Positions 1-64,000 of a DNA stretch of 64,000 nucleotides are shown in pieces; the first letter of the stretch is position 1, and each line of letters opens with the position of its first letter. The position numbers were made by a program, and so were the translations under genes. Source of the stretch: Eubacteriales bacterium (GTDB taxonomy: Bacteria > Bacillota > Clostridia > Oscillospirales > CAG-272); NCBI GenBank assembly GCA_051867875.1, contig JBJDZG010000025.1, positions 18,101 through 82,100 of the forward strand. Reading direction: 5' to 3'. Below the pieces are notes generated by a model that did not search any database, had not been told where the DNA came from, and worked only from the letters and a program-made list of their open reading frames with translations.

Positions 1-2
1 TG

Positions 3-167
3 GTTCACGAGGGCGCGCTCGGTCACGGTTCGAGCGGAGGCGCAGTCATTAATATGAAGGGAGAGCTTGTCGGAATTAATTTTGCGGGCGTTGAGAACGA
101 TGTTTACGGATTTGCAATTCCGTCGTCGGTAGTTCATGAATTTCTGAACATTTACGTTTACAATTAA
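3..167 (+). CDS. Trypsin-like (S1/HtrA-type) serine protease, C-terminal fragment; 5' end lies outside the window
   Basis: The frame is open from the window edge. Translation VHEGALGHGSSGGAVINMKGELVGINFAG... contains the GxSGG catalytic-serine motif. Stop TAA at 165-167. Confidence 0.6.
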   Translation, partial: VHEGALGHGSSGGAVINMKGELVGINFAGVENDVYGFAIPSSVVHEFLNIYVYN

Positions 168-196
168 AAAGTTTAAGTGGAGAGGGAGGTGAGCGC

Positions 197-1249
197 TTGG
201 ATATCATCACGAGCACGGAATTTTTGAAGAAAATTAAAGACGATCCCACGGGAAACTATCTCTTTTACGGCGAAGAGGACTATCTCAAAACGCACGCACT
301 GAACTCGCTTAAAGAGTCAATGGAGCTCGACGAGTCGCTTGAAATATTCAATTTCGTCAAGCTTGACGTGCTTGATTACACGCCCGATAAGCTCATTGAC
401 CTCTTTTCAATGCCGCCGATGATGGCGGAGCGAAAGCTCGTCGTACTCACGGGGCTCAATATTAAAAAAATGGCGGCTCCTAACGTCAACGAGCTGCCCG
501 ACCTCATTGACGCAATAGCACACCTTGAAGAATTTGATTATAATACTTTCGTTATGACAGTGCCCTCGGGAAATATCACCGAGGACACCGAGCGCCGCGG
601 CGTGCGGACCATGACGGGCGCACTGAAAACGCTCTCCGAGTATCTTACTCCCGTCAAGTTCGAGTCGCCGACACCTCAAAAGCTCGCGTTTTGGGCGGCA
701 AGGCATTTTGAGCATCACAAGGTCAATGCGTCGGGCGATGTCTGCACTTTTCTTGTGAATTATTGCTCAAAGGATATGTTCACGCTGGCGAACGAAATTG
801 AAAAGCTCGCTCTCTACGCGCGCTCGCAGGGCAGAGAGCAGGTTTTGCGCGAGGATGTCGCGCTCGTTTGCACGGAGGAAATGGAGTACGGCGCGTTTGA
901 ATTTTCCAATGCAATTCTGGAGGGCAGGCGGAGCGACGCATTATCCATTCTTTCCGTGATGAAATTCAAGCAGATAGACCCCTTGATGATAATGGGCGAG
1001 CTTTCGGGCATCTGCTCGGATTTGCTCAAAATAAAGATTCTTTTGCTCGCAGGCAAAAATTCTTCGCAGATTGAGAGGGAAACGGGAATGAACTCCTACA
1101 AAGCGAAGCTGTATATCAACTCCGCGAGCCGAATGGAGCTTTCAAGGCTCAAAAAAATCGTCGCCATGGCGACGGACACGGACCTTGCGATGAAATTCCG
1201 CTTCGATTCGGGATATCTGAACCTCGAAAAACTGATTTGCTCGCTTTGA
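197..1249 (+). CDS. holA: DNA polymerase III subunit delta
   Basis: 350-aa ORF with a TTG start 7 nt after GGGAGG. The N-terminal YLFYGEEDYLK motif and overall length and architecture are typical of HolA. Confidence 0.75.
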   Translation: MDIITSTEFLKKIKDDPTGNYLFYGEEDYLKTHALNSLKESMELDESLEIFNFVKLDVLDYTPDKLIDLFSMPPMMAERKLVVLTGLNIKKMAAPNVNELPDLIDAIAHLEEFDYNTFVMTVPSGNITEDTERRGVRTMTGALKTLSEYLTPVKFESPTPQKLAFWAARHFEHHKVNASGDVCTFLVNYCSKDMFTLANEIEKLALYARSQGREQVLREDVALVCTEEMEYGAFEFSNAILEGRRSDALSILSVMKFKQIDPLMIMGELSGICSDLLKIKILLLAGKNSSQIERETGMNSYKAKLYINSASRMELSRLKKIVAMATDTDLAMKFRFDSGYLNLEKLICSL

Positions 1250-1250
1250 A

Positions 1251-1288
1251 TAACAAGAAAGGTGCTGAAAACAGCACCTTTCTTGTTA
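1251..1288. terminator. Bidirectional intrinsic terminator between convergent holA and rbr
   Basis: Perfect 17-bp stem TAACAAGAAAGGTGCTG / CAGCACCTTTCTTGTTA with a 4-nt loop, flanked by A/T runs on both sides. Confidence 0.85.
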
Positions 1289-1295
1289 TATGAAA

Positions 1296-1841
1296 TCAAT
1301 AATTCGCCTTTCTGACCTCGAAATAGCTCTGGGGGTGATTGCAAACGGGGCAAACCTCGGGAGCTTTCGGACCTACTACAAGGTGTCCGCAGTTGCGGCA
1401 CTCCCACATAACCTGCTCGCCCTTTTCAAATACAGTCTTCATCTCTATGTTATTGAGGAGTGCGAGGTATCTCTCCTCGTGAGCGCGCTCGATTTCTGCT
1501 ACCATGCGGAATTTAGCCGCGATTTCGGTAAAGCCCTCTGCCTCTGCTTCCTCGGCAAAGGTCTTGTACATATCTGTCCACTCGTAATTTTCACCCGCAG
1601 CGGCACTCTTGAGGTTTGCCTCGGTGTTGCCGATGCCGTTTAAGAGCTTAAACCACATTTTTGCGTGTTCTTTTTCGTTGTCAGCGGTCTTCTGGAAAAT
1701 TTCCGCGAGCTGTTCGTAGCCTTCTTTCTTCGCAACCGATGCAAAGTACGTGTACTTGTTTCTCGCTTCGCTCTCACCGGAGAACGCATTTCTCAAATTT
1801 TGTTCTGTTTTTGAACCTTTAAGTTCCATATTTTCCTCCAT
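1296..1841 (-). CDS. rbr: Rubrerythrin
   Basis: 181 aa with an N-terminal ferritin-like diiron domain (EARNKY, EKEH, EERY motifs) and a C-terminal rubredoxin-type CRNCG...CPVC. Confidence 0.95.
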
Positions 1842-1878
1842 TCCGCCACGCGCGTGGCATAAAAATATTTTCGTACAT

Positions 1879-1907
1879 ATTATATATTAGCAAATCGAAA
1901 AAGTCAA
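1879..1907 (-). promoter_or_regulatory. Sigma-A type promoter for rbr
   Basis: On the minus strand: TTGACT (1907-1902), 17-nt spacer, TATAAT (1884-1879). Confidence 0.6.
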
Positions 1908-2425
1908 GATGAAAGTTGAAAAAGTCAATTTATTTTCGCCGTATACGCGGAGTAAAATTCACCCGGGAGAGAAAAAAGAGGTGAAATACGCGTGCGTTCG
2001 GCGCACATAGCGTGGATTTATTCTGAATCACACCTCAAATAACAAAATCCGACGTTATTTATAACACAAATATTCCCAAACCGCTCCAAAAAGCCAAAAA
2101 GCCTTGAAATATCAAGGAAAAAGTCACATTTTTACACTTTATGGCGAAAACAAAGAATAATTTTCCTAAAAAAATACTTATCAAAATATTAATAGTGTTA
2201 ATTTTCAGGTTTTGCCTCAAAAACCGCGAAAAAATCTCGGGTATACAATAATAATGTAGGAAACTTTTGAAAAACGGTTAAAAACATCGTTTTTGGGTGT
2301 TGGAAATATTCAAAAATTGTGAATACCGCTGTGAAAGGTGCACAAAACAAACCCTTAAAAATCGGCATTTTGGTGCTAATTTGCAAAATATAATCTAAAA
2401 CTTAAAAAATCTTGAAATAAAATTA

Positions 2426-2454
2426 TTGACAATCGCAAATCCGTATGCTATAAT
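2426..2454 (+). promoter_or_regulatory. Sigma-A type promoter for the opp-like operon
   Basis: TTGACA (2426-2431), 17-nt spacer, TATAAT (2449-2454), about 105 nt upstream of ATG 2559. Confidence 0.7.
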
Positions 2455-2558
2455 CAAATCGTACATAATTCCTGAAAGATTAACACCGTTAGTTGCCGTA
2501 AAAAACGGGTTAAGATGTTTGGATATATGATATCAAAATTTATATGGAGGAATAAAAG

Positions 2559-5030
2559 ATGAAAAGAATTCTTTCTCTCGTGCTCGCAGTTGTAATGCTT
2601 GCTTCTCTCGCTACCATCCTTTCCGGTTGTGTAACTGAAGGCGAAAAAGTCGGCGTTGGCGAGTACACCTACAACACGTACGCTTCCGTGTTCCCCACAA
2701 CATGGAACCCCCACACATATCAGACAGCTACTGACTCAACAATTCTTGATTACACAACAGTAGGCTTCTACACATTCGATTACAACGAAACTAAAGACGG
2801 TTTCGTAATCGTTCCCGATATGGCTACTGCTATGCCCGAAGACGTTACGGCTGACTACGTCGGCGAAGAATGGGGCATTGATGAAGAAGAAGATTCAAGA
2901 GCTTGGAAGATCACTCTTCGCAGAGACCTCAAATGGGAAGACGGCACACCCATCACAGCTCACGATTTCGTAACATCTGCACAGCTTCTTCTTAATCCCA
3001 CTTCCAACAACTACCGTGCAGACCAGCTTTACAAGGGCGACCTTGAACTTGTTGGTGCTGAGGCCTACTTCTACGGCGGTAAGTCTTTGACGATGGCTGC
3101 TACTGATGTTTATACTGAATATTCCGAGAGCATCGACTCCGGTCTTATATTCAACATCGGTCCCAAGCATGAAGGTGCTGACGGCGTCAGCTACTTCAGA
3201 AACTGGTTTGAAACAGCTGTAGGCGCTCCTGCTAATTATTCTCTTGAGAAAACATTTGCTTTCTTTAAGAATAACTACCTCTATGATGCTGATGCATTCA
3301 CACTTGAAGCAGTTCAGGCAATGGAAGGCAAGACACTTGCTGAAATCAAAGCTGATCCTGTTCTCAAAGCAGCTTGGGATGCACTTATCGGCTGGTGGCA
3401 GACAGACCCCAACGAAGAACTTCACTTCTTCCTTGGTAAGGGTACTTATCCCGAAACAGCATGGGAAACAGTAGGTATCAGAGCTCTCTCCGATACAGAA
3501 CTCGTTCTTATTCTTGAATCTCCTCTCAGCGGATTCTACCTTCACTATAACCTTACAGGCTCTTGGCTCGTTAGAGAGGACCTTTACAAAGCTTGCGAGT
3601 CCACAACAGACGGCGTATACAACAACTCCTACGGTACGTCCAAGGAAACATACATGTCCTACGGTCCTTACAAGATTGAATCCTACCAGCAGGATAAGCA
3701 GTGGGTACTTGTAAAGAATGACCAGTGGTACGGTCACAAAGATCATCCCGAGCTTTACCAGACAACAAAGGTAGTTTGCGACTGGATTGAAAAGCCCGAA
3801 ACAGCAATGCTTGCATTCCTTCAGGGTAAACTTGACTCCAAGGGACTTGACGCTAACCAGTCCGGTGATTACCTTGGTTCCGAGCACCTTTACCACTCCG
3901 AAGGTTCTTCTACATTCTTTATCGCTCTTAACCCCAACGAAACAGCTTTCGCTAAGTGGGAAGAATCTCATCCCGGTCAGGATAAGTCCATCCTTGCAGT
4001 AAAAGAATTCCGTATGGCTCTTTCCTTCGCGCTTGACCGTACAGCATTCCTTGCAGCTTGCGACCCCACGGGTTCCGTAGCATACTCCGTATTTAACAAC
4101 CAGATTTGCTCCGACCCCGAGACAGGTACAATGTACCGTACAACAGAGCAGGCTAAGGATACACTCCTTAACTTCTGGGGCATTTCCCAGGACGATATCG
4201 GCGCAGGCAAGAAGTTCGCAACCAAGGACGAGGCTATTGCTTCCATCACAGGTTACAACCTTGCAGCAGCTAAAGAGCTCTTCGACCAGGCTTACGATTA
4301 CGTAATCGCTGAGGGTCTTATGGAAGAAGGCGACAAGGTAGTTATCAACGTTGGTACACCCAACGCAACAAGTGCATTCTACACCAACGGCTATGAGTTC
4401 CTTAAGAACAACTACACCGAGGCAGTTAAGGGCACAAAGCTTGAAGGCAAGCTTGAATTCACAAACGACAATACACTTGGTAACGGTTTCGCAGACGCAC
4501 TCAGAGGTAACTCTGTTGATATGCTCTTCGGAGTAGGTTGGAGCGGTTCCGCTCTTAATCCCTTCGGTCTTGTTGAAGCTTACACAACTTCTGACTACCA
4601 GTACGACCCCTCTTGGGATACATCCAGAGCAATGATCACAGTTGAAATCGACGGCGTATCTTACGTTGCTTCCGTTCTTGACTGGACAAATGCTATCAAT
4701 GGTACAAAGATTGAGATCGCTGTTGCCGACGAAAACGGCTTGGCTACTGATGAAGTAAAGAACTATTCTTGCGGTCTTAACGATAACAGACCCGAGGAAA
4801 GACTTCATATCCTTGCAGCTCTTGAAAACGCAGTTCTTCAGACATACGATATGATTCCTCTTAACAACGATGCAGGCGTATCCCTTAAGGGTATGCAGAT
4901 CAAGTACTACACAGAGGAAGAAGTTTACGGTCTTGGCCGTGGCGGCATCAAGTACATGACATACAACATGGACGACTACGAATGGGATCAGTTCGTTAAG
5001 TCCCAGGGTGGTACACTTAACTACAAATAA
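2559..5030 (+). CDS. ABC transporter substrate-binding lipoprotein, peptide/nickel (family 5, OppA-like), unusually large at 823 aa
   Basis: Signal peptide with an LSGC lipobox, GGAGG-type RBS, sequence character of SBP family 5, and position first in an oppBCDF-like operon. Confidence 0.85.
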   Translation: MKRILSLVLAVVMLASLATILSGCVTEGEKVGVGEYTYNTYASVFPTTWNPHTYQTATDSTILDYTTVGFYTFDYNETKDGFVIVPDMATAMPEDVTADYVGEEWGIDEEEDSRAWKITLRRDLKWEDGTPITAHDFVTSAQLLLNPTSNNYRADQLYKGDLELVGAEAYFYGGKSLTMAATDVYTEYSESIDSGLIFNIGPKHEGADGVSYFRNWFETAVGAPANYSLEKTFAFFKNNYLYDADAFTLEAVQAMEGKTLAEIKADPVLKAAWDALIGWWQTDPNEELHFFLGKGTYPETAWETVGIRALSDTELVLILESPLSGFYLHYNLTGSWLVREDLYKACESTTDGVYNNSYGTSKETYMSYGPYKIESYQQDKQWVLVKNDQWYGHKDHPELYQTTKVVCDWIEKPETAMLAFLQGKLDSKGLDANQSGDYLGSEHLYHSEGSSTFFIALNPNETAFAKWEESHPGQDKSILAVKEFRMALSFALDRTAFLAACDPTGSVAYSVFNNQICSDPETGTMYRTTEQAKDTLLNFWGISQDDIGAGKKFATKDEAIASITGYNLAAAKELFDQAYDYVIAEGLMEEGDKVVINVGTPNATSAFYTNGYEFLKNNYTEAVKGTKLEGKLEFTNDNTLGNGFADALRGNSVDMLFGVGWSGSALNPFGLVEAYTTSDYQYDPSWDTSRAMITVEIDGVSYVASVLDWTNAINGTKIEIAVADENGLATDEVKNYSCGLNDNRPEERLHILAALENAVLQTYDMIPLNNDAGVSLKGMQIKYYTEEEVYGLGRGGIKYMTYNMDDYEWDQFVKSQGGTLNYK

Positions 5031-5060
5031 TATTTAAGTAAAATCTTGCTTAAATAAAAT

Positions 5061-5087
5061 CCCCCGAGGGCCTATGGCTCTCGGGGG
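5061..5087 (+). other. GC-rich hairpin 3' of the binding-protein gene (no U-tract); possible mRNA stabiliser or partial terminator
   Basis: CCCCCGAG ... CTCGGGGG stem 30 nt after the stop codon. Confidence 0.5.
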
Positions 5088-5166
5088 AGATTATGCATTT
5101 AACGGGGTTTTACCGATTCGGCAATTTAACCCGCTCAAGCTCAAAAAATGATGATTTTATACCCCG

Positions 5167-5230
5167 AAATTGCATTTTAGTACAGTTTTTGCGTAAGAAA
5201 AAGCCGTACTAAAGTGCAATTTGCTTTTTT
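5167..5230 (+). terminator. Long-stem intrinsic terminator/attenuator between oppA-like and permease genes
   Basis: AAATTGCATTTTAGTAC (5167-5183) pairs with GTACTAAAGTGCAATTT (5206-5222) and is followed by GCTTTTTT. Confidence 0.6.
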
Positions 5231-5360
5231 CGAGGAATGACATTTCGGTGTATTTTGTCGGAAAATTGGGACAAATTGCTTTTTTGGCGAATGGCGCCAA
5301 ATAAATTTTTAATGAAATTCTGAAATTAGCAACCGCTGCGTGCGGTGTAAGGAGTCAATT

Positions 5361-6338
5361 ATGTATATGTTCAAATACGTATTAAAAAGACTTGTACTGA
5401 TGCTCTGTGTATTCCTTATCATTATCTCTGCTTGCTTTATTCTTATTAAGCTCTTGCCTAATACGATTCCGCAGGCACCTCCAGGATCTGACCTTGAGAG
5501 AATAATGATGGAACGCCGTGAGGCTCTGGGCTACGGCAAACCGATTATAGAGCAGCTTGGTATTTTCTTTGTAAGAACGCTCATAGGCGGAGACTGGGGC
5601 TTCAGCGAGATTATGTATCCTGCGCAGAACGTTTGGGATATATTCATTTCCAAGCTTCCCAACTCCATGACGGTCAATATTTATACGATGATAGTCGCGG
5701 TGCCGATAGGACTTATGCTCGGTATCTATGCGGCACTCAAAAAGAATAAGTGGCAGGACCATTTGATTTCTACGGGTACTATGGTGCTTATCTCCGTTCC
5801 CTCATATATTTACTGCTTCCTGCTTCAGTATTTCCTCTGCCACAAGCTCCTTGAGTGGACAGGCTGGTCCTTCCCGCTTCAGGTGCTTCCTCTTGAAACG
5901 AGCACGGGCTGGGATTACTTCGTTTCCCTTGTGCCCGCTATTTTGGCGCTTGGTCTGGGTACTATCGCAGGTCTCGCAAGATACACAAGAGCCGAGCTCT
6001 GTGAGGTACTTACTCAGGAATATATGCTTTTGGCACGTACCAAAGGTCTTACGCGCGGTCAGGCGACTGTCCGTCACGCGCTCAGAAACTCAATGGTTCC
6101 GATTTTCCCCATGATTTTGGGTGAATTTATCGGTATCATCGGCGGTTCTCTTATCGTTGAGCAGTTCTTCGGAATACCCGGAGTAGGTCCTCTCTACCTT
6201 AAGTCAATCACCTCTCTTGACTACAACTTCTATCTGCTTCTCAACTGCTTCTATACATTTATCGGACTTCTCTCCGGTATTGTGGTTGACCTCAGCTACG
6301 GATTTGTAGATCCTCGTATCAGAATGGGAGAAAGATAA
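5361..6338 (+). CDS. ABC transporter permease (OppB/DppB-like)
   Basis: Multi-pass membrane protein with a BPD_transp_1-like core. ATG 5361 lies 6 nt after AAGGAG and is preferred over the ORF-track GTG at 5340. Confidence 0.85.
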   Translation: MYMFKYVLKRLVLMLCVFLIIISACFILIKLLPNTIPQAPPGSDLERIMMERREALGYGKPIIEQLGIFFVRTLIGGDWGFSEIMYPAQNVWDIFISKLPNSMTVNIYTMIVAVPIGLMLGIYAALKKNKWQDHLISTGTMVLISVPSYIYCFLLQYFLCHKLLEWTGWSFPLQVLPLETSTGWDYFVSLVPAILALGLGTIAGLARYTRAELCEVLTQEYMLLARTKGLTRGQATVRHALRNSMVPIFPMILGEFIGIIGGSLIVEQFFGIPGVGPLYLKSITSLDYNFYLLLNCFYTFIGLLSGIVVDLSYGFVDPRIRMGER

Positions 6339-7933
6339 TGGAATACAACAACATACCTAAGGAAAAATTCCGTTTTGCCGATCCCAGCCGCAAAATGGCA
6401 GACAAAAAATTTGATACAAAGCCCATAAGCTACGCAAAGGACGTTTTTATTCGCTTCTGCAAGAATAAGAGCTCCGTTGTTGCGGCAATTATCATTGTTG
6501 TTCTCGTTCTCTTTGCGATAATCGTTCCTATCTTCTGTGAGACGAACTATTCGCGCGCGCTTACCGATAATACGTATCTTAAATACAAACAGCTTCTTCC
6601 CAAAAATCAGCTCTTTGCGGATTTGGGAGTAAACTTCTGGGACGGCGGTAAGAATGAGTCGATGAACCAGAATAAGTACAATAAGCTTATGGCTATTCAG
6701 ACGGAAACGGGCGAAACCGTTATCACTGATGTTTTCAGAGACGCTTACGACGGCGGTATTCCCGGTTCTACCACTAAATACTACGACGTTAGAGTTGACT
6801 CCTATACATCTCTCGGTATGGACTACTTCGATCTTACGCTCGAACAGTTCCAAGCACTTCAGGAATGGCAAAATCAGACGGGAATACAGGTAATCTACCC
6901 CTATTCCGACAAGACGGTACTTTCCGCGAACGCGCAGAAATTCTTCACGGCTAACATTTGGTATAAGATAGACGACAGAGGAAATCCCGTAGTTGACCGT
7001 GACGGCAATTTCACGCCAATCTACGCTACGACGAGCTCTCCCTCTTTCTCGGGCCCTCTTTACACAAATCCCGAAACGTATTCCTACGATTCACAGAGAA
7101 TTGAGGGCGACGACGGTTCTTATATCTACGCGATGGTATCCGAGAACAGCGGCAAGGTTTCCTATCGCGTGCGTGTAAATCTTTACACCTACTTCCAGTA
7201 CCATTTCAAGGGCGACAAGCTCTATGAAAACGAGCCCGCATTCCTCTTCGGTACAACCGAAAAGGGTCAGGACATCTTCACACGTCTTGCAGCCGGCGCG
7301 CGTTTCTCACTCGTGCTTGCTATCTGTATCTCCGCAATTAACCTTTTCATCGGTGCTATCTACGGCGCTATCGAGGGCTTCTACGGCGGTATTGCCGACC
7401 TCGTAATGGAGAGAATTTCGGATGTACTTGCGGGCATGCCGTCAATGGTCGTTATGACTTTGTTCCAGTTGCATCTGGCATCCAAGGTCGGACCGGTCTG
7501 GTCGCTGGTATTCGCCTTTATTCTGACGGGTTGGATTGGTATGGCGTCGAGAACGCGTATGCAGTTCTACCGCTTCAAGAATCAGGAATACGTGCTCTCC
7601 GCGCGTACACTCGGTGCCTCCGATTCAAGACTTATGTTCAAACACATCTTCCCCAACGCTATGGGCACGCTTATCACGGGTAGCGTGCTTTCAATCCCCG
7701 GCGTTATCTTCTCCGAGTCCAGCTTGACGTACCTCGGTATCGTTAACCTTTCAAGCTCCACTCAGACGTCCGTAGGTACTTTGCTTGCAAACGGACAGGG
7801 AACTTATATTGATTTCCCGCACATTATTTTCTTCCCCGCATTGTTCATCGCATTGCTTGAGATTTCGTTCAACCTTTTCGGTAACGGTCTCCGCGACGCT
7901 TTCAACCCATCACTGAAGGGAATCGAGGATTGA
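6338..7933 (+). CDS. ABC transporter permease (OppC/DppC-like) with a roughly 290-aa extracytoplasmic insertion after TM1
   Basis: ATG overlaps the upstream stop (ATAATG). The C-terminal 230 aa resemble an OppC-type permease core. Total length is 531 aa. Confidence 0.8.
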   Translation: MEYNNIPKEKFRFADPSRKMADKKFDTKPISYAKDVFIRFCKNKSSVVAAIIIVVLVLFAIIVPIFCETNYSRALTDNTYLKYKQLLPKNQLFADLGVNFWDGGKNESMNQNKYNKLMAIQTETGETVITDVFRDAYDGGIPGSTTKYYDVRVDSYTSLGMDYFDLTLEQFQALQEWQNQTGIQVIYPYSDKTVLSANAQKFFTANIWYKIDDRGNPVVDRDGNFTPIYATTSSPSFSGPLYTNPETYSYDSQRIEGDDGSYIYAMVSENSGKVSYRVRVNLYTYFQYHFKGDKLYENEPAFLFGTTEKGQDIFTRLAAGARFSLVLAICISAINLFIGAIYGAIEGFYGGIADLVMERISDVLAGMPSMVVMTLFQLHLASKVGPVWSLVFAFILTGWIGMASRTRMQFYRFKNQEYVLSARTLGASDSRLMFKHIFPNAMGTLITGSVLSIPGVIFSESSLTYLGIVNLSSSTQTSVGTLLANGQGTYIDFPHIIFFPALFIALLEISFNLFGNGLRDAFNPSLKGIED

Positions 7934-7937
7934 TATT

Positions 7938-10193
7938 ATGGAAAAGAAATTAGAAGTAAAAAACTTAAAAATATCATTTAAGACTGCCAACGGTAAGGTT
8001 CAAGCTGTAAGAAACATCAATTTTGACCTCTATAAGGGCGAAACCCTTGCGATAGTGGGTGAATCGGGCTCGGGTAAGAGCGTAACTTCAAAGTCGATTT
8101 TGGGTATTCTTGCCGGAAACGCAATCATTGAGTCCGGCGAGATTATCTACGACGGACGCGACCTTCTTAAAATCCATGAGGACGAATTTTACCGCATCAG
8201 AGGCGATAAAATCGCGATGATTTTCCAGGACCCCATGTCCAGCCTTAACCCTATTATGAGAATAGGCAAACAGCTCACCGAGGCTATGATTCTCAAAGGC
8301 AAGGCTCGTCAGCGTGCAAGTAAGCTTGCTTTTAACAGCACTCTTGCCCTTCTCAAAGGAACACTCATCAAGGCTATCTCCGAGGGCGGATATACCGCAT
8401 TGTCCGGTAACTATGTTGAAGCAATCACTCCTGCGGAGCTTGAAAAGATGTGCAAGGATTTCGACACGTTCGAGTTCAAGCACACAGAGCTCCAACAGGC
8501 TTATAACGCCGCTTATCAGTCGGCTGTCGAGGCACTTCCTTTGGTCGAGGACGCGCTTTTCCACATTGAAAAGAAGGCTTTCTCCGGCTCAATGTATGAG
8601 ATTAAAGAGATTGTCCGTCTTATAAATAAGGTTTCTCACAAGTACGTTGTCAGCGACAAGAGCGACGATATCAAGCGTCTTGCAAAAGAGCTTCCCTCCG
8701 TTTACAGAGATGACGACAATGCCAAAGTGTCAGATAAAATCAAGTACGTAGCTAACCGTGTTGCAAGAGAGAAATCCGAAGACAAGGTTAAAACGTACGA
8801 AAATACAGCCGCAAAGCTGCGTGAAATCAAGGCAATCCTTGAAGAAGCGCTTGCAAAGGACGTTCCCGACTTCTTCAGAATGGGCTATTATCTCAAGTTT
8901 GCAAATCAGCCCCTTCCCGAGATGCCCGTAAAAGAGCTCAATGAGTACCTTCTTAAATACCTTGACGAGCACTTTATGGTCGATTTCCTTCACAATATTG
9001 AAGTGGCTCTCCGCTATTCCGCACTCGTTTACGACAAGGAAAAGAGAGAAGCGCTTGACGCCGCACGCGGTGCAATTCCCGGCTTTTCTGCCGAGGGTAT
9101 GCTCGATAAAAAGGCTGCTTACGCCCTTGCAAAGAGCGTTATCAAGGAAGTTGAAGAGTCAATTGACCCCCTTGAAATCCGCAAGGACTCCGTTGCTTAC
9201 ACCTTCAAGACCAGCTTGCTCCACGCGATAGACAACTACTTTGAAGCTATCCCCAAGAACAAGGCTGCCCAGAGGGCTCACGACAAGCAGCAGGCTAAAT
9301 ACGACAAAATCGTTGCTAGCGGAAAGACTCCCGAGTGGAAGGTTATTCCCGCGGCTCTTATTGACCTCGATGACGCTAAGCGCGACATCGTAAGCGTAGT
9401 TGAGAGATTTATCAAGCACTACGAAAAACGCCTTGCAGATAGCGACAAACGCGACTTTGCAAAGGAAACCGTTGACCTTATCGACTTCTTCAAGCTCAAT
9501 GCTTCCGAGTCCGTTTATAAGGTAACGAAGAGCATGGCTAAGCACAAGGCTATCAAGCTCATGGAAGAGGTTGGTATTTCCGAACCCGCCAAGAGATTCA
9601 GACAGTATCCCTTCGAGTTCTCGGGCGGTATGCGTCAGAGAATGGTTATTGCGGTTGCTCTTGCGGCTAACCCCGACATTCTTATCTGTGACGAGCCCAC
9701 GACGGCTCTTGACGTTACGATTCAGGCTCAGATTCTTGAGCTTATCAACAAGATTAAAGAGGAGCGCCAGCTCTCCATTATCTTCATCACCCACGACCTC
9801 GGCGTCGTTGCCAACATGGCGGACAGAATTGCCGTTATGTACGCAGGTAAGATAGTTGAGTGCGGTACTGCCGAGGATATTTTCTACTCCCCTGCTCACC
9901 CCTACACCTGGGCTTTGCTTTCTTCAATGCCCGACCTTGATACGCAGGACCGTCTTGAAGCTATCCCCGGAACACCTCCGAATATGATTTATCCCCCCGT
10001 TGGCGACGCGTTTGCCGACAGAAACAAGTATGCACTTGATATAGACTTTGAGATGCAGCCCCCGATGTTCAAGATTTCCGATACACACGAGGCGGCAACG
10101 TGGTTGCTCCACGAAAACGCACCCAAGGTCGATATGCCCAAGACTGTTTCGGACAGAATTGAAAGAATGAAAAACAGAGGAGGAGCGAATTAA
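7938..10193 (+). CDS. ABC transporter ATP-binding protein (OppD-like) with a large intradomain insertion
   Basis: Walker A GESGSGKS, Q-loop IFQDPMSSLNP near aa 96, signature FSGGMRQR near aa 560, Walker B ILICDEPTTALD, and an oligopeptide C-terminal tail. Total length is 751 aa. Confidence 0.85.
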   Translation: MEKKLEVKNLKISFKTANGKVQAVRNINFDLYKGETLAIVGESGSGKSVTSKSILGILAGNAIIESGEIIYDGRDLLKIHEDEFYRIRGDKIAMIFQDPMSSLNPIMRIGKQLTEAMILKGKARQRASKLAFNSTLALLKGTLIKAISEGGYTALSGNYVEAITPAELEKMCKDFDTFEFKHTELQQAYNAAYQSAVEALPLVEDALFHIEKKAFSGSMYEIKEIVRLINKVSHKYVVSDKSDDIKRLAKELPSVYRDDDNAKVSDKIKYVANRVAREKSEDKVKTYENTAAKLREIKAILEEALAKDVPDFFRMGYYLKFANQPLPEMPVKELNEYLLKYLDEHFMVDFLHNIEVALRYSALVYDKEKREALDAARGAIPGFSAEGMLDKKAAYALAKSVIKEVEESIDPLEIRKDSVAYTFKTSLLHAIDNYFEAIPKNKAAQRAHDKQQAKYDKIVASGKTPEWKVIPAALIDLDDAKRDIVSVVERFIKHYEKRLADSDKRDFAKETVDLIDFFKLNASESVYKVTKSMAKHKAIKLMEEVGISEPAKRFRQYPFEFSGGMRQRMVIAVALAANPDILICDEPTTALDVTIQAQILELINKIKEERQLSIIFITHDLGVVANMADRIAVMYAGKIVECGTAEDIFYSPAHPYTWALLSSMPDLDTQDRLEAIPGTPPNMIYPPVGDAFADRNKYALDIDFEMQPPMFKISDTHEAATWLLHENAPKVDMPKTVSDRIERMKNRGGAN

Positions 10194-11437
10194 TGGAAAA
10201 CAACAACAATAAAGAAGTTTTGCTTAAAGTGGACCACCTCTGTCAGTATTTCGGCTTCAATAAGGCTGTTGACGACGTAAGCTTTGAGATTCACAAGGGC
10301 GAGGTTTTCGGTCTTGTAGGTGAGTCCGGTTGCGGTAAGACCACGACGGGACGCTCCATTATCCGCCTTTACGATATCACTTCCGGAAGTGTGTATTTCA
10401 AAGGACAGAGGGTTGCCGCAGGCACTATGTCCTACAAGAAGGCTATCAAGGAAGCCAAGGAGCAGATCAGGGCTCTCAAAGCAGAACGCAAATTTTCTGC
10501 CGAGTTAATAGAAGCCAAGGAACAGATTAAGGCTCTCAAAGCTGAACGCAAAACTGCTGACGAGTTAAGAAAAGCCGAAATTGATAAAGAAATTCTCGAA
10601 AAAACGAAATTTATCAATGCTCAAATGCAGGAAAACAAAACCGGTAACGAGTTAAGGAAAGCTGAAATTGATAAAGAAATTCTCGAAAAGACGGAATTTA
10701 TTAATGCTCAGAAGCAGGAAATAAAGAGCGCAGTTTACGACCATAAGCATTGCGACAAGGACCTCATCACGAAAATTCAGATGATTTTCCAGGACCCCAT
10801 CGCTTCTCTGGACCCCCGTATGACAGTCCGCGATATTATCGCAGAGGGACTTATCATCAACGGCGAAAAGGACAAAAAGGTTATTGACGAAAAGGTATTT
10901 AAGATGCTTGAACTCGTCGGACTCGTTAAGGAGCACGCTTCGCGTTATCCTCATGAGTTCTCCGGCGGTCAGAAGCAGAGAATCGGTGTTGCCCGCGCGG
11001 TAATTATGGAGCCCGAGATCATCATTGCCGACGAGCCGGTTTCCGCTCTCGACGTTTCCATTCAGGCGCAGGTTATCAACCTTCTTAACGACCTTCGCCG
11101 CGACCTCGGTCTTACCATTCTCTTTATCGCGCACGACCTTTCCGTCGTAAAATACTTCTCCGACAGAATCGGCGTTATGTATTACGGTAAGCTCGTTGAG
11201 CTCGCTGACGCAGATGAGCTCTTCTTAAATCCCCTTCACCCCTACACGAAGTCGTTGCTCTCCGCTATTCCTCTTCCCGACCCGGTTTATGAGAAGCAGA
11301 GAAAGAGAATCGTTTATAATCCCCTTGCGTCCCACGACTACACGCAGGAAGGACCTACACTCAAAGAGATTAAGCCCGGACATTTCGTATATTGCAACTC
11401 CGCAGAATTTGAACAGTATTCAAAGGAATTGAAATAA
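10193..11437 (+). CDS. ABC transporter ATP-binding protein (OppF-like) with a repeat-containing insertion
   Basis: Walker A GESGCGKTT, Q-loop IFQDPIASLDP, signature FSGGQKQR and Walker B IIIADEPVSALD. ATG overlaps the upstream stop. Confidence 0.85.
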   Translation: MENNNNKEVLLKVDHLCQYFGFNKAVDDVSFEIHKGEVFGLVGESGCGKTTTGRSIIRLYDITSGSVYFKGQRVAAGTMSYKKAIKEAKEQIRALKAERKFSAELIEAKEQIKALKAERKTADELRKAEIDKEILEKTKFINAQMQENKTGNELRKAEIDKEILEKTEFINAQKQEIKSAVYDHKHCDKDLITKIQMIFQDPIASLDPRMTVRDIIAEGLIINGEKDKKVIDEKVFKMLELVGLVKEHASRYPHEFSGGQKQRIGVARAVIMEPEIIIADEPVSALDVSIQAQVINLLNDLRRDLGLTILFIAHDLSVVKYFSDRIGVMYYGKLVELADADELFLNPLHPYTKSLLSAIPLPDPVYEKQRKRIVYNPLASHDYTQEGPTLKEIKPGHFVYCNSAEFEQYSKELK

Positions 11438-11440
11438 ACG

Positions 11441-11860
11441 ATGAACGAAGAAACCAAAATTCAAAACAGAAAAAGGCTTATAAGATATGCCGTAACGGCA
11501 GGTGCGGACCTGGTGTTGGCTCTCGTGCTCTCGTATGCAAGATATAAGAGCTTTGACGAGAGCATAAAAGGGACTCCCCTGTTCCAAGGACTCAGCGACG
11601 GATTTATCGTCGTCGGATTCTTCAATTTTGCCTTCGGTGTGCTTCTGTGGATTGCTTCCACGGGTACGCTGGATATAATCACCTATGCTATTAAAGCCGC
11701 GGTCTGGTTCATTATTCCTATCAAAAGGAGCACAGGACTCGGCGACTATTATGAGTATAAGGTCAAGCAGAAGGAAAAGAGAAAGGGCATTCCGTTTGAG
11801 ACGATTTGGATAGGGCTTGCGTTTATCGCAATCTCCGCTCTGTTTGCATATTTGGCTTAA
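11441..11860 (+). CDS. Small integral membrane protein (DUF3899-like)
   Basis: 139 aa with 3-4 hydrophobic segments, starting 3 nt after the oppF-like stop. The family assignment is from memory only. Confidence 0.5.
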   Translation: MNEETKIQNRKRLIRYAVTAGADLVLALVLSYARYKSFDESIKGTPLFQGLSDGFIVVGFFNFAFGVLLWIASTGTLDIITYAIKAAVWFIIPIKRSTGLGDYYEYKVKQKEKRKGIPFETIWIGLAFIAISALFAYLA

Positions 11861-11876
11861 CCGAAAATGTATTGAA

Positions 11877-11901
11877 GCACCCGCGAAGGCGGGTGCTTTT
11901 T
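11877..11901 (+). terminator. Intrinsic terminator of the opp-like operon
   Basis: GCACCCGC-GAA-GGCGGGTGC followed by TTTTT. Confidence 0.85.
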
Positions 11902-11928
11902 GTGCGTTCATACCGCGCGAATGCGAGG

Positions 11929-12475
11929 CGGACCGTCGAGGAGGTCGCGCCCTACGGGTGTTTTGTTTGTGCTGCGCACAATCATAACGGGGCGTCGAGG
12001 ACGTCGCCCCCTACGGGTGTTGTGTTTGCACCGTGCCCGTTCTGCGTTTTCGCCCGCTTTTGCGACGGCAGGAGCAAGTCCCCGCCCTACGGTTGAGGTG
12101 CGCTCACCGTTCGTGCAAGCGTCGAAAACGGGGCGTCGAGGACGTCGCCCCCTACGGTTGTTGCGCGTGCGCCGTGCCCGTTCTGTGTTTTCGCCCGCCT
12201 TTTGTGAAAAGCGGGCGCGGGCGGTGGGGCGCGTAGCCCCGCCTCGCTCTCCGCAGAGAGCGAAACTCTCGCTCGGCGTTTCTCTTTTGCCGAAGAATGT
12301 GCAAATCACCGTTTTTGCCCGCAAAACGCGGTTGCAAAACCGCGAGGTGAGTTGCTTTGAGATGGGCAAATTGTCTTTATTTATTAGCTTCATTGTGTGC
12401 CCATCGATGTGCCTATGGTATCAAAGAAAAAAGCGGCTAACGAGTTTCGGTATCTTCACGGCTATTGATATCAAA
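11929..12475 (+). repeat. REP/BIME-like cluster A: three forward REP cores (11929-11960 degenerate, 11988-12016, 12130-12156) plus a hairpin-rich module
   Basis: Core is GGGGCGTCGAGGACGTCGCCCC-CTAC(GG). The module holds CGCCCGCCTTTTGTGAAAAGCGGGCG and GGGGC-GCGTA-GCCCC hairpins, as in the copies at 29.6 kb and 59.8 kb. Confidence 0.8.
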
Positions 12476-12524
12476 CAAACCCACTCGCACCCATTTTGTT
12501 GTTTTGCCCTACGTTGATTTTTGA

Positions 12525-12700
12525 TATAACCCGTAGGGGGCGACGTCCTCGACGCCCCGAAAAGCGTGGAGTTCTGACCGCACGAAAAAATTGCGTAGAA
12601 ACATATCAAACGATTAAATGATTTTTACGGCAATTATATTGTTTGCGTTTCAAAACGGACCGTCGAGGACGCCGGTCCCTACGGCTGTTGTGTTTGCACC
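12525..12700 (+). repeat. REPIN/MITE-like doublet, copy 1: two inverted REP cores (12531-12558 and 12657-12684) around a roughly 100-bp AT-richer centre
   Basis: By manual alignment, near-identical (only a handful of mismatches over about 156 bp) to the reverse complement of 52503-52678. Confidence 0.8.
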
Positions 12701-12792
12701 GCACCTATACGATTGTTTTCGCCCGCCTTTTGCGACGGCGGGAGCAAGCCCCCGCCCTACGGTTAAGGTGTGCGCACATCGCACAATCATAA

Positions 12793-12880
12793 CGGGGCGT
12801 CGGGGACGTCGGTCCCTACGGTTGTTGTGCGTGAGCCTGCGCGAACGTAGGGCGGGGCGTCGAGGACGTCGCCCCCTACA
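12793..12880 (+). repeat. Two further forward REP cores (12793-12822, 12847-12880)
   Basis: GGGGCGTCGGGGACGTCGGTCCCTACGG and GTAGGGCGGGGCGTCGAGGACGTCGCCCCCTAC. Confidence 0.75.
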
Positions 12881-13183
12881 AAGCAACATCCAACTTATGA
12901 GAATCAGTCTTTTGCTCACATTTGAGTTTATTGACACAATTTGTCGAGGTATTTCTATTGACAAAAGGGGATTTGTAGGGTATAATAAAAAGGATGAAAA
13001 GTCCGTAACAAACAACGTCTCTGAAAACGTACATATCGGTGTGGTCGTTATAGTCCGTGAGGTGTTTTCGCAAAAGAGCCGTTAACATTAAAAAACCGTG
13101 CTGTGCACGGTCTTTCTGCGTGCAAATTTTTAATATTTATGAAACTACATACTACATATTTTGAAAGGAAGTGGGAAGATTTA

Positions 13184-15343
13184 ATGAAAACAAAACAGGA
13201 AAAAACCGCAAATACAAATGAAATTGCAACAGAAAAAGTGAAAGCACCCGTTCATCAGCGCAAAAAGAGCGCAAAGGGCGGAAACAAGAAGCAGGCGTCA
13301 AAAAAATACGTTCGCCAGACGCTTGCTAAGCTCAGTGAAGAGGCTCTTGAGAGCATTGAGCGCTCGTCATCGAAGTCAAAAAAAGATAAAAGCGAAGCGG
13401 TAACGCCCAATTTTATGAGTGATACGGCGGTAAGCGAGCTTGAAAACGGTAAGAAATCGGGCAAAAAGTCCGAGAGCAAGTCTGCGAAGGAGCCGAAGGC
13501 TGAGAAAAAAGCCAAAAACGGTAAAAAAGTCAACGATACGTCCGAGAAAAGCTCCGGGAAAAAATCCGATAAAAAAACCGACAAGAAATCCGCGGAAAAA
13601 TCAAGTAAAAAGTCTAAAACTCCTCGCAAGAGCGAGATGCGCGGATACGTTCCGACGATTGAAAAGGACGTCAGCGCCAAGGTGCGCGTGATTTCCCTCG
13701 GCGGACTTAACGAGATAGGCAAAAACATCACCGTGCTTGAATGTGGCGAGGACATCATAATCATCGACTGCGGATTTGCATTCCCCGACGAGGATATGCT
13801 TGGCGTCGACTTGGTTTTGCCGGATTTTACGTATCTCAAAGAAAATTCCGAGCGAGTTCGCGCGCTCGTGGTAACGCACGGCCACGAGGACCACATCGGC
13901 GGAATTCCGTATCTTCTCCGCGAGCTTGAGTCGCCCATTCCGATTTACGGAACTCTCCTGACTCTCGGAATTATCAAAAACAAGCTCGCGGAGCACAAGC
14001 TCCCCACGGAAGCTACTCTCAAGGTTGTCAGCGCGGGCGACACTGTAAAAATCGGCTCGAATTTTGCACTTGAGTTTATCCACGTCAATCACTCGATAGC
14101 GGACGCGTGCGCGCTCTGTATCGACACGCCCGTGGGCAAGATATTCCATACGGGAGATTTTAAGCTTGACTTAACACCCATTGACGGCGAGCCCATGGAT
14201 ATCACGCGAATAGGCGAGCTCGGCAAAGAGGGGATTGAGCTCCTTCTCTGCGAGAGCACTAACGCGGAACGCCCCGGTTACACGCCCAGCGAGCGCAAGG
14301 TCGGCAAGTCGCTTGAATATATTTTCTCGACGAACGCCGATAAGAGAATAGTCATTGCGACGTTCTCCTCAAACGTGCACAGAGTTCAGCAGATAATCGA
14401 TACGAGCGCCCGCCACGGCAGAAAGGTTGCCATTACGGGCAGAAGTATGCTCAATATCGTCGGCGCGGCGACGGAGCTCGGATACATGAGCTTTCCCGAG
14501 GGCGTGCTCATTGATATTGCGGACATAAGACGCTACAAGCCCGAGCAGATTACCATTATCACCACCGGCTCGCAGGGCGAGCCTATGAGCGCGCTTTACC
14601 GAATGGCGTTCTCCGACCACAGAGAGGTAACGCTCGGCAGAAACGACGTAGTAATTCTTTCGTCGAGCCCCATTCCCGGCAACGAAAAGCTCGTAGGAAG
14701 AATAATCAACGAGCTCTGCAAGAACGGAGTTACGGTGCTCCACGACGCGCTCGTCAACGTTCACGTTTCGGGACACGCCTGCCAAGAGGAGTTAAAGCTA
14801 ATGCAGGCGCTCTTAAAGCCGAGATATTTTATGCCAATACACGGAGAGTACCGACACCTCGACGCAAACCGTCAATTGGCGCTTGAAATGGGTATGGCGG
14901 AGAGGGATATCTTCATATCAGATATCGGAAAGGTGCTCGAGCTCAGTGCGACGGGCGCAAAATTCGTCGGAACTGTTCCCTCGGGAAAATCCCTTGTTAA
15001 CGGAAACAGCGTCGGAGAGGTTGGAAATATCGTTCTCCGCGACCGCCGCCATCTGTCGCAGGACGGACTTATCGTCGTAGTTGCGTCGGTTGATTGCACT
15101 ATGAAATTGCTCGTCTCGGGTCCTGACGTCGTGTCGCGCGGATTCGTCTACGTCCGCGAGGCTGAAGAGCTTATGGACGACATTAAGGAGCTTGCCGCAA
15201 GCTCCATTGAGGACTACCTTGACCGCACGCGTACCGTTGACAGAGTAGCACTTAAAACCAAGCTCAAGGACGACATTTCAAAGTATCTCTATACGCGCAC
15301 AAAGCGCCGTCCGATGGTGCTTCCCATCATTATGAACGTGTGA
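13184..15343 (+). CDS. rnj: Ribonuclease J with a roughly 190-aa Lys/Ser-rich N-terminal extension
   Basis: Metallo-beta-lactamase motif VVTHGHEDHIGG, beta-CASP and C-terminal domains with RNase J-like sequence throughout. ATG 13184 follows a GGAAG/GGGAAG RBS. The ORF-track start at 13103 has no RBS. Confidence 0.9.
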   Translation: MKTKQEKTANTNEIATEKVKAPVHQRKKSAKGGNKKQASKKYVRQTLAKLSEEALESIERSSSKSKKDKSEAVTPNFMSDTAVSELENGKKSGKKSESKSAKEPKAEKKAKNGKKVNDTSEKSSGKKSDKKTDKKSAEKSSKKSKTPRKSEMRGYVPTIEKDVSAKVRVISLGGLNEIGKNITVLECGEDIIIIDCGFAFPDEDMLGVDLVLPDFTYLKENSERVRALVVTHGHEDHIGGIPYLLRELESPIPIYGTLLTLGIIKNKLAEHKLPTEATLKVVSAGDTVKIGSNFALEFIHVNHSIADACALCIDTPVGKIFHTGDFKLDLTPIDGEPMDITRIGELGKEGIELLLCESTNAERPGYTPSERKVGKSLEYIFSTNADKRIVIATFSSNVHRVQQIIDTSARHGRKVAITGRSMLNIVGAATELGYMSFPEGVLIDIADIRRYKPEQITIITTGSQGEPMSALYRMAFSDHREVTLGRNDVVILSSSPIPGNEKLVGRIINELCKNGVTVLHDALVNVHVSGHACQEELKLMQALLKPRYFMPIHGEYRHLDANRQLALEMGMAERDIFISDIGKVLELSATGAKFVGTVPSGKSLVNGNSVGEVGNIVLRDRRHLSQDGLIVVVASVDCTMKLLVSGPDVVSRGFVYVREAEELMDDIKELAASSIEDYLDRTRTVDRVALKTKLKDDISKYLYTRTKRRPMVLPIIMNV

Positions 15344-15468
15344 TGAAAAATGTGTAAAAACTCTTAATAACGACAAAATTCATAATGTGTTCATAATTAG
15401 TTCAAAAAACAATAATAATATAATAGTATAATGACTTTATTAATGCCCATAAAGGAGAGATATATAAA

Positions 15469-17382
15469 ATGGCACAGGTTAAACCTATTCAGAAAAAGAA
15501 AACGAGCGGACCGAGAATTGCCGCATTAATCGTTACAATTGCGATTTTGCTCGGACTTGTTGTGTCCCTCGTGGCATCAACGGGAATTTTCGTCCGTATG
15601 CAGGAAGGCGCATCAAGTGAGCACTACAAAGTAAACGGCTCCATGATGAGCTACTACACGAACTCCGTATATCAGAGCTGGTATCAGCAGTACTACTACT
15701 ATATCTTGCTCGGTTACATCAAATTTGACCCATCCAAACCTCTTGACGAGCAGTACACAGACAGCTCCAAGAAGGAAACCTACTACGACTATTTTGTAAG
15801 CCAGGCTAAGACACAGGTAACGAAGCTTCTCAAATACTGTGAGGCTGCAAGAGTTGACGACGAGGTTAATTTCAGCGAGCTTGAATCAAAGGCCGAGGAC
15901 TACGCTAAGGAGTCCATTAAGGCTCTTAAAGAAAGCGCAAAGAAGAACAATGTCGATTTCGTTACCTTCCTTCGCCAGAACTTCGGTCAGTACGTAAGTG
16001 AGAGCGACCTTCGCAACGCTCTCGTTATCGAGTATATCGCAAGCGATTACTCCAACACAATGTACAACAGAATCTACGACGGTATGACCGACGAGCGCAA
16101 GGAAGAGTACTTCAAGGACCATCTCAGCTCCTTCATCACAGCCGACTACCTCACATTCTCTCTTTCTCAGACGGTAGAGCCCGAGAAGGTTGACGAGAAG
16201 GCATTTGAGGGCGGAAAGGATTCTCAGGAATACAAGGACGCCGTAGCTGCTGCCAAGGCTGCTGCAAAGCTCCAGAACGAAATCAACAAGGAAAGAGACA
16301 GAGAGTTCATCGAAAAGCTCGCTAAGGCTGAAAGCGCTGACGAGTTCAAGCGTATGCTTATCGAGTACAAGTTCGACGAGAACTTTGAATCCGCTTACAA
16401 GGCCGCAGTTAAGAACCTCGCAACAGAGGACAAGCCCTCCGAGGAAGTGCTCAACGCATACAAGGAAAGCGTAAAACAGCAGATTATCGACGCTGTTATG
16501 GAAGGCAAGAGCGATATCGTTGAAGAAGATGAGAAAGAAGCAGAGGCAACTGCTGATGAATCTACGGAAACAAAGTGGGAAAAGGCTGCAAAAACCATTC
16601 CTTCTTCCGTTATCACAAAGCTCAACACAGTAATTAAGAATGCAACAAAGAGTGCCGCATACACGCTTGATACTGACCTTGGCAAGTTCCTCTTCGCAGG
16701 TGTAAAGGCTCAGTACGGCATCGAGTACGGTGAGGACGAAACGCAGGGTGAAAACGCTGACGTTAATGATTACTTCATCGACGAGAAGGAATTCTCCGAG
16801 TCCGAAAAGGAAGCCGCCGAAGCAGAGGGCAAGTACACACTTACCGTTTACTACGTAACAGAGAGCGCTCACAGAGATGAATCTATCGAGCGCGACGTAG
16901 CACACATTCTCTTCAAGGTTGATACAAAGCTTACGGAAAACACAGAGAACACCTTCAAGACAAGCGACGAGGCTAAGGCTGCCGCTGAGGCACTTCTCAC
17001 CGAAATCAAGACAAAGTTCGAGGAAGTAAAGGCTAACCTCAAAGACGGTGAAGACCTCGAAGAAAAACTCAGAGAGGCATTCGTTGAGATCGGCGAAGAA
17101 AAGACTGCTGACAGCAACGTAGTATATGAAAGCGTTAACGAGTCCGACTCCTACGTTGAAGAATTCCTTGATTGGCTCTTTGCTGCAAAGACAGAGGGCG
17201 AGCTCGGTCTTATCGAAACAACGTACGGCTGGCACATTATGTACTACGGCGGCGAGGTTGACGAGGCTTGGAGAGTAAATGCTCATTCGGGTGCTGCAAG
17301 CGAGGACCTCACCGAATGGTACGAGGCTCTTGAATTTGAAGTTCACATCAACGACAGCATCTTCAAGACGATTTTTAACTGA
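15469..17382 (+). CDS. Membrane-anchored peptidyl-prolyl isomerase (PpiC/parvulin-type, PrsA/SurA-like foldase)
   Basis: N-terminal TM helix, long acidic/helical middle, and a C-terminal parvulin-like segment (AHILFKV ... GWHIMYY). Confidence 0.75.
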   Translation: MAQVKPIQKKKTSGPRIAALIVTIAILLGLVVSLVASTGIFVRMQEGASSEHYKVNGSMMSYYTNSVYQSWYQQYYYYILLGYIKFDPSKPLDEQYTDSSKKETYYDYFVSQAKTQVTKLLKYCEAARVDDEVNFSELESKAEDYAKESIKALKESAKKNNVDFVTFLRQNFGQYVSESDLRNALVIEYIASDYSNTMYNRIYDGMTDERKEEYFKDHLSSFITADYLTFSLSQTVEPEKVDEKAFEGGKDSQEYKDAVAAAKAAAKLQNEINKERDREFIEKLAKAESADEFKRMLIEYKFDENFESAYKAAVKNLATEDKPSEEVLNAYKESVKQQIIDAVMEGKSDIVEEDEKEAEATADESTETKWEKAAKTIPSSVITKLNTVIKNATKSAAYTLDTDLGKFLFAGVKAQYGIEYGEDETQGENADVNDYFIDEKEFSESEKEAAEAEGKYTLTVYYVTESAHRDESIERDVAHILFKVDTKLTENTENTFKTSDEAKAAAEALLTEIKTKFEEVKANLKDGEDLEEKLREAFVEIGEEKTADSNVVYESVNESDSYVEEFLDWLFAAKTEGELGLIETTYGWHIMYYGGEVDEAWRVNAHSGAASEDLTEWYEALEFEVHINDSIFKTIFN

Positions 17383-17400
17383 TTGAAATTATCAAAAAAA

Positions 17401-17605
17401 CAGACCGCTGAGAAAGTCAGGGATATTTTTCGTTCTCATTCTCGTCGGCGTACAAGGGTACGCCGGAGTGTAAGAACGGAAAAAGCAAGTCGGCACGAGG
17501 GCTCTCGATGACGCCCTTGTGCCGTTCTTATCTTTATTATAAAGATAACGCCATACCAATTCTGTAAAAAATCACTTGCGGTAGCACGGCTTTATCGGCG
17601 GTCTG
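17401..17605 (+). repeat. Structured 205-nt dispersed element, copy 1 (candidate ncRNA or MITE)
   Basis: The first 100 nt or so and the last 35 nt or so are near-identical to 40707-40912. Closing stem is CAGACCGCTGA / TCGGCGGTCTG. Internal hairpins show compensatory changes between the two copies. Confidence 0.7.
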
Positions 17606-17647
17606 AACACGGGTTATGTCCGTGCTGTTTGAACTTGGGAGTATATT

Positions 17648-18322
17648 ATGGTACTTGATAAAAAACAAACTACTTTCGCATACCGCTGTCCTTCATGCGG
17701 AGCGGGCGTTATTTCCGCAGTGGACGTTTTTGCGCTCTCCGCACCTATGATTAAGCTCAAATGCTCCTGCGGTGGAAGTGAAGCGCTTATCGAAAAGCAG
17801 TCCGACGGCAAAATAAGACTTACTGTGCCCTGCCTTATCTGTCCGAAACCGCATACATACCTATTAAGTCCCTCCGTGTTTTTCGGAAAGGACGAGTTTT
17901 TCCTCAACTGTATGTATTCGGATATGAATATCGGTTTCCTCGGAGAGATGGACTACGTCAAGGCAAATCTGGCGAAGAGTGAGCTTGAACTGCTCGACCT
18001 TATGGAAAAATGCGGAATGGACGATTTTTCCGCGATCAGAGAAGCCAACGAGGACGACTCTGACGAGGCACTTGACAGCGAGCTGACGCAGAGCGTGCTT
18101 TTCGTGCTCTCCGAACTTGAAGCAGAGGGCAAGATTTTTTGCAAGTGCAATCACGCTCATGCCGATGGGGACGAAATCGACTCCGAAAAGTACGGCTTTG
18201 AGATTAATTCCGACGGCGTCCGCGTCGTCTGCCGCGACTGCGGAGCGGAGCGCATTATCCCCACCGATAATTCTCTGAATACCCACGCTTTTCTCGACGC
18301 CGATGCGCTGTATCTTGAATAG
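17648..18322 (+). CDS. Hypothetical Cys-rich (zinc-ribbon-like) protein
   Basis: 224 aa with CPSCG...CSCGG...CLICP at the N-terminus and CKC...CRDCG at the C-terminus, and a GGGAG RBS. No family recognised. Confidence 0.5.
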   Translation: MVLDKKQTTFAYRCPSCGAGVISAVDVFALSAPMIKLKCSCGGSEALIEKQSDGKIRLTVPCLICPKPHTYLLSPSVFFGKDEFFLNCMYSDMNIGFLGEMDYVKANLAKSELELLDLMEKCGMDDFSAIREANEDDSDEALDSELTQSVLFVLSELEAEGKIFCKCNHAHADGDEIDSEKYGFEINSDGVRVVCRDCGAERIIPTDNSLNTHAFLDADALYLE

Positions 18323-18366
18323 TCAGCGCAAAAAAGCAGAATATTTTTTGAAAAGCTAACAAAAAG

Positions 18367-18384
18367 CACCCGTACGGGTGTTTT
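18367..18384 (+). terminator. Intrinsic terminator after 17648-18322
   Basis: CACCCGTACGGGTG followed by TTTT. Confidence 0.7.
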
Positions 18385-18405
18385 AGACTGCTGACAAAGT
18401 CAGCG
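18385..18405 (+). repeat. Possible solo 5'-end fragment of the 205-nt element
   Basis: AGACTGCTGACAAAGTCAGCG matches 17402-17422 (AGACCGCTGAGAAAGTCAGGG) at 18/21 positions. Confidence 0.35.
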
Positions 18406-18410
18406 AACCG

Positions 18411-18444
18411 AATCGGGATGCCGAAAAGGCATCCCGATTTTTTT
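18411..18444 (+). terminator. Intrinsic terminator
   Basis: AATCGGGATGCC-GAAAA-GGCATCCCGATT followed by a T-run. Confidence 0.8.
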
Positions 18445-18500
18445 ATATCGGCGGAGTGCCCGCGAAAATGAAAAATTTTGTTCTCGGCGTTGCTTTTTGA

Positions 18501-18509
18501 TGATATAAT
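18501..18509 (+). promoter_or_regulatory. Extended -10 promoter element upstream of the recombinase gene
   Basis: TGaTATAAT, 43 nt upstream of GTG 18552. The -35 is weak. Confidence 0.45.
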
Positions 18510-18551
18510 TCAAAGCAAAGCAATTTATAAATGTAAAAAGGAGGTTATTTT

Positions 18552-19157
18552 GTGAATATATACGGATATATTCGAGTCAGTACAAGAGAACAAAACGAGG
18601 ACAGGCAGTTGATTGCTTTGCGAGAGGTTGGGATTGAGGACAATTTCATTTTTGTGGACAAGCAATCGGGCAAGGATTTCAACCGTCCGAAATACAAGCA
18701 ACTGCTTCGCAAACTGAAAAAAGACGACCTGCTCTACATAAAGAGCATAGACCGTCTCGGGCGAAACTATGAGGAAATTCTGCAACAGTGGCGACTGCTT
18801 ACAAAGGAGAAGGGCGTGGACATCGTGGTGCTGGATATGCCGCTCCTTGACACGCGGTGCGGAAAGGATTTGATGGGAACGTTCCTTTCTGACATCGTTT
18901 TGCAAGTGCTGTCTTTCGTTGCGGAGAACGAGCGTGTCAACATTCGCCAAAGGCAAGCCGAGGGCATTGCGGCGGCGAAAGCGCGGGGCGTAAAATTCGG
19001 AAGGCCGCCCAATTCGCTGCCCGGAAACTTCTGTGAGGTATACGGGCGTTGGAATTCCGGAGAGATTACGGGTACTGCCGCGGCAAAAATGTGCGGTATG
19101 CCGCTTGCGACTTTTCGCTATAAAGCGGACATTTACAAAAGCTCGAAAGCCTTGTAA
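18552..19157 (+). CDS. Small serine recombinase (resolvase/invertase family, Hin/Gin/Pin-like size)
   Basis: 201 aa. The N-terminal YGYIRVSTREQNEDRQ motif carries the catalytic Ser, and the basic C-terminus fits an HTH. GTG start 8 nt after AGGAGG. Confidence 0.9.
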   Translation: MNIYGYIRVSTREQNEDRQLIALREVGIEDNFIFVDKQSGKDFNRPKYKQLLRKLKKDDLLYIKSIDRLGRNYEEILQQWRLLTKEKGVDIVVLDMPLLDTRCGKDLMGTFLSDIVLQVLSFVAENERVNIRQRQAEGIAAAKARGVKFGRPPNSLPGNFCEVYGRWNSGEITGTAAAKMCGMPLATFRYKADIYKSSKAL

Positions 19158-19174
19158 ACAGGCGTTTTTACAAT

Positions 19175-19321
19175 AATGTGTACTTTGTTGTAAGGTACAC
19201 TCACTCCATTTTCTTCGTGTATTATATCACCATTTTTGTAAAAAGTCAATAGTTTGAGGCAAATTTTTCATATAGCGGGATTTTTAGGCTCAAAAAAGGA
19301 ACTTACAAAAAAGTACACAAT
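19175..19321. promoter_or_regulatory. Invertible DNA segment (inverton): IRL 19175-19194, IRR 19302-19321, 107-bp core carrying a promoter
   Basis: The reverse complement of IRL (CTTACAACAAAGTACACATT) matches IRR (CTTACAAAAAAGTACACAAT) at 18/20. The segment lies directly between the recombinase gene and the downstream operon. Confidence 0.75.
19221..19249 (-). promoter_or_regulatory. Near-consensus sigma-A promoter inside the invertible segment, currently facing away from the operon (OFF)
   Basis: On the minus strand: TTGACT (19249-19244), 17-nt spacer, TGaTATAAT (-10 at 19226-19221). Confidence 0.75.
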
Positions 19322-19367
19322 TTCACATTTTTTGTGTATTGTCAAGGCTTATTTGGGAGGTTTCTTT

Positions 19368-20294
19368 GTGACTCTGGCAGAATATTTCCAAACTAATCCG
19401 GAACTTGAAAGAGAGTGGGACAGGGAGGCGAATGCTCAAATTTCTGTTGATACCGTTTCCTACGGCACTCACAAAAAAGCGTCGTGGCGATGCTCTCAAG
19501 GGCACAAATGGGAAGCAAATATCAACAGCCGTGTTTCCTCAAAACGCGGTTGCCCGTACTGCGCGGGCAAGGCGGTGCTTGCCGGATACAATGACCTGAC
19601 GACTGTAAATAAGGAAGTCTTGAAATTCTGGGATTACGAGAAAAACACCGACATTTCTCCCACGGAGGTTGCCGAATTTTCAAAAAAATCAGTTTGGTGG
19701 AAGTGCGAGCTGGGGCACTCCTGGAAGCAAAGCATTCAAGTGATGACCTCATCTGCAACGAAGGGCTCGGGCTGTCCCGTCTGCGATAGCAAAGTGGTGC
19801 TTAAAGGCTTCAACGACCTTGCGTTTTTGCGTCCCGACGTGGCAAAAGAGTGGTGCTACGAGCTTAACCGGCTTAAACCCGACGAGGTTTCGGCAGGAAG
19901 CAAGTCAAAAGCTTGGTGGAAATGTGAGCTGGGGCATACTTGGGAGGCTTACATACATGCAAGAACGGGTGCAGGCGAGAGCAAATGCCCATACTGTGCA
20001 AAAAAAAGGGCGTGGGAAGGCTTTAACGACCTCAAAACCGTCAACCCGCACCTCGCATCGGAGTGGGACGACAAGCTCAACGGCGACCTGAAACCTACGC
20101 AGGTAACGAAAGGCGCGCATAAAAAAGTTTGGTGGAAATGCAGTGCGGGGCACGTTTGGCAAGCATACGTATATGCAAGATCCAAGGAAAACGGCACGGG
20201 CTGTCCCGTCTGCGCGGGCGTTACACGCAAGCCGAAAGATTTCTACCTTGACACGGACAACAGCGCCGTAAGGCGTTTATATAAATCAATCTAA
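19368..20294 (+). CDS. Cytoplasmic protein with four tandem zinc-ribbon repeats (DUF4379-like treble-clef repeats)
   Basis: Four units of about 70 aa, each with W(W)KC..GH.W ... GCP.C ... G.NDL. GTG 19368 lies 7 nt after GGGAGG. The ORF-track TTG start at 19254 would read through IRR. Confidence 0.7.
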   Translation: MTLAEYFQTNPELEREWDREANAQISVDTVSYGTHKKASWRCSQGHKWEANINSRVSSKRGCPYCAGKAVLAGYNDLTTVNKEVLKFWDYEKNTDISPTEVAEFSKKSVWWKCELGHSWKQSIQVMTSSATKGSGCPVCDSKVVLKGFNDLAFLRPDVAKEWCYELNRLKPDEVSAGSKSKAWWKCELGHTWEAYIHARTGAGESKCPYCAKKRAWEGFNDLKTVNPHLASEWDDKLNGDLKPTQVTKGAHKKVWWKCSAGHVWQAYVYARSKENGTGCPVCAGVTRKPKDFYLDTDNSAVRRLYKSI

Positions 20295-20328
20295 TATATC
20301 TCGAAAAAATTACGGAGGAAAATTAGTA

Positions 20329-23300
20329 ATGAAAAACAACAAAAAGAGGGGCTTTACCCTCGTCGAATTGCTGGTTGTAATTGCGATTCTCGCAATTCTC
20401 GCAACAGTAAGCGTAGTTGGATATACCTCTTTCATTGAAAGGGCCGCAGTGTCTAACGACGAAAATGTAGCGACTCAGCTCAATCAGTTTTTGATAGCAC
20501 TCAAAGCTGACTCAAACGGTGAGTTCTACGGACAGGAAATCGACGAGAATAATATTTGGCAGGTAACTCAGTATATTCTCGAAGAAGGCGGACTTGGTGA
20601 GCTTGAGCCTCAGTCAAAACAACACTTCTACTTTGACCTTGATACAGGCAAGTATGTTGTAATGACCGACAGTGCTGCCGGCGTTTCTCTTGCAAAGAAA
20701 TTATTTAATTATTTTGCAAATGCCGCAGAACCCGAGTATAACGCAAGACCCGGTAACTGTTTTACAGAGAATAGACAGTATTTCTATGTAGACACAACCG
20801 GCTCTGATCTTGCTAATGTTATCAGACAGTTCTACACATTCGACAGAGAAAATCCCGATGATACATTTGATTATTCTGAATTCCAGACACTTTGCGCAGG
20901 AAATAAAATTCTCTCGGAACTTAAAACACTCGCTGCCCAGAGCGTATTGGTAACAAAGGACGGAATTTTCTATAATAGAAATTCAAGCATCCTTACAAAT
21001 ATGTTCTTCCACGATGACGAGGGACTTCAGTTGATGGAAACACCTGAAATTACTCTTACTGCTGTTGATGGCAAAGTGGATTCCATCATAGTACCCGAAA
21101 ATGTTGAATTCTTCGGTATTGGTGCATTCAATGTTACAGTTGTAGGTGAAGCAACAAATGCACCCGTTATAATCAATAAAACTGCTGAAGAAATTCAAGA
21201 TAATCTTTCAGAAGATTTTACAAATGTAAACTTCGTTCTTGCTGATGGTGAGGAGTGGAAAACTACAATTCCCGCAAGTGGTGCTAATGCAGGAACTCCT
21301 GTAATTACACCTGTTGAACCCTCTGAACAAGAGTATCCCATCGGTGGCGCAAATCCCATGGTAGAATTCGATATTGCCGTGCCGGATAATTTCAAATCCT
21401 ATACTTCGGTAAAGGAAAATACAAACGGTGTAAACATACTTAATGTTCCTACAATCGTATGGCATACAGGTTCTGTTGATTTGGGACTCTATAAAAACGA
21501 TATCGTTGCACAAAATACTACAAGACCTGTTTCATCTACGAGAGTAACATGGGCTTTGACGGATAGTGATGGAAATCCTGCAACTTATGAGGGTATTTCT
21601 CTTGACAACGGTGTTCTTACACTCTCCAGAGTTGGTGATATGTATCCCACAACATCTGTTATTTATGTAACTGCAACGGCTGTTCGTGGCGATGCGACAA
21701 AGACGTTTGCAATAAATCTTTCCCGCGGTAATAATGCCACAATAACAGTAGACGGCGCTACAGCTACATCGGAAGGTGATACTAATACTATTGACGTTCT
21801 TTGGGGCGAAGATTTGAATGAAACAGAAGGTTTCAAACGCTTATATACTGTTGGTGCAACTCTTACAGGATGGGATAATAAGGTAAGCACAAACTTTAAA
21901 TATGATAGCGATATTAAGATTGTTGTTCCCGCCAGTGAAACGAAGTACAGCGCCGATGGAACAAAACTTGTAACACCTAATACACTTATGGGTGATGAAG
22001 ATGCAAGTATGACATTTACATTTGAGATAATTATCGGCGGTTATTATAAAGAAAAGGTAACAATTACTTTGAATCACGGAGCACATTTCTTCACACAGGT
22101 AAGCTCCGGTCTTAAATACGTCGGAACTGAAGGCTCTACGATCAAATTCAGCGATTTGTTTAAGCAGGTCGATTCATCGGCTACATACGAAAATGTTAAA
22201 CTTAACCTTTATATAGTTCCTCAGGCAGGTCAAGCCCAGACCATTCAGAATTTGGATAACAATTATAAATTGCCAACAAATTCTAATGATGCAAGCACTG
22301 ACGGTGTATTCGCATCTGTTCAGAACATAGGAGCTGACGGCTCAATTGATTTTGACCTTATTAACCCTGCAATACCCGTGAAGATAATTGCCGTTGTAAC
22401 AGTTGACGGTTTGCGTGCTTCCAAAAACTATGAACTTACAGTAGTAGGTGGCACAAATATCAGAGAGTATGAAGAAACCGGTGATACCGGCGACGCACTT
22501 GCTGATATGATTGAAAATGCATATCTTTCGGTTAACCCGGTTTTCCTTAATGATATTACAATGTCCGGCACTGTTAATAAATTTTGTGTCAGTGGTAAGA
22601 CAATCTACGGAAATGGTTTTACTTTCAATGTTAAGAATGGTATAAGAACAGAAGAGGGTATTATTGATATTACGAATACAAGGATTCAGGATTTGAAACT
22701 TGTTGGTAGCGTATATTCTGAATTTGCCGGTTCAGTATCTTATGATTGCGGTTCATCTGTAATCATGGCAAGAGGTAATTCTTATATCTATAACTGTTAT
22801 ATTGCTAACACACGTTCTCCTTTGAGAACAAGTGGTAATACAATAATTGAAGATTGCACTCTCTTCGGCGGTAGATACTCCAATATTGACATAACCGGCG
22901 GTACGGTTACTATCAGAGGAACAGTTACAACCGTTCAGCAGAAGTACTCCAATGACGGTGCTACTAATGTTATCGGCGTTGGTGTTGCTACTTGGTTTAA
23001 CGACAATTATAAGACAGTAAAGGTAGAAACGGGTGCAGAATTCAAGCAGTACAACTTTATGGATTCCACTGTATCAGAGTCTTTACCAGCACTTAAGATG
23101 GAAGCCACAGATAGCATATCATTAGAGCTTATTCAGTTGAAAGACCTCTTTAAGGATTTGTTTACTGATACTTATAAAGATTATCGCTTTACCCTTAATG
23201 GTACGGAGTATGTTAACTCAGGTATGATTTCTCTTGACAAGTATATGTTAAATTATAGCGTAACTATTGCAAAGTCGAATGATTATAAAGGTACTCTTGT

Positions 23301-23862
23301 CAAAAAATATAGATATAACTATACAATTAAACTCACTACAAATGTGTCTGATAGTGATACGTTTACAATCGTGTGCCCATCAGGTACGTATATATATAAC
23401 AACAGTGTCGTTTCTTCCGTTGAAGTAACCGGAGCAGAGTTGAAAGCCGGAGTAGTATTTAAAACAAATGATTATAAGTTGAATTCTCCTGGTGATGCGA
23501 CAAAATTTGATTTCCTGATAGAGAATGATAAGTATAAAACACTTGTTACAAGTGGACTTGCGTCGTATGATAACCTACTTTATAAGCATGACATGGGTGC
23601 GGCATTTGACCTAGCTATCACTGCTGGTGGACTCATAACTGATGTAGCTGGTCTCTTCCACAGTAAAGGTATCCACTACAATCAATTGCTTGTAGACGTG
23701 CATACTCCTACCGATGACAATCAGATTAATGGCGCAGAGTCCATATACTATCAATATTTAAGAGAATATCTTGCGGCTGTTGAACAGAATTTCTTTACAC
23801 CTGAAAATTACGACTTCAATGAGCAGGGCAAATTACCTGTATTTGAATTAGCAGGGGAATAA
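20329..23862 (+). CDS. Giant prepilin-type N-terminal cleavage/methylation domain protein (1177 aa), putative surface/adhesin-like
   Basis: N-terminus KKRGFTLVELLVVIAILAILA is a class III (type IV pilin) signal with G|FTLVE. The C-terminal part has a beta-helix-like repeat character. RBS GGAGG. The gene is AT-rich. Confidence 0.8.
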   Translation: MKNNKKRGFTLVELLVVIAILAILATVSVVGYTSFIERAAVSNDENVATQLNQFLIALKADSNGEFYGQEIDENNIWQVTQYILEEGGLGELEPQSKQHFYFDLDTGKYVVMTDSAAGVSLAKKLFNYFANAAEPEYNARPGNCFTENRQYFYVDTTGSDLANVIRQFYTFDRENPDDTFDYSEFQTLCAGNKILSELKTLAAQSVLVTKDGIFYNRNSSILTNMFFHDDEGLQLMETPEITLTAVDGKVDSIIVPENVEFFGIGAFNVTVVGEATNAPVIINKTAEEIQDNLSEDFTNVNFVLADGEEWKTTIPASGANAGTPVITPVEPSEQEYPIGGANPMVEFDIAVPDNFKSYTSVKENTNGVNILNVPTIVWHTGSVDLGLYKNDIVAQNTTRPVSSTRVTWALTDSDGNPATYEGISLDNGVLTLSRVGDMYPTTSVIYVTATAVRGDATKTFAINLSRGNNATITVDGATATSEGDTNTIDVLWGEDLNETEGFKRLYTVGATLTGWDNKVSTNFKYDSDIKIVVPASETKYSADGTKLVTPNTLMGDEDASMTFTFEIIIGGYYKEKVTITLNHGAHFFTQVSSGLKYVGTEGSTIKFSDLFKQVDSSATYENVKLNLYIVPQAGQAQTIQNLDNNYKLPTNSNDASTDGVFASVQNIGADGSIDFDLINPAIPVKIIAVVTVDGLRASKNYELTVVGGTNIREYEETGDTGDALADMIENAYLSVNPVFLNDITMSGTVNKFCVSGKTIYGNGFTFNVKNGIRTEEGIIDITNTRIQDLKLVGSVYSEFAGSVSYDCGSSVIMARGNSYIYNCYIANTRSPLRTSGNTIIEDCTLFGGRYSNIDITGGTVTIRGTVTTVQQKYSNDGATNVIGVGVATWFNDNYKTVKVETGAEFKQYNFMDSTVSESLPALKMEATDSISLELIQLKDLFKDLFTDTYKDYRFTLNGTEYVNSGMISLDKYMLNYSVTIAKSNDYKGTLVKKYRYNYTIKLTTNVSDSDTFTIVCPSGTYIYNNSVVSSVEVTGAELKAGVVFKTNDYKLNSPGDATKFDFLIENDKYKTLVTSGLASYDNLLYKHDMGAAFDLAITAGGLITDVAGLFHSKGIHYNQLLVDVHTPTDDNQINGAESIYYQYLREYLAAVEQNFFTPENYDFNEQGKLPVFELAGE

Positions 23863-23863
23863 A

Positions 23864-24556
23864 ATGAAATTTCAAAGCATTCATAAAAGAAAAAAACTAA
23901 TCGTACTGATTGTTGTTGGCGTTCTGTTTCTTGCTTGTATCATTGGCGTAATTATTTTCCAACTTGTCTCCGAGGAACGACAGAAACAAGAGGAGCTGGC
24001 GGTTACCTACGGCATAGCAATTGCCAATAAGCCCAATAAAATGGTTTATCTTGTTGGAGAGAGGTTTGAGCCCGAAGGCTTGACAGTTCAACTCATAACA
24101 AATAAAGCGGGAGCAGCGCAGTTTGTTGATTATACTAAACTGACATTTACAGGTTTTGATAGTTCAGTTCCCAATGATTCAGTAGCTGTTACTGTATCTT
24201 ACGGCGAATTTGCTACTATACTTGTGGTGAAAGTTGAAGCCGACCCAACAGCCGATCCCGGTTCAGATTCAAATCCGGAGTCTCAGGAAAGTACCATTGA
24301 AATTCGAGATATGATATTAACATATACTATGAGTAGATGGAATTCTCGCGGTCCCAGCACTTACGGTGCGTACGCCCTGATTACCAAACCCGATGGTACG
24401 GAGTATGGAAGCCTTACGGAAACGGCATTATCAAACGATATGATTCGGAACTATGAAAAAGTTTCTGAACCGTGCGAATACGAATTGATTATTCTCTATA
24501 TTGAAAAAGATGGAACAGAGCATCGCGCAACTGTTACCGTAACGATTACAGAATAA
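23864..24556 (+). CDS. Membrane-anchored protein with a Big_3-like bacterial Ig domain
   Basis: N-terminal TM helix, then KPNKMVYLVGERFEPEGLTVQL...FTGFDSS...VTVSYGEFATILVVKV, typical of Big_3. ATG lies 1 nt after the upstream stop. Confidence 0.7.
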   Translation: MKFQSIHKRKKLIVLIVVGVLFLACIIGVIIFQLVSEERQKQEELAVTYGIAIANKPNKMVYLVGERFEPEGLTVQLITNKAGAAQFVDYTKLTFTGFDSSVPNDSVAVTVSYGEFATILVVKVEADPTADPGSDSNPESQESTIEIRDMILTYTMSRWNSRGPSTYGAYALITKPDGTEYGSLTETALSNDMIRNYEKVSEPCEYELIILYIEKDGTEHRATVTVTITE

Positions 24557-24570
24557 TAAAACAAACAATT

Positions 24571-24595
24571 AAAGGAGAGCTTCGGCTCTCCTTTT
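24571..24595. terminator. Intrinsic terminator between convergent genes
   Basis: AAAGGAGAGC-TTCG-GCTCTCCTTTT. Confidence 0.8.
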
Positions 24596-24611
24596 CTTGG
24601 TGTTTTGAATA

Positions 24612-25835
24612 TTATTTTTGTTTCTTCGTCTCAATAAGTTCAATTCTCTCGTGGAGCGGGGGATGATTATAGGTGAGTTTAACTACGGTGGGGTGGGGAT
24701 TCATATCGGAGAGACTATCCTTGCAGAGCTTTTTGAGTGCGGAGATGAGTTCGTTGCCGTAGCCTTTTTCAAAGGCGAGGGCGTCGGCTCTGCGCTCCAT
24801 GGCTCTTGACATATAGTTGAACGGAATTTGCATAAGGGAAGTAACAATTCCGAGCAGGCTTCCGAACGCTACGTAGTAGGCGAAAAGGATACTCGGCTCG
24901 GAGAAGCCGAAGCTTGCGGAAATCGAGGGGAAAATCATACAAATGCTCATCATCAGCATCATCGGCAGGAAGTTGAGAATGTTACAAAGAGTCAGGACTG
25001 TGGTGTCCTTATTCTTAAAATGAGCGAGCTCGTGGGCGAAAACCGCGGTTATTTCGCCGTCGGTATAATTATTTACGAGGTTATCGTAGAGCACTATCTG
25101 TTTGAGCTTGCCGATACCGCCGCAGTAGGCGTTTGCCTTTGTTGTACGGCGCGACGCGTCCATAACGTAGATATCTTTGAGCTTAAAGCCCGCTTCCTCG
25201 AACATTGAAGTGAGGTTATTGCGAAGCTCGCCCTCGGGCAGAGGTGTGAACTTATTGAAAATCTTTGAGAACACGGTTGAAAGAGCGCTGCACACTATCA
25301 TAATTACGGCAATACCTATAAAGGCAATTATGCCGAAATACTCGCCGATAAGCGCATACGCGCCGTAAACGAGCATGAAGATGAGTACGGTAAACAGAGT
25401 ATTAAGAACAAAATTCTTTATCTGGTCGAGCACGAAGGTTTTGGGTGTAATCTTATTAAATCCGAACTCCGCCTCAATTTTGAAGTTGAATATGTACTCA
25501 AACGGAAGTCCTACGACGATGTCAGCAAGGCTCATCAGCGCGAAGAAAAGAATTGATTTTACTATCTCGTTTCCGGGGAGAAGATAGTAAATGAAAGAAA
25601 TGAAATTCGTGCAGTAGAGCACGATGCTTACGGCGAGAAAGACGATTCTGCTTATAAGGAAGAGTCTGTCCTTTTTATTGTTGTATCTTCTCCAGCGGTC
25701 ATACTCCTCTTTGTTATAGATATCCGCAACGCTTGCGGGCAGGGGCTTGCCGACCTGTTTATTATCAAGTATCTGTAAAAAGAGTTTGAAAACAAAGTTA
25801 AGGGCGAGCAATACGAAAAATATAATTTTATACAT
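24612..25835 (-). CDS. M48 family zinc metalloprotease (Ste24/HtpX-like)
   Basis: 407 aa, multi-TM N-terminal half, HELAHF (HExxH) motif, GGAGG RBS. Confidence 0.85.
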   Translation of the reverse strand: MYKIIFFVLLALNFVFKLFLQILDNKQVGKPLPASVADIYNKEEYDRWRRYNNKKDRLFLISRIVFLAVSIVLYCTNFISFIYYLLPGNEIVKSILFFALMSLADIVVGLPFEYIFNFKIEAEFGFNKITPKTFVLDQIKNFVLNTLFTVLIFMLVYGAYALIGEYFGIIAFIGIAVIMIVCSALSTVFSKIFNKFTPLPEGELRNNLTSMFEEAGFKLKDIYVMDASRRTTKANAYCGGIGKLKQIVLYDNLVNNYTDGEITAVFAHELAHFKNKDTTVLTLCNILNFLPMMLMMSICMIFPSISASFGFSEPSILFAYYVAFGSLLGIVTSLMQIPFNYMSRAMERRADALAFEKGYGNELISALKKLCKDSLSDMNPHPTVVKLTYNHPPLHERIELIETKKQK

Positions 25836-25861
25836 TTAATTTACCTCCGTAAATAATTATT

Positions 25862-27265
25862 TTACACGTCCTCATCGGGAATGGGGGCGATTTTCGTCTT
25901 ATAAATTTTAATGAAGAAGAACACGGAAAGCACGAGGCAAACGAACTCGGCGATGGGATAAGCCCACCAGACGTAGTTGATATTTCCCGTCAGTGAGAGC
26001 AGGTACGCGACGGGGAGAAGCGTAACGAGCTGACGGCCTATGGACACTATCATTGAGAAAACGCTGTAACCGAGTGCCTGGAACACCGCTCCGCAGATGA
26101 TTGAAAATCCAGCGAAGATGAAGCTTATGGAGATGGTTCGCAGGGCGTTTACTCCGACGGTGCTTATAGCTTCCTCACTCATATTGAACATTGAGAGAAA
26201 GACCTCGGGGAAGATTTGGAACAGTGTGAATCCGAGGAGCATAAAGCTGACGGCGTATATAAGTCCGAGATAGGTCGTGCGGATTATTCTCTTCTTTTTG
26301 CGCGCGCCGTAGTTATAGGAAACTATTGAAATCATACCGTTATTGAAGCCGAAAACGGGCATAAACACGAAGCTCTGGAGCTTGAAGTAGATACCGAAAA
26401 CATTGACTGCGTATTCACTGAGCGGCATAATGATTTTATTGAAGGTTGCCGTCATAAACGAGCCTATGGAGTTCATAAGAATTGAGGGAAGACCTATTTC
26501 AAATATCTCTTTGATGCACTTGAAGTCCGGTTTTATGAATTTTGCGTGGAGTCTTACCTCTTTGTTAAAGCGAAGGTGCAGAAGTGCGCCCGTAAGTCCC
26601 GACAGTATCTGACCGAGGACGGTGGCGATTGCCGCGCCTTTAATTCCGAGGGCGGGGAACCCGAGCCAACCGAAAATAAGAATGGGGTCGAAAATAATAT
26701 TGAATATCGTGCCCACGAGCTGTGTCGTCATAGAAAGGGTGGTCTTGCCCGTTGACTGCATAAATTTTTCGTGGACTACCTGACAGAAAAGTCCGAAGGA
26801 GCAAAGAAAGCAGATTTGAAGATAGCTCGTGCCCATTTCCACGACCTCTGCGCGAGCGGACGCGTCGGCGATATCCGTCGTCATCATTTGGAGATAAGGG
26901 CGCGCGGCGAGCGTGCCGACGCTCGCAAACAAAATATAGCTGACTATGGCAAGAAAGAGCCCCTGACTCGCTATTTTGTCGGCTTTTTCACGGTTTCCGA
27001 GTCCGAGATTTCGGGAAATGAGCGCGTTTATGCCGACGCCCACGCCGACGGACACCGCTATCATAAGGTTTTGTGCGGGGAAGGATAGATTTACCGCGGT
27101 CAGCTCGTACTGGAGCTCGGGGTTTATCGCAGCGACGAAAAGTCCGTCGATTATATTGTACATCGCCTGAATCAGCATGGAGAGCATCATCGGGATTGAC
27201 ATTGACAAAAGCAATTTATTTTCGGGCATATAGCCCATTTTGTTCTGTTTTACTGTTGAACTCAA
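25862..27265 (-). CDS. MATE family efflux transporter
   Basis: 12-TM profile with MATE-like sequence. TTG 27265 lies 6 nt after GGAGG and is preferred. The ORF-track ATG at 27298 lies only 8 nt after a TGATATAAT -10 element. Confidence 0.8.
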   Translation of the reverse strand: MSSTVKQNKMGYMPENKLLLSMSIPMMLSMLIQAMYNIIDGLFVAAINPELQYELTAVNLSFPAQNLMIAVSVGVGVGINALISRNLGLGNREKADKIASQGLFLAIVSYILFASVGTLAARPYLQMMTTDIADASARAEVVEMGTSYLQICFLCSFGLFCQVVHEKFMQSTGKTTLSMTTQLVGTIFNIIFDPILIFGWLGFPALGIKGAAIATVLGQILSGLTGALLHLRFNKEVRLHAKFIKPDFKCIKEIFEIGLPSILMNSIGSFMTATFNKIIMPLSEYAVNVFGIYFKLQSFVFMPVFGFNNGMISIVSYNYGARKKKRIIRTTYLGLIYAVSFMLLGFTLFQIFPEVFLSMFNMSEEAISTVGVNALRTISISFIFAGFSIICGAVFQALGYSVFSMIVSIGRQLVTLLPVAYLLSLTGNINYVWWAYPIAEFVCLVLSVFFFIKIYKTKIAPIPDEDV

Positions 27266-27435
27266 TTTTATCCTCCGTTTTGTGATTTTTCTATTCATAA
27301 TGAATCATTATATCACATTTTTTGGGGTTTTGCAACTACATATCGGGAAAAGATGTGTTTTTTTATGTAAATTTGATAAAAATGTTAACGGTTTCAAAAC
27401 ATTTGTTAACAATTATGTATTTAGAAAAATAATTC

Positions 27436-27464
27436 TTGACATAATATGCAAAAAATCGTATAAT
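27436..27464 (+). promoter_or_regulatory. Sigma-A promoter for the phospholipid gene cluster
   Basis: TTGACA, 17-nt spacer, TATAAT. Confidence 0.7.
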
Positions 27465-27505
27465 TAAGATTGAATAACTGTACATTGTTTGCATAAGGAG
27501 GAAGT

Positions 27506-28099
27506 ATGAAAGAACTTTTCAAAAAAATTTTCAAAAAGATGCACGACGAGCTTTTTACCGTGCCCAATATGTTATCGATTTTCCGACTTTTGCTAATCCC
27601 CGTTATAGTATATACGTATATATTCGCGCACGAAAACATTCTGACGGTTGTACTTATAGCCATTTCGAGTATTTCCGATATGATTGACGGATATATCGCA
27701 AGAAAATTCAATATGATAACCGATTTCGGCAAATTCCTTGACCCGCTTGCCGACAAAGCCACGCAGATTACGGTCATCGCGTGTCTTATTACGAAATTCA
27801 AGTTGATGATACTTCCGTGCGTCGTGCTTTTCGTAAAAGAGCTCAGCTCGCTTTTGCTCCGCCTTGAAGTGTTCAAAAAAACCGAAAAGGTGGAATGTGC
27901 CAAGTGGCACGGCAAGGCGTCAACGGTGCTTCTTGTGATTATGATGGCACTTCATATCGCTTTGCCTGACTTTATTGCGCCCGCGGCCATGAGCACGTTT
28001 TCCGCCGTTTCGATTATCTTCTGCACGCTCTTTATGCTGTTCTCGTTTACTCTTTACACTATTGACGCGCTAAAGCTTATTCATCAAAATGAAAATTAA
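27506..28099 (+). CDS. CDP-alcohol phosphatidyltransferase (PgsA-like)
   Basis: DGYIARKFNMITDFGKFLDPLADK matches D-G-x2-A-R-x8-G-x3-D-x3-D. 197-aa membrane protein. Confidence 0.8.
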   Translation: MKELFKKIFKKMHDELFTVPNMLSIFRLLLIPVIVYTYIFAHENILTVVLIAISSISDMIDGYIARKFNMITDFGKFLDPLADKATQITVIACLITKFKLMILPCVVLFVKELSSLLLRLEVFKKTEKVECAKWHGKASTVLLVIMMALHIALPDFIAPAAMSTFSAVSIIFCTLFMLFSFTLYTIDALKLIHQNEN

Positions 28100-28934
28100 A
28101 ATTGATATCAAAAAAAGTATAATATACGCGATTCAGGGCGCTCTCGTGGGTGTCGGGGCTATACTTCCCGGCATCAGCGGCGGTGTGCTGTGCGTTGTTT
28201 TCGGAATTTATGAAACGCTGATGGCATTCTTTACGAATCCCGTCAAGGCTGTAAAAGAAAATTACAAAATGCTCATTCCGTTCGGAATCGGCGGAGTGCT
28301 CGGCTTCTTTTTACTCGCAAGGCTCGTGGAAATTTTCTTCGCGTTTGCTCCGGACGTGGCGATATTGCTTTTCTTCGGACTCGTCTGCGGAACTTTGCCC
28401 GAGCTCTTTAAGAGAAGCGAGGACGCCGACCCCGACAGAAAGGCGGGCTGGCTGCCCTTCGTCATTTCGGTTTCGGTTTCCTATCTTTTCTTCCATATAC
28501 TTGACGGCGGAGAGGCTCTCGTCGTTCCCGCGAATTTTGTCAGCTTCCTTTTCTGCGGATTTATGTGGGGTATAAGCATTATCGTTCCCGGTTTAAGCTC
28601 TTCAAGTCTGCTCATTTATCTCGGACTTTATGAGCCATTGGCAGGCGGAATAGCGGATTTCAATCTCGGCGTGCTCATTCCTTTCGGAATAGGAATCGTA
28701 ATTACGGTTTTGCTCTTGGCGAGAGTTGTGAATATGCTTTTCAAAAAGCAGTACGCTATCGTTTCACGAATTATTTTGGGATTTGTAATCTCATCGTCGC
28801 TGAAAACCATTCCGAGAAGCTTTGAGAGCGTTTGGACTATGGTAATTTCCCTCGTTTGCTTTGCTTTGGGATTTGCGGTCGCATTTATTATGGACCGTGC
28901 TGAAAATAAGCAAAATACCGAGGAAAAAGAATAA
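28089..28934 (+). CDS. DUF368 family membrane protein (putative undecaprenyl-phosphate translocase, PopT-type)
   Basis: LPGISGGVLCVVFGIYE motif and a second PGLSSSS half-repeat. Polytopic, 281 aa. Confidence 0.7.
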   Translation: MKIKIDIKKSIIYAIQGALVGVGAILPGISGGVLCVVFGIYETLMAFFTNPVKAVKENYKMLIPFGIGGVLGFFLLARLVEIFFAFAPDVAILLFFGLVCGTLPELFKRSEDADPDRKAGWLPFVISVSVSYLFFHILDGGEALVVPANFVSFLFCGFMWGISIIVPGLSSSSLLIYLGLYEPLAGGIADFNLGVLIPFGIGIVITVLLLARVVNMLFKKQYAIVSRIILGFVISSSLKTIPRSFESVWTMVISLVCFALGFAVAFIMDRAENKQNTEEKE

Positions 28935-28949
28935 CTTGGAGGTCTTATT

Positions 28950-29540
28950 TTGCATTTTATAGGATTTTTTGACTACACCGTAATATTAACTTATATAAGT
29001 TTTGCATCTTCCCTTGTCGGAATGGTGCTCGCTTACAGAGAAAATTTGCTCCTCGCCGTGCTGTGCCTTTTGTTTTCGGGCTTTTGCGACCTCTTTGACG
29101 GAATCGTGGCGAGAACAAAAAAGAACAGAACGCAGGACGAAAAGAATTTCGGAATCCAGCTTGACTCACTCTGCGACATTATTTGCTTCGGTGTTTTCCC
29201 TGCAATTCTCTTCTATCTTAGCGGAGTGGACAGCGCTCTCGGTGTTGTGATTTTGGTGCTTTATGTTCTCGCAGGACTTATAAGACTTGCCTTTTTCAAT
29301 GTTCTTGAAATATCAAGACAGGCGAATGAGGACGGTTGCGTGAAGTATTTTCGCGGTATGCCCATTACGTGCTCCTCGATAATTACTCCGATTGTTTTTC
29401 TCGTAGGCGCGTTTTTGCCCGCACCCGCGGCGCACGTGCTCTATTACATAGCCCCCGCAGTTATGGGATTTTTATTCGTTCTCGATATAAAAGTTCCCAA
29501 GCCCGACGTCGGCGCTCTCCTTTTCGGCAAGAAGAAATAG
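28950..29540 (+). CDS. CDP-alcohol phosphatidyltransferase (phosphatidylserine synthase-like)
   Basis: DLFDGIVAR...G.QLDSLCD motif. TTG start 7 nt after GGAGG. Ends with TAG. Confidence 0.7.
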   Translation: MHFIGFFDYTVILTYISFASSLVGMVLAYRENLLLAVLCLLFSGFCDLFDGIVARTKKNRTQDEKNFGIQLDSLCDIICFGVFPAILFYLSGVDSALGVVILVLYVLAGLIRLAFFNVLEISRQANEDGCVKYFRGMPITCSSIITPIVFLVGAFLPAPAAHVLYYIAPAVMGFLFVLDIKVPKPDVGALLFGKKK

Positions 29541-29556
29541 AATTGAATACAGAAAA

Positions 29557-29577
29557 GCACCCCGAAGGGTGCTTTTT
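29557..29577 (+). terminator. Intrinsic terminator
   Basis: GCACCC-CGAA-GGGTGC followed by TTTTT. Confidence 0.85.
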
Positions 29578-29584
29578 CGTTGTG

Positions 29585-29783
29585 TTCGCACTTGCCCAAG
29601 TGATTGTTTTGCCCCGCTTTTTCAAAAGCGGGCGCTCCGCGCGTAGCGGGAAAAACGGCGTTTCTCTTTTGCGAACTTTTCTCTTTGAGCCTTTTTTCTC
29701 AAAGAGAAAAGTGGATATTGGGGTTTCGGTATCTTTACGGTTACACGAACGCAATGCGGGGCGTCGGGGACGTCGCCCTCTAC
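29585..29783 (+). repeat. REP/BIME-like unit: hairpin module plus one forward REP core (29757-29783)
   Basis: CCCCGCTTTTTCAAAAGCGGGCG, CCGC-GCGTA-GCGG, CGGCGTTTCTCTTTTG and TTTTCTCTTTGAG/CTCAAAGAGAAAA, then GGGGCGTCGGGGACGTCGCCCTCTAC. Confidence 0.75.
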
Positions 29784-29829
29784 ATTGATGCGCGGTCGCC
29801 GAGCGTTTCTCTGTTTTTCGCGGATTGTT

Positions 29830-30603
29830 TTATTTCCTGTCTTCCTCAATCATCAGCTTAATAGCTTCAACGCACACGCGTATTGCTTCCTCGGTATCGA
29901 CGTTTTTGACGTCGTCGGAGTCGAGTCCTGCGTCGTATCTTTCCTGATTCCAAACGACGGAGAAGCAAGCGCCTGCGCGGACTTTAAGGAGAGCGGCGAC
30001 GACGAAAAGGGTAGATGCTTCCATTTCGCTCGCCTTAACTCCGAGCTTTTTCCAAGCGTCCCACTGAGCGAGAAGCTGGGGTGCGGTGGGCATTTTTGCG
30101 GGTCTGTGCTGACCGTAAAAGCTGTCCTTGCTCTGAACTACGCCTACGTGATAGCTGCTCTTATTGGCTTTTGCCGCTTCGATGAGGGGAATGAGCACCT
30201 CGGTCGTTGCAACGGCGGGGAACATAAGGGGCGCGTACTCAACGCTCGTGCCGTCCTGACGGACTGCGCCGTTTGCTATAACGACGTCGCCCGCCTTAAC
30301 GTCGAGGTCAATTCCGCCGCAAGTGCCTACGCGAATGAACGTATCAGCACCGCAAGCGGTGAGCTCTTCAACTGCTATTGCGGTGGAAGGACCGCCGATA
30401 CCCGTTGAGCAAACGGTAACCTTCTCGCCGAGAAGAGTGCCGTTCCAGATGCAGTATTCGCGGTTTGTGTCAAGGTGTACGGGATTATCAAAAAACTGAG
30501 CTATTTTTTCGCATCTGCCGGGGTCGCCGGGGAGAATGCAGTATCTTCCTACCTCGCCGAATGATGCGGGTACGTGGTATTGTCTTCCTTCTGTCTGAAG
30601 CAT
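29830..30603 (-). CDS. Nucleoside phosphorylase, uridine phosphorylase-like (PNP_UDP_1 family)
   Basis: 257 aa. ILPGDPGR and STGIGGPS motifs are typical of Udp/DeoD-type enzymes. Confidence 0.8.
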
Positions 30604-30607
30604 AATA

Positions 30608-31213
30608 TTACTTCCTTTCTATCCTTTTATTAGTAGATTTGTGTTTTTTCTTCTTTTTTACGGAGAAGCCGAAGCTTCCGATTTTCTTGCCGAGCTCGAA
30701 ATATTCGCCGTGCGCGAACGCGGAGAGATTTGCGCGCTCCAAGCAGAGCTTGCCGTTTTCGTCAAGAAGGCTTTCGTCTACGTTTACGCAAAGAATGTCC
30801 GCGACAAACATATCGTGAGAGCCGAGCGGAACTACGTCCGTAACACGGCATTCGATATTGAGGGGGCTTTGCTCAATCATGGGGCAATCGACCTGCGTGC
30901 CCTTGATTTTGGTGAATTTGCACCTATCAAATTTATTGACCTTTTTGCCCGTATATATTCCGCAGAAGTCCGCCTCTTTGACGAGGCTTGCGGGAGTTAA
31001 GTTGATAATGAACTCGCCCTTTTCCTTGATTATTCCGTAGGAATGACGGCTCGGGCGCACCGAGATATAGGTTTTCGGCGGAATCGTATTGAGAATACCC
31101 GTCCAGGCAATCGTGATGATATTGGACTCTTCCATATCGCCGCAGCTTACCATAACGGGTGGAATGGGTGCTATTAATGCACCGCCTTTCCAGTTGACTT
31201 TTTTTGCAGCCAT
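30608..31213 (-). CDS. Flavin reductase family protein
   Basis: 201 aa with a flavin-reductase-like N-terminal core (MVSCGD..NIITIAW..ISVRPSR) and a Lys-rich tail. Confidence 0.7.
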
Positions 31214-31716
31214 TATTCTTCGATGATTTCAATGGACGAAATTACTACGTCCTTGCGGGGGCAATCCTGATACATCCACATTTTCGTGGTGGTGGGGACA
31301 TTTGCTATTTTATCGATTACGTCAAGTCCCTCAAAGACCTTGCCGAATCCTGCGTACTGACCGTCGAGATGAGGAGCGCGCGCGTGCATAATGAAAAACT
31401 GACTTGACGCGGAGTTGGGCGCGCTCGTTCTTGCCATCGAGAGAACGCCTCTCTCGTGTTTTAAGTCGTTCTTAAAGCCGTTGGCGGTGAACTCTCCCTT
31501 GATTGAATTTGCGTCCTTATGGTTGAAATCTGTGTCAAAGCCGCCACCTTGAATCATAAATCCCGGGATAACGCGGTGGAATATAAGACCGTCAAAGAAG
31601 TGATTTTTTACAAGACCGAGAAAATTTTCGACCGTTGCGGGTGCTATTTCCGGATATAGCTCCGCGCACATCGTGCCGAAGCCTTCAACGTTGATTTTGA
31701 TTTTCGGATTGCTCAT
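31213..31716 (-). CDS. ppiB: Peptidyl-prolyl cis-trans isomerase, cyclophilin type
   Basis: FHRVIPGFMIQGGG, SMAR and SQFFI motifs. 167 aa. Confidence 0.9.
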   Translation of the reverse strand: MSNPKIKINVEGFGTMCAELYPEIAPATVENFLGLVKNHFFDGLIFHRVIPGFMIQGGGFDTDFNHKDANSIKGEFTANGFKNDLKHERGVLSMARTSAPNSASSQFFIMHARAPHLDGQYAGFGKVFEGLDVIDKIANVPTTTKMWMYQDCPRKDVVISSIEIIEE

Positions 31717-31730
31717 TTTAGTAATCTCCT

Positions 31731-32135
31731 TTAAGTGTTTTTGCTGTCAAGTGCGGCGATTTTGTCGGCGTAGGCGAGTGCGAAAAGCTCTGCAATCCTA
31801 TCTCGCTCACCGCGAAGATGAAGATAGCCGAAAAGTGCTTCCATACCCGTTGCCATACGGTACTGACCTACCGTTGCGGACTTCGGCGTGTTGGTGTGTC
31901 CGATGTTTCTTCCGCGTTTGTAAAGCGCATTTTCCTCGTCCGTGAGTGCGGGAATAATATTTATCATCGCCTGTGCCTGCGCCTCGGCTTTAACGAAAGC
32001 AAGGGCCTCGGTATTCAGATTCTTTGCGCTTGAAATGCCGTGCCCGACAAGCAACTCGCGCACGCAGACTTCAAGGACGCTGTCCCCGAGATACGCAAGC
32101 GACGCCGTGCTTATCTCTCCTAACGCCTTTGACAT
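31731..32135 (-). CDS. mrnC: Mini-ribonuclease 3
   Basis: 134 aa. LAYLGDSVLEV is an RNase III signature in a Mini-III sized protein. Confidence 0.8.
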   Translation of the reverse strand: MSKALGEISTASLAYLGDSVLEVCVRELLVGHGISSAKNLNTEALAFVKAEAQAQAMINIIPALTDEENALYKRGRNIGHTNTPKSATVGQYRMATGMEALFGYLHLRGERDRIAELFALAYADKIAALDSKNT

Positions 32136-32210
32136 TTTGCCACCTCGATTTTGTGAAATAGTTATTTATTATAATAATATCACACGCCGCGGAAAAAGTC
32201 AAGAGGTAAG

Positions 32211-32236
32211 AAAAAAGGAGCTTTCGCTCCTTTTTT
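32211..32236 (-). terminator. Intrinsic terminator after the GDPD gene
   Basis: AAAAAAGGAGC-TTTC-GCTCCTTTTTT. Confidence 0.8.
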
Positions 32237-32240
32237 CATA

Positions 32241-33269
32241 TTATTCGGTATCCATAGAATCGAGCAGATTGCCGAGCTTATGCGGATAATCCGTCATAAT
32301 GGCATCTGCGCCGTTCTCGATAAGCGTTACCATATCGTCAACTTCGTTTATCGTCCAATAGTGAGTTGCGATATTGTGCTTATGCGCGTTCTTTATGAGG
32401 CGCGGGGTGGAAAGATTAAATCCGTACTCGCTCATCGGAATCTGCAAAACGCTGATGTCGTCGCCAAAGAACATATCAAGACCGAACAGATAGAGTGCGT
32501 AATATTTTACGGCTGCGCCCATGGCGGGGGAGCACATAAACGTATCGGGAACTTCGCCCTCACGCTGAAGTCTTTGATATTCCTCGTAAATTTCATCGTG
32601 GAAGCTTGCGAAAATAATTCTGTCAAATGCGTCGTATTTTTCAACTATGCGAAGCGCCTCTTTAACTGCAAGAAGTCCCGTTTCGCCGCTCTGCTTAATT
32701 TCGATACTGATAATGTTGTTGGGGAAGGCGACGAGCAGCTCTTCGAGAGTCGTGGCGATGAAAATTTCCTTATCGCGTCCGGGGAGTCCTTCCGAATACT
32801 CACCGCCGAGCGTTGAGGGATAAACGACTTTTCCATATTCGTCCATATAGAGAGTTTTTTCGCCCTCGGCTTTGTTATAATAACCGAAATTGACCTTTTG
32901 CTCAATAAGATCTGCGTATGTCCAGTCGCGGACTTCGCCGTTTACGCTTGTCGTTCTGTCAAGAGTGGTGTCGTGGCAGAGAATAAGCACGCCGTCGGCG
33001 GTAAGATTGATATCCGTTTCCATTACGACGTTTTCGTCCACGCTGTATGCGTTGTAAAACGCCTCAAGCGTATTTCCGGGGAACTCGCCCGCTCCGCCTC
33101 TGTGGGCTACGAGAAGTGGTTTATTGCCGTCGCCTTTTAAGAGGGGGTTATCGCCCTTGTGATTTTGCGGACGGGGCCATACGGTCAGAACCGTAATTAC
33201 AAGCGACAGGACGAGTAAAATTACGATAGCTACGTACGAAGCCGAGCCCTTCTTTCTTAAATTCAGCAT
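32241..33269 (-). CDS. Membrane-anchored glycerophosphodiester phosphodiesterase family protein
   Basis: VAHRGG...PGNTLEAF and ETDINLT motifs with an N-terminal TM. ATG 33269 lies after AAGGAGG and is preferred over 33353. Confidence 0.8.
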   Translation of the reverse strand: MLNLRKKGSASYVAIVILLVLSLVITVLTVWPRPQNHKGDNPLLKGDGNKPLLVAHRGGAGEFPGNTLEAFYNAYSVDENVVMETDINLTADGVLILCHDTTLDRTTSVNGEVRDWTYADLIEQKVNFGYYNKAEGEKTLYMDEYGKVVYPSTLGGEYSEGLPGRDKEIFIATTLEELLVAFPNNIISIEIKQSGETGLLAVKEALRIVEKYDAFDRIIFASFHDEIYEEYQRLQREGEVPDTFMCSPAMGAAVKYYALYLFGLDMFFGDDISVLQIPMSEYGFNLSTPRLIKNAHKHNIATHYWTINEVDDMVTLIENGADAIMTDYPHKLGNLLDSMDTE

Positions 33270-33440
33270 AAAAAACCTCCTTATGAGTTTTATGTAAGCT
33301 CTTCGCTTTACCTGATTATACCACGGCTGTAACGAAAAGTAAAGCAAATTCACATTTTGTTTACAATTTGTGTTGACAATGCCGCCTTTTTTGGAGTATA
33401 ATAAGCATGAAAAATATCCAAAAAGAAGGGCAGTATTAAA

Positions 33441-34637
33441 ATGGACAAAATTCTTATAGCGTTACTCGTTGTCGTTGCCGTTATTGTTGGCGCGTTCGTG
33501 GGCTTGGATTTTGCCAACAAGGCAAATGAGGAAGATATGCTCGCGTACGTTGACGGTTTTTCCAAGGTGGAGATTGAAAATCAGCTCACCCCGTCCTACG
33601 ACGAGTACGGAAATGCTTATTTTGAGACCGACGGTGATTTTAAGGTTATGCAGCTTACGGACATTCATCTGGTCGGCGGAGCTTTATTTGCAGAGAGCGA
33701 CAAAAAGGCTCTGAACGCAGTAGCGGCTATGATTGAAGCTGAAAAACCCGACCTTGTGGTCGTTACGGGAGATATCTCGTATGCTATGATTTATTTTGGT
33801 ATTGTAGATAATTCGTATGCACATTCGTATTTCATAAGACTTATGGAAAATCTCGGCGTTTATTACACCGTAACCTTCGGAAATCACGACGCGGAAAATT
33901 ACAATTACAGAAGCAGAGCCTACGTTGCGGATATGTATGCCTCCGACGACTTGAAATACTCACTCTTTGCACATAGCCCCGAAGGAGTGAGCGGAGAGGG
34001 AAATCACGTCATAAACGTCAAAAATTCTGCGGGTGAAATCAGCAAGTCCCTGATTATGCTCGACTCACACGCCTATATGCCCTGGGATTTATTCGGACTT
34101 CTTTGGGATTACGAGGCGATAAATCAGAATCAGGTGGACTGGTACAGAGAGATTATCTAGCTTTATTCGCCCAAATCCAGTTTGCTTTTCTTCCACATTC
34201 CGATTAAGGAAGTTAAATATTCCTACGACGAGTTTATTGCAAATGAACGTAAGGACACCGAGGACGCAAAGTGGCTCGGCGGACACGACGGCGAAAAGGA
34301 TGACGTTGTATACTGCCCCGACACCGACGAAAATCTTTTTGAAACGGTGCTCGAGCTCGGAAACACAAGGGCGATGTTCTTCGGCCACGACCATTTCAAC
34401 AATTTCGTTATGAAATACAAGGGCGTTATTTTATCATACGGTTACAGCATTGACTATGTTGCATACGGCGACATCGGTGAAAAGGGATATCAGCGCGGTT
34501 GTACTATACTCACCCTCACTCCCGACGGTGAGTTCGACGAGAGCAATATAGTTCACAAGAATTATTATACCGAGAATTATCCTTCGGTTTATCCAAAGGA
34601 AGAAGTTGATATGTATCCTTATTTTGATAAGGAATAA
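33441..34637 (+). pseudogene. Metallophosphoesterase (calcineurin-like) interrupted by one in-frame TAG at 34158-34160
   Basis: The N-terminal part has DIH, GD and GNHD motifs and the C-terminal part has FFHIP and GHDH motifs. Both ORFs (33441-34160 and 34182-34637) are in the same frame. Confidence 0.7.
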
Positions 34638-34644
34638 AAGTAAC

Positions 34645-34676
34645 AAAAAGACCAAGGCGGTTTGCCTTGGTCTTTT
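34645..34676. terminator. Bidirectional intrinsic terminator
   Basis: AAAAAGACCAAGGC-GGTT-TGCCTTGGTCTTTTT. Confidence 0.85.
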
Positions 34677-34678
34677 TG

Positions 34679-36112
34679 TTACTTATCTTCTTTCTTAAAT
34701 TGCTTCTCGTAGATTAAAACCGCAATAACAAGCGCGGTTGTATAATAGAAGCCGGGGTAGATATTGAAAAGATGATTGTCGAGAATGCTTCCCGTGAGGA
34801 GCATCGAAGCGCTGACCATCAGCATAAAGCGGTCAAGCGTGGGCTTGCGGAAAATATATTTGAGCGTGCAAGCTCTGTAAAATCCGTAGCAGAGCGTGCC
34901 GACTGCGCCCATTCCCGCAAGGAGCTGGAAGAGCGTATTGTGAGCAAAATGAGGAATGATTGACGCCATGGGCGTTGCGATGAAGCCCATCTCCTCGCCG
35001 TAGAAGCCCACGCCGAAAATGGGATTTTCCTTGAATATTTCAAAGCAACGAAGCCAGATGTCTATTCTTCCCGCGCTCGAATTGTTGAGGTCGTTATGCG
35101 TGAAGTCATCGACCTTCGTTCTTTCAATATAGTGTTTAATAAGCGTGATAAATTCGTCCTTGAAGAAAAGCAGGATAACCGCTGCGACGGCAACTATTGA
35201 AACGGGTACGATAATGCGCGCTATCTTCTTTCTCTCGCCTGCAAACATCATGAAAACAAAGCAGAATGCAAAATAAATTCCGCCGATGAGCACTGCGTTT
35301 CTCGACGTGCTCGTGAGCGTTGCGCCGAAGAGGGCAAACGCGGTGAAGAGGTGGAGATACGGAGCGAATTTGCATTTATTCTTCATAAATCCGTAGAAAT
35401 TCATCGGAATGAGGTTCGCAAGCACGAAGCCGACGGCGTTCTGTTTGCCGAATCCAAGGGTGAACGCACCTCTGTCGATTCCGCCGTCAACGAAGAGCTT
35501 ACCCGACAGGTAAATTCCCGCGACCTGTATAAGGAGTATCCACGAAATAAGCAAGGTTATGTATGTGAAATAATCTGTAATCTCGTTTACGTCTTCCTCC
35601 ATAAGCCCGAGGTAGAGCATTAAGAAGAGAATTACGTAAACTACGACCAGCGCAAGTCCCCAAAGGAGATTTCCGATAGTGTAATCGTCTGCAAAAAGTC
35701 CGTTACTTACAAGTCCGAAGGCGAGTGCGAGCATCGGAACGAAGAGCGGAATTTTGAAGAAATTTATCTTGGTAAAGAATTTATTTCTGAGCGCGTAAAT
35801 GAATCCGCAAACTACGAATGCAACCGCTCCGCCTATTAAGAGGTAGGGGCGTATTCCCGTCGAGTAGTTATCGGAGCGTGTCGGGTCCATGGGCGAATTT
35901 GCTACCGTCATCTGATAGAAGAAGGTCAGCACGAAGAACATCATCGGTTTTACCGAGCGTGAGGTGAGAAATGCCACGCTGACGACGAGCATATTCAGCG
36001 CCGCGGTGTACGCCTCAATCTCAAAGAAATAACCGATAAGAATTAACGCGCTCATTACGAGCGGATAGATTTTGCCCGAGAAAAATTCGGAATTGATTTT
36101 GAGCTTTTGCAT
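34679..36112 (-). CDS. O-antigen ligase/polymerase-like (Wzy_C family) polytopic membrane protein
   Basis: 477 aa with at least 10 TM segments. RNAVLIGG ... HAHNTLFQLLAGMGAVG resembles the Wzy_C loop. Confidence 0.6.
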   Translation of the reverse strand: MQKLKINSEFFSGKIYPLVMSALILIGYFFEIEAYTAALNMLVVSVAFLTSRSVKPMMFFVLTFFYQMTVANSPMDPTRSDNYSTGIRPYLLIGGAVAFVVCGFIYALRNKFFTKINFFKIPLFVPMLALAFGLVSNGLFADDYTIGNLLWGLALVVVYVILFLMLYLGLMEEDVNEITDYFTYITLLISWILLIQVAGIYLSGKLFVDGGIDRGAFTLGFGKQNAVGFVLANLIPMNFYGFMKNKCKFAPYLHLFTAFALFGATLTSTSRNAVLIGGIYFAFCFVFMMFAGERKKIARIIVPVSIVAVAAVILLFFKDEFITLIKHYIERTKVDDFTHNDLNNSSAGRIDIWLRCFEIFKENPIFGVGFYGEEMGFIATPMASIIPHFAHNTLFQLLAGMGAVGTLCYGFYRACTLKYIFRKPTLDRFMLMVSASMLLTGSILDNHLFNIYPGFYYTTALVIAVLIYEKQFKKEDK

Positions 36113-36254
36113 TTTTTAGCCTTTCTGATAAGGACGAGCCCTGTCGAAAAATGTTATTGTTCATACATTATACAACTTTAATTTGCGTTTGTCAAGGGGC
36201 GCTCGGGGTGCGAGCTGTTGAAAAATATTAAATCGGTAAAATTGCATTTATCTA

Positions 36255-36283
36255 TTGACAAGGTGGGTAAAACATGGTACAAT
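36255..36283 (+). promoter_or_regulatory. Sigma-A promoter for nifS-nifU
   Basis: TTGACA, 17-nt spacer, TACAAT. Confidence 0.7.
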
Positions 36284-36286
36284 TTA

Positions 36287-36311
36287 TTTACCTACTTAAA
36301 CAGTAGGTAAA
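36287..36311. promoter_or_regulatory. Palindromic operator candidate (Rrf2/IscR-CymR type) overlapping the transcription start region
   Basis: TTTACCTAC-TTAAACA-GTAGGTAAA: perfect 9-bp arms with a 7-nt spacer, 3 nt after the -10. Confidence 0.5.
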
Positions 36312-36387
36312 TATGAATAAGCATTACGAAAAGCACGCGCAGGACGTAATTTTTTCAAAGCGCGGTTTTAGGACAGAGGATAAAAAT

Positions 36388-37578
36388 ATGATTTATGCAG
36401 ATAACGCAGCTACTACGAAACTCAGTGACACGGCAATAGATGCAATGATTCCGTGCATGAGAGAAACATACGGCAATCCCTCGAGTTTATACGCTTTTGG
36501 GCAGAAAGCAAAGGAAATTCTCGAGGATTCAAGGAGCAGAGTCGCAAAGACTCTGGGGTGTGAGGCGCGCGAGATAATCTTCACCTCGGGCGGAAGCGAG
36601 TCGGACAATCAGGCAATTATTTCCGCCGCGAGGCTTGGCGAGAGGAAGAACAAAAAGCACATCGTTTCTACGGCATTTGAGCATCACGCCGTCTTGCACA
36701 CACTTGAAAAGCTCAAATTACAGGGCTTTGAGATAACTCTGCTCGACGTTCACGAAAACGGCATCGTGACGCCCGATCAGGTGAGGGAGGCGATTCGTGA
36801 GGACACTTGTCTTGTCAGCGTCATGTACGCAAACAACGAAATCGGCACTGTTCAGCCCATTGAAGAGATTGGAAAGGTCTGTTGCGAGAGGGGAGTGCTC
36901 TTCCACACAGACGCCGTTCAGGCGGTTGGACATCTTCACATTGACGTCAGGGCGCAAAATATCGATATGCTTTCTCTTTCGGCGCATAAGTTCGGCGGTC
37001 CCAAGGGCGTCGGTGCCCTTTATTGCAGAAAGGGAATCCCCATTGAGCCGATTATAAACGGCGGCGCGCAGGAGAGGGGCAAGCGAGCGGGAACGGAAAA
37101 TCTGCCCGCTATCGTGGGAATGGCGGCGGCGCTTGAAGAGTCGTGCTCAAAAATCGACGAGTCTTACGCAAAACTTTGCACACTTCGTGACAAATTGATT
37201 GACGGGCTTGATAAAATTCCATATTCAGAGCTTAACGGCGACAGAAATTCAAGGCTTCCCGGCAACGTAAGCTTCTGTTTTGAAGGAATTGAGGGCGAAT
37301 CGCTGATACTTTTGCTTGACGACAGAGGAATTTGCGTTTCCTCGGGCTCTGCCTGCACGTCGGGCTCGCTTGATCCGAGCCACGTTCTGCTTGCTATCGG
37401 CAGACCTCACGAGGTCGCGCACGGCTCACTCCGTCTGTCGCTCGGCGACGATATCACCGAGACGGACGTCGATTATATCATCAGTTCCGTTACCGAGGTG
37501 GTGGGGTATCTCCGCAATATGTCACCCTTCTGGCGGGAGCTTGTAAACGGCAAGCGAAACCATATTTTCGCAGAATGA
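36388..37578 (+). CDS. nifS: Cysteine desulfurase (NifS type)
   Basis: MIYADNAATT N-terminus, SAHKFGGPKG (PLP lysine) and SSGSACTSG active-site loop. ATG 36388 lies 7 nt after GAGGA. The alternative upstream ATG at 36313 is less likely. Confidence 0.9.
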   Translation: MIYADNAATTKLSDTAIDAMIPCMRETYGNPSSLYAFGQKAKEILEDSRSRVAKTLGCEAREIIFTSGGSESDNQAIISAARLGERKNKKHIVSTAFEHHAVLHTLEKLKLQGFEITLLDVHENGIVTPDQVREAIREDTCLVSVMYANNEIGTVQPIEEIGKVCCERGVLFHTDAVQAVGHLHIDVRAQNIDMLSLSAHKFGGPKGVGALYCRKGIPIEPIINGGAQERGKRAGTENLPAIVGMAAALEESCSKIDESYAKLCTLRDKLIDGLDKIPYSELNGDRNSRLPGNVSFCFEGIEGESLILLLDDRGICVSSGSACTSGSLDPSHVLLAIGRPHEVAHGSLRLSLGDDITETDVDYIISSVTEVVGYLRNMSPFWRELVNGKRNHIFAE

Positions 37579-37592
37579 GAGGTAAAAAGAAA

Positions 37593-38021
37593 ATGGCTTT
37601 ATACAGTGAAAAAGTAATGGACCACTTCCGCAATCCGCGAAACGTGGGAGTAATTGAGGACGCGGACGGTGTCGGTGAGGTCGGCAATCCCGTCTGCGGG
37701 GATATTATGAAAATTTATCTTAAAATCGAGAACGATATTATTACCGACGTGAAATTTGAAACCTTCGGCTGCGGAAGCGCGATAGCGTCGAGCTCAATGG
37801 CGACGGAAATGATAAAGGGAAAGCCGATTTCAGAGGCGTTGGGGGTTACGAACAAGGCGGTCACGGAGGCTCTTGACGGGCTTCCCGCGCACAAGCTGCA
37901 CTGCTCGGTGCTTGCGGAAGAGGCTATCAAAAAGGCGATTAAGGACTACTACGACAGAAACGGAATTGAGTACGACTGCTCGCTTTTCCCCGATTGCGAC
38001 AGCTGCTCGCACTGCGGCTGA
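37593..38021 (+). CDS. nifU: Fe-S cluster assembly scaffold (NifU/IscU type)
   Basis: NPRNVG, GNPVCGD, FGCGSAIASSS and LHCS motifs give the three ligand cysteines. Confidence 0.9.
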   Translation: MALYSEKVMDHFRNPRNVGVIEDADGVGEVGNPVCGDIMKIYLKIENDIITDVKFETFGCGSAIASSSMATEMIKGKPISEALGVTNKAVTEALDGLPAHKLHCSVLAEEAIKKAIKDYYDRNGIEYDCSLFPDCDSCSHCG

Positions 38022-38135
38022 GTTTCAGTTGATTTAATTTGATTAACTGATTGATTTGGCGATTATTCCTCAGACGGGGCTTGATTATCCGTTTGCTTTG
38101 CGGTATAATAGGAATAGGAAACGAGGTGTGATGCG

Positions 38136-38537
38136 ATGATGATATCAACGAGAGGAAGATATGCTCTGCGCGTGATTATTGATTTGGCAGAGAACAACGG
38201 CGAGGGCTACACGGCTATGAAAGAGGTCGCCGACAGGCAGGGTATTTCGCTCAAATATCTTGAAAGAATTCTGCCCTTGCTTGTAAAGGCGAATATGATA
38301 GAGGGAATTCACGGAAAAGGGGGCGGATACCGCCTTACGCACGCGCCCGAGGATTACAGAATAGGCGATATTATCCGTCTGACCGAGGGAAATATTATTT
38401 CCGTGTCGTGTCTTGACTGCAAGGGCGAGCCGTGCCGTCGCAGCGCCGAGTGCAGAACTCTGCCGATGTGGAAGGGGCTTGACTGTGTGGTGAACGGTTA
38501 TCTTGACAGCATCACGGTAGCCGATTTGATGAAATGA
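38136..38537 (+). CDS. Rrf2 family transcriptional regulator (IscR/CymR-like)
   Basis: MISTRGRYALR start with a winged-helix N-terminus. The Cys cluster C..C.....C near aa 90-105 is compatible with Fe-S binding. Confidence 0.85.
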   Translation: MMISTRGRYALRVIIDLAENNGEGYTAMKEVADRQGISLKYLERILPLLVKANMIEGIHGKGGGYRLTHAPEDYRIGDIIRLTEGNIISVSCLDCKGEPCRRSAECRTLPMWKGLDCVVNGYLDSITVADLMK

Positions 38538-38540
38538 TAA

Positions 38541-38572
38541 AATCAGGACAGCGAAAGCGTCCTGATTTTTTT
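38541..38572 (+). terminator. Intrinsic terminator
   Basis: AATCAGGAC-AGCGAAAGC-GTCCTGATT followed by a T-run. Confidence 0.85.
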
Positions 38573-38743
38573 GAAAATTTCAGATATTTTTGCTCCGTGC
38601 AGGCACGTAAATTTTCGTTCATTTTTGAGAAAAACGCTACATTTAATTATATTCCGAGCATAAAATTCAAGTGTGGGGACTTAATTCTCAGATGTTCATT
38701 GTAAGAAGTTACAAAAAATATTAACAAAAATGGTAAAATTCTA

Positions 38744-38772
38744 TTGACAACTTGTAAAAAGCGTGATATAAT
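38744..38772 (+). promoter_or_regulatory. Sigma-A promoter for the lipoprotein gene
   Basis: TTGACA, 17-nt spacer, TATAAT. Confidence 0.7.
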
Positions 38773-38775
38773 CTA

Positions 38776-38789
38776 CTTAATCGATTAAG
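38776..38789. promoter_or_regulatory. LacI-family operator candidate
   Basis: Perfect 14-bp palindrome CTTAATCGATTAAG, 3 nt after the -10, with a central CG as in LacI/CcpA-type sites. Confidence 0.5.
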
Positions 38790-38826
38790 CAGATGCTTAT
38801 CGAAATAAAGAAACGAGGTAAGAACT

Positions 38827-40632
38827 ATGAAGAAAACGAGATTTTTCCGGATTTTTATTATTGCCGTACTCACGCTGTCCCTGCTTACGGGCTGTGTGGT
38901 AGACAAACCGCCGGTTGAGAAAAATTTCACCGTTACTTACTACGACGGTGAGACGGTTCTGAAAACGGAAACCGTCAAAGAAGGCGGAAAGGCGACCGAA
39001 TGGACTCCCGAAAAGGAAGGCTACACCTTTATTGACTGGTTCGGCGAGCCCTCAATGACACATAAGTTTGATTTTAACAATGCAATCACCGCCGACACTG
39101 CGGTATTTGCCGGATTTTCCGCTGCGTCCGTAGCAGACGTGCGTGAATTTTTCGTAGTCGGAAGCGGAACGAGCCCATTACTCATTACGAGCAACTGGGG
39201 TAAGGTCATAACCGACGAGCACAAAATGGAAAAGGCTGACGGTAAGAACGAATACACCGTTACTCTTGACCTCAACGCAGGCGACCAGTTCCAGTTCGCC
39301 ATCAACAGCGCGTGGGAAAATCAGAGAGGCTTCGGCTATCTCGACACGCTGACTCTTGAGGACGGCACGGTTGTTTTCAGCGGTGCGGGCACGATAGGTG
39401 AAAACTCCGCCAAGAGAAACAACATCAAGGTTGAACTTTCGGGCAACTACACGTTTACCCTTACAACTCACCCTGCGGACGACACTTACGAGTCCAACCA
39501 CCCCAGCTACACTGAGGCGGGTAAGGAAAACTTCAATATCAACCCCTTCGACAAAATTACTTGGGTTCGCAACGGCGACGTTCAGTCCGAGGTTGAAGTT
39601 GTTACCGATTTCTATATCAAGGGCGCAGGCATCACGGGCTGGCAGGACGTTTACACTCCCGCAACCAAGATGACGAACGCCGACGGCGTTTACACTCTTA
39701 CGATATATCTCAAAGAGGGCGAGGAATTTCTCTTTACCTCTATTAACACCGCAAACGGCGTAAGCTCGGTAGGTGCAGATTATCTCAGAGCTTCAAATCT
39801 TGACGAGGCAAGCAAGGCATTCCTTGACGCGAACGCTTCTTACAACATGGTAGCAAAGGCTTCGGGTACTTATACGTTCACGTATACTGCGGCCACAGAG
39901 GTCCTTTCCGTAACATTTGATGCGAGTGCCGGTTTACCTGACGCTGATTACTACATCGACGGAACATTTGCAGACGGTGTTGCAGACTGGAACGGTTACT
40001 GCTTCAACGAAGCGTTCAAGCTTACGGAAACGTCAGAGGGCATTTACGAGATTAAGAACGTAGCTCTCAAAAAGGATTCGCAGATTATAATTCAGATGTT
40101 TAAGGCAGGCTCAACCGAGCGCGGCGAGTGGGGCACACCCGGCTACAACGGTCTCGGAAGCTTCAACTATAACTATCTCGTCGGCGGCGGAGAAGCGTTC
40201 AGCGCAGTCGGCGGCGGAAACAACAATATCAAGGTGCTCGAAGCAGGCAATTACGACATTACCTTTAACGAATACACCAAGGTTATGACAATCAAAAAGG
40301 TTGAGTCCGTTACTTATGATATCTTTATCAAGGGCGGAATGAACGGTTGGGCTCACGATTTCAAGGACGAATATAAGCTCGAAATGGACGGAGATACTTA
40401 TGAGATTACACTCACCTTCGAAAAGGATTGGGAATTCGGTCTTGTGGGCTATTTTTCCGACTCCTACGTCGGATACGGAGACTGGATAGGAAAGGACGTT
40501 CTCGGTACATCGGGCGACGCTAACGGAGTTTTCCTTCAGGAAGGCGCTTACAACCTCAAATGCGCCGAGGCGAGTACGTACAGAATAGTGTACAATAAAA
40601 CCGCAAACACCATTGATATTTATAAAGCATAA
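38827..40632 (+). CDS. Surface lipoprotein with an N-terminal Listeria-Bacteroides (Flg_new) repeat and about four CBM-like modules; putative alpha-glucan binding
   Basis: LLTGC lipobox. FTVTYYDG...GYTFIDWF repeat. Four roughly 100-aa modules with the pattern G..W.....M....G.YT.T..L..G.EF.F. Sits next to the GH13/maltodextrin ABC locus. Confidence 0.65.
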   Translation: MKKTRFFRIFIIAVLTLSLLTGCVVDKPPVEKNFTVTYYDGETVLKTETVKEGGKATEWTPEKEGYTFIDWFGEPSMTHKFDFNNAITADTAVFAGFSAASVADVREFFVVGSGTSPLLITSNWGKVITDEHKMEKADGKNEYTVTLDLNAGDQFQFAINSAWENQRGFGYLDTLTLEDGTVVFSGAGTIGENSAKRNNIKVELSGNYTFTLTTHPADDTYESNHPSYTEAGKENFNINPFDKITWVRNGDVQSEVEVVTDFYIKGAGITGWQDVYTPATKMTNADGVYTLTIYLKEGEEFLFTSINTANGVSSVGADYLRASNLDEASKAFLDANASYNMVAKASGTYTFTYTAATEVLSVTFDASAGLPDADYYIDGTFADGVADWNGYCFNEAFKLTETSEGIYEIKNVALKKDSQIIIQMFKAGSTERGEWGTPGYNGLGSFNYNYLVGGGEAFSAVGGGNNNIKVLEAGNYDITFNEYTKVMTIKKVESVTYDIFIKGGMNGWAHDFKDEYKLEMDGDTYEITLTFEKDWEFGLVGYFSDSYVGYGDWIGKDVLGTSGDANGVFLQEGAYNLKCAEASTYRIVYNKTANTIDIYKA

Positions 40633-40650
40633 TATCACCGAATTATAAAA

Positions 40651-40704
40651 AGCTCGGGCAAAAATTTTGCCCGAGCTCAGCTTGCTGAATATTTCAGCAA
40701 GCTG
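40651..40704 (+). terminator. Two consecutive hairpins after the lipoprotein gene
   Basis: AGCTCGGGCAAAAATTTTGCCCGAGCT (40651-40677) and CAGCTTGCTGAATATTTCAGCAAGCTG (40678-40704). Confidence 0.7.
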
Positions 40705-40706
40705 AG

Positions 40707-40912
40707 GTGCCGCTGAGAAAGGCAGGGATATTTTTCGTTCTCATTCTCGTCGCCGTACGAGAGTACGGCAGAGTTTGAGAACGGAAAAAGCAAGTCGGCA
40801 CAAGGATATCCCAATGATATCCTTGCGCCGGTTCTAAAACATATTATTTTCGTTTTCGGTATTCAGATATTCGCTTTTTATACTTGCGGTAGCACGGCTT
40901 TGTCAGCGGTGT
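40707..40912 (+). repeat. Structured 205-nt dispersed element, copy 2
   Basis: Aligns with 17401-17605. It shares CCGCTGAGAAAG.CAGGGATATTTTTCGTTCTCATTCTCGTCG...GAACGGAAAAAGCAAGTCGGCAC at the 5' side and ACTTGCGGTAGCACGGCTTT.TC.GCGGT at the 3' side. Confidence 0.7.
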
Positions 40913-40913
40913 A

Positions 40914-40940
40914 AGCTCGGGCAAAGTTTTTGCCCGAGCT
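40914..40940. repeat. Second copy of the terminator hairpin at 40651-40677 (direct repeat bracketing the element)
   Basis: AGCTCGGGCAAAGTTTTTGCCCGAGCT versus AGCTCGGGCAAAAATTTTGCCCGAGCT. Confidence 0.7.
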
Positions 40941-40978
40941 GTTGTGGATATTTACGGTATTGTTATATAATGAGGTGG

Positions 40979-41767
40979 TCAAACCTCATACGCGTGAACG
41001 TCGAACTGCTCGTGCGAGAGCGCTTGTTTTATGCAGGTAGATACCTGTGAAAATTTCCTCCTTGAAACCTGTTCGGGCATATAGACGTTCACGCCCCTCA
41101 TAGCGAGATAGGAGCGCACGACTCCGTCGAGCGTCAGGACGCTCTCGGCTTTTACCGTGTCAAGCCCGCTAAAACTGTTTACGAACTGTACGAGAGGGAA
41201 AAGCGATTGAATTTTCTCTTTGAGCGCGTCGTCGCAGGGCGTTATGGACACGAAGGTGTATCCGCCACCGAGGTGTCTGTCGGCGTTCTCTTTTAAGAGA
41301 GAGAGGTCGGTGTTCACCTGGAAGAAGAGCTTATCGTCGATAAAGGAATCGACGGCGATAAGGGGAATATAGTTTGCTTTTCCTATTTTGTAAAAGTCCT
41401 CTTTTGAAAATCCGACGGCGACGATGCAGTCGGCGTTCGTGAATCTCTTAAAGGGCTCAGCTGAAAAAACCAGGCTGTAATTCGTTTCAACTGCGCCCTC
41501 AAGCTCGCTCATAATGCTGAAAAATTCGGCGCGGGAGAGCTCGTTTGAGTGGTCGGAGCACACGGCGACGAGCTTGCTTTCGGGTGCGGAGCGAAGGCTC
41601 TTTGCGTAGATGCTCGGCTTATAATTGAGCATATTTATCACGTGCCAAACCTTTTGCTTTGTTTCGTCGCTTATTGTCTGGTCGGCTCTGTTATTTATAA
41701 CGTAAGACACCGTTGCGGCGGAAACCCCCGCTTCTCTTGCAACGTCGTGTATAGTAACTTTTTTCAT
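40979..41767 (-). CDS. LacI family transcriptional regulator (short, 262 aa)
   Basis: N-terminal HTH VTIHDVAREAGVSAATVSYVINN followed by a periplasmic-binding-protein-like fold. Confidence 0.85.
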   Translation of the reverse strand: MKKVTIHDVAREAGVSAATVSYVINNRADQTISDETKQKVWHVINMLNYKPSIYAKSLRSAPESKLVAVCSDHSNELSRAEFFSIMSELEGAVETNYSLVFSAEPFKRFTNADCIVAVGFSKEDFYKIGKANYIPLIAVDSFIDDKLFFQVNTDLSLLKENADRHLGGGYTFVSITPCDDALKEKIQSLFPLVQFVNSFSGLDTVKAESVLTLDGVVRSYLAMRGVNVYMPEQVSRRKFSQVSTCIKQALSHEQFDVHAYEV

Positions 41768-41831
41768 ATTTATACTTCCGTTTTCCTAATAAACGGCTTT
41801 CCGTTTTCAAAAAAGCCGTATTCTACACTGA

Positions 41832-41860
41832 ATTATACCTTTTTTTGGACAAAAAGTCAA
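41832..41860 (-). promoter_or_regulatory. Sigma-A promoter for the LacI-family gene
   Basis: On the minus strand: TTGACT (41860-41855), 17-nt spacer, TATAAT (41837-41832). Confidence 0.6.
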
Positions 41861-41887
41861 GATATAGACACACAAAGGATAAAAATT

Positions 41888-43582
41888 ATGACTGAAAATG
41901 CAATTTTTCACGAGCCCGAGTCAAAATATTGCTTTGCCACGGGCAAAAATACGGTAAAGGTGCGACTTCGTATTTCAAGAGAGGACCGTCCTGCGAGGAT
42001 TGAGGTCATCTACGGCGGAAAATACGATTTTGCGCTTGCACAGTTTTCAAAAGAGATGAATATTATAGCCAAAGACAGGCTTTACACATATTACGGCGCG
42101 GAGCTGACGCTCTCGGATTTGCGCCTTACCTACGTTTTCAAAATTTACGAGGGTGGGAAGGTTATGTACTACTCCGAGGACGGTCTGACGGATAATTACG
42201 ATTTTGAATTTAACTATTACAACTGTTTTCAGTATTCGTACCTCAACGCAAGCGACATACACAGTACGGTGCGAGGTGCTGAAAATGCGGTGTTTTACCA
42301 GATATTCGTTGACCGCTTCCGCAGAGGAAACACGGCGAAGGACACGTCTTACATCAATATGGACTGGGGCGATATTCCAACGCCCAAGAGCTTTGCGGGC
42401 GGCGACCTTGACGGAATTTGCGAAAAGCTCGGTTACATAAGCTCGCTCGGCGCGAATTGCATCTATCTTACGCCCGTGTTTGAGTCGGTTTCAAATCACA
42501 AATACGACACAAAGGACTACTATACCGTTGACGAAATGTTCGGCGGCAGGGCTGCACTCGAAAGACTTGTCAAGTCCGCGCACGAAATGGGAATGAAGGT
42601 CGTGCTTGACGCGGTTTTCAATCATTGCAGCGAACTTAACGCACTTTTTGCAGACGTTAAAGCAAACGGCGAAAAGTCAAAATACCGCGACCGGTTTATT
42701 ATCGACAGCTTTTCGCCGCTTTCCTACGAATGCTTTTCGTCCTGCGAGTATATGCCCAAATTCAACACCTCAAATCCCGATACGTGCAGGTATCTTATCG
42801 ATATCGCAAAATATTGGACGCGCGAGCTCGGCATTGACGGCTGGCGTCTTGACGTGTCCGACGAGGTTTCACACACATTCTGGCGCGAGTTCAGAAAGGA
42901 AATCAAGGCGCTCGACGGGGATTGCATTTTGATTGGCGAGAACTGGCACAACGCTAATGTGTATTTGCGCGGCGACCAGTTTGACGGAATTATGAATTAC
43001 GCGCTGACAAAGGCGTGCCTTGACTTTTTTGCCTTCGGTACGCTTGACGCAGAGGGCTTTGCCGACAAGCTCGGCGAACTTTTGATGAGAAACAGCGACA
43101 CCGTAAATTCCATGATGCTCAATCTGCTTGACAGCCATGACACGCACAGATTTTTAACCCGCGTGGACGGCGATGCGGAAAAGCTTATGAGCGCGCTTGC
43201 CGTTATCTTCTTCTATCCCGGTATGCCGTGCATTTATTACGGTACGGAAAACGAGATGCTCGGCGGGTACGACCCCGACTCGCGCCGCACGTTTGATTGG
43301 AGTCTTGAAAACGCGGAGAACGCCACGAAAAACCTTATAAAAACGCTCTGTGCAATAAAGCAGGACGGGGATTTCAAGTACGGAGAATTCCGCGTTTTAT
43401 GCGAAAACGGGCTCGTTATTCTCGAGAGGGTAGGGGAGTCCAAGACGTATCGCCTGAGCATAAACGGAAATCCGCACGAGATTTTGTATGAAACAGATAA
43501 TGCCGCGGTTTCTTTCTGCGGCAAAAACGTGATAAAGCCCTACGGCTTTGTCATTGAAACAGTAACAAACGCTCAAAAATAA
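41888..43582 (+). CDS. GH13 alpha-amylase family enzyme (neopullulanase/cyclomaltodextrinase/maltogenic amylase type)
   Basis: GH13 conserved regions DAVFNH, GIDGWRLDVSDEV, LIGENW and LLDSHDTHR. ATG 41888 is preferred because the ORF-track start at 41549 overlaps lacI on the opposite strand. Confidence 0.85.
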   Translation: MTENAIFHEPESKYCFATGKNTVKVRLRISREDRPARIEVIYGGKYDFALAQFSKEMNIIAKDRLYTYYGAELTLSDLRLTYVFKIYEGGKVMYYSEDGLTDNYDFEFNYYNCFQYSYLNASDIHSTVRGAENAVFYQIFVDRFRRGNTAKDTSYINMDWGDIPTPKSFAGGDLDGICEKLGYISSLGANCIYLTPVFESVSNHKYDTKDYYTVDEMFGGRAALERLVKSAHEMGMKVVLDAVFNHCSELNALFADVKANGEKSKYRDRFIIDSFSPLSYECFSSCEYMPKFNTSNPDTCRYLIDIAKYWTRELGIDGWRLDVSDEVSHTFWREFRKEIKALDGDCILIGENWHNANVYLRGDQFDGIMNYALTKACLDFFAFGTLDAEGFADKLGELLMRNSDTVNSMMLNLLDSHDTHRFLTRVDGDAEKLMSALAVIFFYPGMPCIYYGTENEMLGGYDPDSRRTFDWSLENAENATKNLIKTLCAIKQDGDFKYGEFRVLCENGLVILERVGESKTYRLSINGNPHEILYETDNAAVSFCGKNVIKPYGFVIETVTNAQK

Positions 43583-43603
43583 CGCTCACAAGGGGGAACA
43601 GTT

Positions 43604-45058
43604 ATGAAGAAAAAAGCCATAGCCGCCGTAGCTTGTCATCTGGCACTGATAATCACGCTCATTTCCGTCGTTGGATATTTCGGTATTCTCAGCCGAAACG
43701 GAGAAACGGAAAGTGCCGACAAATTCACGGGCGAGCTTGAAAGAAATGTAACTATCCGCGTCCTTGAAAACGACACGGCGAAGGAGCTCGGCTACCTTGA
43801 CGCACTCCTTTCGGCGTTTAACGAAAAGTACAAGGAGTACGGCATCGTCGCGGTGGACGCCAATATGGACCAGTATACCGACCTTGAAACGGGCGGTCCT
43901 TACGGCTACGGCCCCGACGTGCTCTATCAGGCCAACGATGCGGTGATGAAATACGTGGACGGCAAGCATATTATGCCCCTGCCGATTGAGGAATTTGACT
44001 GCTACGGCACGGTCTGCGACAATGCGTGGCGCGCGTACGAGGCAAGCGTATCGGGTCAGACCTTTACGTTTGGCGTTCCCGTAAACGTTCAGCAGCCGCT
44101 CCTGTATTACAGAAAGGACCTTCTTCCGCAGGACTGGGAGAGCGAGTGGGACGACGACAAAAACGGTATTCCCGATATGGTTGAAACCTGGTCGGATATG
44201 TACAAATATTCGCAGCAGGTGGTATCGCAGAACAACGGCAAATACGGATATATGAAATCTCTCAACGACGGTTATTTTGCCTCCGGTTATTTTCTCTCCT
44301 ACGGTGCGTACGTTTTTGGCGGCGAGGATAGAAAGGACACGAAGGACGTCGGATTTTCCAAGGGCGAGGGCTACAAGGGAGCGAAAATCATTCGCACGCT
44401 TGCGTCGGTTATGAATATGGAGTGCACCGAGGACACTATCACGAAAAACTCTTATTCGCGTTTGGCTCAGGGCACGTATTTTGCTACGATGACCACGCCC
44501 GACGTTTATTCGCTCTTCTATAAGGAGCTTGTAAATCAGTATATCTCGCAGGGACTTTCAAGGAGCGATGCCGAGCTTAAAGCAAAAGAAAATCTCGTCG
44601 TTACTAACGTCCCGAAGCTCCCCGTCAGCGGCGACCTTAACGACACCGACGGCGAGATGATGGACATGACCGTTATGGGCGGTGTAAACGGCTACGCGAT
44701 AAGCTCTTACACGAAAGCGCCGAACGCGGCGCTCGAATTTGTGAAGTTTGCCACGTCCTACGAGATGATTTCACTCCGCTGTGAAATGCTCGGCATATCC
44801 CCCGCGAGAAGGGATATCGCAGAGAAGCTCGGCGGTCTTTCAAAAATGGTATTCGACAATCTTGAAAACGGCAGTATCTACGTAATGCCCAGCGTAAGGG
44901 CGCTCGGTCAGGTCTGGACTCCTTTGCAGACCTATTGCGCGCTTATTGCCGACGATATTCTGACGGGCAAGAACGTTTACAATACGGACGAGAAAATCAA
45001 GGCTCGTCTTGAAGAAGTAGACAAACAAATCTACGACGCCATTAACACGCTGAATTGA
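43604..45058 (+). CDS. Sugar (maltodextrin-type) ABC transporter substrate-binding protein
   Basis: N-terminal anchor, MalE-like family 1 SBP character, followed by MalF/MalG-like permeases. Confidence 0.8.
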   Translation: MKKKAIAAVACHLALIITLISVVGYFGILSRNGETESADKFTGELERNVTIRVLENDTAKELGYLDALLSAFNEKYKEYGIVAVDANMDQYTDLETGGPYGYGPDVLYQANDAVMKYVDGKHIMPLPIEEFDCYGTVCDNAWRAYEASVSGQTFTFGVPVNVQQPLLYYRKDLLPQDWESEWDDDKNGIPDMVETWSDMYKYSQQVVSQNNGKYGYMKSLNDGYFASGYFLSYGAYVFGGEDRKDTKDVGFSKGEGYKGAKIIRTLASVMNMECTEDTITKNSYSRLAQGTYFATMTTPDVYSLFYKELVNQYISQGLSRSDAELKAKENLVVTNVPKLPVSGDLNDTDGEMMDMTVMGGVNGYAISSYTKAPNAALEFVKFATSYEMISLRCEMLGISPARRDIAEKLGGLSKMVFDNLENGSIYVMPSVRALGQVWTPLQTYCALIADDILTGKNVYNTDEKIKARLEEVDKQIYDAINTLN

Positions 45059-45072
45059 AGGGGTGAAAGACG

Positions 45073-46446
45073 GTGAATAAAGTTTTATGCGGAATAAAAA
45101 CGTGGTTTATCTCCGTAAAGGAGAGCGTTGCCAAAGCCTTGAACTCGGCAAAAGCACTCTTTTCCGATGCGAACTGTAAAGTTACGGCATCAATGCTCCT
45201 ACCGGGGCTCGGACAGTTGCTTTATAAGAGATTTTCGAGAGGTATTCTGTATCTTCTGGCATCGGCATTGCTTATTGCATACTTTATAGTCCGCGGTGCT
45301 GCCGACATTTTCGGATTTTTCACTCTCGGAGATATCGAGGGCAACGCATGGTTCGGCATTGAGGGCGACAATTCCGTCGTTATGCTGATAATGGGTATTC
45401 TTGCGATTCTGGCGCTCGTCCTGTATATTGCGATATACGTCGCCAATATCAAAGATGCATACTCGCTACAAAAAACAGAGGAAGCGGGAAAAGCGCTCCC
45501 GACTCTTAAAGACGACATCGGCGATTTGTTTGACAAATCATTTTATAAGGTCGCGCTCGCCCTTCCCGTGCTCGGGGTTTGCATATTCAGCATACTGCCC
45601 ATAGTGTTTATGATACTGATAGCGTTCACAAACTACGGCGGAGATATCATTCCTCCGAAGCTCGTGGACTGGGTGGGATTTGAAAATTTCGGCAAAATAC
45701 TGACGCTCGGTCAGTTTGCGCCTACGTTCTTCAAAATATTCGGTTGGAACATGGTATGGGCACTTTTATCCACGGGCATTAACTATTTTGCGGGGCTCGG
45801 GCTTGCGCTCCTTCTCAACAAAAAATGTGTAAAGGCAAAGGCAATCTGGCGCGCTTTTCCCGTGCTTGCATACGCCATTCCCGGATTTATCACGCTTCTC
45901 GGATTTAAGTTTATGTTCTCCTACGGCGGGCCGATAAATTATTACATACAGCAGATGGGCGGTGAAGCGATAGGCTTCCTCGGCATTGACTCCACCTATA
46001 TAGCGCGCATCATCGGCTTGCTCGTCAACGCGTGGATAAGCGTGCCGTCGATTATGCTCATGGCGACGGGTATTCTTTCAAATATCAATACCGACCTTTA
46101 CGAGGCGGCGGAAATTGACGGAGCGAATGCGTGGCACATTTTCGTAAAGATTACTCTGCCTTACGTGGTCTTTGCGACGACTCCCGTGCTCATTTCCCAA
46201 TTTATCGGAAATTTCAACAATTTCGGTATATTCTATTTTTTGCGTGGCGGCTTGTATTCGGAGGGATATTTCCTTGCGAGCGACACGGATTTGCTTATCA
46301 ACTGGCTCTACAATATGTCAATAGACAACAACTACTACTCCATCGGCGCGGCGATAAGCCTGATTATTTTCATAATTACGTCGGTAATTTCGCTGGCGGT
46401 ATACGTTATGTCGCCGTCGTATAAGCAGGAGGAAACGTACAGATGA
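45073..46446 (+). CDS. Sugar ABC transporter permease (MalF-like)
   Basis: 457 aa, polytopic, with the EAA loop YEAAEIDGANAWHIF. Confidence 0.85.
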   Translation: MNKVLCGIKTWFISVKESVAKALNSAKALFSDANCKVTASMLLPGLGQLLYKRFSRGILYLLASALLIAYFIVRGAADIFGFFTLGDIEGNAWFGIEGDNSVVMLIMGILAILALVLYIAIYVANIKDAYSLQKTEEAGKALPTLKDDIGDLFDKSFYKVALALPVLGVCIFSILPIVFMILIAFTNYGGDIIPPKLVDWVGFENFGKILTLGQFAPTFFKIFGWNMVWALLSTGINYFAGLGLALLLNKKCVKAKAIWRAFPVLAYAIPGFITLLGFKFMFSYGGPINYYIQQMGGEAIGFLGIDSTYIARIIGLLVNAWISVPSIMLMATGILSNINTDLYEAAEIDGANAWHIFVKITLPYVVFATTPVLISQFIGNFNNFGIFYFLRGGLYSEGYFLASDTDLLINWLYNMSIDNNYYSIGAAISLIIFIITSVISLAVYVMSPSYKQEETYR

Positions 46447-47303
46447 AAGATAAAAAATATAAAAAGAACAGAAAAGCCAACGCGGGAAAAATCCTCAACG
46501 TAGTTATTACGTACTGTATTCTGATTATAGTCGCTTTTATATTTTTCTTTCCGTGCCTTTGGCTGATACTTGCGTCCTTTTCAAAATCGGGCTCGATTTA
46601 CTCGTTTGACGGATTCTTTCCCTCGGAGTATGGCTTTGAATCCTTCAAAACGCTCTTTACGGACACCGTGATGTATAACTATAAACAGTGGTTTTTGAAC
46701 ACGCTTTTTATTGCATCGGCGAGCTGTATTCTCGGCACGCTTCTGACTATTCTGACGGCGTACTGTATGTCGCGGTTCAGATTCAAGAGCCGTAAGGCGA
46801 TGATGAAAACGACACTCGTGCTCGGAATGTTCCCGTCGTTTATGGGAACGATAGCGGTCTATCTGCTTATGACGCAGTTTAATTTGATTAATCAGCACTG
46901 GGGACTGATACTTATCTACTCGGCGCAGGCGCCCATGGGATATATGGTGCAAAAGGGCTTTTTCGATACGATACCGTACTCGATAGACGAGGCGGCGAGA
47001 ATTGACGGAGCGACAAACTTCTCCGTTTTTGTGAAAATCATTTTGCCGCTCTCGAAACCGATGCTCGTATATACCGCACTTACGGCGTTCACATGGCCCT
47101 GGTCGGACTACATTCTGCCCAAAATGCTCCTGCAAAATAAGGACCTCTACACCGTTGCGGTAGGGCTTATGTCACTTGGAGAAACCGAATTTTCGCGCTT
47201 CGCCGCGGGCTCGATATTTATTGCGATACCCATTATAATTCTGTACTTCTGTTTAGTCAAGTATATGATAAACGGCATGGCGGCAGGCGCTGTTAAGGAA
47301 TAA
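46443..47303 (+). CDS. Sugar ABC transporter permease (MalG-like)
   Basis: 286 aa with the EAA loop DEAARIDGATNFSVF. Overlaps the upstream stop by 4 nt. Confidence 0.85.
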   Translation: MKDKKYKKNRKANAGKILNVVITYCILIIVAFIFFFPCLWLILASFSKSGSIYSFDGFFPSEYGFESFKTLFTDTVMYNYKQWFLNTLFIASASCILGTLLTILTAYCMSRFRFKSRKAMMKTTLVLGMFPSFMGTIAVYLLMTQFNLINQHWGLILIYSAQAPMGYMVQKGFFDTIPYSIDEAARIDGATNFSVFVKIILPLSKPMLVYTALTAFTWPWSDYILPKMLLQNKDLYTVAVGLMSLGETEFSRFAAGSIFIAIPIIILYFCLVKYMINGMAAGAVKE

Positions 47304-47305
47304 AA

Positions 47306-47337
47306 TAAAAAGAGTGCCGCGAAACGGCACTCTTTTT
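47306..47337 (+). terminator. Intrinsic terminator of the maltodextrin operon
   Basis: AAAAAGAGTGCCG-CGAAA-CGGCACTCTTTTT. Confidence 0.85.
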
Positions 47338-47371
47338 TGCCAAGCGAGCTTGCTCTTGAAGACATCACGAT

Positions 47372-47650
47372 ACGGTGAGCAGAAAACAAGGCTCACCGTA
47401 CGGGAATCGAGACGTCGTTTTTTGCTGCGCAAAAAGCCGACACCGAGATTTGCCGGCGCAAACTCGCCCATAATCGCGCTTCGCGCGAATGGGTTCTCTG
47501 CCGAGACGGTGAGCAGAAAGCAAGACTCACCGTACGGGAATCGAGACGTCGTTTTTTGCTGCGCAAAAAGCCGACACCGAGATTTGCTGGCGCAAACTCG
47601 CCCATAATCGCGCTTCGCGCGAATGGGTTCTCTGCCGAAACGGTGAGCAA
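47372..47650. repeat. Tandem repeat, 2.1 units of 134 bp, each unit carrying a copy of the tRNA-Glu 3' end
   Basis: Units at 47372-47505 and 47506-47639, plus a partial third. CCGTACGGGAATCGA occurs at 47396-47410 and 47530-47544, and in tRNA-Glu at 47697-47711. Confidence 0.85.
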
Positions 47651-47651
47651 T

Positions 47652-47687
47652 AAAAAAGCAGGATACCTTATGGTATCCTGCTTTTTT
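47652..47687 (-). terminator. Intrinsic terminator downstream of the tRNA genes
   Basis: AAAAAAGCAGGATACC-TTAT-GGTATCCTGCTTTTTT (symmetrical). Confidence 0.85.
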
Positions 47688-47689
47688 AT

Positions 47690-47764
47690 TGGTGACCCGT
47701 ACGGGAATCGAACCCATGTTACAGCCGTGAAAGGGCCGTGTCTTAACCGCTTGACCAACGGGCC
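47690..47764 (-). tRNA. tRNA-Glu (anticodon UUC), CCA encoded
   Basis: Hand-folded cloverleaf: acceptor GGCCCGT/ACGGGTC, anticodon arm CGGCC-CTTTCAC-GGCTG, T arm ATGGG-TTCGATT-CCCGT, then ACCA. Confidence 0.9.
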
Positions 47765-47767
47765 GAA

Positions 47768-47844
47768 TGGTAGCGGGAATTGGACTTGAACCCATGACCT
47801 ATCGGGTATGAACCGATTGCTCTAGCCAACTGAGCTATCCCGCC
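47768..47844 (-). tRNA. tRNA-Met (anticodon CAU, elongator-like; Ile2/lysidine type not excluded), CCA encoded
   Basis: GGCGGGA-TA-GCTC...GAGC, anticodon arm ATCGG-TTCATAC-CCGAT, T loop TTCAAGT, then ACCA. One G-A mismatch in the T stem and a G-U at 1-72 in my fold. Confidence 0.8.
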
Positions 47845-47871
47845 ATTTGTCGCTATATCGGCGACTCGTAT

Positions 47872-47900
47872 ATTTTATCATAAAGGCTCGGTCTTGTCAA
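47872..47900 (-). promoter_or_regulatory. Sigma-A promoter for the tRNA-Met/tRNA-Glu pair
   Basis: On the minus strand: TTGACA (47900-47895), 17-nt spacer, TAAAAT (47877-47872). Confidence 0.65.
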
Positions 47901-48020
47901 TACCTTTTTTCTAAAAAAATGTGTTTTTTTTCATTATTTTTTATTTGTCTGTGAAAAAATCCTATTAAAAAACATCGCCCCAAGGGTTAAAAACCCTCGG
48001 GGCGAATTTTCGCTTTGAGC

Positions 48021-48113
48021 TTATCTTCCGCAGCAGCAGGTGATAAGAAGAAGTGCGATGAGAATGAACCAGATAGTATCGTTCTCAAAAAGGTTGCAAA
48101 GACAGTTATTCAT
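48021..48113 (-). CDS. Candidate small hydrophobic Cys-rich peptide (30 aa), below the ORF-track length cutoff
   Basis: MNNCLCNLFENDTIWFILIALLLITCCCGR. GGAG lies 6 nt upstream of the ATG. A hairpin CGCCCCAAGGGTT-AAAA-ACCCTCGGGGCG lies downstream. Confidence 0.35.
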   Translation of the reverse strand: MNNCLCNLFENDTIWFILIALLLITCCCGR

Positions 48114-48297
48114 AAATTCTCCGTTTCCGCCGCCCGAGCCGTTCTCAAAATCGGTTTGCCCGACGCGGCTAAATCATAAAACTTAAGCCAGCGCAATCGC
48201 TTGCTTTATTATTATCTTATGACGGGCGGGGAAAAGTGTTCTATATTTTTTATCTGCCTTTATTTTGCCGATTGAAACTTTTGCGGGCAAGTTTTGA

Positions 48298-48326
48298 TTG
48301 ACAAACGCTATAAAATGGTATATAAT
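48298..48326 (+). promoter_or_regulatory. Sigma-A promoter for the glpA-like operon
   Basis: TTGACA, 17-nt spacer, TATAAT. Confidence 0.7.
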
Positions 48327-48370
48327 AATATAATAAATGTAACAAATAAATTATGCTTATGGAGAAGAAA

Positions 48371-49822
48371 ATGAAAAAATTTGACGTAGCAATAATAGGT
48401 GCGGGAGTAGTCGGCGGACTCATCGCGCGCGAGCTTTCGCGGTACAGGTTAGGCGTTTGCATTCTGGAAAAGGAATACGACGTTGCGATGGGTGCGACGA
48501 AGGCAAATTCGGGCATTGTGCACGCGGGCTTTGACGCAGAGGAGGGCACACTCAAAGCGCGTCTTAACGTTGAAGGCTCAAAGATGATGAAGCAAGTTAC
48601 CGACGAGCTCGGTGTAAAGTACAAAAACAACGGTTCTCTCGTCGTGGGCTTTGACGAGTCCGACAGAGAGCATCTCTGCCGTCTTATCGCGCGCGGTATT
48701 GCCAACGGAGTTGAGGGTGTGAGAATGGTTGAGCGCGAGGAGCTATGCGAGCTTGAACCGAACATTTCACGCGACGCGCTCTGTGCGCTCTATGCGCCCA
48801 CGGGCGGTATCGTCTGCCCTTACGAGCTTTGCATTTCCGCTATCGGAAACGCCATGGACAACGGCGCGGAGCTTTTCTGCAATTTTGAAGTTGAGAAAAT
48901 AGAGCAGAGCGAGGGCGGATTTATTATTTCGTCAAACAATGACGATATTTATGCAGATTACGTTGTCAACGCGGGCGGAGTTTTCGCCGACGAGATAGCG
49001 AAAATGATTGGGGACGGAAGCTTTTCGGTACGCGCTCGAAAAGGCGACTACATTTTGCTTGACAGAGAGTGCGGCAACCTTGCGCGCCACACGATTTTCC
49101 GCACGCCGAATGAGATGGGCAAGGGAATTTTAGTCAGTCCCACGGTTGACGGAAACCTGCTTCTCGGTCCTACTTCCGTCAACATTGACGACAAGACGGA
49201 CAAAAAGACGGACGCGGGCGACCTCTCTAAAATTATGGCTCGTGCGAGCGAAAACCTATGTGTTGCCGTGCCTTTCGGCAAGTCGATAACTTCTTTTTGC
49301 GGACTGCGAGCGGTGGGTTCAACGGGTGATTTTATCATCGGTGCGTCAAGTGTAAATCCGCATTTTATAAATGTTGCGGGTATTGAATCCCCCGGACTTT
49401 CCGCGTCCCCTGCGATTGCGCGGTACGTCGTTGACATTCTCGGCGGTGCGGGGCTTAAACTTGAAAAAAATGATAATTTCAATCCGATAAGAGTGCCGAA
49501 GCACGCTTTCCGCGAGGGCACGATTGCACAGAAAAATGAATTTATTAAGCGCGACAGCTCCTACGGAAAAATTATCTGCCGCTGCGAAGGTATCAGCGAG
49601 GGCGAAATTCTCGACGCCATTCGCTCAAATCCGCGCGCTACGGACGTTGACGGCGTAAAACGCCGCACCCGTGCGGGAATGGGACGCTGTCAGGGCGGAT
49701 TTTGCGCGCCATACGTTATGGAGCTTATTGCGCGCGAGAGGGGCGTTGACTTTGAGTCCGTAACAAAGTGCGGCGGAGACTCCGCGATAGTATACGGAAA
49801 GACGAAAGGGGAGAAGGTATGA
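48371..49822 (+). CDS. FAD-dependent oxidoreductase, anaerobic glycerol-3-phosphate dehydrogenase-like (DAO domain plus BFD-like [2Fe-2S] domain)
   Basis: FDVAIIGAGVVGG dinucleotide fold and CRCEGISEGEILDAI BFD-like motif. ATG 48371 follows GGAGAAG. Alternative ATG at 48353. Confidence 0.8.
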   Translation: MKKFDVAIIGAGVVGGLIARELSRYRLGVCILEKEYDVAMGATKANSGIVHAGFDAEEGTLKARLNVEGSKMMKQVTDELGVKYKNNGSLVVGFDESDREHLCRLIARGIANGVEGVRMVEREELCELEPNISRDALCALYAPTGGIVCPYELCISAIGNAMDNGAELFCNFEVEKIEQSEGGFIISSNNDDIYADYVVNAGGVFADEIAKMIGDGSFSVRARKGDYILLDRECGNLARHTIFRTPNEMGKGILVSPTVDGNLLLGPTSVNIDDKTDKKTDAGDLSKIMARASENLCVAVPFGKSITSFCGLRAVGSTGDFIIGASSVNPHFINVAGIESPGLSASPAIARYVVDILGGAGLKLEKNDNFNPIRVPKHAFREGTIAQKNEFIKRDSSYGKIICRCEGISEGEILDAIRSNPRATDVDGVKRRTRAGMGRCQGGFCAPYVMELIARERGVDFESVTKCGGDSAIVYGKTKGEKV

Positions 49823-51060
49823 GAAAAATTGACCTCGTTATAGTCGGCGGCGGACCTGCGGGTATGAGCGCGGCTATCTCCGCATACGAAAACGGAATAC
49901 GCGATATGCTTATTATCGAGAGGGATTCGTCCCTCGGCGGTATTCTTCAACAGTGCATTCACAACGGCTTTGGGCTTCATACCTTCGGCGAGGAGCTCAC
50001 GGGCCCCGAGTACGCTTGGAGATATGAAGAGAAGGTTCGGGAGCTCGGCATTCCCGTAATGCTTGACACTATGGTGCTGAGTATTGATGAAAACAGAAAA
50101 ATCGTTGCCACTAATGAGCGCGACGGCATTTTTGAGATTGAAGCAAAGGCGATAATTCTCGCTATGGGCTGCCGTGAGCGTCCGCGAGGCGCTCTCAATA
50201 TTGCGGGCACACGCCCCTCGGGCATTTATTCGGCGGGCATGGCGCAGAAGCTCGTCAATATCAAGGGCTATATGCCCGGTAAGAACGTCGTTATTCTCGG
50301 TTCGGGCGATATCGGGCTTATTATGGCGCGAAGAATGACCTTTGAGGGTGCAAAGGTGCACGCGGTCTGCGAGCTTATGCCGTATTCGGGCGGACTTGCG
50401 AGAAACATTGAGCAATGTCTTAACGATTTCGGTATTCCGCTCCGTCTCAGCCACACGGTGGTTGAGATACACGGCAAGGAGCGTCTTGAAGGCGTTACGA
50501 TAGCCAAGGTGGACGAGCGCCGCAGACCGATTGAGAGTACCCGCGAGTACATTCCGTGCGACACGCTCCTGCTCTCCGTCGGACTTATTCCCGAAAACGA
50601 GCTGACCGTCGGCGCGGGCATTGAGATGAGCAGAATTACAAACGGAGCTGTCGTTGACCAGAACCGCAGAACGAGTGCCGAGGGCATTTTCGCATGCGGA
50701 AACGTGCTCCACGTTCACGACCTTGTCGATTTCGTTTCGTCCGAGGCGGAAATCGCGGGCAGGGGTGCTGCGGATTACATTCTCGGCAAGAGCGAGCGCG
50801 ACACGAAAAATATTGAAATTTCCACCGACGGCAAGGTGCGCTACACCGTTCCGCAGAGGATAACGAACGACGGCGACGTTGACGTTTACTTCCGCGTTTC
50901 CGACGTTTACAGGAATGCAATCCTAAAAGTCTGCGACGGCGAGCGCGTGATATTGCAGAAGAAAAAGCCGAAATTCGCGCCCGGTGAGATGGAGAGCGTA
51001 AAGCTCTCCGCGGATATGCTCCGAGGCGTGGAAAAGCTCACGCTTTCGCTTGAAATTTGA
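49819..51060 (+). CDS. NAD(P)/FAD-dependent oxidoreductase (pyridine nucleotide-disulfide family), partner subunit
   Basis: IDLVIVGGGPAGMSAA and VVILGSGDIGL Rossmann motifs. ATG overlaps the upstream stop (ATGA). Confidence 0.8.
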   Translation: MRKIDLVIVGGGPAGMSAAISAYENGIRDMLIIERDSSLGGILQQCIHNGFGLHTFGEELTGPEYAWRYEEKVRELGIPVMLDTMVLSIDENRKIVATNERDGIFEIEAKAIILAMGCRERPRGALNIAGTRPSGIYSAGMAQKLVNIKGYMPGKNVVILGSGDIGLIMARRMTFEGAKVHAVCELMPYSGGLARNIEQCLNDFGIPLRLSHTVVEIHGKERLEGVTIAKVDERRRPIESTREYIPCDTLLLSVGLIPENELTVGAGIEMSRITNGAVVDQNRRTSAEGIFACGNVLHVHDLVDFVSSEAEIAGRGAADYILGKSERDTKNIEISTDGKVRYTVPQRITNDGDVDVYFRVSDVYRNAILKVCDGERVILQKKKPKFAPGEMESVKLSADMLRGVEKLTLSLEI

Positions 51061-51075
51061 TTGGGGGTGCGAAAA

Positions 51076-51420
51076 ATGGATAAAAGAGAACTTACGTGCA
51101 TAATTTGCCCCCGCGGCTGTCAACTGTCGGCAGAGGCGAGCGGTGAGGAGATAACCGTTTCGGGCAATCTTTGCCCGCGCGGTAAAACTTACGCGATAAA
51201 CGAGTGCACAAACCCCGTCCGCACGGTTACGACGACTGCGCGCACGAGCGACGGCGGTGTGGTTGCGGTCAAGACCGCTTCGCCCATTCCGAAAGACAAA
51301 ATGGCGGAGTGTATGGCGATCATAAATTCTTGCGTTGTTAAACTCCCCGTACGCGTCGGCGACGTCATTCTCCGCGACGTTTTCGGCGCAGAGATAGTTG
51401 CGACGCAGAATAAAGGCTGA
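51076..51420 (+). CDS. DUF1667 domain protein (third subunit of the GlpA-like set)
   Basis: LTCIICPRGCQL...GNLCPRG motif and the conserved three-gene context. Confidence 0.75.
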   Translation: MDKRELTCIICPRGCQLSAEASGEEITVSGNLCPRGKTYAINECTNPVRTVTTTARTSDGGVVAVKTASPIPKDKMAECMAIINSCVVKLPVRVGDVILRDVFGAEIVATQNKG

Positions 51421-51447
51421 TTTTACAGAAGCAGGAACGAATAAATA

Positions 51448-52287
51448 ATGAAAATAAGAGAGTCTTTTTTTGAAATTTCGGACGGGGTGAAAATTCCCGC
51501 CATCGGCTTTGGCACGTGGCAGGCGGCGGACGGCGAGGAAGCGTATTCCTCGTGCCTTTCGGCTCTGCGTGCGGGCTATCGCCATATTGACACGGCGTTT
51601 GCTTACGGTAACGAGCAGAGCGTTGCGCGTGCGGTGCGCGACAGCGGGCTTTCCCGCTCCGAGATATTTCTTACCACGAAATTGCCTGCGGATATTAAGA
51701 CCTACGAGGGGGCTATGGAGTATTTCAACACTTCGCTCGGCAACCTCGGGACGGATTATCTTGACCTATATCTCATTCACGCGCCGTGGCCTTGGAGTGA
51801 TGTCGGAAAAGACTGCACGGACGGAAATATTGAGGCTTGGCGTGCGATGATTGACCTTAAAGAGCAGGGAAAGGTGCGCGCGATTGGCGTGTCGAACTTT
51901 GGCGTGCGCGATATTGAGGCGTTGGTCAAGGCGACAGGCATTGTGCCTGCGGTAAATCAAATCAGATTTTTCGTCGGCAATACGCAGAATGAGATTTACG
52001 ACTATTGCCGAGAGAGGGGTATTCTGGTTGAGGCATATTCGCCCATCGCCACGGGTGCGCTCGTCGGTAACGAGGTGCTCTGCGAGATGGCGGAGAGGTA
52101 CGGTGTATCCGTTGCGCGTCTGTGCATAAGATACTGTGTGCAGAAGGGTACTTTGCCGCTTCCGAAGTCTGTAAACGAGGCGAGAATTGCCGAAAATATC
52201 GACGTGGATTTTGAAATAAGCGAGCGCGATATGGCGTATCTCGATTCGCTCTATCACATAGGTCCGACAAGACCGTTTAGAAGTTGA
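51448..52287 (+). CDS. Aldo/keto reductase (2,5-diketo-D-gluconate reductase-like)
   Basis: GFGTW, GYRHIDTA, LDLYLIHAP and IGVSNF motifs. 279 aa. Confidence 0.9.
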   Translation: MKIRESFFEISDGVKIPAIGFGTWQAADGEEAYSSCLSALRAGYRHIDTAFAYGNEQSVARAVRDSGLSRSEIFLTTKLPADIKTYEGAMEYFNTSLGNLGTDYLDLYLIHAPWPWSDVGKDCTDGNIEAWRAMIDLKEQGKVRAIGVSNFGVRDIEALVKATGIVPAVNQIRFFVGNTQNEIYDYCRERGILVEAYSPIATGALVGNEVLCEMAERYGVSVARLCIRYCVQKGTLPLPKSVNEARIAENIDVDFEISERDMAYLDSLYHIGPTRPFRS

Positions 52288-52373
52288 AATTGAAATTCGG
52301 CGGTTATTTTGAGGCAAATAAATCCCTCGCGGGATTTGAAAATGCGCCTTGGCGCGTGAATTTAATCAAAAAT

Positions 52374-52414
52374 AAAGAGCGAACAACGGATTTTTCTCCG
52401 CTTGTTCGCTCTTT
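52374..52414 (+). terminator. Intrinsic terminator after the AKR gene
   Basis: AAAGAGCGAACAA ... TTGTTCGCTCTTT followed by TTG. Confidence 0.7.
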
Positions 52415-52457
52415 TTGTTGCGCGCACGGATATGTGCGAACGCCTCACGCACCTCAC

Positions 52458-52487
52458 CCGTAGGGGGCGACGTCCTCGACGCCCCGC
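52458..52487 (-). repeat. REP core (reverse orientation)
   Basis: CCCGTAGGGGGCGACGTCCTCGACGCCCC. Confidence 0.75.
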
Positions 52488-52502
52488 CTCGCATTCGCAC
52501 GG

Positions 52503-52678
52503 GTGCACGCGCAACAAATGTAGGGACCGGCGTCCCCGACGGTCCGTTTTGAAACGCAAACAACATAATTGCCGTAAAAATCATTTAATTGTTTGATATG
52601 TTTCTAGGCAATTTTCTCGTGCGGTCAGAACTCCACGCTTTTCGGGGCGTCGAAGACGTCGCCCCCTACGGATTATAT
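52503..52678 (-). repeat. REPIN/MITE-like doublet, copy 2 (inverted relative to 12525-12700)
   Basis: Its reverse complement aligns base by base with 12525-12700. REP cores at 52519-52546 and 52644-52672. Confidence 0.8.
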
Positions 52679-52819
52679 AACAAAATCGGCGCGGAGCAAA
52701 ACGACCGAATAGGTGCGGTGCTGACTCGTTTGCCATCAACAGGCGTAGCAGAAACGGTTTGTCTGTGCTCTCGGTAGCAAACGGGTTTTTCTTCTCGCTC
52801 GCAGAAAGAGAAGAAAAAC

Positions 52820-52859
52820 GAATGGGGGTTGTAACGCCAAAGCATTACAACCCCCATTC
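52820..52859 (-). terminator. Strong hairpin terminator downstream of the DUF4830-like gene
   Basis: Perfect 15-bp stem GAATGGGGGTTGTAA/TTACAACCCCCATTC with a 10-nt loop, followed on the minus strand by GTTTTT. Confidence 0.7.
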
Positions 52860-52971
52860 AATTTGAGGCAACGCTCAAATTCCGTTTGCACGGATTTAGT
52901 CTGCGAAGCTCGGCAAAGAAGTTTTTTGGTTCTTTTTTTCAAAAAAGAACAATCCCAAGCTACTAACTAAA

Positions 52972-53457
52972 TTATTTTCTCTCAAGTCCGTGGACGAATC
53001 CGTTGACGTCGGCGGAGCAGACGTCGCCCGCGATGACGTTATTGCGATAGACGAGAATATTTATATACACCTCACCGTCGTATCCCGGATAATTCGTGAC
53101 GGCGTAGGTGTAGCGTTTGACGCATTTTTTCTTGAATGCGGTAAGGTCGAGTCCTTGCGCGCGCTGAATTTCGTTATACTGCGAGAAAATCTTATCAAAA
53201 TCCTTGGGGATTACTACCTCTTCTTCACGCAAGGGCTGCGGATTGACCTCCCAGCCGAACTGCTTGAAAAAGTTGATTCTGTCCTCGTTTGTTTTGATTT
53301 TTTCATAATTATATGAAGCGTCAGCGCCGACCTGTGCCGAGTCCTCGCTCTGCATATACGTCGGTACGAAAGCAATCAGCGCGATTAGTGCGGCGAGGGA
53401 AAGGCAGATAACTGCGAAAAATTTTATTGTATTTGCGTGCATTGAATAAATGAACAT
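52972..53457 (-). CDS. Membrane-anchored small protein (DUF4830-like)
   Basis: 161 aa with an N-terminal TM and a GGAGG RBS. The family call is from memory of the GWEV...IP..F...Y..YN..Q pattern. Confidence 0.55.
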   Translation of the reverse strand: MFIYSMHANTIKFFAVICLSLAALIALIAFVPTYMQSEDSAQVGADASYNYEKIKTNEDRINFFKQFGWEVNPQPLREEEVVIPKDFDKIFSQYNEIQRAQGLDLTAFKKKCVKRYTYAVTNYPGYDGEVYINILVYRNNVIAGDVCSADVNGFVHGLERK

Positions 53458-53475
53458 ATTTTACCTCCGAGGAAA

Positions 53476-54270
53476 TCACTTGTTTACTTGATTATATGCC
53501 CGTTTTTTCTCTTTAATGCCCGCAGGAGCAAAACAATTTTCAAGATATATTTTGAGCGCGATGACAAGCGTCCCCAGCGAGAGTGCAAATTTCCGCGCCC
53601 GCTCGGGCTCGCAAGCTATTCTCCATAACCATTCGAGCCCGTATTTTCTGAATATTTCGGGTGCGCGCTCTATGTCGCCAGCCCAGACGTCGAGCGAGCC
53701 GCCAAGGCACGCGAAAATCTTGACGGTGGGCAGAGCGCTCCGCGAGAGCACGACGAATTTTTCCTGCCTCGGAAATCCTCTGCAAACGAGCAGGACATCG
53801 GGGGTGCAGGCGTTAATTTGCGTGCATATTCGGTGAATCTCCGAGTCGTCGAAAAAACCGTTATGAGTGCCGCAAATTTTGAGATTTTTATGTTTTCGGA
53901 GCAAATTATTCGCTGCTTTTTCGGCAACGCCGTCCCTGCCGCCGAGAAGATAGACGGACTTGCCCTCTTTTTCGCAGAGTGCGAGCAGTCTCTCGCCGAA
54001 ATCTATGCCCGCGACTCTGTTTTCTATCCTTTGTCCCAAGAGAGAGGCGACTATGCTTATTCCGACTCCGTCGGGGAGTGAGAGGTCGGCGGAGTTTAAG
54101 ACGGCACGTGCGCCCGCGCTCATTCTTGCTCCGTGCAATATTTCAAGATTAGGCGTTACGACGGAAATCGCACTCGCCCCGCGAAGCACGCTTTGGGCTC
54201 GCTTTTCTGCTTGTCCAAGTGAGATGTCGTCCACCCAAAGTCCGAATAAATTTACTCTTTTTTGCAACAT
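53476..54270 (-). CDS. tagA: WecB/TagA/CpsF family glycosyltransferase
   Basis: PDGVGI, GRDG, VCRGFPRQEKF and LEWLWR motifs. ATG 54270 (MLQKRVNLFG) is preferred over 54315. Confidence 0.8.
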   Translation of the reverse strand: MLQKRVNLFGLWVDDISLGQAEKRAQSVLRGASAISVVTPNLEILHGARMSAGARAVLNSADLSLPDGVGISIVASLLGQRIENRVAGIDFGERLLALCEKEGKSVYLLGGRDGVAEKAANNLLRKHKNLKICGTHNGFFDDSEIHRICTQINACTPDVLLVCRGFPRQEKFVVLSRSALPTVKIFACLGGSLDVWAGDIERAPEIFRKYGLEWLWRIACEPERARKFALSLGTLVIALKIYLENCFAPAGIKEKKRAYNQVNK

Positions 54271-54286
54271 AAAATTCCTTCCCCCG

Positions 54287-54315
54287 TTGACAAAGTGCGG
54301 AAAATGTGATATCAT
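54287..54315 (+). promoter_or_regulatory. Sigma-A promoter for proS
   Basis: TTGACA, 17-nt spacer, TGaTATCAT. Confidence 0.6.
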
Positions 54316-54459
54316 ACTTTATTATGATAGGTAAGTGTGCTCCGTATTCAACGGCTCACGCAATTTATATGAATTTTCAGGGGAAATGGCTCTGCCTTCG
54401 GCAAATTCAAGGCTCTTTCTCCCGACTGCATAGCGGTTATGCGGTCAAAGGCTGATAAA

Positions 54460-55899
54460 ATGGCAAAAGACAAAAAACTTGTTGAGCAGATTACATCAAT
54501 GGATACCGACTTTGCTCAGTGGTACACCGACATTTGCAAAAAAGCGGAGCTTATGGACTACTCCAGCGTTAAGGGCTGTATGATTTTCCGTCCTTACGGC
54601 TACGCAATCTGGGAAAATATACAGAAAGACCTTGACGCTCGCTTCAAGGCTCTCGGACACGAGAACGTTTATATGCCAATGTTCATTCCCGAGTCGCTTT
54701 TACAGAGAGAGAAGGACCACGTTGAAGGCTTTGCGCCCGAGTGCGCTTGGGTTACGGTGGGCGGAGAGAACAAATTGGCTGAACGCCTTTGTGTCCGTCC
54801 CACTTCGGAAACTCTTTTCTGCGAGCATTTCAAGAACGTAATTCACTCCTACCGCGACCTGCCCAAGCTCTACAACCAGTGGTGCTCCGTAGTTCGTTGG
54901 GAAAAAACGACTCGCCCCTTCCTTCGCACGAGCGAGTTCCTCTGGCAAGAGGGACATACCATGCACGAAACAGCAGAGGAAGCGCGCAACGAAACCCTTA
55001 CGATGCTCAAGGTTTACGAGGATTTTTACCGCGATTCGCTTGCAATTCCCGCTATCACGGGACGCAAGACCGACAAGGAAAAGTTTGCAGGAGCTGAGGA
55101 AACTTACACGATTGAGCCCATGATGCACAACGGCGTTGCGCTCCAAGGCGGTACTACGCACTATTTCGGCGACGGCTTTGCACGCGCGTTTGACATTACC
55201 TTTGCAGGCAGAGATAATACGGTTAAGTATCCTCATCAGACCTCTTGGGGTGTTTCCACGCGTATGATAGGCGCTATCATTATGACGCACGGCGACGACA
55301 ACGGTCTTATCCTTCCACCTGCGATTGCGCCTATTCAGGTCATCATCGTGCCCGTTGCACAGCACAAAGAGGGCGTTCTCGAAAAGGCGGACGAAATCAG
55401 GAGAAAGCTTGCCGCTTCCTTCCGCGTAAAGCTTGACGACAGCGACCAGTCTACCGGTTGGAAGTTCAGTCAGTACGAGATGAAGGGCGTTCCCGTTCGT
55501 CTTGAAATCGGTCCTAAGGACATTGAAAACAATTCCTGCGTGCTCGTCAGCCGTGTTACGAGAGAAAAGAAGTTCGTTTCTCTTGACAACGTTGAAGAGG
55601 AAGTGCGCGCTATGCTCGCTCAGGTTCACGCAGAGCTTACGGAGAGAGTCAAGAAAAATCTTGAGGAAAAGACCTACGTTGCAACGAATTTTGAGGAGTT
55701 TCTCGATATCGCAGAAAACAAGCCCGGCTACATTAAAGCTATGTGGTGCGGCGGAGTTGAGTGCGAGGACAAGATTAAGGACGTAACGGGCGGTGTCAAA
55801 TCCCGTTGCATTCCCTTCAATGAAGAAAAGCTCAGCGACGTCTGCGTTTGCTGCGGAAAGCCCGCACGTCACATGGTCGTCTGGGGCAGACAGTATTGA
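54460..55899 (+). CDS. proS: Proline--tRNA ligase (archaeal/eukaryote-like type)
   Basis: [20 protein letters not shown], class II aaRS motifs and a C-terminal Zn-binding CxxC...CxxC. ATG 54460 (MAKDKKL) is preferred. Confidence 0.95.
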
Positions 55900-55910
55900 T
55901 TAAATTATAA

Positions 55911-55948
55911 AAAAGCACTTATATCCGTATATGTAAGTGCTTTTTTTT
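55911..55948 (+). terminator. Intrinsic terminator after proS
   Basis: AAAAGCACTTATAT-CCGT-ATATGTAAGTGCTTTTTTTT. Confidence 0.85.
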
Positions 55949-55973
55949 GAAAAACCGAGAGAGGAGGAGAGAT

Positions 55974-57137
55974 ATGTTCAGAACGTTCGGAAAATTGATA
56001 AAGAACTCGTTTTACAAGCTTGACAAGCCCATACTAATAAGCTCGCTGATAATCACGCTTATGAGCCTTGTTACTATCTACGGCGCGCGTGAGAATTTCG
56101 GCATGAGCAAGCTCGTGATGCAGATCGCGATGACTGCCGTGGGACTGTGCGCGGTTATGGTAATTGTACACATCGATTACAGGCTGTTCGTCGATAAATA
56201 TTGGATATTGCTCTTCATCGGTTCGAGTTTCCTTCTGGCTCTTACGCTCATTTTGGGCGATACGGGTGCTAACGGCACGGAGAGTGCCAACAAAAGCTGG
56301 CTTACGATTATCAAAATCGGCTCGCGCTCCTTCCAGATTCAGCCCTCGGAGTTTGTTAAAATTGCCTTCATCATCAGCTTTTCAAAGCATCTTTCAATGG
56401 TCAAGGACAGCATAAACAAAATTAAAACGCTCATTCCGCTTGCCATTCACGCAGGCGTGATAGTGGGATTAATTCTCCTTTCGGGCGACCTCGGCGTTGC
56501 ACTCGTCTACGTCGGAATTATCGCTATAATGCTCGCGTTTGCGGGGCTTAGTCCGTGGTATTTCGCGGGCGCGATGGGTGCGGTTGTGATTGCTTTTCCT
56601 TTCCTTTGGGAATTTATGAGCGAGTACCAGCGCAACAGAATCATTTACGGCTTTCAGCCCGAGCTTGACCCGGAGCATTACGGCTTTCAGCCGCTTCTGT
56701 CGCTCGACGCGATTAGTGCGGGCGGATTTTTCGGCAGAGGAATTAACGGCGGCGGATTTTACGAGGTGCTTCCCGCGTCGCACACGGACTTTATTTTTGC
56801 GACCTATTGCGAAATGTTCGGATTTGTCGGCGCGCTCGCATTTCTCGCTTCCCTCACCGTTCTTATTTTCCGAATGATAAGGCTCGCAAAGACCTGTAAA
56901 ACCGAGTTCGGCGGACTTATCTGCATAGGAATTGCGGGAATGTTCATCGTGCAGTCGGTTATGAATATCGGAATGTGCCTTGCGATGCTACCCGTTATCG
57001 GAATTACGCTTCCGTTTATGAGCGCGGGCGGCTCGTCAATGCTTGCACTTTATCTGGCGATGGGAATGCTCCATGCAATCAGTGCTTACGAAACCAAATC
57101 GTCGCGCGCCTTACGCAAATCGGTTAGGATAAAATAA
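55974..57137 (+). CDS. FtsW/RodA/SpoVE family peptidoglycan glycosyltransferase
   Basis: 10-TM SEDS profile with QPSEF.K and TDFIFA motifs. ATG 55974 lies after GGAGGAGAG. The ORF-track start at 55947 lies inside the terminator. Confidence 0.85.
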   Translation: MFRTFGKLIKNSFYKLDKPILISSLIITLMSLVTIYGARENFGMSKLVMQIAMTAVGLCAVMVIVHIDYRLFVDKYWILLFIGSSFLLALTLILGDTGANGTESANKSWLTIIKIGSRSFQIQPSEFVKIAFIISFSKHLSMVKDSINKIKTLIPLAIHAGVIVGLILLSGDLGVALVYVGIIAIMLAFAGLSPWYFAGAMGAVVIAFPFLWEFMSEYQRNRIIYGFQPELDPEHYGFQPLLSLDAISAGGFFGRGINGGGFYEVLPASHTDFIFATYCEMFGFVGALAFLASLTVLIFRMIRLAKTCKTEFGGLICIGIAGMFIVQSVMNIGMCLAMLPVIGITLPFMSAGGSSMLALYLAMGMLHAISAYETKSSRALRKSVRIK

Positions 57138-57175
57138 AAACTGAAAAGCCGTTCGTTTGAACGGCTTTTCAGTTT
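57138..57175 (+). terminator. Intrinsic terminator
   Basis: AAACTGAAAAGCCGTTC-GTTT-GAACGGCTTTTCAGTTT. Confidence 0.85.
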
Positions 57176-57188
57176 ATTAATAAAAAGG

Positions 57189-57336
57189 ACATTTGAAAAA
57201 ACGAATAAATTACTGTTGGTGGAGGTTCACATGCCCGAAAGAATTGAAAGGGCAGAGGTTGCACCGAAAAGATTTAGGAGAGAAAGGAAAAAGTTAATTA
57301 AATCAGCTCGGGTGTAATATTCGTTTTTTCAAATGT
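57189..57336. repeat. Inverted repeat of about 24 bp (57189-57213 / 57314-57336) enclosing about 100 bp
   Basis: ACATTTGAAAAAACGAATA (57189-57207) is the perfect reverse complement of TATTCGTTTTTTCAAATGT (57318-57336). Pairing extends to ..TTAC/GTAA. Confidence 0.8.
57231..57317 (+). CDS. Speculative 28-aa basic small ORF inside the inverted repeat
   Basis: MPERIERAEVAPKRFRRERKKLIKSARV. GGAGG lies 5 nt upstream of the ATG. No homology evidence. Confidence 0.2.
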   Translation: MPERIERAEVAPKRFRRERKKLIKSARV

Positions 57337-57449
57337 TTGGAAATAATTCAAATTTATGGGGATTTTTAATCCTATTTTATTATAGTATAAATTTCGACAA
57401 AAATCAAGTGTGTTTTTGAATAAAATGTTTTGAAATTGTAAACTTTATA

Positions 57450-58706
57450 TCAACAATGGGGCAAAATGAGCAAAATTTCTTTGAGAGCGCGGCTGCAAGC
57501 GACCTTTCGGATATATTCGCGGTCGCGTCGGCTCGGAATGTGGAGTTCAACCGCGAAATTTTTATGTGCGGTGGACACTCCGACAAAGACGGTGCCGACG
57601 GCTTGCTTTGTTGCGGGGTCGGGATTTGGTCCTGCCTCACCCGTGACGGACACGGCTATATCCGTATGAAGGCGCGCGCGTGCGCCCTCTGCCATCTCTA
57701 TGGCGGTCTCGGTGGACACGGCGCTGAATTTTTCAAGCGTTTTTTCGCTGACACCGAGCAGATTTATTTTCGCTTCGTTTGAGTAGGTGATAAATCCACC
57801 CGCGAAAACCTTTGACGCGCCCGCGATATCGGTTATTCTCTTTGAGAGATAACCGCCCGTGCAGGATTCGGCTGTGGCGAGCGTCAGTTGCTTTTGAGCG
57901 AGTCCTTCGACTACCGCTTTTTCAATTATTTCGGCGTCAAGAGCGTAAATGAACTCGCCGACGGGGCTTGCTTTGACCTTTTCTATCATCTCAGAGCAGA
58001 GTCTTTCTCCCTCCTCCTCACTCGCAGAGAGGGAAGCGACGCGCAGGCGCACCTCGCCCTCTTTTGCGTAGGGTGCGAGCGTGGGATTTGTGCTATCCCT
58101 CATGAGCGTACGCAGGTGCATTTCCACTTCACTCTCGCTCATTCCCATTATGTGAATGTTTCTCGATACGAGTATTTTATCGCTGAGCTTTTTGAGCCTC
58201 GGCATAACGGACTCCTCGAACATAGGGCATAGCTCAAAGGGCGGTCCGGGCAGTAAAATGACGGTTTTGCCGTCTTTTTGAATGTAAATTCCGGGTGCTG
58301 TGCCCGTTCTGTTCGGAAGTGCTTCTGCACCCTCGGGAATGTCCGCCTGCTTTGCGTTATTGGGTGACATTTTTCGTCCCGAGGACGCGAAATGCTCCTC
58401 AATTTCGCGCAAAATCCGCCCGTCGCGGTGCATTTTCAGTCCCAAGGCTTCTGCTACCGTTTCCTTCGTAAGGTCGTCGTAGGTGGGACCGAGTCCGCCG
58501 CTGAGAATGAGTATATCAGAGCGCGAGAGTGCCTCGACGACGGCGTTCTTCAAGCGTTTGGAATTATCGCCTACGACCTCGGTGTGATAGACGGAAATGC
58601 CGAGAGAAGCGAGCTTCTTTCCTATATACGACGCGTTTGTGTTAACGACCTCGCCGAGCAAAAGCTCCGTGCCGACACACAGTATTTCGGCGGTTTTGTT
58701 TTTCAT
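57450..58706 (-). CDS. cinA: Competence/damage-inducible protein CinA (MoCF-like plus PncC nicotinamide-nucleotide amidase domains)
   Basis: AEILCVGTELLLGEVVNTNA N-terminus and TAESCTGG in the C-terminal domain. ATG 58706 lies after CAGGAGGG. Confidence 0.9.
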   Translation of the reverse strand: MKNKTAEILCVGTELLLGEVVNTNASYIGKKLASLGISVYHTEVVGDNSKRLKNAVVEALSRSDILILSGGLGPTYDDLTKETVAEALGLKMHRDGRILREIEEHFASSGRKMSPNNAKQADIPEGAEALPNRTGTAPGIYIQKDGKTVILLPGPPFELCPMFEESVMPRLKKLSDKILVSRNIHIMGMSESEVEMHLRTLMRDSTNPTLAPYAKEGEVRLRVASLSASEEEGERLCSEMIEKVKASPVGEFIYALDAEIIEKAVVEGLAQKQLTLATAESCTGGYLSKRITDIAGASKVFAGGFITYSNEAKINLLGVSEKTLEKFSAVSTETAIEMAEGARARLHTDIAVSVTGEAGPNPDPATKQAVGTVFVGVSTAHKNFAVELHIPSRRDREYIRKVACSRALKEILLILPHC

Positions 58707-58867
58707 ATTACCCTCCTGCACGTTTTTCAGATGCGGTTCGGTTTTATCGCGCCGCATTTCAGTTACTATAATTATTATACTACAAAGGCGGGATAAAATC
58801 AATTAGGACTTGAAAAGTTTTGTGCGATGATGTATAATTTATTAAAACGGGAGAGGAGGAGAGAAGA

Positions 58868-59746
58868 ATGGCAAAATGCTTTTCGTGCCCGAGGGGGTGC
58901 GCGGTTGACAGGGAAGCGGGCGAGCGCGGATTTTGCGGCGTCGGCTCGGAATACGTTATCGGCTCGGCAGACCTTCATTTTTGGGAAGAACCGTGCATAA
59001 GCGGTGCGCGCGGTTCGGGAGCCGTTTTCTTTTCGGGCTGCAATTTGCGCTGTATTTTCTGCCAAAACAGAGATATCAGCCGTTCGCTTTGCGGTGAGGT
59101 TTACAGCGAGGAGCGTCTGATAGACAAGATGCTTGAACTACAAGAGCGCGGCGCGCACAATATTAATCTCGTAACGGGAACGCCGTATTCGCTCTTCCTT
59201 GCGAAAACTCTTGAGAGGGCGAAGCCGAGGCTTTCCATACCGATTGTCTACAACTGCGGCGGCTACGAGTCGCAGGAGTCGCTTTCGGCTCTTGACGGGC
59301 TGATTGACGTATATTTGCCCGATTTTAAGTATTTTTCACCTGAAATTTCGGAAAAATATTCTGCGGCGCGCGATTATTTTGAGGTCGCTTCACGCGCGGT
59401 GGCCGAAATGCACCGACAGGTCGGCGAACTTACGCTTGACGAAGACGGGATTGCCGTGCGCGGGCTTATCGTGCGCCATCTGGTGCTCCCCTCGCATAGA
59501 GAGGACAGCCGTGCCGTGCTCTCGGCACTCTCGGAGCTTCTGCCCGCGGGTGAGGTAACTTTGAGCCTTATGCGTCAGTACACGCCCGATTTTGCGGAGG
59601 CGGACGCGCCGAAAAATTTGCACCGCCGTGTTACGAGCTTTGAGTACGACGACGTGCTCGCCTTTGCCGAAAGCCTCGGATTTTCGGGCTATTCGCAGGC
59701 AAAGGAGTCGGCTAAAAAGGATTTTACACCTAAATTTATGAGTTAG
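58868..59746 (+). CDS. Radical SAM protein (PflX-like activase family)
   Basis: CNLRCIFCQN is a CxxxCxxC motif. An N-terminal Cys cluster CFSCPRGC is present. 292 aa. Confidence 0.8.
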   Translation: MAKCFSCPRGCAVDREAGERGFCGVGSEYVIGSADLHFWEEPCISGARGSGAVFFSGCNLRCIFCQNRDISRSLCGEVYSEERLIDKMLELQERGAHNINLVTGTPYSLFLAKTLERAKPRLSIPIVYNCGGYESQESLSALDGLIDVYLPDFKYFSPEISEKYSAARDYFEVASRAVAEMHRQVGELTLDEDGIAVRGLIVRHLVLPSHREDSRAVLSALSELLPAGEVTLSLMRQYTPDFAEADAPKNLHRRVTSFEYDDVLAFAESLGFSGYSQAKESAKKDFTPKFMS

Positions 59747-59760
59747 TCGGTTGTGTTGAC

Positions 59761-60264
59761 GTGTTCGCACCGCACCCGTTCTGCGTTTTCGCCCGCCTTT
59801 TGTAAAAGGCGGCGCGGTCAAGGGCGCGTAGCCCTTGTCGCCGTCGTAACGACGAAATTTTCTCTCGGCGTCTCTTTTTGTTAGCTTTTTCTCTGCGCCT
59901 ATTTGGTCAGAGAAAAAGCGGGCAACGAGTTTTGGTGTCCTCGCGGCTACACGCTTTTGAAAATACGATACGGGGCGTCGGGGACGTCGCCCCCTACGGG
60001 GTAGGTGCGGGCACCGAGCGCTTTTCTGTGTTCGCACCGCACCCGTTCTGCGTTTTCGCCCGCCTTTTGTAAAAGGCGGCGCGGTCAAGGGCGCGTAGCC
60101 CTTGTCGCCGTCGTAACGACGAAATTTTCTCTCGGCGTCTCTTTTTGTTAGCTTTTTCTCTGCGCCTATTTGGTCAGAGAAAAAGCGGGCAACGAGTTTT
60201 GGTGTCCTCGCGGCTACACGCGTATGAAACGCGATGCGGGGCGTCAGGGACGTCGCCCCCTACG
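59761..60264 (+). repeat. Tandem REP/BIME-like array: a 194-bp module at 59761-59954 and 60028-60221 (identical), each followed by a forward REP core (59971-60000, 60237-60264)
   Basis: Base-by-base comparison shows 194/194 identity between the modules. The REP-bearing linkers have diverged. Period is 267 bp. Confidence 0.9.
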
Positions 60265-60359
60265 GGGTAGGTGTGGGCACCGTGCCCAAACCGAAATATA
60301 TTGATTTGGAGAGAAAATTTAATATAATTGCCGTATATGCTGTCGTGTATATTATCGAA

Positions 60360-61364
60360 TCATCTTTCAGCAAACGTATATTCGGAGCAGTTGTCGAGGG
60401 TGTCGAAGTAGTAGCCCTCGCTTTGAAGATAGGTCATAAGGTAGCGGAGATTATCACGGCACTTACCGAAGTCGTGCATAAGCACTATAAGCGGCTCGGA
60501 ATTTTCCTTGGCGGACTCAAGGCTCGCTTCAAGGGAGCGCATATAATAATCTCTATCGCTCTCGCCCTCGTGGCGATAACTGTTATCTCTGTCATTGGTG
60601 AGAGCCGTCCAGTCGTAGACAGAGTAGCCCATATTGCGAAGCTCGTTTATGTACTCCTTAGCCTCGCCCTTGGTAAGTCTGCCGTTTGAGGAGCTGCCGC
60701 CGGGGAAGCGTATTAGCTTTGGCATTTTATCAAATTCGTCGCCGAAAATGTACCTCATCCCGTCCTCGTAGCGTTCAACCTCTGCTTTGAATTTGCCAAA
60801 TGAAGAATATATATCGTCATATTCGTGTGTAAACGAATGACAGCCGATAAGATGACCGCGCTCCGCGGTTTCTCTCATTTTGTCGGGGTAAGTCTGCGCG
60901 TTCTTTCCCTGCACGAAGAACGTCGCTTTGGCGTCAAATTCGTCGAGGATATCGAGAATTTCGATAGTATTATCCCTTGTCGGTCCGTCGTCGAAGGTGA
61001 GGTAGATGACCTTATCGGGAGCAACCTCATTCGCGTGCAATTTAACGCTCGTGCCGAGCTCGACGAGAATTTTTCCGTCTTCAACTTTACCTGAATACTC
61101 AAAGCTCAACACGCGGTTGGGAATTTTCGAGCCGGCGGGAACTATTTCGTAAGTTATCTCAGCGCCTTCAAGCGTTGCCTTGGCTTCGCCGAGGTTCATT
61201 CCGTCAAGGTTTGGAATGGAGATATACTGAATTTCGGGGTCTGTCTGCACGACGGGCTCGGAGAGCAGCTTTTGCATAAGCGTTGCACATAGAATTACGA
61301 GAATTACAAGGCAAACGGCAAGTGTGCCGAGCAGTATATACGTACTTTTTTTATCTTTAATCAT
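60360..61364 (-). CDS. Membrane-anchored polysaccharide deacetylase (NodB homology) with a PASTA-like N-terminal module
   Basis: YLTFDDGP, GHLIGCHSFTH and LMHD motifs with an N-terminal TM. Confidence 0.85.
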   Translation of the reverse strand: MIKDKKSTYILLGTLAVCLVILVILCATLMQKLLSEPVVQTDPEIQYISIPNLDGMNLGEAKATLEGAEITYEIVPAGSKIPNRVLSFEYSGKVEDGKILVELGTSVKLHANEVAPDKVIYLTFDDGPTRDNTIEILDILDEFDAKATFFVQGKNAQTYPDKMRETAERGHLIGCHSFTHEYDDIYSSFGKFKAEVERYEDGMRYIFGDEFDKMPKLIRFPGGSSSNGRLTKGEAKEYINELRNMGYSVYDWTALTNDRDNSYRHEGESDRDYYMRSLEASLESAKENSEPLIVLMHDFGKCRDNLRYLMTYLQSEGYYFDTLDNCSEYTFAER

Positions 61365-61540
61365 TTTTATTTCCTTTTCGCAAAAGTTTATATGTGGTAC
61401 TTATATAATTCTATCATCATTTCACTTTGTTTTCAAGAGATTTTTTGCGCTTTTCGTTAATATTTTTCTCTATCTATTGCAAGCGCGCGAAAAAAGTGAT
61501 AAAATAGATATAATTTAGTATATAAAGGAGGTTTTTATAT

Positions 61541-62944
61541 ATGCAATTTTCAGAATTTTTGAATTCAAGACGCGCCTCGGCGCGCGCGCTCGTTGCAGAG
61601 CTCGGCACGCATTTTGAGTACGTCGGCATTCTCGGCACGGACGTAAAATCAAGCTCGGTCCGCGTTAACAGAAGCGTTTCCGATATCGGCGAAGGCGGCG
61701 GGGCTGAGTGCGGTTTCGTCGTTAAGATGCACAACGGACGCTCTTTCTTTGAATACTCCGTTGACGATATTTCGGGCGACGCTCACGCGCTTGCAGAGAA
61801 GATTATTTCTTCTGTCAAACTCGAAGAAGGTCTTACCGATGCCCAGATAAGCGTTCCCGCTCCGAAAGATGAGCCGATGGTGAGGTCATTTGCGCGCGAG
61901 TGCGATTTTGACAGCTTTTCCGACGAGGAGCTCCTCGCAAGATGCACGGAGATAAGAGATGACATACTTTCAAGAAGCGACAAGCTGCTCAACGTTATCG
62001 TCGCGGTGATGCCCTTTACCGTTTCAAAGCTCTTTGTGTCAAAGAACCGCGAGCTTGACCAATTCTATTCTTGGGTAAACGTTATGGCTATGGCTGTTTA
62101 CCGCGAGGGTGAAAAGATGGTTATGGCAAGAGAGGGAACGTACTCAAATCTTCTTTCCGAGGCTCTCGGAGAGATTTCAGAGCATATTCCCGCGCTCATT
62201 CACAAATGTGAAAAGCTCGCAACTGCAAAACCCATCGTTCCCGGTGTTTACGACGTAATCACGGACCCCTCAATCACTGGACTTATCGCTCACGAGGCGT
62301 TTGGCCACGGCGTTGAGATGGACCAATTCGTAAAAGACCGTGCGCTTGCAAAGCACTACGTCGGCGAATATGTGGCAAGCCCTATTTGCAATATGCACGA
62401 CGGCGCGTGCGCGACGTTCTCGACGGCTTCGTATTTCTTTGACGACGACGGCGTGCTTGCTCACGATACGCAGATTATCAAGGACGGAATCCTCGTTGCA
62501 GGTATCAGCGACCTCGTTTCCGCAACCGAGCTCGGCACAGAGCCTACGGGCAACGGCAGACGTCAATCCTACAAGAGAAAGGCTTATTCGCGTATGACGA
62601 ACACGTTTTTCTCGCCCGGCAAGGATAAACTTGAGGACATGATAGCGTCCGTAAAGCACGGATATATGCTTTTTGAAACTAACAACGGTATGGAAGACCC
62701 GAAGAACTGGCAGATTCAGTGCACTGCGGAGTACGGAATAGAGATAGTTGACGGCAAGCTCACCGACAACTATGTTTCTCCCGTCGTTATGAGCGGTTCG
62801 GTTCCCGAGCTTCTCAAATCAATTTCCATGGTTTCCGATGATTTTAAGATTATCGGCGCGGGCTCCTGCGGTAAGGGCTACAAGGAATGGGTAAGAGTAT
62901 CCGACGGCGGACCTGCCCTGAAAGTGAGGGTGAAATTAGCATGA
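61541..62944 (+). CDS. tldD: TldD/PmbA family metallopeptidase (TldD-like)
   Basis: HEAFGHGVE (HExxxH) and GNGRR motifs. 467 aa. Confidence 0.85.
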   Translation: MQFSEFLNSRRASARALVAELGTHFEYVGILGTDVKSSSVRVNRSVSDIGEGGGAECGFVVKMHNGRSFFEYSVDDISGDAHALAEKIISSVKLEEGLTDAQISVPAPKDEPMVRSFARECDFDSFSDEELLARCTEIRDDILSRSDKLLNVIVAVMPFTVSKLFVSKNRELDQFYSWVNVMAMAVYREGEKMVMAREGTYSNLLSEALGEISEHIPALIHKCEKLATAKPIVPGVYDVITDPSITGLIAHEAFGHGVEMDQFVKDRALAKHYVGEYVASPICNMHDGACATFSTASYFFDDDGVLAHDTQIIKDGILVAGISDLVSATELGTEPTGNGRRQSYKRKAYSRMTNTFFSPGKDKLEDMIASVKHGYMLFETNNGMEDPKNWQIQCTAEYGIEIVDGKLTDNYVSPVVMSGSVPELLKSISMVSDDFKIIGAGSCGKGYKEWVRVSDGGPALKVRVKLA

Positions 62945-64000
62945 CGGAAAGAGTTATTAACATACTTAAAAATACCGACGGTATCAGCGACTGGCGCGTA
63001 ATTACCAAAAATACGGAATCGACGGAGCTCTTTTTCGTTCACCGCTCGCTTGAAACGGTCAGAAGCACGGACACGACGGATATTAAGGTTACTGTCTACG
63101 TCGCGCACGACGGCAAGCTCGGCGAGGCTACATTCTCCGTCTACGCCTCTTACGGCGACGAAAAGATTGCAGAGGAGATAGAAAAGGCTAAGAAGAAGGC
63201 AAATCTTATTTCCAATCAGTATTACGAGCTCCCCGCAAATGAGGTAGGCGAGTACATCTCAAAGTCCAATTTTGCGGACTACGAGCCAGCAAAGCTCGCT
63301 TCTCTTATTGCTCACGACTGCTTTGAGGCGGACAATGTTGAGGGCGGTTCGATAAATGCGCTTGAAATCTTTATCTACAAGGACAGAATTACAGTAAAGA
63401 ACAGCCGCGGAATTGACAAGAGCGATATTTCTTACAGCGCGATGGTTGAGGCTATCCCGACCTTTAACGGCGAGGAGTCCGTTGAGCTCTACGAGCAGTA
63501 CAATTTTACGGAATACGACCACGCTCTCGTTCTTGGGGAAATTTCCGCGAAGATGAGAGAGGTGCGCGACAGATACGAGGCGAAGGTGCCGAGCGAAAAG
63601 CTCTCCTGCCCCGTCGTGCTCGGCGCACCCGAGCTTGAGTCGCTCTTCGCAAGCCTTATAAGCAACCTTAATTTTGCTTCCGTTTATCAGCACGCAAACG
63701 CATTTAACGTCGGCGACGACATTCAAAAAGGAGCTCTCGGCGACCGCTTGACGCTTACTATGTGCGGTGAGGTTAAGGGAAGCGTTCGTTCCGCGTCCTT
63801 TGACGGCGACGGTGTTACACTTGTTGACACGAAGATAATCGAGGACGGCAAGGCGCACGTTCTCTTCGGCGGTACGCGCTACGCGCAGTATCTCGGCAAG
63901 CAGGCTACGGGCAATCTCGGCTGCATAAGCGTTGAGTGCGGTACGCTTACAGAGAGCGAAAAGAGAAGCGCTCCTTATTTCAGATGTGCTTCAATGTCGG
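62941..64000 (+). CDS. TldD/PmbA family protein (PmbA/TldE-like), 3' end outside the window
   Basis: ATG 62941 overlaps the tldD stop (ATGA). The frame stays open to the window end. The pairing with tldD is typical. Confidence 0.7.
   Translation, partial: MTERVINILKNTDGISDWRVITKNTESTELFFVHRSLETVRSTDTTDIKVTVYVAHDGKLGEATFSVYASYGDEKIAEEIEKAKKKANLISNQYYELPANEVGEYISKSNFADYEPAKLASLIAHDCFEADNVEGGSINALEIFIYKDRITVKNSRGIDKSDISYSAMVEAIPTFNGEESVELYEQYNFTEYDHALVLGEISAKMREVRDRYEAKVPSEKLSCPVVLGAPELESLFASLISNLNFASVYQHANAFNVGDDIQKGALGDRLTLTMCGEVKGSVRSASFDGDGVTLVDTKIIEDGKAHVLFGGTRYAQYLGKQATGNLGCISVECGTLTESEKRSAPYFRCASMS

Follow-up and report, generated by a model that had tools for sequence, protein, structure and literature searches.

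The recombinase gene at 18552 and the short intergenic segment that follows it read as a DNA-inversion ON/OFF switch, in which an invertible promoter would be turned by its own serine recombinase and which is in the OFF orientation as assembled. Judging from comparative sequence evidence, we put the probability of this reading at roughly 85%. The initial annotation had proposed the architecture of a phase-variation switch, and the same layout does recur, in either orientation, in dozens of genomes, with exact inversions in close relatives. The switch is real but conventional in kind; the present copy presumably flips as well, and does so through its own recombinase. All positions refer to the window, i.e. 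the whole 64,000-nucleotide stretch of DNA that was analysed, and the features are collected in Table 1.

Table 1. Features of the switch cassette and of the operon downstream, in window coordinates.
Feature	Position	Strand	Basis
Whole cassette: terminator, recombinase promoter and gene, IRL, invertible promoter, IRR	18413..19318	+	homology block
Terminator-like hairpin, left edge of cassette	18410..18440	+	13-bp stem, then T run
Likely recombinase promoter, TGaTATAAT at 18501-18509, weak -35 TTCTCG	18481..18509	+	conservation
Small serine recombinase, 201 aa	18552..19157	+	PF00239, 1.8e-31
Left recombination site (predicted), TTACAATAATGT - GT - ACTTTGTTGTAA	19168..19193	+	half-site profile, crossover in a relative
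IRL (as drawn in the initial annotation)	19175..19194	+	inverted-repeat search and shuffles
Segment predicted to invert, between cores	19182..19314	.	crossover mapping in relatives and flip model
Invertible promoter, TTGACT-17-TGaTATAAT	19221..19249	-	promoter scan; aligned family interiors
IRR (as drawn in the initial annotation)	19302..19321	+	inverted-repeat search and shuffles
Right recombination site (predicted), TTACAAAAAAGT - AC - ACAATTTCACAT	19303..19328	+	family half-site profile
RBS of first cargo gene, GGGAGG	19355..19360	+	sequence
Cargo gene 1, 308 aa, four DUF4379 treble-clef zinc-finger repeats	19368..20294	+	PF14311, 1.7e-72, 4 stretches
Cargo gene 2, 1177 aa, prepilin-type N-terminal cleavage/methylation motif	20329..23862	+	PF07963, 1.4e-9; TIGR02532
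Cargo gene 3, 230 aa, N-terminal hydrophobic segment and Big_3	23864..24556	+	PF07523, 9e-7

The inverted repeats described in the initial annotation, matching at 18/20 positions overall and 17/18 in the core and bracketing 107 bp, are present and lie far beyond chance. The arms at 19177-19194 and 19302-19319 agree at 17 of 18 positions, with the mismatch at 19187, and are separated by 107 nt; over 19175-19194 and 19302-19321 the agreement is 18/20. Searched with up to three mismatches, the repeat 18-mer yields only these two sites in 64 kb (0.13 expected by chance), and none of 100 shuffled controls gives two matches. Inverted pairs of 18 nt with at most one mismatch, spaced 60-200 nt apart, occur in three places in the window and in none of 20 Markov resamples. 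The DNA between the repeats (19195-19301) has a GC content of 32%, compared to 47% for the whole window.

The predicted recombination site on the left is a 26-bp hix-like dyad with a GT core (19180-19181). Its two 12-bp half-sites match each other at 10 of 12 positions and reach 14.6 and 14.2 bits when scored with the half-site profile of the family, TTACAAAAAAGT. The right site has an AC core (19315-19316) with a strong inner half-site (18.7 bits) and a weak outer one (6.4 bits). Family-wide, the outer half-site of IRR is the weakest of the four, with a median of 10.8 bits; that of the window, ATGTGAAATTGT against the consensus TTACAAAAAAGT, sits at the 11th percentile, and all of the window scores fall inside the family range. 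This anatomy of two 12-bp half-sites around an asymmetric 2-bp core, with predicted cleavage positions, is the one found in Hin, Gin, Cin and Pin sites. A different dyad, GTGTAC-11 nt-GTACAC (19178-19200), had been put forward as the site bound by a recombinase dimer. The dyad exists, but it is restricted to the nearest relatives, travels with the interior, and is not the family-conserved site; we reject it as the binding site, and the conserved 26-bp dyad takes its place. The additional GTACAC motif, at 19195-19200, is likewise confined to those relatives.

Inside the repeats, the near-perfect minus-strand promoter of the initial annotation is recovered (TTGACT at 19249-19244, a 17-nt spacer and TATAAT at 19226-19221), firing leftward toward the 3′ end of the recombinase gene. 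It scores 11/12 plus the TG extension and is the sole sigma-70-like promoter found in 18300-20400. No plus-strand site in that interval reaches the scan threshold, in keeping with the earlier claim that no other credible plus-strand promoter precedes 19368. All promoter calls are consensus matches, with no mapped transcription start sites behind them. The position and form of the element agree with the promoter of the aligned family interiors. The pattern TTGACN-17-TGNTATAAT has just three occurrences across the window versus 0.01 expected, and TTGACTTTTT has eight versus 0.44; among the latter are the resident promoters with which the -35 context had been said to agree. When the segment is flipped in silico, the promoter comes to lie at 19247-19275 and points right, leaving ~86 nt of leader to GTG 19368, close to the ~85 nt anticipated for a promoter aimed at the cargo. 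The predicted ON junctions are TGTGTACTTTTTTGTAAGTTCCTTTT on the left and GAGTGAGTGTACCTTACAACAAAGTACACAAT on the right. The interior first delineated (19195-19301) sits inside the segment predicted to invert, and the core-to-core distance is 135 bp. No terminator is found between the recombinase gene and the cargo. Rfam returns nothing credible for 18300-20500 or for the long leader of one relative (L095), and only two tRNAs for the whole window.

The recombinase open reading frame is full length, with 119 columns invariant relative to 21 homologues, and ends 17 nt upstream of IRL. Residues Tyr6, Arg8, the nucleophile Ser10, Gln14, Asp36, Asp67, Arg68, and Arg71 are all present, as read from the translation, and the catalytic residues align with those of Sin and gamma-delta resolvase. 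The PF00239 match spans residues 3-147. The nearest solved relative is Sin/Bin3 (2r0q, 1.1e-29), followed by the gamma-delta and Tn3 resolvases (~1e-20), and the Gin-type invertases 4m6f and 3uj3 are more distant (~5e-17). Foldseek gives the identical order, and the full-length alignments of the recombinase model go to Sin and gamma-delta resolvase. Small serine recombinases measure about 180-210 aa and end in a short helix-turn-helix (HTH) domain that binds DNA. Residues 146-201 of the present protein match no Pfam HTH family; the AlphaFold model has three C-terminal helices at 160-200, with pLDDT of 88-92 over 160-180. A shallow alignment (80-90% identity) holds the overall pLDDT down to 64, and the model is used for the C-terminal helices only. 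Against the NCBIfam Mpi model NF009949 the protein scores 49.3 bits, below the cut-off of 272, and PADLOC, which was run for a possible defence function, matches neither the recombinase nor any of the three cargo proteins. The element TTTTGATGATATAAT of the likely recombinase promoter is kept in the relatives L087, L082, and L002 and lies below the promoter-scan threshold.

The initial annotation found the combination of recombinase, site, and cargo unfamiliar. Recombinase and site belong to a widespread 0.9-kb cassette, of which only the pairing with the present cargo is particular to the lineage. The cassette forms a single contiguous block, 78-79% identical to L002, L082, and L087, which represent three unrelated genomic contexts, and the homology to these ends at IRR. 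At the left edge, the hairpin is retained by compensatory changes (GGGATGCC/GGCATCCC here, GGGAGGTC/GACCTCCC in relatives) and probably insulates the cassette against upstream transcription. The family set consists of 80 genome loci with recombinases 71-89% identical, and about 45-55 of them share the layout: a GTGTAC-core repeat ~20 nt past the stop codon, a ~110-bp interior with an outward extended -10 promoter, and the inverse repeat. Aligned interiors have in common TTGAAA/TGGAAA/TTGACT-17-TGnTATAAT, located ~35 nt from one repeat. The distances between the cores fall into groups at 113-115, 126-128, 134-138, and 145-148 bp, corresponding to a helical repeat of ~10.5-11 bp (R = 0.72-0.75), with a Rayleigh p-value that, like the orientation counts below, overstates independence because the loci are phylogenetically related. 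There are at least 583 family matches in GTDB representatives alone. Among the 209 phage-borne relatives in IMG/VR, the inverton is seen in ~4 of the best 80 (up to 81% identical); the architecture is specific to a subclade.

The cargoes of the family include a Dcm-type methylase with an NgoFVII-type restriction enzyme, at a locus seen in both states across samples, as well as large secreted proteins, cohesin/dockerin/MACPF proteins, and glycosyltransferases; several are restriction-modification (R-M) or defence-like. One Flavonifractor genome contains two switches with shared repeats (L007 and L010). No description of the cassette family was found in the searchable literature, a scope that does not extend to the PhaseFinder study (Jiang et al. 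2019). We give even odds to the idea that the cassette is a self-contained, horizontally mobile unit that has spread through Clostridia into Negativicutes, making the operon on which it lands phase-variable, perhaps with antisense feedback. Read this way, the downstream operons comprise giant surface proteins, zinc-ribbon membrane proteins, R-M/defence genes, and glycosyltransferases, and the cassette would have replaced a fixed consensus promoter in the present lineage.

Inversion itself is seen in relatives. In three of them, with recombinases 81-90% identical, the segment is exactly inverted from one sample to another while the flanks stay identical. Compared directly, the interiors of L017 and L021 are 27% identical, but identity rises to 88% once one of them is reverse-complemented; their flanks agree at 96-98%. 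At the P0004 locus (recombinase 90% identical), L082 is inverted relative to L083, L085, and L086, and at P0083 four contigs are ON and six OFF. Both states also occur at the P0023 locus, where six contigs stop exactly at ...CGTGTACT, the last base common to both states, and where the crossover can be narrowed down to TGTACT. Contig names such as k141 imply assembly k-mers longer than the 18-26 nt of the repeats, so the assembler alone cannot create the inverted form. Across the related loci of the family, the promoter points away from the cargo, toward the recombinase, in 31 cases and toward the cargo in 14, with four unclear.

For the exact locus, look-ups of the exact recombinase and DUF4379 proteins identify two assemblies, the window and the identical L001, and both are OFF. 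A degenerate pattern of the interior has no match in the JGI metagenome contigs, i.e. the interior is absent from that collection. The initial annotation had described the promoter as apparently locked OFF, a view that finds no support: the recombinase is intact with all catalytic residues, the repeats match at 17/18, and the outer IRR half-site, at 6.4 bits, compares favorably with the 0.4 bits of L082, which inverts. The switch here is simply assembled OFF, and nothing points to locking. It could nonetheless be a fossil, a copy that no longer flips and whose operon is silent for good or fed only by read-through from the recombinase promoter. The two OFF assemblies, the degenerate outer half-site (ATGTGAAATTGT rather than TTACAAAAAAGT, 11th percentile), and the disagreement of the repeats at 19187 would all suit such a copy. 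We consider it improbable, given that L082 inverts with a weaker half-site and that the recombinase is neither truncated nor short of any catalytic residue and has 119 invariant columns. Moreover, OFF is the commoner state family-wide (31 to 14), and at the P0007 locus all eight contigs are OFF despite perfect repeats.

The operon start at GTG 19368, with GGGAGG at 19355-19360, is confirmed, as the independent gene call in the second assembly (L001) chooses the same codon. Its description as a surface-protein operon stands in part. Genes 2 and 3 plausibly encode surface proteins, as suggested by a prepilin-type N-terminus and by a transmembrane segment plus Big_3, respectively, whereas gene 1 encodes a DUF4379 zinc-finger protein in which no export signal is detected. 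Gene 1 is conserved beside the pilin-like gene in L096-L098. Gene 2 has 188 homologues, some of which are labeled 'type II secretion system protein' by their sources, and gene 3 always lies 3′ of the pilin-like gene in relatives. When the three cargo proteins are compared by phmmer with all ORFs of the 80 genome loci, no match is obtained beyond L001; the cargo therefore does not belong to the module. Where orthologous operons lack the cassette, a fixed 12/12 TTGACA-17-TGnTATAAT promoter precedes them in the same place, indicating that here the cassette supplies the promoter of the operon. At 34 of 37 loci of the family, the first gene downstream runs in the same direction and begins within 100-800 nt of the recombinase stop; at the other three it is on the opposite strand (e.g. 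L082 and L111).

These relationships bear on a second alternative, in which the sites serve resolution or cassette movement, the internal promoter mainly provides antisense control of the recombinase, and the cargo is incidental. The three loci with an opposite-strand gene, the evident mobility of the cassette, and a recombinase closer to the resolvases Sin, Bin3, and gamma-delta than to Hin or Gin are in its favor. Nevertheless, it is very unlikely: the sites are inverted rather than direct, the products seen are inversions, a co-directional gene follows closely in the 34 loci, and the cassette-less operons have their fixed strong promoter at the same place. Finally, a chance meeting of inverted repeat and promoter in an intergenic region can be dismissed, since, even if AT-rich DNA such as the 32% GC interior yields promoter-like and repeat-like matches more easily, the control expectations are 0.13, 0.01, and 0, dozens of diverged loci repeat the arrangement at the same distance from the stop codon, and the orientation survey and the inversions in relatives also rule it out.

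In the mechanism that we propose for the switch, the 201-aa recombinase would bind as dimers to the two 26-bp inverted sites, with cores GT (19180-81) and AC (19315-16), and synapse them, 135 bp apart, over a very small A/T-rich loop. Cutting at the 2-bp cores, strand rotation, and rejoining would then invert ~133 bp, and with them the single, strong extended -10 promoter; the scheme assumes a host factor that bends DNA, such as HU. In the OFF state, the promoter would be directed leftward, antisense into the recombinase gene, and the DUF4379/prepilin-like/Big_3 operon would be without a promoter of its own, whereas in the ON state it would lie at 19247-19275, facing right into the operon. With no terminator between the genes, read-through from the recombinase promoter possibly makes the OFF state leaky. 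The OFF-state promoter may also damp the recombinase by convergent transcription, biasing populations toward OFF.

Hin/hix, the flagellar phase switch of Salmonella, and the invertases Gin, Cin, and Pin invert DNA at 26-bp sites with 12-bp half-sites and an asymmetric 2-bp core. The present system resembles them in its small serine recombinase, its two inverted 26-bp sites, and a promoter turned to or from an operon. Unlike in Hin, the recombinase gene is outside the invertible segment, which measures ~135 bp core to core versus ~1 kb. The protein is nearer to Sin, Bin3, and the resolvases (1e-29) than to the Gin-type structures 4m6f and 3uj3 (5e-17), and no Fis-dependent enhancer, which inversion in Hin-type systems requires, is readily evident here; to our knowledge, Firmicutes generally lack Fis. 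Mpi, which acts on the capsule promoters of Bacteroides fragilis, is similar in that a serine recombinase flips short promoter segments and in that several switches with shared repeats occur per genome. However, Mpi works in trans on many distant promoters, whereas the switches of the present family each carry their own recombinase gene, and promoter type and repeat motif differ.

By sequence and structure, the closest relatives of the recombinase are the Gram-positive enzymes Sin (Staphylococcus) and beta recombinase (pSM19035). The latter carries out inversion as well as resolution and requires an HU-type bending protein; by analogy, such bending would suit the 135-bp loop. In nature, Sin and beta resolve plasmids or transposons at res sites that include accessory subsites, whereas the present sites are inverted, and we know of no promoter switching by either enzyme. 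The fimS switch of E. coli is comparable as an invertible promoter element and, if the antisense damping suggested above operates, in orientation-dependent control of the recombinase, which is established for fimE. It differs in its tyrosine recombinases FimB and FimE, its 314-bp element, and its cofactors IHF and Lrp.

The C. difficile RecV switches (flgB, cwpV) and the 'group 139' invertons are likewise short intergenic elements of gut Clostridia; they control surface and motility genes and were recognised by mixed read orientation. Both involve tyrosine enzymes and longer interiors (~150-230 bp), whereas the present switch is of the serine type. The group 139 invertons of the hCom2 community are linked to tyrosine-type recombinases and have interiors of ~206-228 bp (PMC11892184), so identity with them is rejected; no matching repeat is present in the supplements of that study that were examined. 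EF_B0058-type serine recombinases have been used as bait for defence genes (RADS), their role being left open and inversion mentioned as a possibility (PMC13552941). The present enzyme shares with EF_B0058 its type and its place, a 201-aa serine recombinase directly upstream of, and co-directional with, variable, often defence, cargo. The two are not the same system: EF_B0058 is 35% identical and lies 54 nt from its cargo, with no space for an invertible segment.

For the host, the prepilin-like/Big_3/DUF4379 operon is probably expressed in a subpopulation only, which bears on any reading of its expression or of surface phenotypes. Beyond the present locus, a single, highly conserved cassette of recombinase and switch appears to govern very different cargo in many gut Clostridia. 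It would allow phase-variable genes of Firmicutes, a group that inverton catalogues under-represent, to be predicted from a simple sequence signature, and could explain small serine recombinases that adjoin defence genes. A compact serine-recombinase switch with a ~135 bp loop would also be useful for mechanistic or synthetic-biology work. The loop is tight and helically phased (about 114, 127, 136, and 147 bp), which is unusual for a Sin-like enzyme.

The serine recombinase most likely inverts the segment 19182-19314, which would turn the promoter between the leftward orientation seen in the assembly (OFF) and a rightward one facing the cargo operon (ON). The elements listed in the initial annotation were all found in the sequence where it had placed them. 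When the repeat arms are extended by two bases each side, the match is 18/20. The 18-mer of the repeat has no further copies in the 64 kb at up to three mismatches, and with 0.13 expected by chance the pair is far from chance expectation. Three places in the window hold inverted 18-mer pairs with ≤1 mismatch spaced 60-200 nt apart; 20 Markov resamples had none. A promoter scan of 18300-20400 returned the minus-strand site as the sole sigma-70-like promoter, in keeping with the claim of a leftward promoter and no other credible plus-strand pair. The window holds three copies of the stricter pattern TTGACN-17-TGNTATAAT, where 0.01 are expected, and the -35 context said to be common to resident promoters, TTGACTTTTT, is indeed an enriched host motif (8 seen, 0.44 expected). 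The ribosome-binding site and GTG start of the first cargo gene are as annotated, and the gene call starting at GTG 19368 is identical in an independent assembly. In an in-silico flip, the rightward promoter would lie at 19247-19275 with a leader of about 86 nt, close to the 85 nt originally predicted.

Features of the switch and its cargo in the window
Feature	Position	Strand	Details
Small serine recombinase, 201 aa	18552-19157		PF00239, 1.8e-31
Left recombination site	19168-19193		TTACAATAATGT-GT-ACTTTGTTGTAA; half-sites match 10/12; 14.6 and 14.2 bits
Inverted repeat arms	19177-19194 and 19302-19319		17/18 matching, 107 nt enclosed
Sigma-70-like promoter	19249-19221	minus	TTGACT-17-TATAAT, 11/12, with TG extension
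Right recombination site	19303-19328		TTACAAAAAAGT-AC-ACAATTTCACAT; 18.7 and 6.4 bits
Cargo gene 1	19368-20294		Four DUF4379 treble-clef zinc-finger repeats
Cargo gene 2	20329-23862		1177 aa, prepilin-type N-terminal methylation motif
Cargo gene 3	23864-24556		230 aa, membrane anchor and Big_3 domain

The translated recombinase has a complete catalytic set (Y6, R8, S10, Q14, D36, D67, R68, and R71, numbered as in gamma-delta resolvase). Its nearest solved structures are Sin/Bin3 (1.1e-29), followed by the gamma-delta and Tn3 resolvases and then by Gin-type invertases (~5e-17); Foldseek gives the same ranking with a mediocre model (pLDDT 64). The switch would work like Hin/hix and the Mpi-controlled promoters of Bacteroides, but the recombinase lies outside the Hin family, scores well under the curated cut-off of the Mpi model, and groups by sequence with Sin, Bin3, and beta-like resolvases. 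The clostridial tyrosine-recombinase invertons (RecV; group 139, PMC11892184) are a different class.

Close homologues of the recombinase number in the thousands, and GTDB representative genomes contain at least 583 stretches encoding a relative. The best 80 of these (recombinases 71-89% identical), compared in detail, span Oscillospiraceae, Lachnospiraceae, other Clostridia, Megasphaera, and Selenomonas. In about 45-55 of the 80 loci, a count that varies with the criterion used, a GTGTAC-core repeat starts 10-26 nt past the recombinase stop and its inverse follows some 90-130 nt further on. Interiors oriented by their best promoter and then aligned share an A/T-rich stretch, TTGAAA, TGGAAA, or TTGACT, a 17-nt spacer, and TGnTATAAT ending about 35 nt ahead of the repeat. 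At 31 loci the promoter faces away from the cargo, at 14 it faces the cargo, and 4 are unclear; the first substantial downstream gene is co-directional with the recombinase at 34/37. Seven genome contigs stop within 200 nt of the recombinase stop codon, as expected if assemblies break at a segment of mixed orientation. Most phage-borne relatives, of lower identity, lack the switch. At one Ruminococcus turbiniformis locus with an OFF promoter, a gene about 1.2 kb downstream of the cassette (L003:6789-7526) encodes an N-terminus that we take to resemble ErmB, a 23S rRNA methylase.

Both orientations are found among relatives, and together with the conserved architecture they support the phase-variation reading of the initial annotation. 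Orthologous loci of a Lachnospiraceae MAG (L017) and Merdimonas faecis BR31 (L021) have flanks 96-98% identical; their interiors are 88% identical once one is reverse-complemented and 27% identical otherwise. One Flavonifractor genome carries paralogous switches (L007 and L010) with identical repeats and different cargo, whose interiors are 94% identical as reverse complements. At the P0004 locus, where the recombinase is 90% identical to that of the window, the interior of contig L082 is the exact inverse of that in L083, L085, and L086; both orientations share identical flanks, and L084 ends within the left repeat. The P0083 locus (L101-L110) is ON in four contigs and OFF in six, from different metagenomes. 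The P0023 locus also occurs in both orientations, and six of its contigs from different samples (L112, L115, L117-L120) end at one base, ...CGTGTACT, which lies 28 nt past the recombinase stop and is the last base common to both states, the branch point. Such breaks could be a cheap assembly-level signature of active invertons. The inverted forms cannot be assembly artefacts, since the repeats (18-26 nt) are well below the final k-mers of the assemblies, judged from contig names such as k141.

The imperfect repeats of P0023 and P0083 locate the exchange. Mismatches inside the core move with the interior and those outside remain, which confines the crossover to TGTACT. A 26-bp dyad surrounds it, with the half-site profile TTACAAAAAAGT (176 half-sites, 44 loci) reading from outer end to core on both sides of a GT dinucleotide. 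The GTGTAC-11-GTACAC dyad proposed as a binding site is present in the window but otherwise limited to the closest relatives, and it travels with the interior; the 26-bp dyad takes its place. Serine invertases such as Hin and Gin need asymmetric cores in inverted orientation, as GT and AC are here, to yield inversion and not deletion; in the window sites, cleavage would fall at these cores. Of the four half-sites, the outer right one scores lowest family-wide (median 10.8 bits versus ~15). L082 inverts with a value of just 0.4 bits there; the higher score in the window is therefore no ground for calling the switch locked, as the initial annotation had done. We note an extra GTACAC- or ATACAC-like motif just inside one segment end (window 19195-19200; L082, L087, L101), seen only in the closest relatives and always on the downstream side of the promoter; it pairs with the repeat core as a 6-bp stem, both at the DNA level and within the predicted 5' leader.

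Core-to-core distances at 40 loci fall into classes of 113-115, 126-128, 134-138, and 145-148 bp, set roughly one helical turn apart; the window (135 bp) belongs to the main class. For periods of 10.5-11 bp the mean resultant length is 0.72-0.75 (nominal Rayleigh p ~1e-10). Kinship of the loci inflates this p-value, though the classes still include diverged sequences. This spacing suggests a very small loop across which both sites have to face one another. We infer that such a loop requires either an HU-type protein or an A/T-rich interior (32% GC in the window) that is intrinsically bent.

No terminator was found between the recombinase gene and the cargo, so the OFF state may leak through read-through. 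In that state the strong promoter would run antisense through the recombinase gene; recombinase levels could drop and OFF-to-ON switching could be slow. Such damping would be consistent with OFF assemblies outnumbering ON ones 2:1 and with the P0007 locus, where 8/8 contigs are OFF.

The description of the cargo as a surface-protein operon suits genes 2 and 3, but not the zinc-finger gene 1. For the large prepilin-type protein, 188 homologues were found at E≤1e-10; its 1150-aa body matches no Pfam domain and nothing in PADLOC. A DUF4379 protein, a prepilin-type protein of 1000-1500 aa, and a TM-Big_3 protein form a recurring operon in Clostridia (L095, L096-L099). The trio is independent of the cassette, which is absent from L096-L098 (DUF4379, a 50% identical pilin-like protein, and Big_3) and from L095 (an 89% identical pilin-like protein and Big_3). 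These relatives carry a fixed, perfect TTGACA-17-TGnTATAAT promoter upstream of the operon, indicating that the cassette occupies the ordinary promoter's place in the window's lineage. This is the best local argument, drawn from sequence comparison, that the invertible promoter would be the operon's own. In L095 (3692-4000), whose operon is most closely related to the window cargo, a GC-rich leader of about 280 nt, without an Rfam match, separates the perfect consensus promoter from the pilin-like gene.

The cassette itself appears to be portable. Window positions 18413-19318 align as a single block, 78-79% identical, with L002, L082, and L087, three unrelated genomic contexts, and the block stops at the right repeat; the cargo lies outside the module. 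In one of these contexts the cassette precedes a 902-aa protein and a cohesin/dockerin/MACPF protein; in another it sits in an element that also encodes a relaxase and a large serine recombinase. On its left side the block contains a recombinase promoter with TGATATAAT and a terminator hairpin maintained by compensatory changes. These copies and the similar loci of its relatives contradict the supposed uniqueness of the recombinase/site module. Systems of this kind are well known, and the window copy is a new member within a cassette family that is widespread and apparently undescribed: no description was found in the searchable literature, and members may sit in bulk inverton catalogues. The finding would gain interest if experiments confirm the portable cassette and the tight loop.

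The RADS defence-gene study left open why small serine recombinases adjoin defence genes (PMC13552941). Its bait EF_B0058 is 35% identical to the window recombinase, and the EF_B0058 locus has no inverton. The window's recombinase subfamily does have a concrete answer, for example at P0083, where a Dcm-type cytosine methylase and an NgoFVII-type restriction endonuclease probably constitute a phase-variable R-M system.

Other repeats are present in the window. A second inverted-repeat segment at 57190-57336 (ACATTTGAAAAAACGAATA..TTAC and GTAATATTCGTTTTTTCAAATGT; arms ~22-24 nt, 18/18 in the core, ~100 nt between) lies between the 3' ends of convergent genes, just past a terminator at ~57142-57170. 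It has no obvious promoter, recombinase, or Rfam match and could be a small mobile element or a further invertible segment. A GC-rich palindromic element of ~27-31 nt, CGGGGCGTCGAGGACGTCGCCCCCTACGG, clusters at 11889-12879, 52456-52670, and ~29.3-29.8 kb, in both orientations and within 76-77-nt repeat units. These clusters look like REP- or MITE-type intergenic repeats and give spurious ORFs rich in 'GRRGRRPL'. Finally, two tRNA genes directly adjoin a tandem repeat whose 134-nt unit is present in 2.1 copies (matches 96%); the coordinates of this region are 47368-47649 and 47693-47844.
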